Shown: piece by piece, positions 1-5,345 of the stretch
Layout of the letters: each line of letters starts with the position of its first letter
Numbering within the stretch: position 1 is the first letter of the stretch
IMG/VR virus record: IMGVR_UViG_2639762987_000006
Source of the DNA: a virus
Taxonomy: Duplodnaviria; Heunggongvirae; Uroviricota; Caudoviricetes
Direction: 5' to 3' (one strand)
Length of the DNA: 5,345 nucleotides
The notes under the pieces: generated by a model
The model's database searches: none
Told to the model about the DNA's origin: nothing
What the model saw: the letters and a program-made list of their open reading frames with translations, nothing else
Program-made: the position numbers and the translations under genes

Positions 1-229
1 GACGATGACTACTTCATCAACTGGGATGAGTTTTCGCTGCTCCTTTTCCAGCTTGATCCTTTCATTTTCAGACTGGTACCAGTCCTTTCTCTCTTTCGGC
101 TCCATACGGGATGGATCATGAACAGAGTCTGCTGCCTCATGCTTCACACTAAACAGGGCGGGCCCGACATGCTGCAGGGCGTAAACGGGGTTCCCCCTGA
201 CAGTCGCAGCCACAGGAGTGTTGGCCGCG
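1..229 (-). CDS. Partial hypothetical ORF, truncated by the window edge on one side and the N run on the other. Reading frame is open across 1..229 on the minus strand (…AANTPVAATVRGNPVYALQHVGPALFSVKHEAADSVHDPSRMEPKERKDWYQSENERIKLEKEQRKLIPVDEVVIV…); product not recognised
   Basis: Hand translation of the minus strand shows a stop-free frame with protein-like composition across the whole segment. It differs from both tracked ORFs that span the N run. No start or stop is visible, so the boundaries are unknown. Confidence 0.3.
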
Positions 230-290
230 NNNNNNNNNNNNNNNNNNNNNNNNNNNNNNNNNNNNNNNNNNNNNNNNNNNNNNNNNNNNN
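230..290. other. Run of 61 ambiguous bases (N): assembly or scaffold gap
   Basis: Direct reading of the sequence; the true length of the gap is unknown. Confidence 0.99.
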
Positions 291-650
291 TTTAATTATC
301 AATAAATTACCAAACATGCTGCCGCCGCCATGGAAATGCAAAAACTAGTCTTTTTCCGCGACGCTCCCGCCCCGTGGCAGGGCCCCTCACTGGTAGGACC
401 CGACAGCCTGACAACCGTGACGAGCATCTGAAACAGAGCTTTACATAATGGCATGGGGATAATTCAGAAGGACATCACAGCATGCCCACACAAATTAGTG
501 TGAGTGTCCTGTTTCTTACTACGCGCAGGACTGACGAGCATGAGGGGAAAATACGAGAACCGAAATGCCTTATCTTCAGAAATGCAGCCAGCATCCGAAC
601 TGGACGATATTGTAAATTCACCTAAATACGAGGCATTGCTGTAGTTGAAT

Positions 651-702
651 TACAGTACTGTATTAGCCTGACAGTGACAGAATACGATATTGACTCTGTC
701 AC
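651..702. repeat. Perfect 12-bp palindrome TACAGTACTGTA (651..662), followed by a tandem TGACAG TGACAG (669..680) and an 8-bp inverted repeat AGTGACAG (673..680) / CTGTCACT (695..702) separated by 14 nt
   Basis: Seen directly in the sequence. It lies in non-coding DNA about 40 nt downstream of the 739..945 minus-strand ORF. It could be a protein-binding site or an RNA stem-loop. Confidence 0.4.
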
Positions 703-738
703 TTGTGAAATGGTCAGAATGGTTAGCAGTTATGGTGA

Positions 739-945
739 TCAATCAACCACCAGGGAATAATCCTTCGTATTCTTATCGTGCTTCACTAACGCTGCCTCAA
801 TTGCCCTGAATGCTTCCAGAGATACTTGATGTTCTATACATGCAATTATAACATCCGGGTAACTCATCGAAATGGTGCTATTAAGCATAGTTTTTACACG
901 AACCTGCTCTTGGGAGGGGGCCTCAGTACATTGATCTTTATGCAT
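739..945 (-). CDS. Hypothetical small protein, 68 aa; function unknown
   Basis: Tracked ORF. The ATG at 945 is preceded by GGAG with a 7-nt spacer (minus strand: ggagcgacaaaATG). Internal in-frame ATGs at 888 and 867 lack a Shine-Dalgarno sequence. No family recognised by eye. Confidence 0.4.
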
Positions 946-1129
946 TTTGTCGCTCCATGCGTTTGTTCTTCACTTGTCGCTAAAAATATAACTTCAAATC
1001 TTTGAGCGTGGAAGTGTGGAAGTCACTGCGCGTTGATCTTGCATACATCGGTCGTTTGTTTCCCACCTGGCATATCAGAAAAACCAGGTTTTATAGCGGA
1101 ATCAATACTATGTATTTTCCACCTGACTT

Positions 1130-1159
1130 TTGACATAAATCATCAATAAAACATATAAA
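1130..1159 (+). promoter_or_regulatory. Candidate sigma70 promoter for the DUF1398-like gene: -35 TTGACA (1130..1135), 18-nt spacer, -10 TATAAA (1154..1159)
   Basis: Read directly from the sequence: perfect -35 hexamer and a 5/6 match at -10 in an AT-rich region, about 70 nt upstream of the ATG at 1233. Confidence 0.35.
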
Positions 1160-1232
1160 GGTCAGACCAGATTGAAACGATAAAAACGATCTTGCAAACT
1201 ACGTGCCCTCATACCATATGGAAGGTTTATCT

Positions 1233-1643
1233 ATGGATCAGGTAGTCATTTTTAAACAAATATTTGATAAAGTTCGAAACGATTTAAACTATCAATGGTT
1301 TTATTCTGAGCTAAAACGTCACAATGTCTCACATTACATTTACTATTTAGCTACAGATAATGTTCATATTGTATTAAAAAATGATAATACAGTGTTATTA
1401 AAGGGCCTAAAAAACATTGTGTCTGTCAAATTTTCAAAGGATAGGCATCTTATAGAAACGACCGCTAATAAGCTGAAATCCAGTGAGATCACATTTCAGG
1501 AATACAGAAGAAACCTTGCTAAAGCAGGAGTTTTTCGGTGGGTTACAAATATCCACGAACAAAAAAGATATTACTATACCTTTGATAATTCATTACTCTT
1601 TACTGAAAACATACAGAGCACATCACAAATATTTCCACACTAA
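1233..1643 (+). CDS. ydfO: DUF1398-family protein (YdfO/YbcV-like prophage protein), 136 aa; function unknown
   Basis: The tracked ORF (1203..1643) was trimmed to the ATG at 1233, which has GGAAGG 7 nt upstream; the product then begins [23 protein letters not shown]… Its sequence and 136-aa length match my recollection of the E. coli K-12 prophage proteins YdfO (Qin) and YbcV (DLP12), which lie beside lysis cassettes. The gene is visibly AT-rich compared with the lysis genes. Identity is from memory and needs a database check. Confidence 0.7.
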
Positions 1644-1651
1644 ACCATAAC

Positions 1652-1680
1652 GTCCGGTTTTTTCTACCCCAGCACCGGAC
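1652..1680. repeat. 7-bp inverted repeat GTCCGGT (1652..1658) / ACCGGAC (1674..1680) with a 15-nt T-rich loop, immediately downstream of the DUF1398 gene
   Basis: Seen in the sequence. The T-tract lies in the loop rather than 3' of the stem, so it is not a canonical intrinsic terminator. Confidence 0.3.
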
Positions 1681-1962
1681 TGGCTGACATAAAGAGCAAC
1701 CCCACGTTAAGTTGACGCGTTAATAACCCGGTGTACATCGTTTTTGATTATTCCCCCACACTCGCGCAGAAGGAGTTCCCCGTCAGGCTACAGTCATAAT
1801 TAATGCAAGAGTACAGCGACGATACAGCGCACAGAAATAAATCAGGTATCCATTGACTTCACAAAGACGGTGCATAGCATCGACAGGAGTAATTGCGTAA
1901 ATTGAACTCTTGGCACACTTTAGCCACAGGCGAATCTTCAGCGGATTATCCTTGGCCGGTTT

Positions 1963-2427
1963 TTATCTGAGGCATTGCTCTCGAATGTATAGCTGTGCCC
2001 CTTCAAGTTGTTTTTGCATTATTATCAGTCGCGCTCTGAGGGTGAAATAATCCCGTTCAGCGGTGTCTGCCAGTCGGGGGGAGGCTGCATTATCCACGCC
2101 GGAGGCGGTGGTGGCTTCACGCACTGACTGACAGACTGCTTTGATGTGCAACCGACGACGACCAGCGGCAACATCATCACGCAGAGCATCATTTTCAGCT
2201 TTCGCATCAGCTAACTCCTTCGTGTATTTTGCATCGAGCGCAGCAACATCACGCTGACGCATCTGCATGTCAGTAATTGCCGCGTTCGCCAGCTTCAGTT
2301 CTCTGACATTTTTGTCGCGCTGGGCTTTGTAGGTAATGGCGTTATCACGGTAATGATTCAGCCCCAGACTAAGCGCACCACAGGCCGCCAGCAGGGCAAT
2401 GATGACCACGCACAGTACGCGGTTCAT
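1963..2427 (-). CDS. Rz: Rz, spanin inner-membrane subunit (i-spanin), lambda type, 154 aa
   Basis: Tracked ORF. Its translation (…[18 protein letters not shown]…[82 protein letters not shown]…) closely matches lambda Rz as I remember it. It has an N-terminal transmembrane segment, and a second gene is embedded in its +1 frame. Confidence 0.9.
2025..2207 (-). CDS. Rz1: Rz1, spanin outer-membrane lipoprotein subunit (o-spanin), 60 aa, wholly embedded in the +1 frame of Rz
   Basis: Tracked [63 protein letters not shown]. It has a lipoprotein signal with lipobox VVGC, a proline-rich mature part, and a strong Shine-Dalgarno sequence (AGGAG, 7-nt spacer) inside Rz. This matches lambda Rz1. Confidence 0.88.
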
Positions 2428-2428
2428 T

Positions 2429-2527
2429 TCACCACCAGCGTATCTGACCGATGAAATAACCGGAGGCCATAATCACAAACACCAGCCAGATAAGAATGAA
2501 CTTCCAGGTGGATAATTTTTCAGCCAT
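2429..2527 (-). CDS. Candidate small membrane peptide, 32 aa ([32 protein letters not shown]), translationally coupled to Rz
   Basis: Hand translation; the ORF is below the size cutoff of the supplied track. It has an ATG start (2525..2527), GGGAGA 8 nt upstream, and one predicted transmembrane helix flanked by Trp. Its TGA stop (2429..2431) is one nucleotide from the Rz ATG (minus strand: TGAaATG). Whether it is expressed is unproven. Confidence 0.35.
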
Positions 2528-2602
2528 CACTCGAATCTCCCGAATCAGTTTGCTAAAATCAAACACACTTTCTCCTTTGACTTTTCCGGAGTCAGGAAAC
2601 AC

Positions 2603-2636
2603 AAAACCCCGCTTGGTGCCAACAAACGGGGTTTTT
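2603..2636 (-). terminator. Terminator-like GC-rich hairpin (stem CCCCG 2607..2611 / CGGGG 2627..2631, extended by A·T pairs) with T-tracts on both sides, lying between the endolysin and Rz
   Basis: Seen in the sequence. On the minus strand it follows the endolysin stop by about 90 nt and is followed by TTTTGTGTTT; on the plus strand it is followed by TTTTTACTTTT. It could terminate in either direction or act as an attenuator. Confidence 0.4.
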
Positions 2637-2725
2637 ACTTTTATTCACTTACGTTTCGCCAGTTCGCAGGATTTCATGTTATCCGCCCGCGTGGCCATGC
2701 CTTATTTTTCAGCAAAATATTCTGC

Positions 2726-3259
2726 TTATCTGTCGATACCCCAGCACGCCAGCGCGCTCTCCTGGTCACGACGGGATACCTGACCGTAGCAGTTGTTTGA
2801 ACGAATACGGCAGTCTCTGCCACCGTCCTTAATCCACCAGCGAATCGCCTCACACGCTCCCCTGCGATCACCTGCATTAATTCGTTTATAAAACGTCGAC
2901 GGGAAACACTTACTGGGACCAATGTTGTACGGACAGAATGACGCGATCCCCGCTTTCTGGGGTTCGCTCAATGGCACTTTGATGTTTTTCTCCACCCATG
3001 CCAGCGCCTTATCACGCTCAATGGCGTTGACCTGGTCGCATTTTTCCTTCGACAGTTTCATACCGGGAAAAACGGGTTTTCCATCCACCATCGTGGCCCC
3101 CCGACAGATGGTCCAGATGCCGGAACCATCGCGGTATGCCGTTGTGTGGTTACCCTCTTTTTCGTCCAGAAACTGGTCAAGTATCTGAGGAGCAGACGCG
3201 CCTGCAGCAATCAGCGCCAGAACAGCAGCTGACAGGGCGTATTTGATTTTTGCGCTCAT
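2726..3259 (-). CDS. R: Phage endolysin of the T4-lysozyme type (glycoside hydrolase family 24), 177 aa, with an N-terminal SAR or signal segment (RrrQ-like)
   Basis: Tracked ORF. The catalytic triad spacing E-x8-D-x5-T in …DEKEGNHTTAYRDGSGIWT… is that of T4 lysozyme. The N-terminus MSAKIKYALSAAVLALIAAGASAP is a weakly hydrophobic Ala/Gly-rich segment. It pairs with an S21-type pinholin upstream. Length and sequence match my recollection of E. coli prophage lysozyme RrrQ. Confidence 0.9.
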   Translation of the reverse strand: MSAKIKYALSAAVLALIAAGASAPQILDQFLDEKEGNHTTAYRDGSGIWTICRGATMVDGKPVFPGMKLSKEKCDQVNAIERDKALAWVEKNIKVPLSEPQKAGIASFCPYNIGPSKCFPSTFYKRINAGDRRGACEAIRWWIKDGGRDCRIRSNNCYGQVSRRDQESALACWGIDR

Positions 3260-3314
3260 GGATATTTATCAGGATGCTACCAATGAAAGATACCGGAAAG
3301 CCAACTGCAAAAAG

Positions 3315-3629
3315 CTAACAACCCGTAATCGAGTTATCAGAACTGTTAATTTTTATGGTATACCGCGCCTCTGAACAGGGGCGCGTTTCTGGCAACAGCT
3401 CGTCCCCTTCACATAACCCGGCAGCAACATCCAGGAAGACCTGTCTGATGCTCCTTCTGGCTGCTGCCTCATAAAACTCCAGCGCGGCACCTTCAACACG
3501 GTCCAGCGAGATGTCCAGGTCAAAAATTTCACCGTCAAAGCGTTCTTTGTCCCGTAACGCTAAAGTTACCGTAACTTTATTCTCAAAATTGCGGATCCCT
3601 TTCACAATCAGTTCATATTTTTGAGTCAT
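3315..3629 (-). CDS. ydfR: DUF1327-family protein (YdfR-like), 104 aa, lying between holin and endolysin; function unknown
   Basis: Tracked ORF. Its ATG at 3629 is 4 nt after the holin stop, with GGAGAG upstream. It has no signal peptide or transmembrane segment. Position and sequence match my recollection of YdfR in the Qin prophage lysis cluster. Confidence 0.75.
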   Translation of the reverse strand: MTQKYELIVKGIRNFENKVTVTLALRDKERFDGEIFDLDISLDRVEGAALEFYEAAARRSIRQVFLDVAAGLCEGDELLPETRPCSEARYTIKINSSDNSITGC

Positions 3630-3633
3630 TGAA

Positions 3634-3849
3634 TTACTCTCCCCGTGCAGCCTTACGCTTGTCTTCTTTAATCTTGAAATAAAGGTTTGTCAGGTACGTC
3701 AGCAGGCCAAATACCAGGCTACCCAGCACACCTATTGCTGCCCACTGTGAGGGCGTGACTTTATCGAGCAGCTGTAAAAACCAGTAGCCAGCACTGCCTG
3801 CGGAGGTGCCGTAGGCAATGCCTGTTGAAATTTTGTCCATGGATTTCAT
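3634..3849 (-). CDS. S: Class II holin / pinholin of the phage 21 S type, 71 aa, with a dual-start motif
   Basis: The tracked ORF (3634..3906) was trimmed to the ATG at 3849, which has GAGGTGAGG 5–6 nt upstream. The product [71 protein letters not shown] has two transmembrane segments and a basic C-terminus, and closely matches phage 21 S21 / EssD / EssQ as I remember them. The starts at Met1 and Met4 (MKSM) would give the antiholin and holin forms. Confidence 0.88.
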
Positions 3850-3949
3850 AGCCTCACCTCCGCACGGAACGGATGGCATAGTTATTATGTGTAGGCTTCC
3901 AGACACATCAATCGGAGCCTTAATTGATATATATGCTGGAGACGATGCA

Positions 3950-3975
3950 ATATAAAAAGCTCGCCGTAGCGAGCT
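3950..3975 (-). terminator. Rho-independent terminator on the minus strand: stem GCTCGC (3959..3964) / GCGAGC (3969..3974), loop CGTA, followed on the minus strand by TTTTTATATT
   Basis: Seen in the sequence. The perfect 6-bp GC-rich stem with a U-tract is canonical on the minus strand only. It lies between the lipoprotein genes and the holin. Confidence 0.55.
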
Positions 3976-4100
3976 AATAAAATGTATTTCTCTGATATTA
4001 TGTTTATTTGTATTAGCTCAGACTTGACATCACAGGTTTCGTATATAGAACATCATCAAATCTGTCAGTTTGCTATGAATGAGATATAGTAATTGAAGAG

Positions 4101-4496
4101 CTAACCTCGCATGTCAAAGCCAGATTTCTGAAAATCTCTGTAGACTTCCGGATTGTTGAAGGCCGGAAATTTGGCTTTATGAGCTGCGGACTTTATCGCT
4201 TCGCAATAGGCTTTATCACCGTTACTGGTAGATATTTTTAACGCCGTGCCATCCTGAGAGAATTCCATATGCAACCTGCATTTTTTCCCTTTCCAGTTAT
4301 GCGGCTCATCAAGTTTGGCATTAATTGCAGCTCTGATTCCCCGCGCTTGCGCCCCCCATTCATCCTGATCATCCCAGCGTCCTGAACTGCAACTACCTGT
4401 AGCAGTAGTTTTGTGGCAATCTGAAGGGTGTAAAGGTGTGCATCCCGCAACAAAACCGACCCAAAAAGTCAACATAACGATTTTCTTTAATCCCAC
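4101..4496 (-). CDS. Lipoprotein with a divergent TolA C-terminal (domain III)-like domain, 131 aa precursor
   Basis: Tracked ORF with a GTG start at 4496 (GAGGAG 6 nt upstream). The signal peptide MGLKKIVMLTFWVGFVAGC carries lipobox VAGC, and Thr at +2 predicts outer-membrane sorting. The C-terminal half (…KKCRLHMEF…GDKAYCEAIKSAAHKAKFPAFNNPEVYRDFQ…) shares its Cys pair and PEVY…FQ motif with the neighbouring TolA-III-like paralog. Confidence 0.75.
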   Translation of the reverse strand: MGLKKIVMLTFWVGFVAGCTPLHPSDCHKTTATGSCSSGRWDDQDEWGAQARGIRAAINAKLDEPHNWKGKKCRLHMEFSQDGTALKISTSNGDKAYCEAIKSAAHKAKFPAFNNPEVYRDFQKSGFDMRG

Positions 4497-4646
4497 TTCT
4501 TGCTCCTCAATCCATTAAAATCTCAGCAATAGTAGTTGTTACGTCCGCCACTGGCTCAGAGTTGACTATCCGCTAAATTTAGCTCAGTGCCGTAGTTGTG
4601 TCAGAACAAACCTAAGCCGAAACCGTTTATTACAAAACAATAAATA

Positions 4647-5075
4647 TCAGGGTTTAAAATCCAGCACCCCATTTTGAAATACTTTATATACTTCCGGCGA
4701 AGGGGGGGCAGGTATATCAGCATTCTTTATCGCATTCATCGCTTCACGACATAAATCGAGGTCTCCACTTTCTCTTTTAACCTCCAGTAGAAGGCCATTC
4801 GGGGCCATATGCATTCTCAGTGTACACTCTTTTCCTGAATACTTACTCGCATCCCCGAACTGTTTTTCGATGGCGCTCTTGATTTGATGGGCATACAGAC
4901 GGATATCCTCACTAACATCAGAAGTACGTTCAGATGAACTCACATACTGTGTCTCTATTGCTTTATCGGAGTAATATGATGTACGGTCATGATAATTTGT
5001 CGATACAGCATCAGTGCACCCGATAATAATCCCACTAATAATCAACGTAAGAATTGATGCGCTACGAAAACCCAT
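4647..5075 (-). CDS. Lipoprotein carrying a TolA C-terminal domain III homolog, 142 aa precursor
   Basis: Tracked ORF with an ATG at 5075 (GAGGA 5 nt upstream). The signal peptide MGFRSASILTLIISGIIIGC carries lipobox IIGC, followed by a Ser/Thr-rich linker. The C-terminal ~85 aa (…QIKSAIEKQFGDASKYSGKECTLRMHMAPNGLLLEVKRESGDLDLCREAMNAIKNADIPAPPSPEVYKVFQNGVLDFKP) aligns closely with the C-terminus of E. coli TolA as I remember it (…QIKSAIESKFYDASSYAGKTCTLRIKLAPDGMLLDIKPEGGDPALCQAALAAAKLAKIPKPPSQAVYEVFKNAPLDFKP). Confidence 0.8.
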   Translation of the reverse strand: MGFRSASILTLIISGIIIGCTDAVSTNYHDRTSYYSDKAIETQYVSSSERTSDVSEDIRLYAHQIKSAIEKQFGDASKYSGKECTLRMHMAPNGLLLEVKRESGDLDLCREAMNAIKNADIPAPPSPEVYKVFQNGVLDFKP

Positions 5076-5104
5076 TTTTCCTCACATATGTCATATAGTA
5101 AAGG

Positions 5105-5134
5105 ATTATATATACCGTTGTTTTGGACGCTCAA
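5105..5134 (-). promoter_or_regulatory. Candidate sigma70 promoter for the TolA-like lipoprotein genes (minus strand): -35 TTGAGC (5129..5134), 18-nt spacer, -10 TATAAT (5105..5110)
   Basis: Read from the minus strand: a perfect -10 hexamer about 30 nt upstream of the ATG at 5075, with a 4/6 match at -35. Confidence 0.3.
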
Positions 5135-5345
5135 ACAGCGAATCAGATCAAATAAAACGCACATTTGTTAACATTTACACAAAGTCTGCGTGGGATATTC
5201 TGAAAGAATATCCATAATGTGGAGAGAATCTATTGAAGTGCATGGTGCCGGGTGCCTCCCGGTGAATTCAGTACCAGCACCTGAATCCGCGATTATCCCA
5301 TATACCTACTCGCTGATTGCCCCTCCGCACAGGGGGATTCACCAT

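Follow-up and report, generated by a model that had tools for sequence, protein, structure and literature searches.

The gene at 1233-1643 on the + strand of the 5,345-nucleotide stretch of DNA analysed here (the window), which is part of an Escherichia coli lambdoid prophage, is an ordinary copy of the known, uncharacterised YdfO/YbcV prophage gene family (DUF1398), and it is accessory cargo in a known hot spot between Rz and cos/terminase. It can reasonably be described as moron-like and independently transcribed, and its product is probably a dispensable cytoplasmic accessory protein that is made by the prophage under host control and binds a cellular partner. The better candidate for the regulatory module is a conserved box together with the promoter-like element TTGAAA-17 nt-CAAACT (P2), rather than the TTGACA/TATAAA pair located further upstream (P1). 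The gene is already known, with a RefSeq annotation, a solved structure and a place in the genome of phage lambda; it is an unexplained gene in the best-studied phage and in over half of E. coli genomes.

The features of the locus are as follows.

739-945, - strand (the late-operon strand): divergent neighbour of 68 aa, homologue of YbcW/lambdap79 (phrog_657, E 4e-46)
1130-1135, + strand: P1 -35 hexamer TTGACA; with its spacer also present in lambda and K-12 ybcV
1154-1159, + strand: P1 -10 hexamer TATAAA, lineage-specific
1160-1176, no strand assigned: invariant block GGTCAGACCAGATTGAA, identical in 97 of the 97 loci compared
1160-1168, no strand assigned: GGTCAGACC, core of GGTCAGACCAGATTGAA, fitting the PdhR-box core GGTnnnACC
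1172-1177, + strand: P2 -35-like TTGAAA, part of the conserved promoter-like footprint
1195-1200, + strand: P2 -10-like CAAACT, in which the second base is A and the sixth is T, and TG ahead of it at 1193-1194
1220-1225, + strand: Shine-Dalgarno sequence GGAAGG, 7 nt ahead of the ATG
1233-1643, + strand: DUF1398 coding sequence, YdfO orthologue, 136 aa; ATG at 1233 is the RefSeq start for the identical gene
1652-1680, + strand: hairpin GTCCGGT, 15-nt loop, ACCGGAC, just 3' of the DUF1398 stop codon
1963-2427, - strand: Rz spanin, convergent neighbour and last gene of the lysis cassette (Pfam Phage_lysis, E 1.4e-52)
2025-2207, - strand: Rz1, embedded in Rz (phrog_3198 match)
2726-3259, - strand: lysozyme
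3315-3629, - strand: DUF1327/YdfR, between holin and lysozyme
3634-3906, - strand: holin

The first-pass annotation, which was made from the letters alone, assigned the gene to DUF1398, and the homology and fold comparisons bear this out. The protein matches Pfam DUF1398 (PF07166) at E 5.9e-46 over the whole profile (positions 1-119 of 119), with 155.8 bits against a gathering cut-off of 22, and matches PDB entry 2HH8, 'hypothetical protein YdfO', at E 2.4e-87, sharing its fold. At the amino-acid level it is 94% identical to K-12 YdfO and 78% identical to both K-12 YbcV and lambdap78; YbcV (in DLP12) and YdfO (in Qin), which had been named as relatives, are indeed homologues in an equivalent position. 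Lambda's own copy, the solved structure 2HH8, the conserved PdhR box and the nearer promoter-like element had been overlooked. The open reading frame list gives a longer form of the gene (1203-1643, +), and the GGAAGG ahead of the ATG at 1233 is kept in the window, lambda, ybcV and ydfO upstream types in the upstream alignment. The reading frame encodes a real protein, since pairwise dN/dS values of 0.17-0.37 indicate purifying selection.

The protein (16.4 kDa, pI 9.5, no cysteines) contains no hydrophobic or membrane segment, the maximum Kyte-Doolittle value over 19-residue windows being 0.48, and should therefore be cytoplasmic; neither a signal peptide nor a lipobox is present. The YdfO fold is a well-defined domain that consists of two alpha-alpha-beta-beta-beta halves, and a fold search returned YdfO itself as the only structural relative, making this an orphan fold. 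An origin of the two halves by internal duplication was considered and set aside: comparing their profiles gave only a weak signal (E 0.004, probability 8.6%), and the case rests mainly on the secondary-structure pattern, which is suggestive only.

Many complete genomes, that of strain MS6198 (NZ_CP015834.1) among them, match window positions 1000-1960 with 100% identity. In MS6198 an antiterminator, two TolA-domain genes, a holin, YdfR, a lysozyme, Rz, a 68-aa gene, a terminase and head genes follow one another on one strand, and the sole gene on the opposite strand is a 'DUF1398 domain-containing protein'. The orientation and composition described in the first-pass annotation are both correct. 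The DUF1398 gene is on the + strand and convergent on the lysis cassette, all genes of which are on the - strand, with the facing 3' ends (DUF1398 at 1643, Rz at 1963) separated by a gap of 319 bp; its GC content is 0.309, compared with 0.529 for Rz, 0.536 for lysozyme and 0.502 for holin, and with 0.47-0.54 for the lysis genes overall. On the other side, the gene at 739-945 occupies the position of ybcW in DLP12 and of lambdap79 in lambda.

This placement recurs widely, as had been claimed. In a gene-order screen of 119 fetched loci, nearly all that extend far enough show the order small terminase (-), DUF3950 (+, optional), YbcW-like (-, optional), DUF1398 (+), cargo, Rz (-), R (-), S (-), so that the gene sits in the slot between lysis cassette and small terminase on the strand opposing the late operon. 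The cargo between DUF1398 and Rz is variable: some loci have Bor, GnsB/CspI or a different gene there, and others have none. The screen showed no conserved partner, as DUF3950 and YbcW are each missing from some architectures. A DUF1398 homologue of 39% identity retains slot and orientation, a homologue of 27% identity is located between Q and the holin, and homologues of 24-33% identity, as well as K-12 YcgX, are outside prophage late regions, including non-phage chromosomal sites. Close homologues occur in 43 phage records, compared with 719 for homologous Rz. Among 5,426 complete E. coli genomes, 3,165 have a match to at least part of the 961 bp at window positions 1000-1960.

Two groups of database matches were rejected. 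Matches in unrelated taxa (Pseudomonas, Bacillus-like genera, Flavobacterium, Cohnella, Shewanella and others) share with lambda an identity of ~79% to the query, many of them on contigs of ~3.5 kb, and are most likely lambda control DNA left in assemblies, not a real distribution. In a 233-aa DUF3950-DUF1398 'fusion' family (P0001, 761 member sequences), Trp stands where ynfO has its stop codon, and translating its own loci with table 11 does not yield the protein; ynfO and ydfO share a reading frame, with an open 19-codon spacer between them, and the fusion is most likely a gene-calling artefact in which TGA was read as Trp.

Among the known systems, the lambdap78 and YbcV loci are similar to the window in having the divergent 68-aa ybcW/lambdap79 gene, TTGACA with its spacer, the box and P2, and window positions 602-1832 align at ~80% to both lambda and DLP12. 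In both of these bor comes next in the same orientation, whereas the window lacks bor; lambdap78 itself (47048-47452, complementary strand) adjoins it. Like DUF1398, lambda bor, a classical moron, is located between Rz and cos, is transcribed against the late operon and is dispensable for lytic growth, and it is reported to be expressed from the lambda lysogen (PMC7067206). The resemblance does not extend to the products: Bor is an outer-membrane lipoprotein with a serum-resistance phenotype, and the DUF1398 protein is unrelated to it in sequence. Qin also differs from the window, with a co-directional DUF3950 gene, ynfO, upstream of ydfO, and with gnsB, ynfN and cspI as cargo between ydfO and Rz, where the window has none.

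The term moron is said to have been defined by Juhala et al. in 2000, for an autonomous accessory module in a phage genome. The first-pass annotation described the gene as a moron expressed independently of late transcription, and moron-like is a fair description: presence is patchy (43 records against 719), the cargo of the slot is variable, lambdap78 is non-essential, the base composition deviates from that of the lysis genes, and the gene is antisense to the late operon. In lambda, CRISPRi knockdown of lambdap78 gave efficiencies of plating of 1.9 and 1.3 (PMC10695390). Because the gene is antisense to the late transcript, its sense mRNA needs a promoter of its own, and there are two promoter-like elements on the + strand, the lineage-specific P1 and the conserved but weak P2. 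As to a terminator of its own, there is no terminator-like site on the + strand after 1643. The hairpin at 1652-1680 has a stem that is conserved in lambda, DLP12, PhiR70 and Qin, where Qin shows a single compensatory change from T:A to C:G. Lacking a U-tract, this hairpin does not qualify as a canonical terminator, and the folds downstream of the gene, including this hairpin, are no better than those of shuffled sequences. A terminator search after lambdap78 in lambda gave a weak candidate only.

The gene had also been credited with a strong-looking sigma70 promoter, and the sequence is present as described. P1 matches 11 of 12 consensus positions with an 18-nt spacer and is the best sigma70 match found in a scan of the whole window. 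Matches of at least 11/12 are expected by chance 0.13 times per window over both strands, and 12% of dinucleotide shuffles have one; for the 287-bp intergenic region, read on the + strand, the proportion falls to 0.5%. The sigma70 spacer optimum is 17 nt, one fewer than in P1. P1 contains no TGn extended -10, and the consensus scanner does not list it because the sixth base of its -10 hexamer is not T (-7T is missing).

P1 is not the conserved promoter element of the family. In the upstream alignment, lambda has CAAGGA and ybcV has CAAAGA in the columns of the P1 -10, and the region is absent in ydfO-type loci, which are the majority of close homologues and have upstream the 3' end of a co-directional DUF3950 gene; in these loci, including Qin, homology to the window starts only at 1159, and there is no TTGACA/TATAAA promoter. 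P1 is thus a rare lineage-specific variant, with TATAAA at its -10 in 8 of 97 loci; of 5,426 complete E. coli genomes, 38 have the window-type region 1100-1240 at an identity of at least 95%. Three substitutions from CAAAGA or CAAGGA to TATAAA may have created, in the lineage of the window, a second, upstream promoter candidate, the start site of which would be overlaid by the PdhR box. This rare lineage provides a natural promoter variant for comparison.

P1 is central to an alternative reading in which TTGACA-18 nt-TATAAA is a strong constitutive promoter in the lysogen and the product either serves in anti-phage defence or modifies the envelope. The 11/12 match, its rarity by chance in the local region, the sharing of its -35 and spacer with lambda and ybcV, and the use of the same slot by bor, a known lysogenic-conversion gene, are all in favour; the missing -7T, the 18-nt spacer, and the restriction of TATAAA to a small set of genomes, with lambda, ybcV and ydfO-type loci lacking it, argue against the promoter. 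As to the product, no defence family in PADLOC-DB v2 matches the protein at E values up to 0.01, and the fold has no relative among defence proteins, leaving the suggested defence role unsupported; the suggested envelope modification is unlikely for a protein with neither signal peptide nor membrane segment, and a structural role is likewise unlikely. Taken as a whole, we regard this alternative as improbable.

The promoter-like element that is preferred here, P2 (1172-1200), lies 42 bp downstream of P1 and is part of a conserved footprint. The window gene, lambda p78, ybcV, ydfO, ycgX and the homologue of 39% identity all have the pattern TTGA..-N15-TG-CA.ACT in front of them, and it ends 32-36 nt ahead of the ATG. 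The footprint joins GACCAGATTGA(A/T)(A/G) to TG-CA(A/G/C)ACT through a spacer that is always 17 nt long, and is conserved down to 39% identity; the flanks GACCAGATTGA and TGCAnACT are invariant in four divergent upstream types, compared with only 5 of the first 15 spacer positions. Within the spacer, lambda and DLP12 differ from the window in having GATAAT in place of GATCTT. Read as a promoter, P2 has the critical A and T of the -10 but would otherwise be weak, matching 8 of 12 consensus positions, which is under the scanner threshold, and its TG is one base out of the extended -10 register. The K-12 paralogue YcgX, which is encoded beside bluR and has 47% identity, also has a P2-type upstream footprint (GACCAGATTGAAG-N15-TGCACACT), but differs from the window gene in its location outside the prophage late region and in its imperfect GGTnnnACC core (GGACAGACC).

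GGTnnnACC occurs twice in the window, compared with 0.82 expected. The PdhR sites identified by gSELEX upstream of K-12 ybcV/ybcW and ydfO are exactly the GGTCAGACC box, and in a pdhR mutant ybcV and ybcW mRNA are down ~10-fold; the in-vitro PdhR signal at the ybcV and ydfO sites is weak, at 556-820 compared with 9,889 for pdhR (PMC7660256). With regard to the PdhR regulon, the core at 1160-1168 is the same as these published sites, binding and regulation having been reported for the K-12 paralogues only. Where the upstream region is of the ydfO type, the end of the DUF3950 reading frame runs into the box (in Qin, the ynfO stop codon is inside it), and part of the conservation of the box could be a coding constraint.

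From these sequence relationships, the ancestral promoter would be P2, a weak conserved element with a predicted start near 1207, and the centre of the GGTCAGACC box would then lie ~43 bp upstream of that start, roughly the position of an activator. This position, although it departs from the textbook -41.5, agrees with the reported positive effect of PdhR. The PdhR and P2 regulatory details of this locus are tentative, and we would put them at somewhat short of an even chance. A published Cappable-seq supplement contains no coordinates matching the start of any family member. Two further candidates were rejected: a conserved RNA structure in the 5'-UTR, where RNAalifold found no covarying pair and the region has no Rfam match, and the FNR site reported for nohA/ydfO, which is absent from the window.

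A more specific scenario is that PdhR (or the related FadR) switches on DUF1398 via the box and the weak promoter to the benefit of the lysogen, and that the lineage of the window escaped this control via the stronger upstream promoter. We consider this combination improbable as a whole; if true, the benefit to the lysogen could be one such as a new phage exclusion or tolerance to membrane or solvent stress.

Expression data for the K-12 paralogues are consistent with transcription under host control. Upon ionic-liquid shock, ydfO mRNA is up 12-fold by microarray to 116-fold by qPCR in K-12, where its home, Qin, is a cryptic prophage; no induction of ydfO was seen in cells exposed to the chemical from the outset, and in one test the promoter region of ydfO, once cloned, then failed to drive useful expression (PMC4077768). 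Adaptation to sabinene raised ybcV in one strain (PMC7181518), and under copper stress ybcV ranks with the genes that change most (PMC13618251); overexpression of ybcV alters glycogen content (PMC2853380), and DicC overexpression changes ydfO. YdfO overexpression is also said to raise oxidative-stress resistance (PMC4077768, citing Wang 2010), though the main text of Wang 2010 makes no mention of ydfO. Regulated sense transcription of ydfO and ybcV in cells with silent, defective prophages supports independent expression, not protein activity. In the preferred reading the gene, as dispensable lambdoid-prophage cargo antisense to the late operon, is transcribed from its own promoter, and the protein most likely binds a cellular partner and in this way acts in the lysogen when certain metabolic or stress conditions prevail.

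Alternatively, the protein could act during infection, for example as an anti-defence or host-takeover factor that its own promoter expresses transiently on the incoming genome. It is kept under purifying selection in fully functional phages including lambda, and the non-essentiality of lambdap78 was seen only on the laboratory K-12 host, as would be expected of an anti-defence gene. However, the gene is also retained in the long-defective DLP12 and Qin and at the non-prophage ycgX locus, in K-12 without infection the ydfO and ybcV transcript levels change with host regulators and stresses, and no homology or fold ties the protein to known anti-defence proteins, which together make this possibility quite unlikely.

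It is very improbable that the functional product is the transcript itself, with a promoter directed against the late operon damping leaky lysis-to-packaging read-through by transcriptional interference or antisense RNA. The convergent orientation, the conserved hairpin after the stop codon and the lack of a terminator, owing to which transcription would enter Rz in antisense, fit such a role, but selection acts on the reading frame at the protein level, the product has a well-defined domain fold, and paralogues exist where no late operon is opposed.

The reading of the protein as a virion or structural component, which follows from database labels (PHROG 413 'head protein', matching at E 5.7e-85; 'head protein' for lambdap78 in RefSeq NC_001416; 'putative envelope protein' in older GenBank records), is effectively refuted, as the lambda entry bears the mark 'Predicted by GeneMark' and cites no experiment, lambdap78 CRISPRi did not reduce plating (PMC10695390), the gene is antisense to the late operon from which all structural proteins come, most phages with the same lysis genes lack it, homologues are present at non-phage chromosomal sites, and membrane and secretion signals are absent. 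The 'head protein' and 'envelope protein' labels are spreading in databases and should be dropped.

For the divergent neighbour, CRISPRi against lambdap79 reduced plating ~10^4-fold, yet the gene is listed as non-essential (PMC10695390); the loss is probably a polar effect on packaging genes. A 2026 preprint on an NADase defence domain names lambdap79 six times. To the left of this gene, window positions 230-290 are 61 masked bases (N) upstream of the terminase gene, and positions 1-229, left of this run, differ from the MS6198 prophage, which matches 1000-1960 perfectly.

Within the lysis region, the DUF1327/YdfR-family insert between holin and lysozyme recurs in many related loci. An insert of ~300 bp between lysozyme and Rz contains a small open reading frame (2429-2602, -) that matches phrog_6632 at E 1.4e-29 and has a C-terminal hydrophobic stretch; the RefSeq record of the MS6198 prophage has no CDS annotated where it falls. 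Just upstream of it is a hairpin (2603-2635) with a 13-bp GC-rich stem followed by T's on the - strand.

Two tandem small genes (4101-4496 and 4647-5075, both -) lie between the Q region and the holin and encode proteins that end in a TolA domain (Pfam E 1e-14 and 2e-23, respectively; phrog_5772), each with an N-terminal lipobox-like signal (FVAGC and IIGC); the encoded proteins could be decoys for Tol-dependent phages or colicins. At the right end of the window, positions 5186-5345 (-) match the sRNA STnc100 (Rfam RF02076; 91 bits, E 2e-19), the 5' end of which is cut by the window edge.

Follow-up and report, generated by a model that had tools for sequence, protein, structure and literature searches.

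A small membrane-peptide gene with a structured leader between the endolysin and spanin genes of a lambdoid prophage and at other late-operon junctions

What, if anything, is encoded between the endolysin gene (R) and the spanin gene (Rz) of a lambdoid prophage is the question raised by a lysis cassette in the 5,345-nucleotide stretch of phage DNA analysed here (the window; IMG/VR record IMGVR_UViG_2639762987_000006, Caudoviricetes). Positions 1900-3300 of the window, used as a 1,401-base query, are 100% identical to a lambdoid prophage of Escherichia coli MS6198 and 99.9% identical to EAEC 55989. The lysis genes and the features in the gap between R and Rz are listed in Table 1. By inspection, the N-terminus of the RrrQ-type lysozyme looks like a signal-anchor-release (SAR) domain, and EssD and this lysozyme may, given a similarity to phage 21, be a pinholin/SAR pair.

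A sequence-only reading had placed a 32-codon membrane-peptide gene in the gap, with a Shine-Dalgarno-like site and translational coupling to Rz, and had suggested a lysis regulator or a type I toxin-like peptide. The open reading frame (ORF) is present on the minus strand and encodes exactly the peptide described; GGGAGA is found at positions 2541-2536, 8 nt 5' of the ATG at 2527, and a single A separates the TGA of the ORF from the ATG of Rz. Short ORFs are abundant in this part of the window (36 ORFs of at least 20 amino acids overlap positions 1500-3500), so that a 32-codon ORF by itself is not above chance, and its significance lies in its conservation.

Table 1. Features of the lysis cassette and of the gap between R and Rz (positions in the window)
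Feature	Position	Strand	Remarks
Rz (i-spanin)	1963-2427	-	"lysis protein" WP_001082503.1; starts 1 nt past the stop of the ORF
Rz1	2025-2207	-	embedded in Rz
45-codon ORF with stop	2429-2566	-	probable main gene; GTG start 2566-2564, TGA 2431-2429; first residue read as fMet; PHROG 6632
32-codon ORF of the sequence-only reading	2429-2527	-	codons 14-45 of the 45-codon gene
Candidate antisense promoter	2531-2559	+	inside codons 3-12; -35-like TCGAAT 2531-2536, TG 2551-2552, -10 TAAAAT 2554-2559
Shine-Dalgarno AGGAGA	2571-2576	-	4 nt (2570-2567) before GTG 2566; 5 nt from the GGAG core (2575-2572)
P2 hairpin	2571-2599	-	UUUCCU 2599-2594 with Shine-Dalgarno AGGAGA 2576-2571; GACU 2593-2590 with AGUC 2582-2579; loop CCGGAAA
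P1 terminator-like hairpin	2603-2635	-	13-bp stem, 7-nt loop; U-rich tract 2602-2595, A-rich tract 2645-2636
Gap between R and Rz			298 nt, between lysozyme and Rz
RrrQ-type lysozyme	2726-3259	-	WP_001274706.1; stop 90 nt 5' of P1
YdfR-family gene	3315-3629	-	
EssD holin	3634-3849	-	carried over from locus L001, 4735-4950
DUF1398 gene		+	

Extent and conservation of the peptide gene

Comparison with homologs indicates that the start codon at 2527 was set too far downstream and that the main product is probably a peptide of 45 amino acids initiated at GTG 2566. The 45-residue form matches the profile of phrog_6632 over positions 1-45 of 45 (E=1.2e-29), and relatives from Salmonella and Pseudomonas match the same profile at E=1e-23 to 1e-24. 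AGGAGAA or GGGAGAA occupies the matching position before the start codon in all family members. The frame of the window is open in the 5' direction as far as 2602, and an in-frame stop lies right 5' of the homologous GTG or TTG in several loci (L008, L104, L117, L099 and L101-103), which include Rac-SA53 and several Pseudomonas prophages. A 57-codon form starting from the GTG at 2602 was ruled out, as this codon lies inside the U-tract of P1, where relatives carry stops.

Conservation of the frame was borne out by tblastn against phage genomes, which found relatives whose similarity extends well 5' of the ATG at 2527. A motif of the form (V/L)(F/I)DFSKLIRE(I/L)R.M is shared by the Salmonella phages SPN3UB and SEN34, Escherichia phage Rac-SA53, and a Pseudomonas phage. 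In an alignment of 25 diverse members, positions E10, R12, M14, and F23 are near-invariant; E10 and R12 precede the ATG, and the neighboring R9 is encoded by five synonymous codons (CGG, AGG, CGC, CGA, and AGA) among 30 distinct DNA versions, which shows that residues outside the 32 codons are conserved as protein. The pooled dN/dS of 0.17 among 11 enteric members indicates purifying selection. In codons 14-45, synonymous sites are saturated (pS 0.75) at a pN of 0.22, whereas pS drops to 0.30 in codons 2-13. The 80 near-identical E. coli loci were too alike to measure divergence and were replaced by scans with a Pseudomonas query, across genomes, and anchored on the leader.

The family is widespread but uniformly small. 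A profile search of 1.8 billion representatives recovered 41 members at E<1e-3, all of them 32-86 amino acids long, and the relatives in prophages of Enterobacterales and Pseudomonas measure 42-54 amino acids. Loci were found in Escherichia, Salmonella, Citrobacter, Edwardsiella, Yersinia, Sodalis, Brenneria, Pantoea, Providencia, Trabulsiella, and Pseudomonas. In the leader-anchored survey, each of the 69 family copies is intact; frameshifted copies occur in E. coli (P0025, P0027, and P0031). Of 5,426 complete E. coli genomes, about 2,100 contain DNA matching the spacer region between R and Rz, which comprises the ORF, its leader, and the 3' terminus of R; Stx phages are among these matches, and part of the matches lack the ORF.

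The earlier description of the gene as untracked holds for the prophage of MS6198, which is identical to the window, and for phage H-19B, but not elsewhere: PGAP annotates exactly the 45-residue ORF as WP_000459345.1 in some RefSeq genomes (e.g., L002), and the family is catalogued as phrog_6632. These entries are labeled "hypothetical protein" or "phage protein", and annotation of the gene is inconsistent or absent. The databases are silent on the leader, the alternative contexts, and the tandem arrays described below, and the practical gain for annotation is the corrected gene model of 45 codons with a GTG start. Searches of Pfam, NCBIfam, PADLOC, and the PDB with the family found no relatives, and Pfam gave none at E-values up to 10, DUF2730 included. 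As for holins and antiholins, neither Pfam nor NCBIfam gave a match of the peptide to any described family.

The view of the gene as a genuine, conserved single-helix membrane-peptide gene inside the lysis cassette agrees with both its mode of selection and its predicted structure. AlphaFold2 predicts a single continuous helix from residue 4 to residue 44 (pLDDT 87). The best hydrophobic 19-mer comprises residues 24-42 of the 45-residue form (mean Kyte-Doolittle hydropathy 2.13); it is preceded by an amphipathic segment (residues 1-22, net charge +2) and F23, and followed by a C-terminal RWW. Because of the positive-inside rule, the N-terminus of the modeled peptide should be cytoplasmic and its C-terminus should lie just across the inner membrane.

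Leader RNA, genomic contexts, and variable peptide arrays

Every copy of the gene for which DNA was available is preceded by a leader of about 80 nt, which consists of an A-rich tract, a G+C-rich hairpin P1 of 9-13 bp, a U-tract, and a hairpin P2 of 4-5 bp abutting the Shine-Dalgarno sequence. In a MAFFT alignment of 16 leaders, 93.6% of the cells of P1 and P2 are paired, with double-sided changes in 10 of 18 pairs overall and in 6 of the 13 pairs of P1. The observed covariation was matched by none of 500 shuffles, and controls with slid partners were 34-60% paired. A covariance-model alignment of 35 leaders gave the same picture; over the two alignments, pairing is 94-96%, against 34-61% in the slid controls. 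The inner 5-bp stem of P2 covaries through CCUUG/CAAGG, CCAUA/UAUGG, CGUUA/UAACG, and UGACU/AGUCA. Minimum-energy folding recovers both hairpins de novo; the pairing probability of the Shine-Dalgarno sequence ranges from 0.28 to 0.96 among 18 leaders and is weak (0.28-0.5) in some of them.

Covariance model R1 gave one strong sense-strand match per locus and nothing comparable elsewhere, and G-U pairs are more frequent on the sense strand (25 vs 9). P1 itself reads as a terminator on both strands. A terminator consensus scan matched P1 in the window (2635-2603) and a hairpin in L111 (2931-2965); the same scan reported none in L006 and L008, whose T-run is shorter by the rule of the scan. Without antitermination, a terminator placed before Rz or baseplate genes should also depress the expression of those genes, which counts against the explanation preferred below. 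No Rfam family matched the leader, with terminator-like matches below threshold alone. PasB, a small RNA that was considered in this connection, lies antisense in the gap between gpI and gpJ and is unrelated to the leader.

A further signal overlaps the start of the gene on the opposite strand. The candidate antisense promoter would initiate at about 2565-2567, and its transcript would pass over the start codon, the Shine-Dalgarno sequence, and P2 before ending at P1 and its U-tract (about 2650). Opposite codons 3-6, an extended -10 motif (TGnTAnnnT) is present in each of the 30 distinct DNA versions, which range from E. coli to Pseudomonas. The same 30 versions invariably have AGC as the codon of S5, a T at the end of codon 4 although the residue may be F, I, L, S, or Y, and the rare CGA as the codon of R12, which gives a -35-like TCG 17 nt away. 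Another antisense promoter-like site (2444-2473) is not conserved and was dropped as a feature of the family. The nucleotide constraint on codons 2-13 points to an extra layer, whether antisense promoter or internal start, which the explanation preferred below does not need.

The gene and its leader occur in several unrelated surroundings. At the junction between endolysin and spanin genes, they are found with four endolysin families (the lysozyme of the window, phrog_873, phrog_315, and phrog_181). They also lie at the junction of the baseplate genes V and W in SEN34, Rac-SA53, Yersinia, Pantoea, and E. coli 214-4, directly 3' of the tail assembly protein phrog_32 in Pseudomonas prophages, within the tail-gene region of Pseudomonas phage YMC11/02/R656, and after a tail fiber gene in Sodalis. 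Tail or baseplate junctions make up about half of the distinct contexts, so that position implies no role in lysis, and the holins and endolysins that co-occur with the gene are of varied types, which argues against a specific partner; both observations count against the preferred explanation. Homology between contexts extends from about 10 nt before P1 to the stop codon, which delimits the cassette as a unit of about 215 nt (approximately 2645-2429 in the window). In the Sakai prophage Sp12, the spacer between R and Rz diverges right at the 5' boundary of the cassette and holds an antirepressor in its place, without a leader; Sp17 is truncated by an IS element. Judging from these comparisons, the leader and the peptide gene move as a cassette between unrelated phages and are co-oriented at late-operon junctions.

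Translational coupling to Rz is thus to be seen as a local matter. The spacing of 1 nt recurs in Salmonella phage SPN3UB and in a Citrobacter prophage, which makes coupling plausible at these loci but not a property of the family, since the gene also lies between baseplate and tail genes; by the same comparisons, it is not an accessory of Rz by descent. A suggested match to one of the small proteins of K-12 prophages (YnfR, YnfQ, YnfS, YnfU, YdfW, and others) was not found at the Qin and DLP12 loci: the R and Rz genes overlap there without gap or insert, and a tblastn search of the two loci with families A, B, and C gave nothing below E=0.1.

The slot behind the leader is variable. A search that used the leader, not the ORF, as its anchor yielded 109 IMG/VR loci with enough sequence. 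The phrog_6632 family stands alone in 39 of them and together with three further small single-helix ORFs in 28; a second family occurs by itself in 24 loci, with a third family in 12, and as two ORFs in 2; one locus combines the phrog_6632 family with the third family, and three have no ORF. In E. coli, up to four small membrane-peptide ORFs are arranged in tandem between R and Rz. The other families of this gap (phrog_1115/4493/3246 and phrog_4906) share with phrog_6632 the leader, the slot, the tandem occurrence, and, in part, C-terminal modules (IRWW; SPxLYGLAKLV), but differ from it in their N-terminal halves. Both the portable cassette of leader and peptide and the variable peptide array between R and Rz appear to be previously undescribed.

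Competing explanations for the cassette

The explanation that we prefer, with somewhat more confidence than doubt, is that of a portable, late-expressed, and tightly throttled cassette for an inner-membrane peptide. A scan of four loci (the window, L006, L008, and L111) for the sigma-70 consensus detected no promoter-like site on the sense strand, so that the gene would be expressed by read-through from late transcription, a process antiterminated by Q in lambdoid phages (Q itself lies outside the window). The terminator P1, the occlusion of the Shine-Dalgarno sequence, and the GTG or TTG start, which is universal in the family, would each keep the level of the peptide low, and the presence of three such output-lowering features suggests that dosage matters. 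Late in infection, the peptide would assist the membrane step of lysis from within the cytoplasmic membrane, with the timing of the holin or the SAR endolysin as a possible target. The indirect case for a late role in the membrane or in lysis is based on the repeated location of the gene at endolysin-spanin junctions next to unrelated partners, on the finding of no prophage promoter, and on precedents from the literature; it makes this function a tentative proposal, and one that we would sooner doubt than assert.

The precedents are small lysis accessories with a single transmembrane domain, which function alongside pinholin or SAR-endolysin systems and whose genes lie inside the lysis cassette or outside it. 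They comprise the releasin gp25 of phage Mu (PMC9239132), Lcc6 of LambdaSo (bioRxiv 10.1101/2024.01.23.576932), and the LysF1b/LysA2b type of mycobacteriophages, of which LysA2b of phage D29 is encoded 3' of the tape measure gene (bioRxiv 10.64898/2026.08.27.747656). In Mu gp25 and Lcc6, however, an N-terminal transmembrane domain is followed by a cytoplasmic domain, whereas the phrog_6632 peptide has the reverse order and is shorter; it is homologous to none of the precedents. It also differs from the definition of a releasin, which combines DUF2730 with an N-out, N-terminal transmembrane domain and an acidic cytoplasmic domain (PMC9239132).

Explanations that concern the coding capacity of the locus can be set against the comparative data. 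That the ORF arose by chance in a non-coding spacer and is conserved through an RNA or DNA element alone might be suspected from the abundance of short ORFs in the window and from the partial constraint on its 5' end at the nucleotide level; with an intact frame of 44-51 codons in members from two bacterial orders, the contrast of pS and pN in codons 14-45, the five arginine codons at R9, and a profile search that recovers small proteins of the same length only, this view is already contradicted by the comparisons and practically out of the question. It is very improbable that the 32-residue peptide from ATG 2527 is the sole, Rz-coupled product or, in a weaker variant, that both forms are made as in two-start holin genes. 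The ATG (M14) is kept in at least 90% of members, E10 is GAG in 30 of 30 DNA versions, which puts GGGAG or GAGG 8-9 nt 5' of the ATG in members as far apart as E. coli and Pseudomonas, the stop lies 1 nt from the ATG of Rz in the window, SPN3UB, and Citrobacter, and gene callers have produced 32-residue entries (P0022 and P0023). As a sole product, the shorter form conflicts with the protein-level conservation of residues 2-13, the 45-position PHROG profile, and the stronger AGGAGA-N4-GTG site; moreover, the internal start is not universal (P0056 has Ile at position 14), and adjacency to Rz is absent in baseplate and tail contexts. The 32-residue form could nevertheless be a second isoform from the internal ATG, as far as the codon pattern indicates.

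Further explanations see the peptide as a toxin or as the product of a moron. A type I toxin-antitoxin-like module, in which the start region of a membrane toxin would be controlled by a cis-antisense RNA of 80-85 nt ended by P1, is unlikely; the RNA would silence read-through in the lysogen and be overwhelmed by late transcripts, and it could also be a layer upon the preferred explanation. Known type I systems include symE/SymR, with a cis-antisense RNA over the translation start, and the structured leaders of the hok/Sok type. The cassette resembles such systems in its hydrophobic peptide of 45 amino acids (below about 60), its Shine-Dalgarno-hiding leader, its non-AUG start, and the conserved antisense promoter-like motif with a suitably placed terminator; this motif lends the toxin-like reading some indirect support. 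The dip in synonymous divergence falls exactly over codons 2-13, where the four invariant features of the 30 DNA versions lie; the conserved A-tract 5' of P1 is a U-tract on the opposite strand, and in the fold of the predicted antisense RNA an unpaired 5' CUCCUU is followed by a small hairpin and a terminator. Unlike these systems, the cassette showed no promoter for a toxin mRNA in the four loci scanned and is embedded in late phage operons instead of standing alone. Its wobble pairs favor folding of the sense strand, and AT-rich codons after the start together with the conserved internal Shine-Dalgarno sequence could explain part of the codon bias. No matching small RNA was found in the Sakai Hfq-CRAC or EPEC RIL-seq tables, for which mapping was incomplete: the Hfq-CRAC peaks that come closest to the lysis genes of Sp12 (EcOnc51 and EcOnc10) lie outside the gap between R and Rz and others were placed by approximate coordinates, and the E2348/69 cassette (CP059840.2, about 2,713,887-2,714,460) was not positioned on the coordinates of NC_011601. 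The supplements of the Sakai small-gene paper contain no matching peptide. A lysogenic-conversion moron, whose peptide would be made by the prophage and protect the lysogen, for instance by blocking entry of superinfecting DNA at the inner membrane, is quite improbable. HK97 gp15 is said to block DNA entry of superinfecting phages in this way, in work of Cumby and colleagues from 2012. Like the HK97 morons (gp15, gp22, and gp23), the gene is a small extra, present or absent between conserved late genes, and it occupies tail junctions of the kinds that hold these annotated morons; it encodes a small single-helix membrane protein, and its Pseudomonas copies have terminators on both flanks. The classic moron of the Juhala/Hendrix concept consists of promoter, gene, and terminator and is expressed from the prophage. 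By contrast, the cassette has its terminator-like hairpin upstream and a structured start region, and a downstream terminator is present in the Pseudomonas copies only. The four loci scanned have no sense promoter-like site, and terminator and start codon are only about 45 nt apart; in SEN34, with the hairpin beginning about 15 nt past the stop of the preceding gene, a promoter would not fit. As for superinfection exclusion proteins of the HK97 gp15/YebO-like kind, BLASTP found no alignment with gp15 at E-values up to 100; gp15 has an N-terminal transmembrane domain and hence the opposite architecture, and PADLOC gave no match. Decidedly improbable, finally, is a portable, self-silencing "micro-toxin" cassette, in which a cis-antisense RNA with its promoter in codons 3-12 and P1 as its terminator would, together with the Shine-Dalgarno-hiding leader, keep the 45-residue membrane peptide off until the locus is flooded by late transcripts; a 32-residue isoform might be made as well. 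The peptide would then serve lysis as a hitherto unrecognized, holin-independent membrane factor that lambdoid, Mu/P2-like, and Pseudomonas siphophages have in common, and two or more other peptide families could take its place behind the leader.

Implications for phage lysis and small-gene control

The leader represents a compact regulatory RNA element that is supported by covariation and has no entry in Rfam. It provides an example of a very small gene that carries its own expression control between highly transcribed operons. Lysis cassettes are usually seen as sets of holin, endolysin, and spanin, to which recent work has added small membrane proteins that are essential or set the timing of lysis. 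If the timing of lysis is modulated by the phrog_6632 peptide, consequences for burst size would follow, as would consequences for toxin release from Stx phages.

Small open reading frames behind the shared leader

The leader that heads the membrane-peptide gene of PHROG 6632 in the window also heads different small single-helix ORFs (37, 60, 43, 51, and 28 aa) in the intervals between the lysozyme (R) and Rz genes of other E. coli prophages (comparison loci L122, L123, and L124). In E. coli AR_0081 and E2348/69, the R-Rz gap holds four small ORFs in tandem, the first of which is an unannotated member of the PHROG 6632 family. C-terminal modules are common to different peptide families of this gap. 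The leader is absent from the R-Rz gap of Sakai prophage Sp12 (L246), which contains an antirepressor gene and a third-family peptide of 48 aa (ECs_5732), and homology between the window and Sp12 stops precisely at the cassette's 5' boundary, AAGTGAATAAAG.

Features of the comparison loci
Feature	Locus and position	Strand
Small ORF, R-Rz gap	L122 1323-1436	minus
Small ORFs, R-Rz gap	L123 1096-1444 and 1450-1590	minus
Small ORFs, R-Rz gap	L124 1171-1499	minus
Unannotated 32-codon ORF, MYTVGFGWIFVGIFIGLILWFFINRASVRANR	L244 5561-5659 (HK97, K-I gap)	plus
R-Rz gap, Sakai prophage Sp12	L246 1612-2597	minus
Second terminator-like hairpin, CACGCCGCCCAAGAGGCGGTTTTTT	L104-L107, L117, L118, about 3170-3200	
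Tail-gene gap flanked by the tail assembly protein and gpJ genes, E2348/69 PP6	L251 3257-3496	

Tail-gene gaps of other prophages

The Pseudomonas prophages carry a second terminator-like hairpin 3' of the family gene, so that their copies are bracketed by hairpins on both sides. A position analogous to that of these copies, in a tail-gene gap, is occupied by PasB, a published Hfq-dependent sRNA (NC_011601 1466260-1466305, minus strand), which lies antisense within the gap of E2348/69 PP6 and adjoins a hairpin. PasB is nevertheless unrelated to the cassette leader (no match to the leader model). The ORF in the K-I gap of HK97 is located upstream of an annotated terminator. Judged by eye, its peptide is similar to the N-terminal half, the membrane half, of the moron product gp15.

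The window and its early-codon constraint

At the end of the window (5186-5345, minus strand), there is an incomplete match to Rfam STnc100 (RF02076; 91 bits), an sRNA family that a recent preprint describes as frequent in the vicinity of prophage genes for Pas sRNAs. Next to the holin, on its upstream side, lie two minus-strand genes (about 4101-4475 and 4647-5075) whose products the identical MS6198 record lists as TolA proteins or proteins with a TolA C-terminal domain; these genes are possibly morons acting on the Tol system. A run of 61 masked nucleotides (N; 230-290) breaks the region that corresponds to the prophage's DUF1441/terminase side.

Within the PHROG 6632 gene, synonymous divergence across codons 1-12 (window 2531-2566) reaches less than half the value seen in the remaining gene, and the codons S5 AGC, E10 GAG, and R12 CGA are frozen from E. 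coli to Pseudomonas. Either an antisense promoter or an internal start could explain this early constraint, as could the two together.

Follow-up and report, generated by a model that had tools for sequence, protein, structure and literature searches.

A YdfR-family (DUF1327) gene between the holin and endolysin genes of a lambdoid prophage as possible accessory cargo acting on RNase E

Our analysis of a 5,345-nt stretch of Caudoviricetes DNA (IMG/VR record IMGVR_UViG_2639762987_000006; hereafter, the window) reveals that the gene located between its holin and endolysin genes is a real gene of the already catalogued and widely annotated YdfR/DUF1327 family, and is not new. In particular, the gene fills exactly the slot that is held by the endolysin gene in phages without ydfR, and its product contains a 72-residue core that is an autonomous evolutionary unit of the family. 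This core, defined here independently, coincides exactly with the fragment, residues 1-72, through which the E. coli K-12 orthologue is reported to interact with RNase E, an RNA-degrading enzyme of the host. The reading we prefer, to which we give slightly less than an even chance, is that the ydfR product is a small, soluble, acidic, cytoplasmic protein that is carried as accessory cargo of the late operon and docks on RNase E, and that it is not part of the lysis machinery.

The window is 100% identical to the chromosome of E. coli MS6198, within a lambdoid prophage at the Qin site. The ydfR coding sequence (3315..3629) lies on the minus strand, which the preliminary description had omitted to state, with its ATG start codon at 3629-3627 and its TAG stop codon at 3317-3315, yielding a protein of 104 amino acids (aa). 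The protein matches Pfam family PF07041 (DUF1327) over residues 1-96 (E 9.4e-40; 135.2 bits, with a cut-off of 25) and PHROG family phrog_2735 (E 5e-55), both far beyond chance, and the gene is labelled "YdfR family protein" in E. coli MS6198 (WP_039052575.1) and in phage mEp460. A hydropathy scan revealed no transmembrane segment (maximum Kyte-Doolittle 19-residue mean of 0.75, compared with 1.72 for the holin), no signal peptide-like N-terminus, and no membrane anchor. The open reading frame, the Pfam match, and the hydropathy profile thus confirm the gene as first described, encoding a 104-aa soluble protein, starting 4 nt after the holin stop codon, and preceding the endolysin gene. The protein is acidic, with a pI of 4.7 for its first 77 residues and 5.0 for its core; near-identical 104-aa homologues have pI values of 4.5-5.0, and the core is net acidic in 30 of 31 DUF1327 family members.

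Database searches placed the protein in no other family. DUF1327 was its sole Pfam match, with no match to DUF2730 or to another lysis family; the PHROG search gave no lysis-category match; no NCBIfam model matched; and a profile search of PDB sequences returned nothing below E 1. Fold searches gave no significant match and no informative fold relative, and so no match to a known unrelated enzyme, part of the outcome that the preliminary description had named as counting against a lysis role. No sequence or fold relationship to the phage proteins Srd, Dip, or gp0.7 was found. PADLOC gave no match at E <= 0.1 for the window protein, for long variants of the family, or for one convergent partner protein (99 aa, phrog_25324), and Rfam revealed nothing in or near ydfR.

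The genes neighbouring ydfR are all on the minus strand and co-oriented with it. Upstream of all of them, at the right edge of the window and in the same orientation, is a match to the Rfam family STnc100 (5186-5345), just past which, in the MS6198 genome, lies a Q-type antiterminator; the presence of these two elements upstream indicates that the entire block belongs to the late operon. They are followed by genes for two lipoproteins with a TolA C-terminal domain (4647-5075 and 4101-4496), a terminator-like hairpin identified by consensus scan (3958-3975), and the gene for a 71-aa S21-type (pinholin-class) holin (3634..3849; PF04971, E 8.7e-36; phrog_9876 and phrog_20) with a dual-start motif, M1 and M4. 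The holin stop codon TAA is separated from the ydfR ATG by the 4-nt spacer TTCA, and the Shine-Dalgarno element read from the sequence for ydfR, GGGGAGAG (3637..3644), lies inside the last holin codons. A consensus scan found no promoter-like site between holin and ydfR, and the G+C content across ydfR (0.41-0.52) is not distinct from that of its neighbours. The co-oriented genes and the late-operon context bear out the preliminary assignment of ydfR to the late lysis transcript, directly behind the holin gene.

Downstream of the ydfR coding sequence, the window contains signals of a different kind. A moderate, terminator-like hairpin followed by CUUUUUG extends across the ydfR stop codon (3315..3340, minus strand; -12.2 kcal/mol, z -2.25). 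The distance from the ydfR TAG to the endolysin ATG is 55 nt, and directly before that ATG is an AU-rich leader without a Shine-Dalgarno element, CCTGATAAATATCC (..ATCCTGATAAATATCC) (3260..3276, minus strand), which junction comparisons revealed to be common to ydfR-bearing variants. The endolysin (2726..3259, minus strand) belongs to the T4-lysozyme/phage-lysozyme family (PF00959, E 5e-24), is highly similar to 933W R, and is ~90% identical to K-12 RrrQ; its N-terminal segment is weakly hydrophobic (Kyte-Doolittle 19-residue mean of 1.78 at residues 9-27), suggesting an endolysin of the signal-anchor-release type. Beyond it on the same strand are a strong hairpin (2603-2635), a small open reading frame with one transmembrane segment (2429-2602), Rz (1963-2427), and Rz1 nested in Rz (2025-2207).

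Comparison with phage 933W, which carries the same holin type and an endolysin of the same allele family, defines the slot occupied by ydfR. The R gene of 933W begins 4 nt beyond the S stop codon (GGGGAGAG TAA GCTG ATG), in agreement with the earlier statement that in canonical cassettes R directly follows S; in the window, the counterpart of this junction reads GGGGAGAG TAA TTCA ATG, with the ATG being that of ydfR. The same Shine-Dalgarno element that precedes ydfR in the window thus precedes R in 933W. S and R are likewise adjacent in DLP12, without ydfR. The position of ydfR in the endolysin slot, behind a Shine-Dalgarno element embedded in the holin gene, implies that ydfR forms part of the late transcript and that its translation follows immediately on that of the holin.

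The placement of ydfR is conserved, as had been proposed from the single sequence. Among 166 related loci, a sample biased by its construction from the best 80 hits per scan, mostly near-identical sequences, the spacer between holin and ydfR is 4 nt in 158 and 3 nt in 6 (undetermined in 2), so that the holin gene lies 3-4 nt upstream in 164/166. Loci that seemed to lack a holin or an endolysin were considered as true synteny exceptions and rejected, the inspected ones being insertions of IS elements: in a first survey of 88 loci, the only locus without a holin match (L040) has IS66 in the holin gene, and the inspected locus without an endolysin match (L024) has IS3 in the endolysin gene. Holin adjacency in 164/166 loci is equally to be expected of a lysis factor.

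The presence of ydfR behind this holin type is optional. A DUF1327 homologue was found in 101 phage records and an S21-type holin in 438, a proportion of ~23%. The 101 records, of isolated or curated phages, are mostly Stx1a- and Stx2c-converting phages, mEp460, and ECOR-derived phages. Moreover, nearly identical ydfR alleles (95-99%) adjoin holin alleles that are 79-100% identical to the window's; near-identical ydfR alleles behind divergent holins indicate that the two genes have been reshuffled freely and are not co-adapted. The preliminary description had offered two readings of the gene, a role in lysis timing or regulation and a hitch-hiking accessory function. The latter gains from the optional presence, the holin-independent shuffling, and the distant homologues located elsewhere in phage genomes; the former finds no support beyond that of position.

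The YdfR protein consists of a conserved core and a variable tail. The core (residues 1-72; 3414..3629, minus strand) is supported by an AlphaFold2 model, alignments, stand-alone homologues, dN/dS ratios, and the RNase E-interacting fragment. The AlphaFold2 model of the core, calculated with a deeper alignment (pLDDT 86.6, pTM 0.72), comprises three antiparallel strands (residues 5-14, 18-27, and 33-43) followed by a long helix (residues 50-74). Alignments show residues Y53-E54 to be invariant and residues Y5, L7, V21, G47, and A57 to be nearly invariant; all seven residues and the beta-beta-beta-alpha core are present in the window protein. Pairwise, long-distance comparisons yield dN/dS ratios of 0.2-0.3 for the core, indicating that the YdfR protein is under purifying selection. 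Stand-alone DUF1327 homologues of 72-76 aa, 25-38% identical to the window core, retain Y5, G47, Y53-E54, and A57. The tail (residues 73-104, CEGDELLPETRPCSEARYTIKINSSDNSITGC; 3318..3413, minus strand) is predicted with low confidence (pLDDT <50 for residues 75-104 in the full-length model). After the conserved 72 residues, tails in the family are unrelated in sequence and fall into at least three types in alignments, with C-terminal extensions of up to 330 aa in relatives; the window tail type is also found on divergent cores (P0102 and P0133). The window allele is a short form, comprising the core and a 32-residue tail, without the long C-terminal extensions of its relatives.

The family is abundant in a narrow host range. 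Of 5426 complete E. coli genomes, 4348 (80%) contain the core DNA, which was located at 8603 sites in all, with as many as 10 in one genome. In one-genome-per-species data, the family is confined to Escherichia and Shigella, apart from two metagenome bins in which contamination is probable. DUF1327 accounts for 260 clusters among 5.8 billion, and an exhaustive profile search of 1.84 billion representatives returned 80 with E <= 0.001, including the stand-alone homologues. The genes for stand-alone cores lie outside lysis cassettes, at several sites: between the tape-measure (H) and minor-tail-protein M genes (L092), after the gene for tail assembly protein I (L093 and L094), between M and L (L095), before J (L098), and upstream of holins of unrelated families, beside a HicB-like gene (L096 and L097). 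All seven distant loci examined have, next after the core gene, a small gene in convergent orientation (70-100 aa; phrog_25324, phrog_10490, or unclassified). In tblastn searches of isolated phages, the distant homologue P0168 gave no match and the distant homologue P0161 matched the E. coli family only. The occurrence of stand-alone cores in lambdoid tail modules and beside unrelated holins indicates a mobile accessory cassette, and not a factor dedicated to S21-type lysis.

The holin-endolysin junction is hypervariable. DUF1327 proteins in the 166 loci range from 103 to 330 aa and fall into 20 length classes, the 104-aa form being the commonest in this sample of best 80 hits per scan, mostly near-identical (79/166). 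The long forms comprise the core, a linker/strand region, one or two coiled-coil segments (SEKDDIESRIEKLE..., RRDEQFAAFYDYC...), and a C-terminal domain of ~150 aa. At least 27 of the 166 loci contain, between the DUF1327 gene and the endolysin gene, a convergent gene of 79-104 aa whose own end falls inside the 3′ end of the DUF1327 gene or at most a few nt away from it. These partner genes belong to five or more families (phrog_21218, phrog_2411, phrog_2572, and two others), with no similarity detected across families by pairwise BLASTP, and Pfam detected no domain in the partner proteins or in the long C-terminal extensions. Such a pair is annotated in phage PhiR12_5. A toxin-antitoxin reading of the pair was rejected: the partner is convergent and not co-transcribed, YdfR overproduction is not toxic, and most alleles have no partner.

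The window itself retains a trace of a partner gene. Locus L035 contains an intact convergent 79-aa gene (phrog_21218, E 1.9e-57), the stop codon of which overlaps the ydfR stop codon. Alignment of the window DNA with L035 reveals that the window spacer consists of the last 42 nt of the phrog_21218 gene (3277-3318, plus strand; 13 codons and a stop codon, LPMKDTGKPTAKS*) and of the endolysin leader, with ~315 bp missing between the two. The alignment shows that the window allele is a short deletion derivative with a 42-nt remnant of a convergent partner gene, and the locus behaves as an insertion and recombination hotspot.

These features could alternatively reflect a polymorphic two-gene cassette, in which the core would be a constant N-terminal module joined to a variable C-terminal effector and a convergent partner, serving, for example, in superinfection exclusion, defence, or counter-defence, and in which the 104-aa allele of the window would be a relic, truncated and without a partner, that by itself does little or nothing. 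The 20 length classes, built of modular extensions on one conserved core, the unrelated convergent partners in at least 27/166 loci, their counterparts at 7/7 distant loci, the annotated pair in PhiR12_5, and the 42-nt remnant kept in the window are consistent with this reading. We nevertheless consider it unlikely, if the best placed of the alternatives. The supposed relic is the commonest form in a sample of which the bias must be borne in mind (79 loci), and is 98% conserved in mEp460, a plaque-forming phage; the window tail type is conserved on divergent cores; the existence of stand-alone 72-aa cores shows that extensions are not needed for core function; and the PADLOC and Pfam searches described above gave no match for the window protein, long variants, and the one partner submitted, and no domain in the extensions, respectively.

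Evidence on function comes from the K-12 orthologue. The Qin prophage of K-12 has the order essQ-ydfR-rrrQ, the same as in the window and with the same 4-nt spacing from the holin gene, and the preliminary description was right to place YdfR in Qin. K-12 YdfR (b1555, P76160) is 67% identical overall to window YdfR and identical to it at 60 of 72 core residues (83%), and gp55 of mEp460 is 98% identical to the window protein. The K-12 and window genes differ in the tail type, SEKVESYLQHQYSFKIENPANKHERPHHKYL in K-12 versus CEGDELLPETRPCSEARYTIKINSSDNSITGC in the window, and in the junction with the endolysin gene: in K-12 the ydfR stop codon overlaps the endolysin start codon by 4 nt (ATGA), whereas the window has the 55-nt spacer with the convergent-gene remnant.

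Our literature search found one functional study of YdfR (Göpel et al. 2026, PMC13232886). In that study, a genome-wide two-hybrid screen with 43 candidates yielded three identical clones of YdfR residues 1-72; YdfR(1-72) interacted with RNase G, and its interaction with RNase E constructs containing the catalytic half was stronger; Rne(1-597) was the only construct with which full-length T25-YdfR gave a two-hybrid signal; Strep-YdfR purified from cells brought Rne(1-598) with it; and the Strep-YdfR eluate contained DNase-resistant nucleic acid in large amounts, with RNA co-purifying with YdfR (PMC13232886). K-12 ydfR is silent in normal growth, YdfR protein is stable, and YdfR overproduction had few transcriptome effects and caused no growth defect (PMC13232886). 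The preliminary statement that no function is known is therefore outdated, K-12 YdfR(1-72) having been reported to bind the N-terminal half of RNase E. The evidence for the K-12 contact consists of two-hybrid signals and co-purification in vivo, and the contact may be RNA-bridged. Two further, weak phenotypes are on record: the Keio ydfR mutant is an envelope-leakiness/envelope-defect hit (supplements of PMC3879167), which could result from polar activation of the downstream endolysin gene, and ydfR overexpression confers a three-fold rise in streptomycin MIC (PMC12924614).

By analogy, we infer that window YdfR does what its K-12 orthologue does, and that it matters for late phage RNA. In the preferred model, insertion and recombination would have placed ydfR in the holin-endolysin junction, where it would be expressed late via the holin-embedded ribosome-binding site. 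Late in infection or after prophage induction, YdfR would dock on RNase E, probably by way of the conserved loop and the beginning of the helix (G47, Y53-E54), which lie on an acidic surface, and the docked protein would alter RNase E's choice of RNA, for example by sparing the long late transcript or by redirecting decay. The outcome would be analogous to that of T4 Srd, T7 gp0.7, or phiKZ Dip, and holin, endolysin, and spanins would carry out lysis without YdfR.

Several observations weigh against this model. The interaction is known for the K-12 orthologue only, by the two approaches named above; the full-length T25 fusion scored with a single construct, Rne(1-597); overproduction changed few transcripts and left growth unaffected (PMC13232886). 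A genome-wide two-hybrid screen with 43 candidates may include false positives, and an acidic protein is an unlikely direct RNA binder.

A bolder extension of the preferred model takes in the hypervariability of the locus. In it, the 72-residue core would serve phages as a constant adaptor that docks on RNase E (or on RNA) and to which exchangeable C-terminal effectors are attached, together with a convergent partner; the S21-type holin-endolysin junction and the equivalent gaps in tail modules would form an undescribed hypervariable cargo locus of lambdoid phages; and the window would represent a minimal, partner-deleted form. We regard this extension as speculative and, taken as a whole, improbable.

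The position of ydfR also invites the interpretation that YdfR is a lysis-timing factor, which, as a soluble analogue of antiholins or of the Mu releasin gp25, would bind one of two basic segments, the cytoplasmic C-tail of the S21-type holin or the N-terminus of the membrane-tethered endolysin (MSAKIKY), so that triggering or release would come later or sooner. The strictly conserved distance from the holin gene fits this interpretation, as do the complementary charges of YdfR (pI 4.7) and the holin tail (pI 9.8), the two lysines before the endolysin hydrophobic segment, the precedent of Mu gp25, an anionic cytoplasmic domain of which controls release of this endolysin type (PMC9239132), and the envelope-defect hit of the K-12 ydfR knockout (supplements of PMC3879167), although the last, we infer, is explicable by polar activation of the downstream endolysin gene. 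We judge the interpretation to be distinctly unlikely. Specifically, YdfR lacks a membrane anchor, which gp25 needs, and Pfam places it neither in DUF2730 nor in any other lysis family; 933W uses these holin and endolysin types in the absence of ydfR, and ydfR is missing from some three quarters of the phage records in which an S21-type holin is encoded; distant homologues are located in tail modules and beside different holin families; ydfR alleles do not co-vary with holin alleles; and YdfR overexpression has no growth or lysis phenotype (PMC13232886).

Finally, a pure cis-effect, in which the protein would be irrelevant and the insert would lower or retime endolysin translation by separating the endolysin gene from the holin-embedded ribosome-binding site, accords with the start sites (without a Shine-Dalgarno element and 55 nt after ydfR in the window, behind GGGGAGAG inside S in 933W, and overlapping the ydfR stop codon in K-12), but is very improbable given the purifying selection on the core (dN/dS 0.2-0.3), the protein-level conservation that reaches homologues of 25-38% identity elsewhere in phage genomes, and the stability and specific interaction partner of K-12 YdfR (PMC13232886).

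The preferred reading, accessory cargo that docks on RNase E, bears on a large share of E. coli prophages, Shiga-toxin phages included, which carry YdfR-family genes in the late operon. It also carries a lesson for annotation, namely that position in a lysis cassette should not be taken as lysis function.

Among known systems, lysis regulators such as Mu gp25 and antiholins resemble ydfR in being encoded in or near the lysis cassette. The Mu releasin gp25 (DUF2730) has an anionic cytoplasmic domain, needs its membrane anchor, and has as its targets endolysins that combine a basic N-terminus with a releasable membrane anchor (PMC9239132). YdfR differs from gp25 in having no transmembrane segment and no DUF2730 match, and differs from lysis regulators in that ydfR is dispensable for the same holin/endolysin pair in 933W.

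The gene also recalls the morons of lambdoid phages (bor, lom, stx, etc.). As with morons, ydfR is present or absent between conserved neighbours (absent in 933W and DLP12, present in the window and Qin), the DUF1327 family occurs at several different intergenic sites, and a terminator-like hairpin is located at the ydfR 3′ end. Unlike morons, ydfR has no detected promoter of its own and relies on the late transcript and on the ribosome-binding site inside the holin gene, and its G+C content does not set it apart from its neighbours.

With respect to its reported target, YdfR is comparable to phage proteins that act on RNase E by various means: T4 Srd binds and stimulates the catalytic half, T7 gp0.7 phosphorylates the scaffold, and phiKZ Dip is an acidic dimer that masks RNA-binding segments (PMC4980113). 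Srd, Dip, gp0.7, and YdfR are all small phage-encoded proteins reported to contact host RNase E (PMC4980113; PMC13232886); YdfR resembles Srd in that its target is the N-terminal half of RNase E, and resembles Dip in being acidic. If the interaction of YdfR with RNase E proves physiological, the manipulation of host RNA decay known from T4, T7, and phiKZ would extend to temperate lambdoid phages, which would exert it through a late gene co-expressed with lysis and, in Stx phages, located downstream of the toxin genes in the same operon.

The holin–endolysin junction, where ydfR lies in the window, is hypervariable among related loci. Across the loci showing this variability (L005, L006, L035, L100, L102, and L105–L184), the DUF1327 proteins fall into 20 length classes ranging from 103 to 330 aa, and the convergent small genes present at the junction belong to at least five unrelated families. 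The long DUF1327 forms are modular, comprising coiled-coil segments and C-terminal domains of ~150 aa, for which no Pfam match was found. DUF1327 cores also occur as stand-alone proteins of 72–76 aa (metagenome contigs L092–L098), whose genes are inserted at several different points of lambdoid tail modules (H–M, M–L, and I–J) or upstream of unrelated holins, and each is paired with a convergent gene encoding 70–100 aa (phrog_25324, phrog_10490). Two genome contigs carrying an E. coli-type holin–ydfR–endolysin arrangement (L008 and L010) come from metagenome bins that bear the labels Veillonella parvula and Bacillota; protein identity is 90–99% for holin and endolysin and 60–67% for YdfR, and the E. 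coli-type sequences in these bins are probably binning contamination.

Wedged between the endolysin gene and Rz in the window is an ORF of 45–57 aa with one transmembrane segment (phrog_6632; 2429–2602, minus strand), preceded by a strong hairpin (2603–2635, minus strand; −18.9 kcal/mol, z −4.2). Of 91 related loci, only a dozen or so have this ORF, which suggests that the lysis cassette holds another optional insertion besides ydfR.

Two lipoprotein genes with a TolA C-terminal domain (PF06519; 4101–4496 and 4647–5075, both minus strand; E = 1e-14 and 2e-23, respectively) lie downstream of the late leader region and upstream of the holin gene, where Stx phages carry their stx genes. Their products have lipoboxes VAGC and IIGC, respectively, and are paralogues with 28% mutual identity; their shared family, phrog_5772, is of unknown function in PHROGs. 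Speculatively, they may serve as decoys against TolA-dependent colicins or phages. Further upstream, an STnc100 sRNA match (5186–5345, minus strand; Rfam, 91 bits versus a gathering score of 47) is incomplete, being cut by the end of the window, and probably represents the late-promoter leader RNA of the prophage. On the strand opposite to the lysis genes, a DUF1398 (YdfO-like) gene (1203–1643, plus strand) belongs to phrog_413, labelled 'head protein' in PHROGs, a label that looks doubtful given the position of the gene. At 230–290, a run of 61 N stands for 215 nt of the MS6198 record, and the window is therefore 154 nt shorter than its source.

The ydfR–endolysin junction contains a 13-codon remnant of a convergent gene (3277–3318, plus strand; LPMKDTGKPTAKS followed by a stop codon), the stop of which overlaps that of ydfR; the full gene, phrog_21218, encodes 79 aa and is intact in loci of the L035 type. 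The endolysin leader (3260–3276, minus strand; CCTGATAAATATCC), which precedes the ATG at 3259, lacks a Shine–Dalgarno sequence, whereas in phage 933W, where endolysin directly follows holin, the endolysin gene uses GGGGAGAG inside the holin gene. In the K-12 Qin prophage, unlike in the window, the endolysin start overlaps the ydfR stop. The endolysin start thus differs among the window, 933W, and K-12, and ydfR insertion therefore alters the way in which endolysin is translated.

What the first reader, a model, noticed from the sequence alone, without database searches (positions are those of the whole stretch)
4101..4496. Second, divergent TolA-III-like lipoprotein with an extra Cys-rich segment
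This paralog keeps the TolA-III-like core (Cys pair and the PEVY…FQ C-terminal motif) but is much more divergent than its neighbour. Between the lipobox Cys and the core it adds a Cys/Gly/Ser-rich stretch (…PSDCHKTTATGSCSSGRWDDQDEW…) and ends …FQKSGFDMRG instead of …LDFKP. Divergence after duplication suggests a different binding specificity, for example a different colicin or phage ligand, or a different Tol/Ton partner. That pattern is typical of decoys under arms-race selection.
Basis: partly seen in the sequence, partly recalled or inferred. Interest (0 to 1): 0.65.

Follow-up and report, generated by a model that had tools for sequence, protein, structure and literature searches.

The report
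Mobile outer-membrane TolA-domain lipoprotein
This prophage gene encodes a small lipoprotein that copies the tip of the bacterial TolA protein, the part colicins and filamentous phages grab to enter cells. It belongs to a highly conserved, uncharacterised family that moves between phages, conjugative plasmids and chromosomes and most likely acts as a protective decoy.

Summary
Window 4101-4496 (minus strand) is a real 131-aa gene. It has a GTG start with a strong Shine-Dalgarno sequence, a lipoprotein signal (VAG|C), a 30-residue Cys/Gly/Ser-rich extension, and a TolA domain III core. The core scores Pfam PF06519 E=1.3e-14. The AlphaFold model superposes on E. coli TolA-III at 1.1 Å.

The evolutionary reading is not supported.
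- The neighbour (A, 4647-5075) is 60% identical to host TolA-III but only about 29% identical to this gene (B). B is therefore not a recent diverged duplicate of A.
- B belongs to a broad family of 370 clusters in many Enterobacterales genera. The family is under strong purifying selection (dN/dS 0.11-0.15).
- The "extra" segment is the most conserved part of the protein, although it is predicted disordered.

B occurs in four contexts:
- with A as a promoter-to-terminator cassette (a moron) just upstream of the holin in E. coli lambdoid prophages;
- alone after the relaxase gene nikB on I-complex plasmids and pO157;
- alone in chromosomes of other genera;
- paired with a secreted TonB C-terminal-domain protein in Klebsiella.

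Best explanation (inferred, about 0.45): an outer-membrane-tethered TolA-III mimic that intercepts Tol-dependent bacteriocins and/or filamentous-phage g3p. No published function was found. It is a new variant of a known kind.

The parts
4101..4496 (-). Gene B: 131-aa prolipoprotein with a TolA domain III core (the finding). Stop codon at 4101-4103.
   Evidence: ORF. Pfam PF06519 E=1.3e-14. PDB sequence hits to TolA-III. 370 homologous clusters. dN/dS 0.11-0.15.
4443..4496 (-). Signal peptide, residues 1-18 (MGLKKIVMLTFWVGFVAG). The lipobox V-A-G-C ends at Cys19 (4440-4442). Residue +2 is Thr, so outer-membrane sorting is predicted by the Lol rule.
   Evidence: Read directly from the sequence. 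Lipobox present in 116/120 family members, none with Asp at +2. This is the fastest-evolving region, dN/dS 0.33.
4353..4442 (-). Conserved N-terminal extension, residues 19-48: C-TPLHPSD-C-HKTTATGS-C-SSGRWDDQDEWG. It has an invariant Cys27/Cys36 pair and an aromatic-acidic motif GR[WF]xDxDE[WY]G.
   Evidence: C9/C18 of the mature protein are invariant in 51 sequences. The segment is 73-83% identical even in homologues whose core is only 43-45% identical, and dN/dS is 0.11. pLDDT is below 50 in two AlphaFold runs.
4104..4352 (-). TolA domain III core, residues 49-131. Predicted elements in order: helix, short helix, two strands, two helices, C-terminal strand. Cys73/Cys98 align with the TolA domain III Cys pair. 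The C-terminal strand reads F-D-M-R.
   Evidence: AlphaFold pLDDT above 90. Foldseek rmsd 1.1 Å to 2X9A_B, 3QDP and 3QDR_A. Gapless alignment to TolA 341-419.
4497..4531 (-). Conserved 5' leader of B, including the Shine-Dalgarno GAGGAG (4503-4508). It is the only flanking DNA shared with the plasmid and chromosomal copies.
   Evidence: blastn homology to plasmid and chromosomal copies spans window 4098-4531 only. Multi-genus upstream alignment.
4647..5075 (-). Gene A: 142-aa lipoprotein (lipobox IIGC, +2 Thr) with a host-like TolA-III domain ending LDFKP. It is B's cassette partner in phages.
   Evidence: Pfam PF06519 E=2.4e-23. 60% identical to E. coli TolA-III. A>B>holin order in 78/80 viral contigs.
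5105..5134 (-). Sigma-70-like promoter TTGAGC-18-TATAAT upstream of A. It is the candidate autonomous promoter of the A-B cassette.
   Evidence: 10/12 consensus match and the best site in the region. This is a prediction only; the number of sites in the region is not above the shuffled expectation.
3948..3975 (-). Intrinsic-terminator-like hairpin (AGCTCGC-TACG-GCGAGCT) followed by a U-run. It lies between B and the holin gene.
   Evidence: Terminator scan. RNA fold gives -13 kcal/mol, z=-2.9 against shuffles.
3634..3849 (-). Context: P21-type holin (essD-like). It sits at a fixed 255 nt downstream of B in phage copies.
   Evidence: Pfam PF04971 E=1.8e-35. Annotated as essD in NZ_CP015834. Spacing measured.

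Best explanation
Gene B encodes a small exported lipoprotein. These points rest on sequence and model evidence:
- a signal peptidase II-type signal peptide;
- lipid-modified Cys19;
- no Asp at +2, so the inner leaflet of the outer membrane is the predicted location;
- a folded domain that is a structural copy of TolA domain III.

TolA domain III is the periplasmic hub onto which TolB's N-terminus, colicins N and A, and filamentous-phage g3p-N1 dock by beta-strand augmentation.

The mechanism is inferred. B is tethered under the outer membrane, where colicin translocation domains and g3p first emerge. There it acts as a competitive TolA-III mimic. It captures these ligands before they reach the energised, inner-membrane-anchored TolA, and so makes the carrier cell tolerant to Tol-dependent bacteriocins and/or filamentous phages.

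Invader-TolA affinities (about 1 uM) are far tighter than the native TolA-TolB contact (about 40 uM). A decoy could therefore work without crippling Tol-Pal.

The invariant, probably disordered and disulfide-looped N-terminal extension is inferred to be a linear binding motif for a conserved partner. That partner is unidentified.

In E. coli lambdoid phages B travels with A, a host-like TolA-III lipoprotein. The two form a moron with its own predicted promoter and terminator just upstream of the holin. The same gene travels alone on I-complex conjugative plasmids and in chromosomes of other genera. In Klebsiella it is paired with a secreted TonB C-terminal domain.
For: Identity (strong):
- Pfam TolA_C E=1.3e-14.
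- Gapless alignment to TolA 341-419.
- AlphaFold core pLDDT above 90.
- Foldseek top hits are all E. coli TolA-III, several in complex with g3p or colicin A, at rmsd 1.1 Å.
- Lipobox statistics.

Binding edge retained. The beta3 residues L417-D418-F419-K420 bind TolB, ColN and g3p, mainly through backbone hydrogen bonds (PMC4339652). In B they are F-D-M-R, and the C-terminal 16 residues are among the best-conserved columns. The beta2 edge used by colicin A (L375, L376, I378; PMC3365938) is A-L-K-I in B.

Affinity argument. ColN-TolA is about 1 uM; TolA-TolB is about 40 uM (PMC4339652 abstract).

Context, typical of an accessory protective gene:
- Promoter- and terminator-bounded cassette between Q and the holin.
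- Present in 1269/5426 complete E. coli genomes, with 536 plasmid copies.
- Sits immediately after nikB on conjugative MOBP/MPF_I plasmids. These plasmids encode I-type mating-pair systems, and from general knowledge their pili are receptors for the TolA-dependent phage If1.
- A third, independent lipoprotein-TolA-III lineage sits on conjugative IncF plasmids of Klebsiella.
- In the K. oxytoca complex the B-like gene is preceded by a secreted TonB_C protein. That gives stand-alone copies of the ligand-binding domains of both import machines that bacteriocins and phages parasitise.
- There is no conserved partner gene across genera, so the function is self-contained.

Precedent, from memory and not held in the library: Levengood-Freyermuth, Click & Webster 1993 (cited in PMC8928145) reported that exporting the TolA C-terminal domain to the periplasm causes colicin tolerance and leakiness.
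Against: - There is no experimental or literature evidence for this family. Ten literature searches found nothing. PHROG 5772 is 'unknown function' and PADLOC has no hit.
- B is only 32-34% identical to TolA-III. A is a much better mimic of TolA.
- B's extreme conservation across genera, and especially that of the N-terminal extension, fits binding to a conserved host partner better than binding to diverse, fast-evolving invader domains.
- Many copies sit in ordinary chromosomal neighbourhoods.
- Binding was not modelled. The tools allowed neither complexes nor TolB, g3p or colicin sequences.
- The promoter is a consensus match only.
- In the phage the cassette would also be transcribed late, with the lysis genes.
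Confidence: 0.45

Rival explanations
1. Modulator of the host Tol-Pal system rather than a decoy for invaders. B uses its TolA-III edge to hold TolB's N-terminus, and its invariant N-terminal motif to bind another conserved envelope component. This would tune Pal mobilisation, outer-membrane stability or vesiculation. In the phage it could also help destabilise the outer membrane at lysis.
For: - Very strong purifying selection across genera, strongest in the N-terminal extension, suggests a conserved endogenous partner.
- Stable chromosomal copies sit in non-mobile contexts in Enterobacter, Leclercia, Citrobacter and Klebsiella.
- The beta3 strand that binds TolB is conserved.
- The review PMC7391070 notes that modulating TolB interactions could regulate vesicle production.
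- The phage copy lies 255 nt upstream of the holin and would be read through late.
Against: - The patchy, MGE-borne distribution (prophage moron, plasmid accessory gene) is unusual for a housekeeping regulator.
- Pairing with a TonB C-terminal domain in Klebsiella is hard to explain by Tol-Pal tuning alone.
- The native TolA-TolB affinity is weak (about 40 uM).
- A lysis-specific role is contradicted by the plasmid and chromosomal copies, which lack lysis genes.
Confidence: 0.25
2. B is a tandem duplicate of A that diverged rapidly under arms-race selection to recognise a different colicin or phage ligand.
For: - A and B are adjacent, on the same strand, both are lipoproteins with TolA-III cores, and both share the PEVY..FQ motif.
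- They are co-inherited in 78/80 viral contigs and 772 E. coli genomes.
- Distinct specificities for the two remain plausible.
Against: - A is closer to host TolA (59-60%) than to B (29-30%), and B's nearest relatives are its own broad family.
- B occurs without A on plasmids and in at least 10 other genera. A occurs without B as well.
- dN/dS is 0.11-0.15, and E. coli has only two discrete alleles of B.
- Motifs of the (D/P)E(V/I)Y type are common in other small TolA-III lipoproteins.
Confidence: 0.07
3. An element-specific accessory function, such as a conjugation factor on the plasmids (mating-pair stabilisation or entry exclusion) or a superinfection-exclusion factor against tailed phages in lysogens. 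This would be unrelated to Tol ligands.
For: - The position is constant, 67 bp after the relaxase gene nikB on MPF_I plasmids.
- In phages it occupies the moron position, as do other prophage outer-membrane lipoproteins. That Cor and Bor are examples is general knowledge.
Against: The same, highly conserved protein is found in three unrelated kinds of replicon and in plain chromosomal loci with no transfer or phage genes. The function is therefore not tied to one element's life cycle. Nothing in the sequence points away from TolA-III ligands.
Confidence: 0.1

Closest known systems
E. coli TolA domain III (PDB 1TOL, 1S62, 3QDP/3QDR, 2X9A)
   Same: Same Pfam family and same predicted fold: rmsd 1.1 Å over 84-86 residues. 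B has the same Cys pair and a C-terminal beta3 strand with conservative substitutions.
   Different: - 32-34% identity only.
- No TolA domain I (membrane anchor coupling to TolQR) and no helical domain II.
- Lipid-anchored to the opposite, outer membrane, so it cannot be energised.
- Carries a unique conserved N-terminal extension.
- Not in the tol-pal operon.
- Scores below the NCBIfam TolA cutoffs.
Neighbouring gene A (window 4647-5075), the host-like TolA-III lipoprotein
   Same: Both are small lipoproteins with a TolA-III core. Both fall in the same PHROG (5772, unknown function). They are co-inherited as one cassette upstream of the holin.
   Different: - A is 60% identical to TolA-III and ends LDFKP.
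- A has a variable Ser/Tyr-rich linker with no Cys motif.
- A is confined to E. coli and Shigella prophages (46 clusters) and almost never occurs on plasmids.
Artificially exported TolA-III and TonB C-terminal fragments (dominant-negative experiments; recalled from Levengood-Freyermuth et al. 1993 and Howard et al. 2001, neither readable here)
   Same: A free periplasmic copy of the ligand-binding domain competes with the full-length transducer. It gives tolerance to colicins and phages that use that transducer. This is the mechanism proposed for B.
   Different: Those are laboratory constructs: overproduced, soluble, and damaging to the envelope. B is a natural, lipid-anchored, diverged version with an extra motif, and its effect is untested.
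Prophage-encoded outer-membrane lipoproteins that block entry (Cor of phi80/HK022/N15; Llp of T5). General knowledge, not tested here.
   Same: Small lipoproteins encoded by phage accessory genes that protect the carrier cell by interfering with an entry component.
   Different: Cor and Llp act on the receptor FhuA and are unrelated in sequence and fold. B mimics a periplasmic co-receptor rather than masking a surface receptor.
Colicin TolB box (ColE9 32-GASDGSGWSSENNPW-46; ColA 9-KGDGTGWSSERG-20; PMC2821528)
   Same: B's extension, like the TolB box, is a predicted-disordered Gly/Ser-rich segment. It has two aromatic residues 6 apart (W39 and W46 are 7 apart in ColE9) and acidic residues.
   Different: The defining core DG(S/T)GWSSE is not present. 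B has SSGRWDDQ, which lacks the essential Asp35 and Ser37 equivalents. The resemblance is compositional only.
Klebsiella secreted TonB_C protein (125 aa) found here next to B-like genes
   Same: A stand-alone exported copy of the ligand-binding domain of an envelope energy transducer, apparently in one operon with a B-family member.
   Different: It has a signal peptidase I-type signal and so is soluble and periplasmic, not a lipoprotein. It has a TonB fold rather than a TolA fold. Its distribution is narrow, 14 clusters.

Membership tests
TolA C-terminal domain (Pfam PF06519, TolA-III fold) | Profile match above the curated threshold | tested here: met
   54.6 bits against a gathering score of 25, E=1.3e-14, covering profile positions 10-92 of 96.
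TolA C-terminal domain (Pfam PF06519, TolA-III fold) | Alpha/beta fold of TolA-III with a three-stranded sheet and a C-terminal beta3 strand | tested here: met
   AlphaFold core pLDDT above 90, with elements H-H-E-E-H-H-E. Foldseek against 2X9A_B, 3QDP and 3QDR_A gives rmsd 1.1 Å and TMt 0.85-0.92. Most TonB C-terminal domains give TMq of about 0.34-0.43 (HasB 0.51). This is a predicted model, not an experimental structure.
TolA C-terminal domain (Pfam PF06519, TolA-III fold) | Conserved Cys pair (C363/C388 in my numbering of E. coli TolA) | tested here: met
   C73 and C98 align with the two TolA domain III Cys residues. They are invariant in 44- and 51-sequence alignments.
TolA C-terminal domain (Pfam PF06519, TolA-III fold) | Binds TolB N-terminus, g3p-N1 or colicin N by beta-strand augmentation on beta3 (L417-K420) | not testable with these tools
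   Sequence only. B has F-D-M-R where TolA has L-D-F-K, it has no proline, and these columns are highly conserved. No complex modelling was possible.
Full-length TolA (NCBIfam TIGR02794 / NF007065, 'cell envelope integrity protein TolA') | Equivalog score above the curated cutoff | tested here: not met
   47.2 bits against 59.45, and 53.7 bits against 213. Only the last ~80 profile positions match.
Full-length TolA (NCBIfam TIGR02794 / NF007065, 'cell envelope integrity protein TolA') | N-terminal inner-membrane anchor (domain I) and long helical domain II; gene located in the tol-pal cluster | tested here: not met
   B is 131 aa with a lipoprotein signal and a 30-residue extension. It lies between phage Q and the holin, after nikB, or in unrelated chromosomal loci.
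Bacterial lipoprotein (signal peptidase II substrate) | Positively charged n-region, hydrophobic h-region, lipobox [LVI][ASTVI][GAS]C | tested here: met
   MGLKK-IVMLTFWVGF-VAG|C. 116/120 homologues have a lipobox (VAGC 53, AAGC 43). Lipidation itself is not testable here.
Bacterial lipoprotein (signal peptidase II substrate) | Outer-membrane sorting (no Asp at +2, Lol rule in Enterobacteriaceae) | tested here: met
   Position +2 is Thr in the window copy. Across the family it is A, S, T, C, G or V, and never D. Localisation itself is not testable here.
Colicin TolB box | Core DG(S/T)GWSSE; for the E9 type, a distal Trp 7 residues after the first | tested here: not met
   B has S-S-G-R-W-D-D-Q-D-E-W. 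The essential Asp and Ser positions are absent and the Trp-Trp spacing is 6, not 7. The consensus is taken from PMC2821528.
TonB C-terminal domain (PF03544 / PF13103) | Profile match or a closer structural match than to TolA | tested here: not met
   B has no TonB_C or TonB_2 hit. TonB C-terminal domains rank below all TolA-III structures, with TM of about 0.34-0.43 for most (HasB 0.51).
Phage moron (autonomous accessory cassette in the late region) | Own promoter and terminator, inserted between conserved phage genes, not needed for the lytic cycle | tested here: inconclusive
   There is a promoter-like site with a 10/12 match at 5134-5105 and a terminator hairpin at 3975-3958 (-13 kcal/mol, z -2.9). 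The cassette is absent from most lambdoid phages, being present in 1 of 50,697 phage records. GC content is slightly lower than in the lysis genes. Transcription was not measured.
Known anti-phage defence systems (PADLOC-DB) | Match to a catalogued defence protein model | tested here: not met
   No PADLOC hit at E<=0.1 for A or B.

The most novel reading that the evidence does not exclude
B-family proteins are the core of an unrecognised class of mobile 'energy-transducer decoys'. They are stand-alone, exported copies of the ligand-binding domains of TolA, and in Klebsiella also of TonB. Phages, conjugative plasmids and chromosomes exchange them to give broad, receptor-independent tolerance to bacteriocins and to pilus-dependent filamentous phages. 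The invariant disordered N-terminal motif (C-x7-C-x8-C ... GR[WF]xDxDE[WY]G) would be a new linear peptide motif. It would dock the decoy onto a conserved envelope component, for example the TolB beta-propeller or the periplasmic face of a porin, at the spot where invaders emerge.
Probability: 0.3. Interest if true: 0.8.

Novelty: new variant of a known kind. Interest (0 to 1): 0.58.

Why it matters
TolA domain III is the shared entry point for group A colicins and for filamentous phages (Ff, If1, CTXphi). If mobile elements carry natural decoys of it, that would be a receptor-independent immunity mechanism acting in the periplasm. It would differ from cognate colicin immunity proteins, surface-receptor masking and intracellular defence systems.

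It could help explain several things:
- variable colicin and klebicin sensitivity among clinical Enterobacteriaceae;
- how plasmids that build phage-receptor pili limit the cost of those pili;
- why pO157 and about 14-23% of complete E. coli genomes retain these genes.

The extremely conserved but apparently disordered N-terminal motif is a concrete handle for finding a new envelope interaction. Everything proposed can be tested with standard colicin and phage spot assays on a single cloned gene.

If the hypothesis is wrong, the family still marks an uncharacterised and very widespread outer-membrane lipoprotein that is currently mis-started in RefSeq and sometimes mis-named 'TolA'.

Tried and rejected
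1. Literature. Ten full-text searches looked for prophage or plasmid TolA-like lipoproteins, decoys, colicin tolerance, protein accession numbers and PHROG 5772. None described this family. One search was wasted on author-name matches.

2. EHEC transcriptome lead (PMC11125564). The paper links a ciprofloxacin-induced CP-933O gene to 'TolA'. Its supplement lists EDL933_2012 only as 'Tail fiber protein'. It could not be tied to A or B, so I dropped it.

3. TolB-box mimicry by the N-terminal extension. I compared the extension with the published consensus DG(S/T)GWSSE. The core is not matched, so I keep it only as a low-probability lead.

4. A second AlphaFold run with a B-family-only alignment, to see whether the extension packs on the core. 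It was again below pLDDT 50. This is uninformative about docking.

5. Modelling complexes with the TolB peptide, g3p or colicin.

6. Structural search of viral proteins (BFVD). No TolA-III-like hit. afdb50 was unavailable.

7. Search for a conserved neighbour gene across 31 loci. None was found apart from the Klebsiella TonB_C partner and genus-level synteny.

8. PADLOC and NCBIfam. There is no specific family.

9. Lysis-accessory and conjugation-accessory roles. I considered both and ranked them low because the same protein occurs where neither process is encoded.

10. Papers by Levengood-Freyermuth 1993 and Click & Webster 1997. Neither is held in the library, so the dominant-negative precedent rests on my memory.
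Full report
**1. What is in the window**

The window is the late region of an E. coli lambdoid prophage, read on the minus strand. The gene order is:
- a TolA-III lipoprotein I call A (5075-4647);
- the finding, B (4496-4101);
- a P21-type holin (3849/3906-3634);
- a DUF1327/YdfR protein (3629-3315);
- an endolysin (3259-2726);
- Rz (2427-1963) with an embedded Rz1.

The antiterminator Q lies just outside the window in the identical locus of E. coli MS6198. An identical 1446-bp A-B stretch occurs in 772 of 5426 complete E. coli genomes. It also occurs in one of 50,697 deposited phage genomes, mEp460_ev081.

**2.

The GTG start has a GAGGAG Shine-Dalgarno sequence 6 nt upstream. The plasmid allele has ATG at the same codon. 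Homologues from other genera begin at the equivalent position with a Lys-rich n-region. RefSeq's 124-aa call from the internal ATG removes that n-region and is probably wrong.

*Lipoprotein signal.* The signal ends in the lipobox VAG|C. 116 of 120 family members have a lipobox, and position +2 is never Asp. By the Lol sorting rule of Enterobacteriaceae this predicts outer-membrane localisation; the rule is established knowledge and localisation itself was not tested.

*TolA-III core.* Residues 49-131 match Pfam TolA_C at 54.6 bits against a cutoff of 25. They align without gaps to E. coli TolA 341-419 in four solved structures. Two AlphaFold runs gave a core pLDDT above 90. Foldseek placed the model on E. 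coli TolA-III at rmsd 1.1 Å, well ahead of any TonB C-terminal domain. A caveat applies: the model is a prediction, and TolA-III was in AlphaFold's training data. The sequence evidence alone is sufficient, however.

**3. The 'extra Cys-rich segment' is the most interesting part**

Mature residues 1-30 read C-TPLHPSD-C-HKTTATGS-C-SSGRWDDQDEWG.
- The two extra Cys are invariant in 51 aligned sequences.
- In the most distant homologues the core is only 43-45% identical to the window copy, yet this segment is 73-83% identical.
- Pairwise Nei-Gojobori dN/dS is 0.33 for the signal peptide, 0.11 for the extension and 0.15 for the core.
- AlphaFold gives the extension a pLDDT below 50 in both runs, including one with a family-only alignment.

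A segment that is invariant yet predicted disordered behaves like a short linear binding motif. It is probably constrained by a Cys27-Cys36 disulfide loop in the oxidising periplasm; this is inference.

I compared the segment with the colicin TolB box, for which the published consensus is DG(S/T)GWSSE (PMC2821528). It shares only composition and two aromatic residues. The defining core is absent, so membership fails.

**4. B is not a diverged duplicate of A**

| Pair | Identity |
|---|---|
| A vs E. coli TolA-III | 59-60% |
| B vs E. coli TolA-III | 32-34% |
| A vs B | 29-30% |

- A's nearest relatives among 1.8 billion representatives are genuine TolAs. B's nearest relatives are its own family.
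- The A family has 46 clusters, all in E. coli or Shigella.
- The B family has 370 clusters. It was found in 33 species-representative genomes from Klebsiella, Enterobacter, Citrobacter, Leclercia, Pantoea, Buttiauxella, Raoultella, Rouxiella, Kluyvera and Yokenella.
- Within E. coli, B exists as two discrete alleles: at least 99% identity in 784 records, and about 88% in 515 records that are mostly plasmids.

None of this looks like arms-race diversification. Site-specific positive selection was not tested.

**5. Where B lives**

*(i) Lambdoid prophages.* In 78 of 80 IMG/VR contigs the order is A>B>holin, with fixed spacings of 154 and 255 nt. The endolysin type downstream varies.
- The cassette has a 10/12 sigma-70-like promoter 30 nt upstream of A.
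- It has a stable terminator hairpin after B (-13 kcal/mol, z -2.9).
- This is the classical moron layout.
- It sits downstream of an STnc100-like RNA element.

*(ii) Plasmids.* There are 536 copies in complete E. coli genomes and about 600 in PLSDB.
- B lies 67 bp after the relaxase gene nikB on conjugative MOBP/MPF_I plasmids of types IncK2/Z and IncI1/B/O.
- It also lies next to a nikB remnant on pO157.
- A is almost never plasmid-borne, with 3 places.

*(iii) Ordinary chromosomal loci.*
- Enterobacter: between a glutathione-peroxidase gene and a RidA-family gene.
- Citrobacter.
- Leclercia: after hycH-hycI.

*(iv) Klebsiella oxytoca complex, plus one Klebsiella plasmid and one Raoultella MAG.* A B-like gene lies 55-60 nt downstream of a 125-aa secreted protein with a TonB_C domain (E down to 9e-16). 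In the K. oxytoca chromosome and the Klebsiella sp. plasmid examined, the pair is inserted between der and xseA.

*What moves.* Homology between all these copies covers only the ORF plus about 35 nt of leader. No other neighbour is conserved. B is therefore a self-contained single-gene module.

*A wider class.*
- A third, independent lipoprotein-TolA-III lineage sits on conjugative IncF plasmids of Klebsiella.
- 48 of 72 short TolA-III representatives in the global library have lipoboxes.
- Small exported TolA-III proteins are therefore a wider, unstudied class.

**6. Mechanism**

*What is known about TolA-III.*
- It is a promiscuous beta-strand-augmentation hub.
- TolB's N-terminus, colicin N and g3p-N1 add onto strand beta3 (L417-K420), mainly through backbone hydrogen bonds.
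- Prolines at D418 or K420 abolish all three interactions (PMC4339652).
- Colicin A adds onto the opposite edge, at L375, L376 and I378 (PMC3365938; PMC7391070).

*What B retains.* B keeps a proline-free, conservatively substituted beta3 (F-D-M-R), a hydrophobic beta2 edge (A-L-K-I) and the surrounding helices. These columns are highly conserved.

*Proposed mechanism (inferred).* B is anchored under the outer membrane by a tether of about 28 residues. That puts it where colicin translocation domains and g3p first appear in the periplasm. I propose it acts as a competitive decoy. ColN-TolA binding (about 1 uM) is roughly 40-fold tighter than TolA-TolB binding (about 40 uM). A decoy could therefore trap invaders without abolishing Tol-Pal function.

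*Supporting context.*
- The gene is carried as an accessory gene by phages and by plasmids.
- Those plasmids build I-type or F-type mating systems, whose pili are the primary receptors of TolA-dependent filamentous phages. This is general knowledge, consistent with the If1 g3p-TolA structure 2X9A.
- B is paired with a more TolA-like decoy (A) in E. coli and with a TonB C-terminal domain in Klebsiella.

*Precedent.* As I recall Levengood-Freyermuth et al. 1993, exporting TolA-III artificially causes colicin tolerance. That paper is not held in the library.

*Status of the steps.* The gene, the lipoprotein signal, the fold, the conservation and the distribution are shown by sequence analysis and prediction; lipidation and the fold have not been confirmed experimentally. 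The localisation, the ligand capture, the protective phenotype and the role of the extension are inferred.

**7. Main rival**

B's extreme conservation, and that of its extension, would fit a conserved host partner such as TolB better than it fits fast-evolving invader domains. Many copies are stably chromosomal. B may therefore modulate Tol-Pal itself, affecting outer-membrane stability, vesiculation or lysis. I give this 0.25 against 0.45 for the decoy. The two are not mutually exclusive, because sequestering TolB's N-terminus would also block TolB-dependent colicins.

**8. Novelty and verdict**

The domain is well known and the gene is routinely annotated by homology as 'cell envelope integrity TolA C-terminal domain-containing protein'. 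No function is recorded: PHROG 5772 is 'unknown function', PADLOC has no hit, and ten literature searches found nothing (and the searches listed under dead ends). The architecture is a lipid anchor, an invariant disordered Cys-loop motif and a TolA-III domain. Together with its three-way mobility and its pairing with A or with TonB_C, this makes it a new variant of a known kind.

Interest is moderate to high. The hypothesis is specific, cheap to test, and bears on colicin and phage susceptibility and on the biology of pO157 and I-complex plasmids.

Noticed in passing
L035:7574-7951, L037:7565-7942, L036:1094-1468, L038:7565-7939; L049:7001-7831; L050:9001-9826: In the Klebsiella oxytoca complex, one Klebsiella plasmid and a Raoultella MAG, the B-like lipoprotein gene is preceded by a 125-aa secreted protein (signal peptidase I-type signal) with a TonB_C domain. 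In the K. oxytoca chromosome and the Klebsiella sp. plasmid examined, this two-gene 'TonB-CTD + TolA-III' island lies between der and xseA. The TonB_C family is narrow, with 14 clusters.
   Followed up: partly
L006:4812-5246 (K. pneumoniae IncFIB/IncFII conjugative plasmid pMR0617ctx): This is a third, independent lineage of lipoprotein (LITAC) with a TolA-III domain, 35% identical to B. It is present on about 310 plasmids, mostly from Klebsiella, and lies next to a thioredoxin-fold gene. RefSeq names it 'TolA'.
   Followed up: partly
window 5186-5345 (-): Rfam STnc100 sRNA match (RF02076): 91 bits against a gathering score of 47, cut off at the window edge. It lies just upstream of the promoter-like site of gene A, between Q and the A-B cassette.
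   Followed up: no
window 4079-4092 and 5088-5101: A 14-nt imperfect direct repeat (ATGAGATATAGTAA / ATGTCATATAGTAA) brackets the A-B coding cassette almost exactly: 13 nt upstream of A's ATG and 9 nt downstream of B's stop. It could be an insertion footprint or chance.
   Followed up: no
L047:4001-4429 (E. coli 07-4299 chromosome): A variant of gene A (about 66% aa identity, lipobox TTGC) occurs without B. It sits directly downstream of tRNA-Ile and tRNA-Arg genes and a DNA methyltransferase after Q, which is the slot occupied by stx in Shiga-toxin phages.
   Followed up: no
window 4101-4475 vs 4101-4496; L003/L005 plasmid copies: RefSeq start sites for this family are inconsistent. The prophage copy is called from an internal ATG (124 aa, losing the charged n-region). 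The plasmid copy is called from an upstream ATG (143 aa). Other genera are called at 135-149 aa. The conserved Shine-Dalgarno sequence and lipoprotein logic favour the 131-aa (135-aa equivalent) start.
   Followed up: yes
window 2726-3906 (-): The lysis cassette pairs a P21-type holin with a lysozyme whose N-terminus (YALSAAVLALIAAGASA) looks to me like a SAR-type signal-anchor. A DUF1327/YdfR gene is inserted between them. A 57-aa ORF (2429-2602, PHROG 6632, one hydrophobic segment) lies between the endolysin and Rz. Across viral contigs the endolysin type downstream of A-B-holin switches between about 30% and 90-100% identity to this one.
   Followed up: partly
window 230-289: A run of 60 N (masked or unsequenced stretch) lies inside the region beyond the small ORF at 739-945.
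   Followed up: no
window 1203-1643 (+): A DUF1398 gene lies on the opposite strand, in an AT-rich island (GC about 0.32) between the lysis genes and the packaging genes. PHROG 413 labels it 'head protein', which seems doubtful for this position and strand.
   Followed up: no
L010-L034 upstream of the B homologues (alignment): Chromosomal B copies from several genera share a conserved upstream block of about 90 nt (…GGTAGTTGAAAAGAGG…GGAAGAATAT…ATTGCTGAGGTTTAAATGGATTGAGG…). It looks like a promoter plus leader. Only the last ~35 nt are retained in the prophage and plasmid copies.
   Followed up: partly

Follow-up and report, generated by a model that had tools for sequence, protein, structure and literature searches.

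Two lipoprotein genes with a TolA-III domain in the late region of a lambdoid Escherichia coli prophage

The gene pair and its neighbours

The stretch of DNA analysed here (the window, 5,345 nucleotides) represents the late region of a lambdoid prophage of the Qin/mEp460 type. It carries two genes, A and B, that encode predicted lipoproteins with a TolA-III domain, and both the identity and the architecture of this pair in a lambdoid E. coli prophage are hardly in doubt. On the minus strand, gene A is followed by gene B, a terminator and the gene for an S21-type holin. According to the preliminary description, two such genes stand in tandem on the late strand, with the holin gene immediately after them. 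The positions of the reading frames agree with this, and both products match the Pfam family PF06519.

Gene A (4647..5075, minus strand), defined by its open reading frame, profile match and predicted structure, encodes a lipoprotein precursor of 142 amino acids. The hydrophobic N-terminus, as read from the translation, is closed by a lipobox (...IIIG-C20). The signal peptide and Cys20 are followed by a disordered tether of about 30 residues and by the TolA-III domain at residues 50-142. A Shine-Dalgarno sequence, GAGG, is found at 5083-5080, 4 nt ahead of the ATG. Gene B (4101..4496, minus strand), for which the evidence is of the same three kinds, has a GTG start and encodes a precursor of 131 amino acids. 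Its hydrophobic N-terminus is likewise closed by a lipobox (...FVAG-C19), which is kept across the B homologues. A conserved Cys-rich N-terminal extension (C27, C36) comes next, and the TolA-III domain extends from about residue 44 to residue 131. The GTG is taken as the start codon because GAGGAG is positioned 6 nt ahead of it (4508-4503) and because the plasmid copies have an ATG at the same position. PGAP calls a shorter product of 124 amino acids, and its start codon is probably wrong. Each gene thus has a ribosome-binding site of its own, as had been proposed. Both lipoboxes (IIG-C20 in A, VAG-C19 in B) conform to the bacterial pattern [LVI][ASTVI][GAS]C after an n-h signal peptide, and the threonine at position +2 predicts Lol-dependent sorting to the outer membrane.

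The gap between B and the holin gene contains an intrinsic terminator (3950..3975, minus strand), AGCUCGC-UACG-GCGAGCU followed by UUUUUAUAUU, at -13.8 kcal/mol (z -2.5). It is canonical, with a 7-bp stem, a UACG loop and U5 (hairpin match at 3975..3958), and it is situated outside coordinates 4101-5134. Of the 83 A-B loci, 76 contain an exact copy; the other loci contain none. Judged by its sequence, the terminator appears convincing and specific to the cassette. A sigma-70 promoter-like site (TTGAGC-18-TATAAT, 10/12 matches; 5105..5134, minus strand) is located 30 nt upstream of the ATG of A. The sequence from 5076 to 5185 is conserved at 99% identity or more in 80 of 81 A-B loci. A weak site in the 150-nt spacer between A and B (CTGACA-17-TAAATT; 4576..4604, minus strand) has 9/12 matches, which is at chance level. 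Of the two signals that had been postulated to flank the pair, the terminator is confirmed. The upstream site at 5134..5105 is present but only suggestive, because the region has seven promoter-like matches against 4.7 +/- 2.1 expected from shuffled sequence, a count not above expectation.

The holin EssD (3634..3849, minus strand; Pfam Phage_holin_2_1, 121 bits; named essD by PGAP) is an S21-type (pin)holin encoded by the first gene of the lysis cassette. It belongs to the conserved A-B cassette and is 97-100% identical across all 83 A-B loci. The remaining lysis genes (1963..3629, minus strand), assigned from open reading frames, Pfam and PGAP, encode YdfR/DUF1327 (3629..3315), a SAR-type lysozyme (3259..2726), Rz (2427..1963) and Rz1, which is embedded in Rz (2207..2025). 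YdfR/DUF1327, the lysozyme and Rz vary among loci that have the A-B-holin cassette in common.

The pair is flanked upstream by the 3' portion of a prophage sRNA gene of the STnc100 family (5186..5345, minus strand), which is cut by the end of the window. Its match to Rfam RF02076 reaches 91.1 bits, compared to a gathering score of 47, and covers model positions 32-206. The sequence at 5236-5345 is 99% identical to that directly 3' of stx1B in Shigella phage 75/02. The Q gene is outside the window. In the identical loci of E. coli MS6198 and phage mEp460_ev081 it has the same orientation and is situated some 1.3 kb upstream, and A and B there occupy the space between the Q antiterminator and the holin.

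The TolA-III domain and its ligand edges

The matches of A (82.6 bits, E 2e-23) and B (54.6 bits, E 1e-14) to PF06519 (TolA C-terminal; gathering score 25) are far above chance. In the AlphaFold2 models, residues 1-49 of A and 1-39 of B are disordered and are followed by a confident TolA-III fold (domain pLDDT 79-96), an alpha/beta arrangement in which a three-stranded sheet is combined with three helices and one further short helix. Foldseek superimposes the model of A on E. coli TolA-III structures with a TM of 0.88-0.90 and an rmsd of 1.3 Å, and that of B with a TM of 0.85 and an rmsd of 2.0 Å, the best matches being 3qdp and 3qdr. The best structural matches of the two models also include 2x9a, g3p of phage If1 bound to TolA-III. 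A search of the BFVD viral structures with the model of A gave no significant match. In sequence, A is 59% identical to residues 334-421 of E. coli TolA (52/88). The disulfide cysteines of TolA-III, C363 and C388, align with C84 and C109 of A and with C73 and C98 of B.

Proline substitution at D418 and K420 of TolA abolishes binding to TolB, g3p and ColN, and TolA beta3 mutants that do not bind TolB show the complete tol phenotype, outer-membrane leakage included (PMC4339652). ColA contacts strand 375-380 of TolA-III and three cation-pi lysines (PMC3365938). In the alignment to TolA-III, the beta3 edge reads LDFKP in A and FDMRG in B, and the ColA contact strand together with two of the three lysines is kept in A and lost in B. 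A retains both known ligand edges of TolA-III, beta3 for TolB, g3p and ColN and beta2 for ColA, and B retains only a beta3-like edge.

The architecture of full-length TolA, with the transmembrane domain I and the long helical domain II, is absent from A and B. Their profile matches cover only positions 265-362 of 362 in PRK09510 and 293-386 of 387 in TIGR02794. Both proteins fail the PRK09510 equivalog cut-off of 213 (A 107.8 bits, B 53.7 bits). With TIGR02794 (cut-off 59.45), B is below at 47.2 and A is above at 75.6 by virtue of the C-terminal domain alone, which probably explains why PGAP labels A 'cell envelope integrity protein TolA'. This name is misleading. Moreover, the genes are not located in a tolQRA-tolB-pal operon, their neighbours being the sRNA gene and the phage holin.

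Cargo slot and distribution

Across 83 loci, the A-B-terminator-holin cassette shows 98-100% identity, and about 14% of complete E. coli genomes carry it. Among 50,697 phage records searched with tblastn, a single one, mEp460_ev081, contains A or B. In nearly all loci the reading frames are uninterrupted and do not vary in length; a few copies are truncated (L091, L118, L122). Homology to K-12 Qin stops 27 nt upstream of the holin start, and Qin then has cspF and cspB. In Stx phages the same slot between Q and the holin holds stx and nanS-p, and in DLP12 it holds nmpC. The earlier assignment of the pair to the Q-S cargo slot is borne out by these comparisons. The pair is thus inserted between conserved phage modules and exchangeable for other cargo. 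With its own ribosome-binding sites, promoter-like site and terminator, its architecture appears moron-like. A conserved stretch in 46-50 loci runs from inside the sRNA gene (~5266) to the holin end (~3647). On the present data the pair cannot be separated from the holin gene or from the 3' end of the sRNA, and the idea that the promoter belongs to an independently mobile moron was rejected.

Both proteins match PHROG 5772, annotated 'unknown function', and PADLOC has no model matching either. A full-text literature search found nothing on these prophage and plasmid TolA-like lipoproteins and returned no more than background about the ligands of TolA-III and the STnc100/Pas sRNAs.

About 600 plasmids, pO157 and conjugative IncK/Z plasmids among them, carry a B-type gene on its own, and about 29 other Enterobacterales species have a single such gene in the chromosome. 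With plasmid copies included, about 23% of complete E. coli genomes have B. Some 37 genomes have both a prophage and a plasmid copy, a rough figure obtained by subtraction and confounded by clonal structure, for example that of O157. The nearest relatives of B, 65-89% identical, are single plasmid or chromosomal genes with A and phage genes absent nearby. The homology between phage, plasmid and chromosomal copies comprises only the reading frame and about 35-110 nt upstream of it, and in this comparison no terminator or promoter was seen to accompany B outside phages.

The chromosomal copies of B are found in at least 18 different contexts in 30 loci, and two are pseudogenes. Most are surrounded by ordinary metabolic genes. 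Some adjoin defence genes, such as GmrSD and HEPN in Serratia (supported by Pfam; the other cases were read by eye). In Leclercia, the context is common to five species and looks like vertical inheritance. An alignment of 30 B homologues has 46 invariant columns out of 131, the N-terminal extension included, and the dN/dS of B is about 0.10 in both parts of the protein, indicating strong purifying selection. The dN/dS of the A domain is 0.24. A variant of A, 66% identical, occurs alone in other prophages, where it has two strong terminators downstream and no B beside it.

A third type of short TolA-III lipoprotein is encoded on Klebsiella IncF plasmids, where it is paired with a DsbC-like protein, and in an exhaustive search the short TolA-III lipoproteins fell into dozens of separate clusters. 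Two more distant ones, P0172 and P0173, are found on contigs too short to give an informative context.

A possible decoy function and its alternatives

Sequence and structure prediction make it possible, with slightly less than an even chance, that A and B are tethered receptor-domain decoys which confer tolerance to Tol-dependent colicins and filamentous phages. Each TolA-III domain would be held beneath the outer membrane by its predicted lipoprotein anchor and a flexible tether of 20-30 residues. The free domains would then compete with motor-coupled TolA for ligands that bind by beta-strand addition. Filamentous phages would be bound through the N1 domain of g3p, colicins such as N and A through their translocation domains, and TolB, also where it forms part of a colicin E-TolB translocon, through its N-terminus. 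A ligand bound to a domain that is uncoupled from TolQR would not be pulled in. The lysogen or plasmid host would gain tolerance of Tol-dependent colicins and resist infection by filamentous phages, and would probably pay for this with some impairment of Tol-Pal. As A has both edges, and B has a beta3-type edge and a Cys-rich segment, the two would cover different sets of ligands. In the lysogen, the genes may be expressed from their own promoter or promoters, with the terminator stopping transcripts ahead of the holin, and the position of the pair would lead one to expect read-through during late lytic growth.

The domain identity, the fold, the lipoboxes, the threonine at +2, the disulfide cysteines and the retained edges (beta3 in both proteins, the ColA edge in A) all argue for the decoy reading, as do the moron architecture and the terminator that moves with the cassette. 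The dN/dS values show the genes to be functional. The distribution (csp/stx slot, plasmids, Klebsiella IncF type, defence neighbours) suits a host-protective accessory gene. Conjugative pili are the primary receptors of phages Ff and If1, and TolA-III is the co-receptor. In the 1993 experiments of Levengood-Freyermuth, Click and Webster, an excess of free periplasmic TolA-III reportedly rendered E. coli leaky and tolerant to colicins E1, E2, E3 and A. However, purifying selection across genera is untypical of an arms race and fits a conserved partner, such as TolB, equally well. The lack of a PADLOC match, the metabolic surroundings of most chromosomal B copies and the seemingly vertical context in Leclercia also count against decoys, and a decoy that binds TolB would harm the host's own Tol-Pal. 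The number of predicted promoters is that expected by chance, and the location in the late operon and the invariable linkage to the holin leave room for a role related to lysis.

It is possible, but somewhat more doubtful, that free-standing TolA-III lipoproteins in general are a widespread, unrecognised class of decoy immunity in prophages, conjugative and virulence plasmids and Enterobacterales chromosomal islets. Tethered beneath the outer membrane, they would capture the TolA-binding epitopes of Tol-dependent colicins and pilus-specific filamentous phages, or the TolB of colicin translocons, and cut these invaders off from the TolQRA motor. The prophage would then combine A, a near-perfect copy of the host TolA-III, with the pan-enterobacterial B.

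The role related to lysis would be that of Tol-Pal inhibitors serving the lytic cycle. Produced in large amounts from the late, Q-dependent transcript, A and B would sequester the N-terminus of TolB and block the TolA-driven mobilisation of Pal, and the outer membrane would be weakened for spanin lysis or vesicles. This explanation is consistent with the conservation of a holin-linked late cassette in 83 of 83 loci in which endolysin and Rz vary, with the TolB-binding beta3 edge kept in both proteins, with the leaky tol phenotype of TolA beta3 mutants that lose TolB (PMC4339652), and with purifying selection, which suits a conserved host target. Nevertheless, it is unlikely. The B-type genes of plasmids and chromosomes are without adjacent lysis genes, and the general function of the family therefore cannot be phage lysis. 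The terminator ahead of the holin is sensible only if the pair is also transcribed while the lysis genes are silent. Finally, most lambdoid phages lyse well without A or B, as the single positive phage record illustrates.

Alternatively, A and B might be accessory envelope proteins unrelated to invaders, providing outer-membrane docking or buffering for TolB or for a partner of the Cys-rich segment of B, and thus represent a mobile gene of general fitness. The conservation of B over its whole mature length points in this direction, as do its status as a single chromosomal gene in many Enterobacterales, syntenic in Leclercia, the many clusters of short TolA-III lipoproteins and the pairing of the Klebsiella plasmid type with a DsbC-like protein. 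But B is patchy in its contexts, pseudogenes and frequency in E. coli, its carriage by prophages and plasmids is what one would expect of an accessory or competitive trait, and the only partners that the present data suggest are the known ligands of TolA-III. This explanation, too, is improbable.

The adjacency and common orientation of A and B, together with their assignment to one PHROG, would fit a single decoy gene that was duplicated locally and whose tandem copies are diverging under diversifying selection, and a duplicated, diverging pair had indeed been proposed. The two proteins, however, are only 29% identical. Since A is nearer to TolA-III (59%) than to B, and since relatives of B and the variant of A occur solo, the tandem looks like two acquisitions. 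A and B are cargo genes of separate origin. The spread of the B lineage outside phages and the purifying selection, which leaves no sign of rapid diversification, also contradict a duplication, and it is very improbable. Still less credible is that the genes are debris, captured 3' fragments of tolA, as the PGAP name of A and the few truncated copies might suggest, because signal peptides with lipoboxes and ribosome-binding sites have been acquired, intact frames of fixed length persist in a cassette present in so many E. coli genomes, and the dN/dS of 0.1-0.24 speaks against it.

Should the decoy proposal hold, the E. coli genomes with the cassette (about 14%), or with B when plasmid copies are included (about 23%), would encode a factor that makes the cell tolerant of group A colicins and filamentous phages. 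Such a factor is absent from current defence catalogues, and it would mimic a periplasmic co-receptor instead of masking a receptor at the surface. This would matter for the ecology of colicins in the gut and for antimicrobials based on colicins or engineered M13-type phages. It could also explain the presence of the gene on conjugative plasmids, whose hosts face pilus-specific filamentous phages. If the proteins are mainly Tol-Pal inhibitors, they would be natural encoded modulators of outer-membrane stability and vesiculation, of interest because of their carriage by pO157 and STEC prophages.

The pair can be compared with several known systems. The cargo of Stx phages (stxAB and nanS-p) and of Qin (cspF/cspB) occupies the same late-strand position between Q and the holin, and that of Stx phages also has the STnc100-type sRNA flank, but the gene content is unrelated. 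A and B have the fold and family of E. coli TolA-III (residues ~329-421; PDB 1S62, 3QDP, 1TOL, 2X9A, 3QDR; TM 0.85-0.90) with the disulfide pair kept. Unlike TolA, they are without the domain I anchor and the helical domain II, and hence without coupling to the TolQR motor. Instead, they have a lipoprotein signal peptide and a short disordered tether, and their genes are in a prophage cargo slot and not in the tol-pal operon. The closest parallel in phenotype is the artificial free TolA-III of 1993, a free periplasmic domain beside wild-type TolA, as the colicin tolerance and leakiness attributed to it are those predicted for A and B. That domain was a soluble over-expressed laboratory construct, whereas A and B are natural, predicted to be lipid-anchored, and present as two divergent versions on mobile elements.

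Cor (phi80, N15 and mEp phages), Llp (T5) and TraT (F) are likewise small outer-membrane lipoproteins of mobile elements, moron-like, which guard their carrier at the stage of entry; Cor and Llp give additional protection from colicins that share the receptor. Pfam, PADLOC and PHROGs reveal no sequence relation of A or B to these three proteins. Cor and Llp inactivate the outer-membrane receptor FhuA, whereas A and B would mimic a periplasmic co-receptor and capture the incoming ligand. In cells infected by Ff, periplasmic g3p occupies TolA and causes colicin tolerance and resistance to superinfection. The interaction of g3p N1 or colicin with TolA-III would be the same in A and B, and so would the predicted outcome. 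The two arrangements are mirror images: in Ff infection the ligand of the invader blocks the receptor, whereas with A and B a copy of the receptor would absorb the ligand.

Two TolA-III domains on predicted lipoprotein anchors

[quoted passage not shown] The Pfam TolA C-terminal profile matches A with 82.6 bits and B with 54.6 bits (threshold 25), and solved E. coli TolA-III chains are matched directly (E 5e-28 and 5e-09). Hydrophobic signal peptides close in a lipobox, IIG-C20 in A and VAG-C19 in B. Position +2, an established predictor of lipoprotein sorting, is threonine in both proteins, so that both are predicted to reach the outer membrane. AlphaFold2 models the first 49 residues of A and the first 39 of B with low confidence, and the remainder as a confident TolA-III fold. 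The A model superimposes on E. coli TolA-III with a TM score of 0.88-0.90 and an rmsd of 1.3 Å, the B model with 0.85 and 2.0 Å. Among the viral structures of BFVD, the A model has no significant match. The preliminary description had recognized two TolA-III lipoprotein genes, and the profile, the solved chains, the lipoboxes and the models all bear this out. Both proteins belong to the TolA C-terminal domain family by profile, fold and cysteines. They are not TolA, because a test for TolA domains I and II and for the operon context found none of these.

A and B each have their own Shine-Dalgarno sequence, as previously claimed. The GTG start of B is backed by GAGGAG 6 nt upstream, and plasmid homologues have ATG at exactly this position. 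The PGAP version of B begins at an internal ATG and has 124 aa; this RefSeq start drops the n-region of the signal peptide, MGLKKIV (window 4101-4496; 8202-8576 in the comparison locus L002). In RefSeq, A is called 'tolA: cell envelope integrity protein TolA' (window 4647-5075; L002 8748-9176), yet it carries the C-terminal domain alone on a lipoprotein anchor. The name probably stems from a domain-only match that passed one cut-off.

Mature B has an N-terminal extension (residues 20-47, window about 4356-4439; PLHPSxCHKTTATGSCSSGRWDDQDEWG), which contains two extra cysteines and two histidines and is near-invariant across genera. AlphaFold2 yields no confident structure for it. The extension may form a disulfide loop, serve as a metal site or offer a second binding epitope.

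Partners dock on TolA-III by β-strand addition. Strand β3 is shared by the TolB N-terminus, g3p-N1 and colicin N (PMC4339652; review PMC7391070), and the substitutions D418P and K420P in TolA-III abolish all three interactions and cause a tol phenotype (PMC4339652). Colicin A contacts residues 375-380 of strand β2 together with K368, K379 and K396 (PMC3365938). In the alignment, A keeps β3 exactly (LDFKP) and β2 nearly (LLEVKR vs LLDIKP), with K379 and K396 retained. B keeps a β3-like F-D-M-R and none of the colicin A contacts.

A conserved cassette in the Q-S cargo slot

The cargo and lysis genes of the window all share the minus strand. Read along that strand, A and B, with a spacer of 150 nt between them, come after the 3' two-thirds of an STnc100-family prophage sRNA gene, which the window end clips (5345..5186; Rfam RF02076, 91 bits), and before an S21-type holin (3849..3634). 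Downstream of the holin are YdfR/DUF1327, a SAR-type lysozyme and Rz, within which Rz1 is embedded. The promoter-like element and the terminator reported earlier on either side of the pair are a TTGAGC-18-TATAAT site (5134..5105) and a hairpin with a U-run (3975..3958). The GC content is 0.37-0.48 in the cargo block (3850-5200) vs 0.46-0.55 in the lysis genes; AT-rich composition is common among morons.

Some further features of the window can be described. A minus-strand ORF of 57 aa, unannotated, lies between the lysozyme and Rz genes (2429-2645); its residues 13-57 match PHROG 6632, of function not known (E 1e-29), and a 13-pair hairpin with a terminator-like score (2635..2603) lies upstream of it. 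A DUF1398 (YdfO/YbcV-like) gene occupies 1203-1643 on the plus strand when read from GTG 1203. PGAP starts it at an ATG 30 nt downstream (MDQVV..., 136 aa); in the longer version, residue 18 is the first one covered by the Pfam match. Positions 230-290 are a run of 61 N, masked or unassembled, which makes ORFs called across them meaningless.

Window 3900-5345 matches E. coli chromosomes including MS6198 at 100% identity, and phage mEp460_ev081 at 99.9%. In MS6198-type chromosomes and in this phage, the Q antiterminator is encoded ~1.3 kb upstream of A in the same orientation, and a tRNA-Met gene and a DUF3927 gene separate the two. The K-12 prophage Qin shares this backbone (hokD, rem, DUF968 and Q, followed by essQ, ydfR, rrrQ and rzpQ). 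Its Q-essQ interval contains two small genes together with cspF and cspB; the preliminary description had correctly named cspB and cspF as cargo of Qin. Homology between the window and Qin covers the holin and ends at 3876, 27 nt upstream of the holin start. At the other side, window 5236-5345 matches the DNA that directly follows stx1B, with 99% identity in a Shigella Stx1 phage and 99-100% among Stx1 phages; in the Shigella phage, nanS-p and small genes follow this stretch, and then the holin. The two junctions place the A-B pair in the classical Q-S cargo position, where it had been proposed to lie. The suggested comparison of csp and stx cargo at the same junction thus gives cspF/cspB in Qin, and stx1B followed by nanS-p in the Shigella phage.

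All 80 loci that an IMG/VR search returned and those of Shigella flexneri, MS6198 and mEp460 give 83 loci with the cassette. In 81 of them the layout is constant (A, 153 nt, B, 254 nt, holin), with protein identities of 97-100%. The exceptions are L091, where A is truncated, and L022, where insertions add ~1.2 kb between A and B and ~1.3 kb between B and the holin. The terminator of L022 remains with B although the extra DNA parts B from the holin. An exact terminator copy is present in 76/83 of these loci and absent from all others. The conserved block spans window about 5266 to about 3647. Upstream of the cassette, the loci differ in Q type and in the 5' portion of the sRNA, and in 46 of them the homology ends at 5266, inside the sRNA gene, so that differing sRNA 5' variants precede the same cassette. 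At least three distinct endolysin/Rz sets occur downstream of the holin. The feature is real and common in E. coli: 772-784 of 5,426 complete genomes carry the cassette, which is found in only 1 of 50,697 deposited phage genomes.

Relatives of A and B and their constraint

A is 59% identical to residues 334-421 of E. coli TolA (52/88) and only 29% identical to B, and B is 34% identical to TolA-III. PHROGs places A and B together in family 5772, function not known. The B lineage comprises at least 370 clusters at 90% identity in Citrobacter, Enterobacter, Klebsiella, Raoultella and Serratia. A B-type gene occurs as a lone chromosomal gene in representative genomes of 29 other species, in at least 18 different contexts among 30 loci, and no A, holin or lysozyme gene is near it in these genomes. 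In Serratia marcescens (L008, 6957-8736) it adjoins GmrSD and a HEPN protein, both with Pfam support. Judged by eye, a large AAA-type ATPase lies beside it in Klebsiella indica (L100, 7320-8948), and ORFs downstream in Rouxiella and Serratia grimesii (L123, L124) resemble C39-peptidase/ABC bacteriocin-type exporters and a Fic-like protein.

About 600 plasmid records contain an 88%-identical B variant; complete E. coli genomes have it at 536 places on plasmids. On pO157 (L132, O157:H7 SS52, 4965-5396) it lies between the psiB-psiA-hok region and toxB, and on IncK2/Z and related plasmids (L133, 4965-5396; L126) it immediately follows the relaxase gene. Homology among the B copies of phages, plasmids and chromosomes is confined to the ORF and 35-110 nt upstream. 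A third type of TolA-III lipoprotein is encoded on IncF plasmids of Klebsiella, next to a DsbC-like gene. This distant type (lipobox LITAC, C-terminus ALDFRL; L134, 4217-5246, K. pneumoniae plasmid pMR0617ctx) occurs on about 300 Klebsiella and Enterobacter plasmids, and its neighbour is a secreted thioredoxin-fold, DsbC/DsbG-like protein with a CVYC motif. In other lambdoid prophages, a 66%-identical A variant without B is flanked by Q and an AraC-like gene on one side and by nanS-p on the other, with two strong terminators after it. An exhaustive HMMER search with A gave 333 representative clusters. Among the best 150 of these, 87 have at most 190 aa, and at least 45 of those 87 have a strict lipobox. 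Free-standing TolA-III lipoproteins thus form a large family.

In 30 B genes, dN/dS is 0.10 at a dS of about 0.9, equal in the Cys-rich extension and the domain, and the mature part has zero indels. Two copies are pseudogenes; premature stops are seen at about 6001-6390 in the reference genomes of both Enterobacter quasiroggenkampii (L118) and Leclercia adecarboxylata NCTC13032 (L122). Between A and its 66% variant, the domain has a dN/dS of 0.24, and the signal peptide with the tether 0.50. Judged by these substitution patterns, A and B are functional, constrained proteins rather than decaying fragments. A diversifying arms race is not visible in either comparison. The preliminary description of a duplicated, diverging pair therefore fails on both counts. 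Local duplication is rejected because A is closer to TolA-III than to B, and is also contradicted by the B lineage outside the prophage and the A variant without B.

Possible function and related systems

Exclusion or colicin tolerance, the function first proposed for the pair, is plausible. The A and B domains would compete with motor-coupled TolA for TolA-III ligands near the outer membrane, and incoming colicin translocation domains or phage g3p might be caught unproductively. E. coli with excess free TolA-III in its periplasm reportedly showed tolerance of colicins E1, E2, E3 and A as well as leakiness (Levengood-Freyermuth et al. 1993). A host-protective decoy acting outside the lytic cycle is given a little less than an even chance. 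It fits the presence of the family in prophage cargo slots and on conjugative plasmids; Ff- and If1-type phages use conjugative pili as primary receptors and need TolA-III as co-receptor. The terminator ahead of the holin and the occasional location of B-type genes beside defence genes fit it too.

That A and B instead inhibit Tol-Pal in the service of lysis or vesiculation seems unlikely: their close linkage to the holin and their place in the late operon favour such a role, but homologues exist outside phages and the terminator precedes the holin. Some other physiological role in the envelope is likewise doubtful, although B is strongly conserved and has ordinary chromosomal surroundings in some genera, which would favour it. 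Tandem duplication with diversification is highly improbable against the identities, the separate B lineage and the selection data. That the genes are non-functional debris is hardly credible given their constraint.

A literature search, in an incomplete searchable literature, found no study of the A and B proteins. A and B are rated among the envelope lipoproteins of mobile elements that guard an entry step, with protection here a prediction. Their proposed logic is like that of Cor, Llp and TraT, which are exclusion lipoproteins, but they have no sequence resemblance to them (Pfam, PHROGs, PADLOC). A and B are predicted to mimic a periplasmic co-receptor and not to mask a surface receptor. 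Their predicted mechanism would be the mirror image of the g3p-mediated immunity of Ff-infected cells.

Follow-up and report, generated by a model that had tools for sequence, protein, structure and literature searches.

Cor (phi80, N15 and HK022), Llp (T5) and TraT (F) are small outer-membrane exclusion lipoproteins, carried as temperate-phage or plasmid cargo, that shield their carrier from phages and colicins. Tolerance has also been produced by titration: periplasmic TolA domain III (TolA-III) reportedly causes a tol phenotype with colicin and phage tolerance, as described by Levengood-Freyermuth in 1993, and a periplasmic TonB C-terminal domain (TonB-CTD) is said to act in the same way, in work of Howard in 2001. 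Conjugative pili attract filamentous phages that require TolA-III. In lambdoid phages, the Q-to-holin region hosts moron cargo such as stx, the nanS-p esterase and the lc/nmpC porin. A reciprocal precedent for titration is that of periplasmic g3p-N1, which sequesters TolA; cells become tolerant to colicin A, and phage uptake falls by 4 logs (PMC10424213). In TolA-III, g3p-N1, colicin N and TolB all bind by beta-strand addition at the beta-3 strand, and mutations that break the TolA-TolB contact produce a leaky tol phenotype (PMC4339652). For colicin A, we took the docking box and the contacts on TolA-III from PMC3365938, where K368 of TolA makes an essential cation-pi contact with colicin A Tyr58. 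The K351-F352-Y353 patch of TolA is genetically tied to TolB binding.

We analyzed a window of 5,345 nucleotides (the whole stretch of DNA under study, IMG/VR record IMGVR_UViG_2639762987_000006), in which the host element is a lambdoid E. coli prophage, and found two lipoprotein genes with TolA-III domains in tandem between the Q antiterminator and the holin gene. The initial annotation had described a single prophage gene of this kind; that gene (ORF-A) is real and its prophage location was corroborated, but the second one (ORF-B) was overlooked. The features are as follows.

5105..5134, minus strand: sigma-70 promoter-like site, TTGAGC-18-TATAAT, 10/12 consensus matches, ~30 nt upstream of the ORF-A start
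4647..5075, minus strand: ORF-A, a 142-aa lipoprotein with TolA domain III; ATG start, ribosome-binding site GAGGA
5016-5075, minus strand: ORF-A signal peptide and lipobox, residues 1-20
4914-5015, minus strand: ORF-A linker of ~34 residues with low model confidence, residues 21-54
4650-4913, minus strand: ORF-A TolA-III domain, residues 55-142
4647-4649, minus strand: ORF-A stop codon
4497..4560, minus strand: block upstream of ORF-B, conserved in alignment between the prophage, pO157, an IncI1 plasmid and chromosomal copies of four other genera
4101..4496, minus strand: ORF-B, a 131-aa divergent paralogue with TolA domain III, directly downstream of ORF-A
4440-4496, minus strand: ORF-B signal peptide and lipobox VAGC, residues 1-19
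4362-4439, minus strand: ORF-B linker, very highly conserved, with a Cys-x8-Cys loop and a WDDQDEW motif, residues 20-45
4104-4361, minus strand: ORF-B TolA-III domain, residues 46-131
3958..3975, minus strand: terminator-like hairpin AGCTCGC-TACG-GCGAGCT with a T-run, between the ORF-B stop and the holin gene
3634..3849, minus strand: holin gene (essD-type), the first of the downstream lysis cassette
3315-3629: YdfR/DUF1327 gene, after the holin in the lysis cassette
2726-3259: lysozyme gene of the lysis cassette
1963-2427 and 2025-2207: Rz/Rz1 of the lysis cassette

The N-terminus of ORF-A (MGFRSASILTLIISGIIIGC) contains Arg4, a hydrophobic core and the lipobox I-I-G-C20, followed by Thr21 and Asp22. 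The lipobox pattern [LVI][ASTVI][GAS]C is present in both proteins (IIGC with Cys20 in ORF-A, VAGC with Cys19 in ORF-B). The +2 residue is Thr in each case, i.e., there is no Asp inner-membrane retention signal by this rule, and from the same rule both proteins are predicted to reside in the outer membrane. Residues 57-142 of ORF-A align without gaps to residues 336-421 of E. coli K-12 TolA, with 52/86 identical positions (60%; BLASTP E 7e-31). The same domain scores 82.6 bits against the Pfam TolA C-terminal family (PF06519, E 2.4e-23, cut-off 25) and is matched by PDB TolA-III chains (phmmer E 5e-28). C84 and C109 of ORF-A correspond to the disulfide cysteines C363 and C388 of TolA, and both are invariant. 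In the AlphaFold2 model of ORF-A, pLDDT is 84-96 at residues 51-142 and <50 for nearly all of residues 1-49. The best Foldseek matches of this model are E. coli TolA-III structures, namely 2x9a_B (the IF1 g3p-TolA complex; rmsd 0.6 A, TM 0.96), 1tol, 3qdp and 3qdr; the fold is shared with TolA-III of 1TOL, 1S62, 3QDP/3QDR and 2X9A at rmsd 0.6-2.2 A, and the disulfide is kept. The models of ORF-A and ORF-B both have the helix-strand order H-h-E-E-H-H-E, as in the alpha/beta fold of TolA-III. This similarity is far beyond chance, and the TolA-III identity of the ORF-A domain is confirmed. The initial annotation had anticipated the lipoprotein signal, the C-terminal TolA-III domain with both disulfide cysteines, and the absence of the TolA transmembrane anchor and helical domain II. 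All of this held, and every TolA motif that it listed (QIKSAIE, CTLR, LDFKP and others) is present in ORF-A; its wording "near-copy" was too strong, given the 60% identity and the saturated synonymous divergence described below.

ORF-A is not TolA proper. Its score against the TolA equivalog model NF007065 is 107.8 bits, below the full-length cut-off of 213; against TIGR02794 it scores 75.6 bits (cut-off 59.45), yet the match spans only profile positions 265-362 of 362, and this partial match is plausibly the source of the PGAP label "TolA". Residues 1-335 of K-12 TolA have no counterpart in ORF-A, the N-terminus being a cleavable lipoprotein signal instead, and the gene sits in the prophage late region, outside the tolQ-tolR-tolA-tolB-pal cluster. 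Both ORF-A (E 1.6e-62) and ORF-B (E 6.7e-65) match phrog_5772, which is annotated as "unknown function". In Pfam and PHROG, beyond this family, no sequence link to the exclusion lipoproteins Cor, Llp or TraT was found.

ORF-B is more divergent, with 34% identity to TolA and 29% to ORF-A; it scores 54.6 bits against PF06519 (cut-off 25; Pfam TolA E 1.3e-14), and its predicted model has the same fold as TolA-III. Its beta-3 strand has diverged (FDMRG), and its beta-2 edge also differs from that of TolA. In all contexts ORF-B keeps its GTG start (at 4496 here) with GAGGAG in front of it, and the block upstream of the gene is conserved as well, suggesting that ORF-B travels as an independent unit and brings its own 5' region along. 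We also compared the ORF-B linker to the TolB box of colicins, represented by the ColE9 motif DGSGW...NPW; a colicin-like TolB box was not supported, since on visual comparison the tryptophans are spaced differently and the key Asp/Ser are unaligned.

Between ORF-A and E. coli tolA, synonymous divergence has reached saturation (dS about 2.5), which together with the 60% identity indicates that ORF-A is an old diverged relative. A recent capture of host tolA was therefore rejected; no sampled TolA is more than 60.5% identical. In comparison with a 66%-identical allele, ORF-A has a dN/dS of 0.24 for the domain and of 0.47 for its N-terminal half. ORF-B gives values of 0.07-0.12 for the whole gene and of about 0-0.02 for the linker; across genera the protein is very highly conserved at dS of 0.5-1.1, with dN/dS of about 0.1. 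Thus, both genes are under purifying selection (dN/dS 0.07-0.35 overall), and in ORF-B it is the linker, rather than the TolA-like surfaces, that is most constrained.

The two genes lie downstream of Q and of a tR'-like terminator, and from this position between the antiterminator and the holin gene they would be read in the late transcript; in the lysogen, they are probably also transcribed from one or more promoters of their own. The promoter-like site upstream of ORF-A is suggestive, as a consensus match, of a real promoter, and it is absent upstream of the divergent ORF-A allele. It should be kept in mind that the total counts in the promoter and terminator consensus scans were within about two standard deviations of those for shuffled sequence. 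Together with the terminator-like hairpin and the low G+C of the cassette (38-47% versus about 50% in the flanks), this site would make up the anatomy of a candidate moron cassette. The slot is the same as that of the stx and nanS-p morons, whereas the cargo differs. A conserved STnc100-like element lies just upstream of ORF-A; in Stx phage 75/02 such an element is found between stx1B and the esterase gene. Every ORF-A allele examined is located in the Q-to-holin region of lambdoid prophages. The order ORF-A, ORF-B, holin is intact in 156/156 loci that span the arrangement; the fixed spacing in these loci results from near-identical prophages and hence is not independent evidence.

We then compared the docking surfaces with those of TolA. 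The beta-3 strand of ORF-A is fully identical to that of E. coli TolA (L417-D-F-K-P421), and in helix 1 (TolA residues 336-349), which contacts g3p, 11/14 residues are identical. The colicin A box 375-LLDIKP-380 is LLEVKR in ORF-A, with K379 and K396 retained; at the position of K368, ORF-A has His and ORF-B has Glu. Counted from the alignment, about 20/30 ligand-contact positions (~67%) are identical in ORF-A versus 32/56 (57%) elsewhere in the domain. This enrichment is not significant; contact residues are no more conserved than the rest, so the kept surfaces do not single out ligand binding. The K351-F352-Y353 patch is conserved in 72/89/72% of true TolAs versus 24/41/27% of the lipoproteins, with Gly in ORF-A and Asp in ORF-B; the relaxed patch is compatible with a decoy on which one of the constraints set by host partners has been lifted. 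The TolA closest to ORF-A is that of E. coli (60.5% versus at most 57% for other sampled representatives), and ORF-A is restricted to Escherichia and Shigella, which fits mimicry of the host's own TolA.

These lipoproteins are not rare: among complete E. coli genomes, 16% carry ORF-A and 23% carry ORF-B, and the genes are routinely auto-annotated there as "TolA". ORF-A occurs only in prophages, consistent with the label "prophage-encoded", which does not extend to the family as a whole. A tblastn search of ORF-A against the phage collection returned one deposited phage genome, mEp460_ev081, so that the phage evidence rests mainly on prophages and IMG/VR contigs. ORF-B alleles are present on 607 plasmids, and the gene also occurs on pO157; in the two IncI1-type plasmids examined, it is directly downstream of the nikA-nikB relaxase genes, and many other carriers are conjugative plasmids. 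Enterobacter, Klebsiella oxytoca, Citrobacter and Serratia also have relatives of ORF-B as stand-alone genes on the chromosome. In Enterobacter, the relative is found in ten or more near-identical places, and its neighbours there and in K. oxytoca are metabolic and regulatory genes in stable, ordinary-looking surroundings; in Serratia, it adjoins GmrSD and HEPN defence genes. We considered whether the two genes form an obligate pair and rejected this: other lambdoid prophages contain the 66%-identical ORF-A allele but no ORF-B, and ORF-B occurs alone on plasmids and chromosomes. In ~380 Klebsiella plasmids of 10-12 kb, a TolA-III lipoprotein gene overlaps a gene for a signal-peptide-bearing TonB-CTD, and in the one such plasmid examined the pair adjoins an operon for a colicin-E3-like bacteriocin, immunity and lysis. 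The obvious common property of TolA-III and TonB-CTD is that of a docking point for bacteriocins and phages. An exhaustive HMMER search revealed a lipobox in 46/69 short (100-175 aa) representatives; Asp at +2 was seen in 0/46 of the lipobox-bearing ones, and their median tether is 30 residues. Under the +2 rule, the missing Asp and the regular tether suggest that outer-membrane tethering is a consistent part of the family design. Neither ORF-A nor ORF-B matched any defence family in PADLOC-DB 2.0. Full-text literature searches found no characterisation of these lipoproteins, nor of colicin or phage tolerance caused by them, and the sole mention found was a passing remark on a cloacin plasmid carrying "TolA and TolB family proteins" (PMC10269471).

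We tentatively propose, at a probability somewhat short of even, that ORF-A and ORF-B are decoys tethered to the outer membrane, on which group A bacteriocins and g3p of filamentous phages would be caught by their TolA-binding parts. Each protein consists of a predicted lipid anchor, a folded TolA-III domain and, between the two, a flexible tether of ~34 (ORF-A) or 26 (ORF-B) residues. The domain would be held just beneath the outer membrane, where incoming parasites first appear. In Tol-dependent bacteriocins the target would be the disordered translocation domain, and in filamentous phages the N1 domain of g3p, both captured through the same beta-strand-addition surfaces as in TolA. Lacking the TolA membrane anchor and helical domain, the decoy would have no TolQR motor or proton-motive-force coupling, so that a captured ligand, kept from the energised TolA, would never be pulled in, and the cell would be tolerant. 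The N-terminus of colicin-activated TolB might be bound as well. This contact is weak (Kd about 40 uM versus about 1 uM for colicins A and N), and thus a modest dose of decoy could trap invaders without crippling Tol-Pal. Comparative support comes from the pairing with TonB-CTD, from the nikA-nikB and conjugative-plasmid contexts, from the defence genes in Serratia, and from the identical LDFKP strand. The purifying selection on both genes and the laboratory precedent of g3p-N1 also speak for it. Against the decoy stand the missing PADLOC match, the loss in both proteins of K368, the partner of colicin A Tyr58, as judged from the alignment, and the properties of ORF-B, i.e., its 34% identity to TolA, its diverged beta-3 strand and its most constrained linker, which the decoy model leaves unexplained. 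The contexts of ORF-B in Enterobacter and K. oxytoca would fit a housekeeping envelope role as well as defence.

The beta-3 edge also binds TolB, and any decoy is therefore a potential Tol-Pal inhibitor too. Inhibition could even be the primary role: a tethered TolA-III would bind the TolB N-terminus and/or Pal and compete with TolA, Pal mobilisation would fail and the outer membrane would loosen; late in phage infection this would favour lysis, vesicle shedding or the release of virions or toxin, and for bacteriocin plasmids it would favour bacteriocin release. The location of the genes immediately upstream of the holin in the late unit, shared by all examined ORF-A alleles, agrees with this antagonist role, as do the identical TolB-binding strand of ORF-A and the leaky phenotype that follows when the TolA-TolB contact is broken (PMC4339652). 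However, the phage already has a complete set of holin, endolysin and Rz/Rz1; ORF-B relatives stand alone, without nearby lysis genes and with their own conserved upstream region; constitutive envelope damage would be costly, yet ORF-B is strongly purified by selection; the TonB-CTD partner in Klebsiella has no role in outer-membrane tethering; the TolB-linked patch is relaxed in the family; and the TolA-TolB affinity is low (40 uM, PMC4339652). We consider antagonism of Tol-Pal improbable as the main role.

A comparably small probability is given to an envelope paralogue with its own physiological role (e.g., a stress- or cell-wall-related outer-membrane lipoprotein) that is not directed at parasites, whose TolA-III fold and, in ORF-B, Cys-loop linker would bind another periplasmic partner, and which phages and plasmids would carry as fitness cargo. 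Such a role would account for the stable chromosomal contexts in Enterobacter and K. oxytoca, for the high cross-genus conservation of the protein despite saturated synonymous sites (dS 0.5-1.1), and for the constrained ORF-B linker next to beta-2/beta-3 edges unlike those of TolA. It is harder to reconcile with a neighbourhood that differs per genus and a gene present in 23% of E. coli, which is an accessory-gene pattern, with the repeated occurrence on mobile elements (prophages, bacteriocin plasmids, IncI1-type plasmids and pO157) and, in Serratia, next to defence genes, and with the restriction of ORF-A to prophages. That the genes are a non-functional relic, a decaying fragment of host tolA picked up by a phage, is very improbable and is effectively refuted by selection and distribution: the homology to host TolA and the PGAP label "TolA" point in this direction, whereas the reading frames are unbroken, follow good ribosome-binding sites and encode a purpose-built lipoprotein signal, dN/dS is 0.07-0.35 across deep synonymous divergence, the genes persist in hundreds of genomes with the order up to the holin unbroken in all 156 spanning loci, and the saturated synonymous sites relative to tolA show no sign of recent capture.

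The decoy reading would set these proteins apart from the described systems. Compared to TolA, they are lipid-anchored, predicted to be in the outer membrane, located on mobile elements and without TolQR coupling. Cor, Llp and TraT block an outer-membrane receptor (FhuA, OmpA), whereas ORF-A and ORF-B would mimic a co-receptor in the periplasm and sequester the invader. The laboratory dominant-negatives (TolA-III, g3p-N1 and TonB-CTD) are artificial, soluble and overexpressed, with envelope defects, whereas the present proteins are natural, lipid-tethered, selected and mobile. A wider reading, which we regard as doubtful, is that mobile elements of Enterobacterales, from lambdoid prophages to bacteriocin, IncI1-type and pO157-type plasmids, routinely deploy tethered or secreted TolA-III and TonB-CTD decoys as a general, previously unrecognised immunity layer against Tol/Ton-dependent bacteriocins and pilus-specific filamentous phages; the paralogues of this prophage would then have separate tasks, ORF-A being a close mimic of E. 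coli TolA, and the ORF-B linker a second binding module, e.g., for the TolB beta-propeller or a porin.

If the decoy reading is true, about a fifth of E. coli and many Klebsiella and other Enterobacterales would possess a naturally occurring factor that confers broad-spectrum tolerance to group A colicins and klebicins and to filamentous phages, acting by co-receptor mimicry and not by receptor block or toxin neutralisation. This would bear on colicin ecology in the gut, on hosts for phage display, and on how "TolA" annotations are read in thousands of genomes; bacteriocin and phage therapeutics would be affected, because resistance could be pre-existing and mobile. ORF-A and ORF-B would also be natural reagents for finding how far Tol-Pal can be titrated without harm.

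We analyzed the prophage lipoprotein ORF-A and its neighbourhood, in which a second gene of the same kind (ORF-B) was found. The STnc100 element is also located in L001, the genomic locus that matches the window, and the last entry is in L162, a plasmid locus with its own coordinates.

Features of the window and of one related plasmid
5075..4647, minus strand: ORF-A, the longest minus-strand ORF there, 142 residues, with a GAGGA ribosome-binding site 5' of it
4496..4101, minus strand: ORF-B, 131 residues, lipobox VAGC with Thr at +2, TolA-III domain (Pfam E 1.3e-14)
4362-4439, minus strand: ORF-B linker, residues 20-45, TPLHPSDCHKTTATGSCSSGRWDDQDEW, with a Cys-x8-Cys loop
5186-5345, running off the right end (L001 13340-13530), minus strand: STnc100 sRNA family (RF02076), full-length Rfam match
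Just upstream of ORF-A: promoter-like site, TTGAGC-18-TATAAT, consensus match only
Between ORF-B and holin: hairpin and T-run, terminator-like, consensus match only
3315-3629, minus strand: YdfR/DUF1327 gene inside the lysis cassette, between holin and lysozyme
L162 5908-6641: gene pair with a 4-nt overlap, Klebsiella pneumoniae 10,060-bp ColRNAI plasmid

[quoted passage not shown] In a gap-free BLASTP alignment, residues 57-142 match residues 336-421 of E. coli K-12 TolA (52/86 identical, 60%, E 7e-31); the Pfam TolA C-terminal family (PF06519) is matched with 82.6 bits (cut-off 25), and phmmer matches in PDB are TolA-III chains only (E ~5e-28), the similarity being confined to domain III, as anticipated. 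In the AlphaFold2 model, residues 51-142 are predicted with confidence (pLDDT 84-96) and nearly all of residues 1-49 are disordered; the superposition on solved E. coli TolA-III (2x9a_B) that had been suggested gave an rmsd of 0.6 Å and a TM of 0.96. Both cysteines of the TolA-III disulfide, noticed earlier in ORF-A, are invariant, and residues 1-20 (MGFRSASILTLIISGIIIGC) are laid out like the lipoprotein signal read there, with a hydrophobic core between a basic residue and the lipobox IIGC, and with Thr at +2. It should be noted that "near-copy" was too strong a description at this level of identity: synonymous sites between ORF-A and E. coli tolA are saturated (dS ~2.5), and therefore the relationship is old. 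The nearest TolA among all representatives sampled is that of E. coli.

The TolA-III gene was thus confirmed, but ORF-B alongside it had not been reported. ORF-B shares 34% identity with TolA but just 29% with ORF-A, and its predicted model has the same fold as ORF-A. Its GTG start (4496), with GAGGAG 5' of it, is kept in every context, and therefore the internal ATG chosen by PGAP (window 4101-4475; L001 12255-12629), with which the signal peptide loses its charged n-region, was judged wrong. An upstream block of ~60-150 nt accompanies ORF-B in all contexts. The linker is the most constrained part of ORF-B across genera (dN/dS ~0-0.02, with dS saturated), AlphaFold confidence is low for it, and its Cys-x8-Cys loop recurs in a few distant family members (P0181; x9 in P0193). 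Both proteins belong to phrog_5772, which is annotated as "unknown function", and to the TolA C-terminal domain family. Neither is a TolA orthologue, as the anchor and domain II are missing and the genes lie outside the tol operon; neither reaches the NF007065 cut-off. The PGAP name of ORF-A (L001 12801-13229), "cell envelope integrity protein TolA (tolA)", is an over-annotation, probably due to a partial TIGR02794 match.

A chromosomal prophage of E. coli MS6198 is 100% identical to the window, and phage mEp460_ev081 also matches it. A run of N at ~170-260 appears as X in ORF translations, and matching genomes have 154 additional nt there; rightward of this run, the window coordinate equals the L001 coordinate minus 8154. 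The gene order, all on the minus strand, is Q antiterminator, tR'-like terminator, tRNA-Met, STnc100-family RNA element, ORF-A, ORF-B, holin, YdfR/DUF1327, lysozyme, and Rz/Rz1; this location corresponds to the cargo region in lambdoid late operons. The promoter-like site, the hairpin with T-run, and the lower G+C content (38-47% in the ORF-A/ORF-B region vs ~50% in the flanks) suggest, by sequence, the anatomy of a candidate moron cassette. The STnc100 match (114 bits, E 1.7e-25) lies directly upstream of ORF-A; Stx phages share ~107 nt of it (window 5239-5345) with 94-100% conservation, and in Stx phage 75/02 this stretch is found between stx1B and the nanS-p esterase gene. It may mark a recombination joint or else a regulatory RNA that belongs to the cargo slot of the late region. 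The early region of the same prophage (L001 17439-20560) contains other defence-type cargo: hokD and an abortive-infection gene of the AbiH family, with a hypothetical gene (463 aa) adjacent to it.

The ORF-A type is confined to Escherichia and Shigella, is present in 888/5426 complete E. coli genomes, almost always in the chromosome, and was located between Q and holin of a lambdoid prophage in every case examined. A 66%-identical allele occurs without ORF-B, still between Q and holin; in these prophages (L165-L168 4636-6539), ORF-A is closely preceded by a TfpB-family gene and an AraC-type regulator, and some of the prophages have a nanS-p-like esterase downstream in this region. The ORF-B type is much broader (370 clusters; Citrobacter, Enterobacter, Serratia, Klebsiella, Raoultella, Shigella), with 1269/5426 E. 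coli genomes (825 chromosomal and 525 plasmid places) and 607 PLSDB plasmids. On pO157 the gene is flanked by the hok/psiAB region and toxB (L163 5815-6246); on the two IncI1-type plasmids examined (L180 and L181, both 7001-7432) an 88%-identical allele directly follows nikA-nikB, with 67 nt between it and the nikB relaxase gene, which is on the same strand. Enterobacter, K. oxytoca, Citrobacter and Serratia carry ORF-B relatives as stand-alone genes in the chromosome, the Serratia copy adjoining GmrSD and HEPN genes. An exhaustive HMMER search yielded 333 representatives of the wider family, the named members all being auto-annotated "TolA" or "colicin import membrane protein"; a lipobox was found in 46 of 69 short representatives (100-175 aa), with Asp at +2 in none of the 46 and a median tether of 30 residues. 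More distant TolA-III lipoproteins are carried by ~380 Klebsiella plasmids of 10-12 kb, where their gene overlaps that of a TonB C-terminal domain predicted to be secreted: in L162, a 123-aa TolA-III lipoprotein (lipobox LTAC) and a 121-aa signal-peptide-bearing TonB C-terminal domain protein (Pfam TonB_C E 9e-11). On this one plasmid examined, the pair adjoins an operon for a colicin-E3-like bacteriocin, immunity and lysis.

Because of this architecture, we propose a decoy: TolA-III tethered beneath the outer membrane and uncoupled from TolQR would bind g3p or colicin ligands without force transduction, and import would stall. In TolA, beta-3 (A415-K420) binds g3p-N1, colicin N and the TolB N-terminus by beta-strand addition (PMC4339652; PMC7066135), and its LDFKP is identical in ORF-A; helix 1 (334-349) is a g3p contact (PMC4339652), and 11 of its 14 residues at 336-349 are shared. 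At the colicin A surface, 375-LLDIKP-380 of beta-2 plus K368, K379 and K396 (PMC3365938), ORF-A has LLEVKR, keeps K379 and K396, and has His for K368. Affinities of ~1 µM for colicins A and N (PMC3365938; PMC4339652) vs ~40 µM for TolB (PMC4339652) imply that moderate amounts could trap invaders with limited Tol-Pal damage. In 47 long TolAs vs 46 short lipoproteins, a patch with a genetic link to TolB binding, K351-F352-Y353, is conserved in the former and relaxed in the latter, whereas beta-3 is retained in both. Identity at the ligand-contact positions of ORF-A is not significantly above that of the rest of the domain, and the docking edges of ORF-B have diverged from TolA, which weakens the decoy reading.

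Estimates of dN/dS are 0.07-0.12 for ORF-B (dS 0.5-1.1 between genera) and, for ORF-A, 0.24 (domain) and 0.47 (N-terminal half); therefore, these are functional genes and not relics, and a decaying tolA fragment, refuted by selection and prevalence, is hardly credible. Since the beta-3 edge also binds TolB, antagonism of Tol-Pal that aids lysis or release is an alternative to the decoy, and the genes do sit just before holin; however, stand-alone copies outside phages, an already complete phage spanin set and the TonB-domain partner on Klebsiella plasmids make it unlikely. An envelope paralogue with some other partner is similarly improbable, although the chromosomal contexts of ORF-B and the constraint concentrated on its linker speak for it; the decoy leaves this linker unaccounted for, and the resemblance of some ORF-B copies to ordinary chromosomal genes is another of its weaknesses. 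Conversely, the decoy reading is plausible and gains strength from gene context: IncI pili are targets of phage If1, and both the TonB-domain pairing on bacteriocin plasmids and the relaxase-adjacent position in the IncI1-type plasmids examined would be in keeping with protection from bacteriocins and from filamentous phages specific for pili.

In function, the proteins come closest to Cor, Llp and TraT, exclusion lipoproteins that act by blocking surface receptors, and to dominant-negative constructs made in the laboratory (periplasmic g3p-N1, TolA-III, TonB-CTD). No characterisation of TolA-III lipoproteins was found in full-text literature searches, the sole mention there being a passing remark on a cloacin plasmid (PMC10269471). 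If the decoy reading is true, these proteins would represent a new form of exclusion or tolerance system, in which a periplasmic co-receptor is mimicked by a natural, mobile and tethered protein.
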